Below, piece after piece: positions 1 to 12,675 of a stretch of 12,675 nt of DNA. Below the pieces are notes generated by a model. That model was given only the letters and a program-made list of their open reading frames with translations, was not told the DNA's origin and made no database searches. The DNA lies in the NCBI GenBank assembly GCA_964468425.1, contig CAYXSZ010000056.1, forward strand, positions 1-12,675, in the 5' to 3' direction. Numbering within the stretch: the first letter of the stretch is position 1; each line of letters begins with the position of its first letter. The DNA comes from Candidatus Woesearchaeota archaeon (GTDB lineage Archaea > Nanobdellota > Nanobdellia > Nanobdellales > Nanobdellaceae). A program made the position numbers and the translations under genes.

Positions 1-11
1 GGGGGACTCCC

Positions 12-770
12 ATGGTTCAGAAAAATAGTGTGGCTAGTACTATAAGCAATGTAGAAAATGGCTTAGTCCAGCTAGCCCAAACTATTCAAGATGCTGGATT
101 AAAAGAAGTTTCTAGGTCATATACATTTAACTACAATGGACAGATAGAAGTAAGTGGTGGCAAGATCACATACACTGTTCAAGTCCCAGTATCCCTTTAT
201 ACTACGAAGCTACCCTTTATCCCAATAAATTACAACTATGTTTACGAATGTTCTAAAAACACTACTGTTTACAAAGGACAAACAGTTTATCTTTGTGGCA
301 ATGACCAATTGATAGCAACCATAAGTGGAAATCAGTTGAAGATTGAAGACAAGTTCTACAATAGAACAATTAGCCTTCCAGCTACTAATGGATATTATAG
401 CGATGTAATTGCACAAATTTATGTGTTTGACATTAAATGCGACGGATCTAAGTGTCAATTCTTCTGGAAAGGAAACATAGGCTACAAAGGATTTAAAAGC
501 GCACCAGCTTACACGATTGACGCGGTTACAACCCATACTGGAAAGGGTGAGGTAATTACTTATATTCTAAAATATAGACCCGTTCTTGATCCACAAACAC
601 ACAAATGTGTCTGGATAAAAATAGTTCCAGTTGGGACCTCAAGTGTTGCAGGTTCTGGAACTGTAACATTCTCTATAAACTTTGACAAATCCTCTGTAAT
701 CCCATATTCGGATAAATCAACTGTTTGCGATTACCTTGAAACTAAAACTGTAGAGATATCACTCTCCTAA
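12..770 (+). CDS. Hypothetical beta-rich, Cys-containing, putatively secreted or filament-associated protein (possibly 5'-truncated by the window edge)
   Basis: ORF from the track. The frame stays open back to nt 3, so the true start may lie upstream of the window. It has 6 Cys, N-x-S/T sequons (NTT, NRT) and no enzymatic motifs. It is on the same strand as the next ORF (3 nt gap) and lies upstream of the FlaI-type ATPase. Confidence 0.5.
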   Translation: MVQKNSVASTISNVENGLVQLAQTIQDAGLKEVSRSYTFNYNGQIEVSGGKITYTVQVPVSLYTTKLPFIPINYNYVYECSKNTTVYKGQTVYLCGNDQLIATISGNQLKIEDKFYNRTISLPATNGYYSDVIAQIYVFDIKCDGSKCQFFWKGNIGYKGFKSAPAYTIDAVTTHTGKGEVITYILKYRPVLDPQTHKCVWIKIVPVGTSSVAGSGTVTFSINFDKSSVIPYSDKSTVCDYLETKTVEISLS

Positions 771-773
771 GCG

Positions 774-1133
774 ATGCCAGTTGAAAGCATAGAGATAACG
801 CTAATCTTTTTCATTATGTTCGTAGCGGGTAGTAGTATGGTATATTTATTTTTGAATCTTCAGAATTCCGTCCAAAATCAAATGCAGCTAGAAATTCTTC
901 ACCTCGTTAAAAATAAAATTTTCTTAGGATATCTCCTCTCCAAGTCAAATCCCTCTACAGTTATTAAGGTTACTCCCTCGAATAACCTCCCAACAAGCGT
1001 AATAGGGAATACTCACGGAGTAATAGTGCAAATAGGGAATCGAGTAGACACAATAAACGTTACAGACCTCTCGGGGATAGGCTACGACACTTTTTACATT
1101 TATAACGACAACGGAACATTATATATAGTATAA
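774..1133 (+). CDS. Small membrane-anchored protein, FlaF/FlaG-like or pilin-like (N-terminal hydrophobic helix plus beta-rich domain)
   Basis: The N-terminus MPVESIEITLIFFIMFVAGSSMVYLF is a single hydrophobic helix, and the rest is beta-rich. The stop TAA (1131-1133) overlaps the ATPase ATG (1133-1135) as TAATG, which suggests co-translation with the ATPase. No clean G/A at -1 for a prepilin peptidase site, so the family assignment is tentative. Confidence 0.5.
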   Translation: MPVESIEITLIFFIMFVAGSSMVYLFLNLQNSVQNQMQLEILHLVKNKIFLGYLLSKSNPSTVIKVTPSNNLPTSVIGNTHGVIVQIGNRVDTINVTDLSGIGYDTFYIYNDNGTLYIV

Positions 1134-2953
1134 TGATAGATAAATTCCTCGAAAAAGTGGTAGAACGCTTAGCAGAAGAAGCTGAAATGAAAAGAAAGCT
1201 CAAAAAATTCAAGAAAAGCGCTTCTCCCACCATTCCTCAGGAGATTATTACTTACGCGCCACCTATTTATGGACATCCTCAATATCCTATTCCCCCACCA
1301 TACCACGCAAAAGGTTTCAAAATTCATAAGAAGAAAGCTAAAAAGGCTATAAAGAAGAAAAAAGGAGAAGCTGTTCAAATTCCAGCTGTTCGAACGAAAA
1401 AGCTAACCACTAAAGAAAAAATTCTCTTTTATTTGAACCTTGAAGCTTCAAATGAGAAGGATATTAATCTAATTTATCCAGTTACGAAAGAAGTCATAGA
1501 TGACAAAGAATATGTATTCGCATACGCTTGGATTCATTGGAATGAAGAGAGTAACTCTCTGATTTATGAAGTAATTGAGCCGCGAATCGGAGAAAGGGAC
1601 TGGGAGGTCGTCAGAGAGACTATTCATCTCCTTGAAAACAGATTAGATGTACCATTTGATGTCTTAAGGGAACCTGAACGGGTGAAAAAATACATTCTAG
1701 ACAAAATAAACCTCGTGTGGAAGGAATATCAATTCAAAATAGATCCAAAATTGGCTCCATATATAAAATACTACATTCTGCGAGATACCGTTGGCTATGG
1801 AAAGATAGACCCGCTAATGCGTGATACGCAAATTGAGGATATATCATGTAATGGAGTTGGAATTCCTATTTTCATATTCCACAGAAATCCTTACATAGGA
1901 GAAATTCAAACCAATATAGTTTTCAATTCTCATGAAGAGTTAGACGCCTTTGTTATGAAGCTCGCTCTAAAGTCAGGAAGATCTCTCTCTGTTGCCAGAC
2001 CTCTCCTCGATGCAGCTCTTCCAGATGGTTCAAGAATCCAGATCACCTATGGAAAAGATATTTCCCGAAAGGGCTCTTCATTCACTATAAGAAAGTTCTC
2101 AAAGGATCCGTTTACGGCAACCGATCTAATAAACTACGGAACAGCAGACGAAAACTTGTTAGCATATATTTGGACGCTCGTGGAGGAAGGGAAGTCTATT
2201 TTAATATCGGGAGGAACCGCAACAGGTAAGACATCTTTCTTAAATGCTATTTCTCTTTTCATTAAACCAGAAAAGAAAATAGTTTCCATCGAAGATACAG
2301 CGGAGCTTAGGTTACCGCACCCCAACTGGTTGGCAGAGGTAGCCCGATCTGGATTTGGACCTAAGGGATACGGAGAGGTAACCCTAGTGGATCTTCTAAA
2401 AGCAGCATTGAGACAAAGACCAGATTACATCATTGTTGGAGAGGTTAGAGGAGAAGAAGCTTATATTCTATTTCAAGCTATGGCGACGGGACATCCAGGT
2501 TTGGGTACTATTCACGCAGATACATTCGAAGCCCTAATAGATCGTTTGATTTCACCTCCAATTAGCTTACCGCCTGTCCTTTTGGAGGTACTTGATGCTG
2601 TAGTCTTTCTTAGGAGAGTAAAATATCAAAATAAGTATGTAAGACGTGTAGATAAAATTTATGAAATCGTTCGCTGGAACAAGGAGAAGCGTGACGTGGA
2701 TAGAATAATTTCTTTCAGGTGGGATCCAGCGACAGACACGTTCGTCAATCAAAAATCAGTATTGCTCAAGGAGATTATGGAATTCCGCAACTGGAGCGTT
2801 GACGATCTCTATACGAACCTAACTTTTAAGGCTAGGATTCTAGAATATCTCTGGAAAAACAAGATTAGATACTACAAAGACGTCGCTCACTACATCGAGA
2901 TGTACTACACAGATCCGGATCGCTTAAAGCATCTCCTGAACTTCCAAGAGTGA
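1133..2953 (+). CDS. flaI: FlaI/ArlI-family (GspE/VirB11 superfamily) type IV filament assembly ATPase with a Lys/Pro-rich N-terminal extension
   Basis: Walker A GGTATGKTS, Asp box SIEDTAEL, Walker B DYIIVGEVRGEEA, His box GHPGLGTIHAD. FlaI-type N-domain text is present: LIYPV...AYAWIHW...LIYEVIEP, IEDISCNG and DAALPDGSRIQITYGKDISRKGSSFTIRKFS. The first ~100 aa are low-complexity K/P-rich. Confidence 0.9.
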   Translation: MIDKFLEKVVERLAEEAEMKRKLKKFKKSASPTIPQEIITYAPPIYGHPQYPIPPPYHAKGFKIHKKKAKKAIKKKKGEAVQIPAVRTKKLTTKEKILFYLNLEASNEKDINLIYPVTKEVIDDKEYVFAYAWIHWNEESNSLIYEVIEPRIGERDWEVVRETIHLLENRLDVPFDVLREPERVKKYILDKINLVWKEYQFKIDPKLAPYIKYYILRDTVGYGKIDPLMRDTQIEDISCNGVGIPIFIFHRNPYIGEIQTNIVFNSHEELDAFVMKLALKSGRSLSVARPLLDAALPDGSRIQITYGKDISRKGSSFTIRKFSKDPFTATDLINYGTADENLLAYIWTLVEEGKSILISGGTATGKTSFLNAISLFIKPEKKIVSIEDTAELRLPHPNWLAEVARSGFGPKGYGEVTLVDLLKAALRQRPDYIIVGEVRGEEAYILFQAMATGHPGLGTIHADTFEALIDRLISPPISLPPVLLEVLDAVVFLRRVKYQNKYVRRVDKIYEIVRWNKEKRDVDRIISFRWDPATDTFVNQKSVLLKEIMEFRNWSVDDLYTNLTFKARILEYLWKNKIRYYKDVAHYIEMYYTDPDRLKHLLNFQE

Positions 2954-3505
2954 TAATTCAGAGAAGTATATGATTTGCGGAGGTCTTGAGAACAAGATCT
3001 TGACATGATAATATTTTCCAGGTTCCAACTTATGTTCACATTGAATCAACTGAAAATCATCCGTTAGAATTTCAGATTCTGATAAAACTTTAGCTATATA
3101 CTCTCCAACATAATAAATATTGTGTTTGACCTCAAACGAGCTTCCCTCCTCGAAGCGATTAGAAATCAACGTCAAATATTTATTCCTAGTTACTTTTGGA
3201 AAAACTAATTTAACGAACGATCCTTCTTCCAAATCTTTATTAGTGATTAATCTCGCCTTCGCAGTTTCATCACAAACTTCATAAACCTTAAATCGACTTT
3301 CAACAAGCTTACGTAAGATTTTAACGTTTAACTCTTTGATAGGAAATCCAACGAATAGATCTACTATTCTTGGAGCTTCTTTGATCCCCAGTTCCTTCAA
3401 AACTAGTAACAACGCCGTTTCATCATCAATTAATCCATAAAATTCCTCTTTTTTCCTCTTAACAAGTTCATTAAAATTTTTTGATAAAAAAGAGATCACG
3501 AACAC
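2924..3505 (-). CDS. RPA-like OB-fold single-stranded-DNA-binding protein (tentative)
   Basis: The N-terminal text EEFYGLIDDETALLLVLKELGI resembles the conserved N-terminal helix region of archaeal RPAs. It is followed by an OB-fold-like segment, VYEVCDETAKARLIT...EEGSFVKL (compare the DETG..i..tlW pattern). The start is GTG at 3505; an alternative GTG at 3499 forms a GTGA overlap with the pilin stop. The 3' end overlaps the convergent ATPase gene by 30 nt. Confidence 0.5.
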   Translation of the reverse strand: MFVISFLSKNFNELVKRKKEEFYGLIDDETALLLVLKELGIKEAPRIVDLFVGFPIKELNVKILRKLVESRFKVYEVCDETAKARLITNKDLEEGSFVKLVFPKVTRNKYLTLISNRFEEGSSFEVKHNIYYVGEYIAKVLSESEILTDDFQLIQCEHKLEPGKYYHVKILFSRPPQIIYFSELSLLEVQEML

Positions 3506-3918
3506 TTATATGAGGATCCAGATCCGCTACACGTTTTGTAAGTCCATTGTTTAGTCGTAGGATCCCATACTTTGATATTAACGATACATTGTTCATTAAT
3601 AGGAGATTCCCAGCAGTGATATTTTTTGAAGGACCCATCTTTATTTAAGTCCCAATAAAACACCTGCTTTGCATAATCACTATTTTGAGCGTCTGATGTC
3701 GTTAGCGTCCCCGAAGCAGCTCTTTCTTTTAAATCGTTACAAAGTCTACTACAAATAGCCTTAGCGTTTTCTAAGTCTACATTGGACATTTGCGTGTTTA
3801 TCGCGGGAAACAGCTTACTGAGTCCTCCAGTGACAAATCCTACTATGAGAAGTAGTACTAACACCGCGAGCGATGCCAAGACGATTGTGTTTAGGGGAAG
3901 ACCCTGCGACCTACCCAT
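3496..3918 (-). CDS. Archaeal type IV pilin-like protein (class III signal peptide, Cys-rich globular domain)
   Basis: MGRSQG|LPLNTIVLASLAVLVLLLIVGFV is a short charged leader ending in G, followed by a long hydrophobic helix, as in prepilin-peptidase substrates. The C-terminal domain has 6 Cys in three pairs. The track ORF begins at a GTG at 3936. The ATG at 3918 is preferred because of its spacing from the TATA box at 3940-3946. Confidence 0.65.
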   Translation of the reverse strand: MGRSQGLPLNTIVLASLAVLVLLLIVGFVTGGLSKLFPAINTQMSNVDLENAKAICSRLCNDLKERAASGTLTTSDAQNSDYAKQVFYWDLNKDGSFKKYHCWESPINEQCIVNIKVWDPTTKQWTYKTCSGSGSSYKCS

Positions 3919-3939
3919 ATAAATTATTTTTCTCACGGA

Positions 3940-3946
3940 TTTATAA
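3940..3946. promoter_or_regulatory. Near-palindromic TATA box (TTTATAA) possibly serving both divergent genes (pilin on minus, mre11 on plus)
   Basis: The box centre at 3943 is 25 nt from the minus-strand ATG at 3918 and 26 nt from the plus-strand ATG at 3969. That spacing matches archaeal TATA-to-TSS distance and implies leaderless mRNAs in both directions. Confidence 0.4.
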
Positions 3947-3968
3947 GCTTGAAAGCATAGACAAGTGT

Positions 3969-5099
3969 ATGAAATTCATTCATCTCGCGGATACTCACCT
4001 CGGATGTGAGATTCCAGTAGAATACCGTGAAATTCGGAAAAAAGACTTCGTAAACGCCTTTAAACAAGTGATAGAATTCGCAATAAATAACAAAGTGGAC
4101 TTCATCATACATTCTGGGGACTTGTTTGACGATTACTTCAGAATTTCGTCCGGAATTTTAGATGAAATCATAGAACTCTTCGTTCGTCTTAAAGACGAAG
4201 ACATTCCGTTTATAGCTATTAAGGGTAATCACGATGTTAAAGGACATCGCCAAAAGATGTTCGACATCTTAAAAAAACTCAAGCTCATTCAGGAAGCCAG
4301 TCCAAAGAATCCTATAGAAATCGGAAACTGCTCTATCTATGGAATCTCCGAGCCGGCAAATATCGGTGGAGAAGACTTGACAACGATTTACAAAACTCTT
4401 CTCCCAAAGATAAAAATAAGCTCCTCGAATTACACAATCTTTTTGTTCCATGGAGCTCCCGATATAATTTCTAAGGAATTTTATGATCCTAGAGTGGTTC
4501 CTACTGAGATCCTTCCGAAAAACGTTGATTACTACGCTTTAGGACACTTTCACACAAAGAAGCTTTTAAATCTCGAAAACAAGATATTTGCACTTCCCGG
4601 ATCAACTGAACATACAGAAATATCAAAGTTAGAAGAAAAAGACCAAAAATGTTTTTACTTGGTAAAAGACAACAAAGTACAAGAAGTTCCGATAAAAACA
4701 AGACCAATTTACATCTTGGAAAAAATTATAAGTACTGAAGAAGAGCTTTCAGAAATATTTAGTCACATTTCATCGAAGAGCAAAGAAACATTAATAAAAT
4801 TGAAACTTAGAACATCTCAAAAGCTATATCAAGTTGCTAAACTAAAGGTAGAACGCTTTATAGATTCTGGATTTCTCATAATAGACGATTTATGTGTAGA
4901 TTCAGAAGACATGTCCGTAGATTTTGAAGCGGAAAAAATAGCTCTCGAGGAAGCATTTTCCAAGCTAATAGTTTCCAACAAGGAAGAAATTTTGGAGTTA
5001 TTCAATAAAATAAAAGGATACTTGGATGACATATTTCAAGGAGACCAAAGCGATGTAGAAAGGCTAAGAGAAATATTGAGAAAAGAATTTGCGGCATGA
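3969..5099 (+). CDS. mre11: Mre11 DNA double-strand-break repair nuclease (calcineurin-like phosphoesterase)
   Basis: Phosphoesterase motifs are in order: MKFIHLADTHLG, HSGDLFD, KGNHD, FHG, GHFH. The track ORF starts at 3873, but that extension overlaps the pilin gene antisense, and motif I normally sits at the extreme N-terminus, so ATG 3969 is preferred. There is an ATGA overlap with rad50 at 5096-5099. Confidence 0.88.
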   Translation: MKFIHLADTHLGCEIPVEYREIRKKDFVNAFKQVIEFAINNKVDFIIHSGDLFDDYFRISSGILDEIIELFVRLKDEDIPFIAIKGNHDVKGHRQKMFDILKKLKLIQEASPKNPIEIGNCSIYGISEPANIGGEDLTTIYKTLLPKIKISSSNYTIFLFHGAPDIISKEFYDPRVVPTEILPKNVDYYALGHFHTKKLLNLENKIFALPGSTEHTEISKLEEKDQKCFYLVKDNKVQEVPIKTRPIYILEKIISTEEELSEIFSHISSKSKETLIKLKLRTSQKLYQVAKLKVERFIDSGFLIIDDLCVDSEDMSVDFEAEKIALEEAFSKLIVSNKEEILELFNKIKGYLDDIFQGDQSDVERLREILRKEFAA

Positions 5100-6184
5100 T
5101 CTGTTTGAAAGCTCTAAAACTAAAGAATTTCAAAGCACATAGAGATAAAGACATTAATTTTACCAACAAAAATCTTATTTTAGGTGAAAATGGAACAGGA
5201 AAAAGCTCTATATTCCATGGAATAATTTATACTCTATTTGGAAGTTCCGCTCTCAAATATATAGGAGCTTCTCGCGTTGCTAACCTCATTAGAGAGTTTT
5301 CTCATGAAAGTGAAGTAACATTACTTTTTGAAAAAAATGGAAAGACTTATGAGGTAAAAAGAATTCTACGAAGAGATGGAAATTCGTATGCTACTCTAAG
5401 CTGCGATGGAGTGGTGATAGCCAGTTCTCAAAGACTTGTAGACAAAAAGATAAAAGAACTTCTTAATATAAATCGTGAAAACAAAGTTCTTGACACTTTA
5501 TACATTCCACAGGGAGAATTAGGAAAATTTGTTCTCCAATCAGGAACTAAAAATTTAACTAATCTAATAGAGAAGCTGTTCGATCTAGATTATTATTCAA
5601 CGATGTTAGAGGCTATAAAAAGAGTTCTAAAGGATTTAGCGATAGAACGAGAAAAACTAACTACATTACTCTACCAAAAAGAAAGAGATCTATTAAAATT
5701 CAAAAACATTTACAAAGGACTTTCTATAGAGGATCTGGAGAAAATCGTAAACGAATATAACGAAATTTATGAAAAATATAATAACTTACTTGTTGCATAC
5801 AATAAATTAATGGCATTGCAAAGCAACATAGATTTTGAATTATTATCTAAGAAAAGTGTTATCGAAGATGATGTTAAAAAGCTCGAAACTAAGCTATTAA
5901 AAGTAGAAGAAGAGTTATCTAAGATTCGTGCAGAGATGGAGTCTTTACAAATAAAAACCATAGACAAAGAGCTTATACAAAAAGATTTAGAATCTTTAAC
6001 TTCGCTAAGACACCAACTGTCTGAAGAGCTGGCAAAACACGACATCGACGCTATAAAACTCGAAATCAGTAATTTAAAAAACTTAATTAAAATAATTGAA
6101 GATTTTAAGTCTATACACAATGTAGCCGACGAATACGAGTCGTTAGAAAAAGAGATAGAAAATCTAAAAAATAATATTCAGTAA
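5096..6184 (+). CDS. rad50: Rad50 ATPase, N-terminal half (Walker A lobe plus ascending coiled coil)
   Basis: Walker A GENGTGKSS, Q-loop IPQGEL, then a long K/E/L-rich heptad-like sequence. It ends at TAA 6182-6184, with no zinc hook, signature motif or Walker B. Confidence 0.85.
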   Translation: MICLKALKLKNFKAHRDKDINFTNKNLILGENGTGKSSIFHGIIYTLFGSSALKYIGASRVANLIREFSHESEVTLLFEKNGKTYEVKRILRRDGNSYATLSCDGVVIASSQRLVDKKIKELLNINRENKVLDTLYIPQGELGKFVLQSGTKNLTNLIEKLFDLDYYSTMLEAIKRVLKDLAIEREKLTTLLYQKERDLLKFKNIYKGLSIEDLEKIVNEYNEIYEKYNNLLVAYNKLMALQSNIDFELLSKKSVIEDDVKKLETKLLKVEEELSKIRAEMESLQIKTIDKELIQKDLESLTSLRHQLSEELAKHDIDAIKLEISNLKNLIKIIEDFKSIHNVADEYESLEKEIENLKNNIQ

Positions 6185-6216
6185 TTCTTGAAAAGATAAA
6201 GGAGTATAACCAAGTT

Positions 6217-7356
6217 TTGCAACTAATCAAAGAAAAGAAGTTCGAAAGATGTCCTGTGTGTGGAAAACTCTTATCTTCCAGCGAGATCTCCAACATTTAT
6301 GACAGTAAACAAAAAGAGCTGTCTGAACTAGAAACCCAAAAAGAAGAAGTATACAGAGACCTTAAAGAAAAAGAACGGGAGTTATACAAGCTAAAAGTGT
6401 TATACAATAAGTATATAGCTTTGAGGACTACTCTTATCGAGAACGGCATAGATTTAGATATCCTCGATAGTGAGTTACTCAAAAATCTAGAGGAATTAAG
6501 AAATAAAGAAGAGATCATCAATAAACATGAGTATTTGGAAAAAGTAGAGAGCGCAATAAATTACTTATTGAAAGCGAAGTTGCAGGATGAATACAAAGCT
6601 CTTCAAGACAAAGCTTCTTACCTTAGAAGAGAATTCTACTCTAAAAAATCGTTATTAGAAAGAATAAATATTATGTTGAAGAATCTAGAAGATTTTAACA
6701 GAATTCTCGAGGAAAGTGGATACAAATCTCTAGACGATTTGGAGCTAGAGCTAAACAAACTTAAAGAGAAATTAGAATCGTTTAAAGGAATAAATCCAAG
6801 AGAGATAGAGCTCTATAAAATACATCTAAAGGAAGTTGAAGATTTAAAAGAAAAGATACAGCGATTAAAGAGAAACTACTATCTTTTGTCCACTTTGCAA
6901 TCTGTTCTAGAAAAATTCATAGCAAACTATAGAAAAACCGTCGCAAAAAAACTTTCGTACACATTCAATTACTTCTTTAAGAAGCTTTATAAGTACCCAG
7001 ATATACGAGAAGTCAAGCTTGAAATAAAGTATGAGCGACAAGAATGGAAATTTTACGTGTATGTTTTGAAAAATATAGATGGAAAAGATGTGTGGAGGGA
7101 AATTAAGGAAGCTAATTTGAGTGGAGGTCAAATAAAGATCGTGGACTTAGCTTTTAGGCTATCTCTCGCAAGAATTTTGAATTTAAATTTTTATACTCTT
7201 TTACTTGATGAGCCGACGGAATCTCTGGACGAAAACGTGCGTTATTCGCTTGCAGAACTTCTGGATTCCTTGAAGGAGTATCAAATAATTTTATGCACGC
7301 ACGACGAGTTGTTTAAAGATAAAATGGAAGCTAACGTTATACTCCTAACTAGGTAA
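6217..7356 (+). CDS. rad50: Rad50 ATPase, C-terminal half (zinc hook, descending coiled coil, signature/Walker B lobe)
   Basis: Zinc hook CPVC at residues 12-15, a long coiled coil, signature LSGGQ, Walker B/D-loop LLLDEPTESLD and H-loop CTHD. The frame differs from the N-half. The only candidate start is TTG 6217, preceded by AAGGAG at 6199-6204. This frame is open from 6175. Confidence 0.8.
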   Translation: MQLIKEKKFERCPVCGKLLSSSEISNIYDSKQKELSELETQKEEVYRDLKEKERELYKLKVLYNKYIALRTTLIENGIDLDILDSELLKNLEELRNKEEIINKHEYLEKVESAINYLLKAKLQDEYKALQDKASYLRREFYSKKSLLERINIMLKNLEDFNRILEESGYKSLDDLELELNKLKEKLESFKGINPREIELYKIHLKEVEDLKEKIQRLKRNYYLLSTLQSVLEKFIANYRKTVAKKLSYTFNYFFKKLYKYPDIREVKLEIKYERQEWKFYVYVLKNIDGKDVWREIKEANLSGGQIKIVDLAFRLSLARILNLNFYTLLLDEPTESLDENVRYSLAELLDSLKEYQIILCTHDELFKDKMEANVILLTR

Positions 7357-7371
7357 TAGATTTGATTCAGT

Positions 7372-8001
7372 CTATTGACTTGTTAAGGTTCCTTTTTCTA
7401 ATCTATACACCTTAAACGGTTCTGGAAGGTGCTCTAAAATCTTCTTGTGATGCGTTACTAACAATATAGTTCCGCCTCTCTCTAAAAAAGCGTTGAGCTC
7501 CTTAGCTACCAATTTAGTGTTATCTTCATCGAGACCAGAATCTAACTCGTCAATTAACAAGAGCTTTGGTTTCAAAGATAGAGCTAAATAAAAATCTATG
7601 AGCTTTGACTCTCCACCTGAGAAATCTTTGAATAGAACTCGATTGCTAAATCGCTCAAAAAATTCTTTGTTCAAAATGTTGTATTTTTTCTTAAGAGCGT
7701 TGATAAAATCTGAAAGTTTCACTTCCGTATCTTTTGGAAGGTGCTGTGGAACTAAAATAATCCCTCTTTTAACTCTTTCTTCAAGAGGAAGCTTAGTTTT
7801 ATCGTCTCCTTCGAAGTATAGATTTCCTTGTATACTATAATTTTCTAAACCAGCTATGGCGTTTAAAAGAGTAGTTTTTCCAGCTCCGTTTCCTCCTTTA
7901 AGTATGTAAAGTTTCCCAGCTTCGAGATCAAGCGAAATGTCGGTTAAAATTTTTCTATCCCTATAATAAACGTTGGCGCTCTTTAAACTAAGAATGATCA
8001 T
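7372..8001 (-). CDS. sufC: SufC-like ABC ATPase of the Fe-S cluster assembly system
   Basis: Walker A GGNGAGKTT, Q-loop VPQ, signature FSGGESK, Walker B LLLIDELDSGLD, H-loop VTHH. It has no transmembrane partner and lies 11 nt downstream of a SufB-family gene on the same strand. Confidence 0.8.
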   Translation of the reverse strand: MIILSLKSANVYYRDRKILTDISLDLEAGKLYILKGGNGAGKTTLLNAIAGLENYSIQGNLYFEGDDKTKLPLEERVKRGIILVPQHLPKDTEVKLSDFINALKKKYNILNKEFFERFSNRVLFKDFSGGESKLIDFYLALSLKPKLLLIDELDSGLDEDNTKLVAKELNAFLERGGTILLVTHHKKILEHLPEPFKVYRLEKGTLTSQ

Positions 8002-8012
8002 CGTTCTCAGAT

Positions 8013-8954
8013 TTATAGCGTCTTTTTAGAATCGATTTGCAAAAATCCCTTGACAAAAAGATCTATCGCTTCTTCTTTACTTAATCCACGCATTCTGAAG
8101 TATTCAATAACTTCTTCTGGTATTCTACCTACAGAAGCTTCGTGATAAAGATAAGAACTTTTATCCTTGATGTATATTTCTGGGATGGACTGTATTTTTC
8201 CATTTCCAAGTAAAATTCCATCGCACTTAGAGTACCCTTTAATGTTTTTACCAGATGCATCGAGCTTAAAATGAGTGCTTAAAAATCCTTCATATACAAC
8301 TGCTCTAGAAGATAAATTAACCGTAGAATTGTTTCCTTTGATATATGCAAAATTCTTTAATATAAATTCCCCGGAATTTAATTTTACCTCGGATTTTGAA
8401 AGTAGTTTGACGTTGTTATAAACTATATACTTTGTTTTTTTATTAACTTTTCCCCATCCATCTAGATTTATGTAAATATCCTCAAACTCTGAAAAATCTT
8501 CAAGATATACATAAGATCTGCTCAAAGTTTTGTTTTTAGGCACCCACCTGTGGGACTCTATAAATTTTACTTTTGCGCTTTGCTCAACCAGAATAAAGTT
8601 TCTCGCGCGATGTTCTCCAGCGGTTTTTCCTAGACAGGTTGTATAAACATTTATTTCGCTATTTTTTTCAGCGTAAACAATATTTACGACGTTCTGTGAA
8701 GTGCTGTCGATGAAGAAGCAGGTTTTGACAGGTATAGATACCTTTGCTCCCTCCTTTACGTGCAGGAAGAAACCTCCATCTGCTTTTGAGACTATCTTCT
8801 TAATTTTCAAACTTCCAAAAACTTTAGGAAAACTTTTAGCGAGCTTTATAGAAAATATTTCTATTTGGTCTGCTTTTAGCTCCCTCACAAACTCTTCCTT
8901 GTTGTATAGAATGTAATCGGATCTCTCAATAGACTTGAGATGATCTCTCTTCAT
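8013..8954 (-). CDS. sufB: SufB/SufD-family Fe-S cluster scaffold protein (short, 313 aa; SufB-like HEA motif)
   Basis: The C-terminal text YHEASVGRIPEEVIEYFRMRGLSKEEAIDLFVKGF matches the conserved SufB/D C-terminal helix region, and HEA is the SufB-type version. The beta-helix-like repetitive middle also fits. It is much shorter than typical SufB. Confidence 0.75.
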   Translation of the reverse strand: MKRDHLKSIERSDYILYNKEEFVRELKADQIEIFSIKLAKSFPKVFGSLKIKKIVSKADGGFFLHVKEGAKVSIPVKTCFFIDSTSQNVVNIVYAEKNSEINVYTTCLGKTAGEHRARNFILVEQSAKVKFIESHRWVPKNKTLSRSYVYLEDFSEFEDIYINLDGWGKVNKKTKYIVYNNVKLLSKSEVKLNSGEFILKNFAYIKGNNSTVNLSSRAVVYEGFLSTHFKLDASGKNIKGYSKCDGILLGNGKIQSIPEIYIKDKSSYLYHEASVGRIPEEVIEYFRMRGLSKEEAIDLFVKGFLQIDSKKTL

Positions 8955-9190
8955 TTTTGTTGTGAAATAACATAGGAAAAAGTATTCTTGAGATTTGTTT
9001 CCTTCGCTATGATATTCTCAATACAATCGCTAATTAAAATGCTTTCGCCAAGTAGCTCAATATCTTTTTTATTTTGTAAATAGAGATTGACCGCAAAAAC
9101 TACCTCATTTTTGATTTTGAAGTGCCTGAAAACTTCGATCGCATCCAGCATAAATAATCCTTGTCTGAAAATTTTAAGATTTATTTTCAT
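8951..9190 (-). CDS. Small hypothetical protein, first gene of the suf operon (start uncertain: 9190 or 9151)
   Basis: The stop TGA overlaps the sufB-like ATG (ATGA at 8951-8954), which suggests translational coupling. No family was recognised. The track start at 9265 would overlap the divergent ThiS-like gene, so the internal ATGs at 9190 (79 aa) or 9151 (66 aa) are more plausible. Confidence 0.4.
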   Translation of the reverse strand: MKINLKIFRQGLFMLDAIEVFRHFKIKNEVVFAVNLYLQNKKDIELLGESILISDCIENIIAKETNLKNTFSYVISQQK

Positions 9191-9200
9191 CAATAAATTG

Positions 9201-9407
9201 ATGGTTAAGGTTAAAGTGTTTATCGAGAGATGCGAAGAAGAAAAAGAAGTAGAATTTGATGGCAAAACAGTTAAAGATCTTTTGAATTACTTAAAAATCG
9301 AGGCAAGTAGATGTGTAGTCGTTAAAAACGGAGAAGTGGTAGTGGAAGACGAGGAGTTAAATGACGGCGACTATGTAAAAATTTTAGACGTAGTTTCAGG
9401 AGGGTGA
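9201..9407 (+). CDS. ThiS/MoaD/SAMP-like beta-grasp sulfur-carrier or ubiquitin-like protein ending in Gly-Gly
   Basis: The 68 aa sequence is MVKVKVFIE...FDGKTVKDLL...NDGDYVKILDVVSGG*. Its size, the DGD.V.IL motif and the C-terminal GG are typical of ThiS/MoaD. ATG 9201 is preferred over the track start at 9087, whose extension is low-quality and antisense to the neighbouring ORF. The stop overlaps the pyrH GTG (GTGA at 9404-9407). Confidence 0.75.
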   Translation: MVKVKVFIERCEEEKEVEFDGKTVKDLLNYLKIEASRCVVVKNGEVVVEDEELNDGDYVKILDVVSGG

Positions 9408-10048
9408 AAAGAATCGTAGTCTCCTTAGGAGGTTCTCTACTTTACAAGAATAATATAGAGCTGGATATAGAATACATACAAAAATTTTGTAGCTTTATAA
9501 GAGATTTATACCCTAATTATTGGTTTTTAATTGTTGTTGGAGGAGGAAGGTTGGCTAGAGCTCTCCAAAGGCAGTTAAGCTTTTTATCTGACGAATGTAA
9601 AGATTGGATTGGAATTCGCGTTACTCAGGTAAACGCTGAGATTGTAAAGCAATTTTTAAGAGATATAAGCTATGAAGAAATAATTACAAATTACTCAAGC
9701 ATCCCAAATACGTCTAAAATTGTAATAGGTGCTGGATGGAAACCTGGAAGGTCTACGGACTTTTGCGCTGTGTATTCGGCGAGTTTACTTGGTATAAAAG
9801 AAGTATTGAACTTATCTTGCGTAGATGGGATTTATGTAGATGATAAACTCGTTAAAAGGATTACTTACGAAGATTTAAAGAAGATGATTCCAGAATGGAA
9901 GCCCGGAATGAATTTCCCCATAGACGAGGAGGCTTTGGAGATTGCACATAAAAATAACATAAAGTTCGTGACTCTTAACGGAAGATGTTTTGAAAATATC
10001 AAAAACTACTTGAGCGGAAAAGATTTCAAAGGCACTGTAATTATCTAG
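9404..10048 (+). CDS. pyrH: Archaeal-type UMP kinase (amino acid kinase family)
   Basis: Matches include IVVSLGGS, VVGGGRLAR, GWKPGRSTD..AV..A, the VDGIYVDD-type motif and a C-terminal GTVI. The length (~214 aa) fits archaeal PyrH. The start is GTG. Confidence 0.8.
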   Translation: MKRIVVSLGGSLLYKNNIELDIEYIQKFCSFIRDLYPNYWFLIVVGGGRLARALQRQLSFLSDECKDWIGIRVTQVNAEIVKQFLRDISYEEIITNYSSIPNTSKIVIGAGWKPGRSTDFCAVYSASLLGIKEVLNLSCVDGIYVDDKLVKRITYEDLKKMIPEWKPGMNFPIDEEALEIAHKNNIKFVTLNGRCFENIKNYLSGKDFKGTVII

Positions 10049-10075
10049 GCTAAAAATAAAACAATAATAATTAAA

Positions 10076-10115
10076 GTCGTTAGCATATAAATTCTAATTT
10101 GCTAGAATTAACGAC
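10076..10115. repeat. Nested imperfect inverted repeat downstream of pyrH
   Basis: The outer arms GTCGTT (10076-10081) and AACGAC (10110-10115) enclose the inner arms AATTCTA (10090-10096) and TAGAATT (10103-10109), which surround a 6-nt loop. The related perfect palindrome ATTCTAGAAT lies at 10151-10160. Confidence 0.5.
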
Positions 10116-10165
10116 AATAAAGGTATATGAGAATTGGGTGTGATCAAGATATTCTAGAATGAACG

Positions 10166-10618
10166 CTAATTTTTTTGATTGCCATTTTCTTCAAGACGCT
10201 CTCTGACATGAGGACTTAAATAACCATCATTTGTCCATACCTCATTCTCAAACTTATTACAACACTTTAAATATAGAGTTGAGAGATTTTGCTCTGGATA
10301 GGTGATCTTTGACAAAGGCAGATGTTGTATTTTTATTCTGTTAAATTGAGCTGTGACTCGACGATTGGAGCTATTCACAGTCTACAATTACAGGTTCAAA
10401 TCTTCGCCAGCCCATAAAACATTTTTATTGGATTACCACTTATGATATTCTGTACAAGTTCTAAACCCTTGGTAAATCAAACATAATCTAAAATCGTAGT
10501 TAATGGCATACTCACAAGGCAATCCTATTACTTTACACACTGCTAGCTTATCCCTACGATAAGTATCCACAGAAGACGATTCTCTAAAGTTCTCGAGAAT
10601 AAAGTTAGAGACGTGCAA
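10166..10618 (-). pseudogene. Candidate decayed gene: two same-frame ORFs separated by three in-frame stop codons; family unknown
   Basis: The track ORFs 10433-10618 and 10166-10378 share one minus-strand frame. They are separated only by TAA (10433-10435), TAA (10388-10390) and TAG (10382-10384). Neither has an ATG start (TTG and GTG). No motif was recognised. Confidence 0.3.
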
Positions 10619-10827
10619 GATTTGATGTATGACTAAATCTTTTCGTATAGATGATGCTTTACACCACCTTTACCATCCATTTGAGCTTCCTCGGAATGTG
10701 CTAGCGATTAGATTCGGATATTTTCGAAACAATCGCTCGCTTTACATCGTAGTTTTTGAGATCTTCTACATTAATATCGCAAAACAATGTAAGGAAGAAT
10801 TTTATCCATAAAGCATTTATTCCCAAC

Positions 10828-10842
10828 AAAAAGGTTTTTAAT
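10828..10842 (+). promoter_or_regulatory. BRE/TATA-like promoter of tRNA-Asp (AAAAAGG TTTTTAAT)
   Basis: A purine-rich AAAAAGG (10828-10834) directly precedes TTTTTAAT (10835-10842). The tRNA's first nucleotide, G at 10868, lies 26 nt after the last TATA base. Confidence 0.5.
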
Positions 10843-10867
10843 GATTAGTCCACACCTAGATCTATAC

Positions 10868-10939
10868 GCCCCGGTAGTGTAGCGGCCAGCATGCGGGACT
10901 GTCGATCCCGTGACCCGGGTTCGAATCCCGGCCGGGGCG
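10868..10939 (+). tRNA. tRNA-Asp: tRNA-Asp (anticodon GUC), 72 nt, no encoded CCA
   Basis: Folded by hand. The acceptor stem GCCCCGG/CCGGGGC has 7 perfect pairs. The D arm is GUGU-AGCGGCCA-GCAU. The anticodon arm is CGGGA-CUGUCGA-UCCCG with anticodon GUC. The variable loop is UGAC, the T arm is CCGGG-UUCGAAU-CCCGG, and the discriminator is G. It is very GC-rich relative to its flanks. Confidence 0.93.
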
Positions 10940-10940
10940 C

Positions 10941-11831
10941 TTAAGCTTCAAATGGATTCATCGCTTTTAGCAAAAATACGAACATAAGAGTGGCAGCTGG
11001 GAGAAACACAACTACAATAAGTAATTGTATCTGGGACATCATTTTGCTTCCACCACCCATAATAGATCCCATAATGGTTGTAAGGATCATTACGAAAACT
11101 ACTCCAACAATAATTAATGTAATATAGAGTTCGAGGATAACTTGCATAACGTTTGTATATTCAACAAGTTTTCTTTTGAACTCCTGAATATATTGACGAG
11201 CTTTTTCGTAGAGATACGACTCCATATCTCCTCCCTCAACGAGAATTGATCTTAAACCTTCTAAAAGTTCTCTCCACTCTCTAGAGGGACTTTGGCTAGC
11301 TTTCACGTGTAAAGCAGTTGGAAGGTCTAAACCAAGTCCTTTAACATACCTTACAATATCTTGAGCATCCTTAGATATTTCAGAGAACTCCTTATACTTT
11401 GCAAGGAGAGTAAACAAAGACAAGGGATTCGCTCCACTTGTAGATATAGTTGCCATGTATATAGTCGCTAAATAAAGAGAGTTATCGATTTTTTTTCCAC
11501 GAGCGGAAATCATTAAGCTTGGATAAGCTCTGAAAAACATAATACCCATTACGAATCCGATCAGTCCTCCAACCAATGCGAGAACAATTCCAACGAAGAT
11601 TATTTTAGGGTTTTTCATTAACATAGTCAAAGCAAGACCGACAGCAAAACCCATAAATGCAAAAATAACCGAGATTGCAATTGAGTAAAAGAAAGCTTCG
11701 CCAACGAACTCCCTTAAATCTTTATTAATTCCAGCTTTTTTGAGTATGGGTTCTACATCTCGGAAAAATGGAAGGAAAATAGGTTCAATTATTGGTTTAA
11801 ATGCGTTGTAAACTTTAAGCCCAAAACCCAT
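10941..11831 (-). CDS. FlaJ/ArlJ-TadC-type type IV filament platform membrane protein, single T2SSF-like domain (resembles the C-terminal half of FlaJ)
   Basis: It is a polytopic membrane protein with one cytoplasmic helical domain: NSLYLATIYMATISTSGANP...LDLPTALHVKASQSPSREWRELLEGLRSILVEGGDMESYL. Hydrophobic segments flank this domain. The stop codon abuts the tRNA-Asp 3' end (1 nt gap). Confidence 0.75.
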   Translation of the reverse strand: MGFGLKVYNAFKPIIEPIFLPFFRDVEPILKKAGINKDLREFVGEAFFYSIAISVIFAFMGFAVGLALTMLMKNPKIIFVGIVLALVGGLIGFVMGIMFFRAYPSLMISARGKKIDNSLYLATIYMATISTSGANPLSLFTLLAKYKEFSEISKDAQDIVRYVKGLGLDLPTALHVKASQSPSREWRELLEGLRSILVEGGDMESYLYEKARQYIQEFKRKLVEYTNVMQVILELYITLIIVGVVFVMILTTIMGSIMGGGSKMMSQIQLLIVVVFLPAATLMFVFLLKAMNPFEA

Positions 11832-11868
11832 TAATTTTTATTTCTCTTTAACCATAAAATTATTTATC
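11832..11868. promoter_or_regulatory. 37-bp AT-rich divergent promoter region between the two platform-protein genes
   Basis: The sequence is TTAATTTTTATTTCTCTTTAACCATAAAATTATTTATC. It has TATA-like runs about 30 nt upstream of each start: ATTTTTATT for the plus gene, and AAATAATTTTA on the minus strand for the minus gene. Confidence 0.4.
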
Positions 11869-12675
11869 ATGGATGTAATCAGGGTTGGTCCTGAGGAATT
11901 CAGAAAAGTCCGAATCGGGAAATACTTTATCCCTTACGAACACGTAATTATTATTCTTTCCTTAATAGGAGCTTTTATTTTAATAACTCTTGGAGTAATT
12001 TCTAGACTTTATGAAACGTACGAGACTCTAGCTCTTTTAATTGTTCTGGTGTTTACTACAGCTGCTATTCCCATAATGTTCTATAAAGTGTATACTACAG
12101 GGCAGGATCGAAAAATTGAGGAGAGGTATCCTTCTTTCTTAAGGGACCTCTCAGAATCCATTGCTTCTGGAATGACTTTAGTTCAGGCGTTAAAGCACTT
12201 GTCCACGGTAGACTACGGACCTTTAACTCCGTTTGTTCGAAAGCTTTACACTTGGCTCTCGTGGGGAGTGGAGTTTACAAAAGCTTTCGAAAAGTTCAAC
12301 AAGTTCTTTAAAAGCGATACGATTGTTCGCGCAAACTACATCATTCTTGAAGCTTATAAGGAAGGAGGAAACATAGAAAAAGTTCTTAAAACAGTTGCAG
12401 ACGACTTAGAAAGTATCAAAGAGCTTGAAAAACTCAAAAAGTCTTATGTATCTCAGCAAATCTTAACGCTTTATGTCATTTTCGTGATTTTTATCGGGTT
12501 AATAGTGATGCTCAAGATGGTTTTGCAGCCGATGATTATGCAGCAAATAGCAATGCAATCTATATCCTCTAATGCGTTTTCTCTATCTTCTGGAAAAGTA
12601 GATTTACAGGGTTTTAAGATCGCATCTGCTTTGGCTATAATTATTGAAGGGATCTGTATAGCGTTCATTATGGGA
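11869..12675 (+). CDS. FlaJ/ArlJ-TadB-type platform membrane protein, N-terminal-half-like (partial; runs off the window end; not in the supplied ORF track)
   Basis: I translated this by hand from ATG 11869, and it stays open for 269 codons to nt 12675. The sequence is MDVIRVGPEEFRKV..., then two TM helices, then a T2SSF-like domain (ERYPSFLRDLSESIASGMTLVQALKHLSTVDYGPLTPFVRKLYTWLSWGVEFTKAFEKF...EAYKEGGNIEKVLKTVADDLESIKE), then further TM helices. Confidence 0.75.
   Translation, partial: MDVIRVGPEEFRKVRIGKYFIPYEHVIIILSLIGAFILITLGVISRLYETYETLALLIVLVFTTAAIPIMFYKVYTTGQDRKIEERYPSFLRDLSESIASGMTLVQALKHLSTVDYGPLTPFVRKLYTWLSWGVEFTKAFEKFNKFFKSDTIVRANYIILEAYKEGGNIEKVLKTVADDLESIKELEKLKKSYVSQQILTLYVIFVIFIGLIVMLKMVLQPMIMQQIAMQSISSNAFSLSSGKVDLQGFKIASALAIIIEGICIAFIMG

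Follow-up and report, generated by a model that had tools for sequence, protein, structure and literature searches.

A one-base frameshift interrupts rad50 ahead of the zinc hook in a single draft contig of a marine-vent Nanoarchaeote

The analysis of the 12,675-nucleotide stretch of DNA studied here (hereafter the window) reveals that its rad50 gene, which directly follows mre11, lacks a single A that is present in four conspecific contigs. The break is a frameshift peculiar to one contig, of an ordinary kind, and not evolved gene architecture. The explanation that we prefer, at roughly even odds (about 0.5), is a real and recent strain-level mutation that would have produced a young loss-of-function allele. 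Such a finding carries a caution, as what appears to be a core repair gene split at the zinc hook is a one-base frameshift in a single draft contig, and the window rad50 should be cited neither as a naturally split gene nor in support of a split Rad50 in Nanoarchaeota. Should the deletion be real, it would be a minor data point indicating that a reduced-genome symbiont strain can lose Rad50, while the population meanwhile would keep the gene under strong purifying selection.

The original prediction described two rad50 open reading frames (ORFs) lying in different frames and separated just before the zinc hook, and its coordinates and motifs were all confirmed (Table 1). The 5' ORF encodes 362 aa, begins with ATG, and terminates at TAA (6182-6184); after native codon 359 it continues with three out-of-frame codons (N-I-Q) before the stop, and it carries the Walker A motif, the Q-loop, and the ascending coiled coil. 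The 3' frame, preceded by an in-frame TAA at 6172-6174, remains open until its stop at 7354-7356, overlaps the 5' frame by 10 nt (6175-6184), and carries the zinc hook, the descending coiled coil, the LSGGQ signature, Walker B, and the H-loop. The catalytic motifs are all intact and further stops are absent from both halves. The frameshift falls 25 codons upstream of the zinc hook.

Table 1. Coordinates of the features in and around the interrupted rad50 gene (positions in the window; repaired numbering refers to the protein with the missing A restored)
Feature	Position	Strand	Remarks
Non-coding homopolymer contraction	3922..3926	.	T5 vs T6 in three conspecific contigs; second window-unique one-base indel
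mre11, 376 aa	3969..5099	+	Metallophos; NCBIfam Mre11 models
rad50 5' part, frame A	5096..6184	+	codons 1-359 native
Walker A, GENGTGKS	5183-5206		residues 30-37, N-half
Q-loop, IPQGEL	5504-5521		from residue 137, N-half
Frameshift site	6173..6174	+	AA vs AAA (Lys360) in four conspecific contigs; one-base deletion unique to window
rad50 3' part, frame B	6175..7356	+	intact residues 361-753
AAGGAG (6199-6204) and TTG (6217-6219), putative restart signal	6199..6219	+	Lys369-Glu370 and Leu375 of intact gene
Zinc hook, CPVC	6250-6261		residues 12-15 of TTG-started C-half; residue 386 of 753 in repaired numbering
Signature, LSGGQ	7117-7131		residue 675 in repaired numbering
Walker B, LLLDEPT	7198-7218		residue 702 in repaired numbering
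H-loop, CTHD	7294-7305		residue 734 in repaired numbering

By comparing the window with its nearest copies, the position of the lesion was identified to the base. Four metagenome contigs from four different samples (JGI 3300041922, ENA ERZ940667, JGI 3300007771, and JGI 3300028838), with 99.3-99.6% nucleotide identity, contain an uninterrupted rad50 of 753 codons and show the same flanking sequence as the window plus one extra A at the junction, which reads AATAAATATTC in these contigs and AATAATATTC in the window. What the window lacks is the third A of a Lys codon (AAA), with its place between 6174 and 6175. The junction pattern was matched in the window and in L083, L084, L085, and L091, whereas an exact-pattern scan of a metagenome contig collection for both forms of the junction gave no hits, a null result of no weight since these samples are absent from that collection. 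This observation is reinforced at the protein level by an intact 753-aa Rad50 (P0010), recovered by an exhaustive HMMER search where a word-indexed search with the N-half gave no match, which is 99% identical to the N-half over residues 1-360 and continues directly into the sequence of the C-half (...ENLKNKYSVILEK...). Both half-proteins are recorded solely from the 12,675-bp NCBI contig; the base is deleted in this contig and in this contig only, and the relatives are intact. A one-nucleotide indel within about 6175-6181 had been offered as one of two readings, and the indel itself stands, with its location refined to the left edge of that interval. The associated idea, that the gene recently became a pseudogene or was misassembled, is likewise borne out, close and family-level relatives alike having the gene intact.

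Across the wider group, 19 of 19 recovered Nanoarchaeota genomes encode Rad50 in one piece, 751-760 aa long from Met to stop, with the gene directly after mre11, in an arrangement that is identical throughout L003-L021, and the window protein with the A restored aligns to its relatives without a gap across the junction. Alignment with related genomes had been set beforehand as the check on conservation of the break, and the close relatives, represented by the four conspecific contigs, proved uninterrupted with the same flanks, the outcome that had been named as refuting a split gene. No conserved break was found in the four conspecific contigs or the 19 related genomes, so that the suggestion of a natural, conserved split at the coiled-coil apex in the style of Nanoarchaeum equitans is refuted. 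Split genes of N. equitans include those for reverse gyrase, alanyl-tRNA synthetase, and DNA polymerase B, the halves of which form separate genes, each with a start of its own, that usually lie far apart and persist stably. While the window rad50 shares with them a Nanoarchaeote host and the division of a protein between functional modules, its pieces are contiguous and overlapping, it lies one base away from an intact gene, and its break is absent in every relative examined. Other incomplete copies were considered as candidates for a conserved split and rejected: P0001 (398 aa, C-half only) begins at base 1 of its own contig and is therefore truncated, P0016, an N-half of 370 aa, extends past the end of its contig, and P0002 of L002, the only other broken rad50 copy seen, has a frame change some 40 codons ahead of the hook, where the site is not homologous and the end of the contig is 50 nt away.

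The assignment of the interrupted gene to Rad50 draws on domain matches, motif order, and gene context. The halves match SMC_N, AAA_23, SbcC_Walker_B, and Rad50_zn_hook in Pfam as well as archaeal Rad50 in NCBIfam and PDB searches, and the best PDB matches of the window protein are Rad50. Walker A and the Q-loop are N-terminal, the signature, Walker B, D-loop, and H-loop are C-terminal, and a CxxC zinc hook, kept as CP[VIL]C in 19 of 19 relatives, occupies the apex of the coiled coil. The Pfam Rad50_zn_hook match, which begins at frame-B residue 7, lies slightly below the 24.3-bit cutoff (20-22 bits, E = 1.3e-4 to 5.7e-4). The NCBIfam Rad50 equivalog cutoffs were not reached by the halves (54-101 bits against 700-1087) because of the divergence of Nanoarchaeota and because half-proteins were scanned, and these low scores do not contradict the evidence from motifs and context. 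With the archaeal Rad50 of Methanocaldococcus jannaschii and Pyrococcus furiosus (PDB 5f3w, 3aux, 1f2t/1ii8), the window gene shares the motif set, a mid-length CxxC hook, and an mre11 that is directly upstream and overlapping, whereas it differs in the one-base deletion that interrupts it and in length, the proteins of model archaea comprising about 880-900 aa against 753 aa here; Nanopusillaceae-type relatives are also short (751-760 aa). The best single NCBIfam model for the C-half was that of Arcadin-4 (Rkd4), a Rad50-like coiled-coil ATPase of Thermoproteales (E = 1.6e-23), and this model, at 747 positions, is similar in length to the window rad50. An Arcadin-4 identity was nevertheless rejected, as the C-half scores 83 bits against an Rkd4 cutoff of 860, the N-half scores better with Rad50 models, and the coupling to mre11 and the Rad50 zinc hook speak against it. 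The resemblance is one of common Rad50/SMC ancestry and not of membership.

In the preferred explanation, one A would have been lost from the Lys360 codon of a normal, one-piece, mre11-coupled rad50 in a marine-vent Nanoarchaeote, moving the frame by one base, bringing in a stop three codons later at 6184, and leaving all that follows (the hook, the descending coil, the signature, Walker B, and the H-loop) in the -1 frame. By itself, the N-terminal fragment of 362 aa lacks one half of the ABC ATPase, and there is no indication that the C-half is restarted efficiently. We infer both that the deletion is present in the organism, as opposed to the consensus only, and that it would abolish function. 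One hint at a real mutation comes from the pattern of substitutions. The window-unique changes in rad50 comprise four non-synonymous and no synonymous substitutions, against 4 non-synonymous and 14 synonymous singletons in the other strains pooled (Fisher p = 0.0096), which points to relaxed constraint in the window lineage, with the reservations that the counts are small, that an intact strain (L085) also shows three non-synonymous singletons and one synonymous singleton, and that the four changed residues are at family-variable positions. For mre11, with no non-synonymous and one synonymous window-unique change, relaxation is not seen. As no other gene of the contig is broken and none of the four unique changes in rad50 is silent, the evidence leans slightly toward a real, recent allele. 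If real, the deletion is very young, given the intact catalytic motifs of both halves.

Alternatively, the rad50 of the organism may be intact (AAA), the draft consensus having missed one base of a short homopolymer, and this is a substantial possibility, if short of even odds. It would fit the confinement of the frameshifted halves to one draft contig, the intact gene in the conspecific contigs and related genomes, and the retention of every catalytic motif without further stops. Moreover, both window-unique indels are one-base homopolymer contractions (A3 to A2 in rad50, and T6 to T5 at a site that precedes, by 8 nt, a pilin-like gene start on the minus strand), a pattern that is typical of errors on several sequencing platforms and counts against a real deletion, and the unrelated frameshift in L002 lies only 50 nt from its contig end, where assemblies are error-prone. 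Against a missed base, a run of only three A residues is short for an error of this type, and the other genes of the contig are full-length, from which it follows that the assembly is not generally riddled with indels. Window-unique differences are also absent from the first 3,453 nt, while the four non-synonymous substitutions concentrated in rad50 are unexplained by a single indel miscall. Ordinary draft-genome frameshifts, whether young pseudogenes or homopolymer consensus errors, show the same single one-base homopolymer indel, with pieces in adjacent frames that are colinear with the intact orthologue and with intact close relatives, and the window rad50 has no feature that distinguishes it from them except the position of its break before the zinc hook.

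An unlikely alternative is that the deletion is real and tolerated, with TTG 6217 serving to restart the C-half and the antiparallel coiled coil bringing the two pieces together, as has been likened to engineered N+C Rad50 constructs; this would be a newly arisen split and not a conserved one. Each half carries its complete motif set without further disruption, and Rad50 catalytic-domain structures with separate N and C chains (e.g., 1f2t A/B, 1ii8 A/B, and 1us8 A/B) are compatible with such a two-piece protein. It had also been noted that TTG 6217 is the only start for the C-half and that it is preceded by AAGGAG 12 nt upstream, and these positions were verified, with no other ATG, GTG, or TTG start ahead of the hook. 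Their role as a restart signal, however, did not hold up, as AAGGAG and TTG pre-exist as ordinary codons of the intact gene, the sole start thus being the codon for Leu375 and not an evolved start signal for the second half, and no Shine-Dalgarno pattern was found where genes of the window genuinely start. A restart at this TTG would cost the protein residues 360-374 (intact numbering), 15 positions adjacent to the hook, and with them the initial 8 residues of the Pfam zinc-hook match. The break is conserved nowhere, and window-unique changes that are all non-synonymous suggest relaxed, and not maintained, constraint. It is very doubtful that one marine-vent Nanoarchaeote strain with a real deletion makes a working Rad50 from residues 1-359 and the restarted C-half; if it did, this two-polypeptide Rad50 would be an SMC-class split at the hook caught at its origin and would show how split genes of the N. 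equitans type can begin.

It is scarcely credible that a full-length Rad50 arises by recoding in the A-rich stretch, whether through programmed -1 ribosomal frameshifting or through transcriptional slippage. A slippery-type heptamer (A_AAA_AAT, 6166-6172, frame A) does lie just 5' of the break, but slipping by -1 at this heptamer, or adding an A to the A6 run, meets the frame-B TAA at once, which effectively refutes recoding at the A-run. Rescue requires slippage within 6175-6181, where the sequence (TATTCAG) is not of the slippery type, and conspecific genes need no recoding.

The remaining genes of the contig were also compared with their counterparts. The mre11 ORF as listed begins at 3873, whereas homologues and conspecific gene calls begin at Met33 (MKFIH..DTHLG); the resulting 376-aa protein has an exact match in both JGI and ENA, and its stop overlaps the co-oriented rad50 ATG (5096) by 4 nt. 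In all relatives, an Mre11 of 376-381 aa is encoded directly 5' of rad50. Gene lengths equal those of the conspecific copies for FlaI (606), Mre11 (376), SufC (209), SufBD (313), FlaJ (296), and UMP kinase (214). A second frameshift, fusing SufBD (8013..8954) with the ORF at 8951..9265, was considered and rejected, as SufBD is 313 aa long in each of the four cluster members. A ThiS-like gene shows a homopolymer frameshift variant (A4 against A5, 68 against 49 aa) that is recorded for the same population in assemblies from both JGI and ENA and may represent real indel variation within that population.

The rad50 break is a one-base frameshift of the ordinary kind, in an NCBI draft contig (12,675 bp, GC roughly 35%) that the window spans in full according to exact protein look-ups. 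With the N-half as query, an exhaustive HMMER search recovered an intact 753-aa Rad50 (P0010) that is 99% identical to the N-half over residues 1-360 and whose sequence beyond this match continues ...ENLKNKYSVILEKIKEYNQVLQLIKEKKFERCPVCGK..., which is window frame A joined to frame B. Four contigs, each from a different sample, encode P0010 or one of two near-identical variants of 753 aa (L083, JGI 3300041922; L084, ENA ERZ940667, a hydrothermal-vent metagenome; L085, JGI 3300007771; L091, JGI 3300028838), with a DNA identity to the window of 99.3-99.6%. Multiple alignment showed that the junction reads AATAAATATTC in all four conspecific contigs and AATAATATTC in the window, which is thus one A short in codon AAA (Lys360) at 6173-6174, bearing out the 1-nt indel that the original prediction had offered as one of two readings. 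Restoring one A produced a 753-codon ORF with zero internal stops, and the repaired protein aligned gap-free across the junction with all relatives. Within a collection of 15 billion proteins, the two half-proteins had no record beyond this NCBI draft contig.

The locus itself had been described accurately in every detail, as confirmed by re-reading ORF coordinates, motifs and starts. Frame B encodes ...FERCPVCGK..., a second coiled coil, LSGGQ, LLLDEPT and CTHD, and Pfam, NCBIfam and PDB searches assign the two halves together to archaeal Rad50. The mre11 ORF stays open for 32 codons (3873-3968) 5' of its conserved start, MKFIH..DTHLG; the resulting 408-aa ORF was rejected as an over-extension, because 3969 is the start both in homologues and in conspecific gene calls (376 aa).

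Features of the contig discussed in the text
Feature	Position	Strand	Description
Small secreted or pilin-like protein	3496-3918	-	class-III-signal-like N-terminus (MGRSQGLPLNTIVLASLAVLVLLL)
Window-unique T5 run	3922-3926		T6 in three conspecific contigs; 8 nt 5' of pilin-like Met start (3918, - strand)
mre11	3969-5099	+	true start is Met33 of ORF; immediately 5' of rad50, stop overlaps rad50 ATG
rad50 N-half ORF	5096-6184	+	362 aa; ATG start, TAA stop 6182-6184; Walker A, Q-loop, then long coiled coil
rad50 frame B	6175-7356 (open)	+	begins directly after own TAA 6172-6174
ThiS/SAMP-like gene	9201-9407		68 aa, intact; indel site 9260-9263 (A4 run)
tRNA-Asp	10868-10940		directly 3' of 10049-10867 stretch
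FlaJ-like gene 1	10941-11831	-	296 aa, single T2SSF domain
FlaJ-like gene 2	11869 to beyond 12675	+	at least 269 aa, single T2SSF domain

The deletion is read, with a slight preference, as a real, recent loss-of-function allele, to which we assign a probability of about 0.5. A consensus error is the less probable but still sizeable alternative. In favour of such an error, the allele is confined to one draft contig, the two indels unique to the window each shorten a homopolymer by one base (A3 to A2 and T6 to T5), and every Rad50 motif is intact. In favour of a real allele, the other genes of the contig match their conspecific copies exactly in length, and the first 3.4 kb hold zero unique differences. 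Moreover, the window-unique rad50 substitutions comprise four non-synonymous changes (T46, I158, I456 and N464) and no synonymous ones, whereas rad50 singletons in the other four strains comprise 4 non-synonymous and 14 synonymous changes (Fisher p = 0.0096, on small counts). This pattern, which one miscalled base would not yield, suggests relaxed constraint on rad50 in the window lineage. Among the intact strains, L085 also carries three non-synonymous singletons to one synonymous, and L083 and L084 encode identical Rad50 proteins despite 13 silent differences. That the deletion is real and Rad50 still functions as two pieces is improbable; a restart at TTG 6217 would drop intact residues 360-374 and with them the first eight positions covered by the Pfam zinc-hook match (367-415).

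The originally proposed natural split at the coiled-coil apex is contradicted by uninterrupted genes in the four conspecific contigs and in all 19 Nanoarchaeota loci (L003-L021) recovered by scanning one genome per species, which included Nanopusillus acidilobi, Nanobdella aerobiophila, Nanobsidianus stetteri, Nanoclepta minutus, strain YN1 and several MAGs. Each of the 19 has a single open rad50 directly 3' of mre11, with Walker A, CxxC hook and signature motif in one frame and a product of 751-760 aa from Met to stop; a conserved break was found in none. There is also no evolved second start: TTG 6217 is indeed the sole canonical start in frame B ahead of the hook, with AAGGAG (6199-6204) 12 nt 5' of it, but in the intact gene AAGGAG is Lys369-Glu370 and the TTG is Leu375, and they were thus not selected as a restart signal. 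No Shine-Dalgarno pattern occurs at real gene starts in the window, several of which instead have, by eye, a TATA-like box some 25-30 nt 5' of them. Nor does the rad50 locus behave as a programmed-frameshift gene: slipping back by one base on A_AAA_AAT (6166-6172), or adding an A to the A6 run, leads onto TAA 6172-6174, and the stretch 6175-6181 is non-slippery. The outcome is negative but useful: a split Rad50 should not be claimed for this locus.

Three other short Rad50-like proteins were rejected as half genes or shared splits. P0001 (398 aa, C-half only) starts at base 1 of its contig and is thus truncated, and P0016 (370 aa, N-half only) continues past the end of its contig. P0002, from a different Nanoarchaeote (L002; about 45% identical, closest to Nanoclepta), changes frame at a non-homologous site about 40 codons before the hook; with only 50 nt between the frame change (L002 1-60) and the end of its 1.8-kb contig, this is probably an end-of-contig error.

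Judged by its motif set, hook and mre11 coupling, the window protein is a member of the archaeal Rad50 family. It has the short form, of roughly 750 aa, that is typical of Nanopusillaceae-like Nanoarchaeota (751-760 aa, versus about 880-900 in model archaea), a length difference that implies shorter arms of the coiled coil. The NCBIfam arcadin-4 model (747 positions) scored the C-half above the Rad50 models; this weak match was put down to common Rad50/SMC ancestry only.

The ThiS/SAMP-like gene is a second gene of the population with a homopolymer frameshift variant: in contig L092 an A5 run cuts the call to 49 aa (P0179), a form on record in both JGI and ENA assemblies, and the A4/A5 difference may reflect real indel variation in this population, a further point for a real rad50 allele. 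The window-unique T-run at 3922-3926 sits in a short divergent promoter region common to mre11 and the pilin-like gene. The latter has a hypervariable patch at 3622-3649 (DGSFKKY in the window, DGNPETY in L085) between strains otherwise 99% identical, and may encode a surface protein under diversifying selection. The stretch 10049-10867 (about 820 nt) contains neither a convincing ORF nor a match to Rfam; its T-run at about 10170 is longer by one T in the window than in L092. In archaella and pili the platform is usually a single protein that carries two T2SSF domains; the divergent FlaJ-like pair, arranged identically in four conspecific contigs (L093-L096), may by analogy with TadB/TadC form a genuinely two-gene platform.
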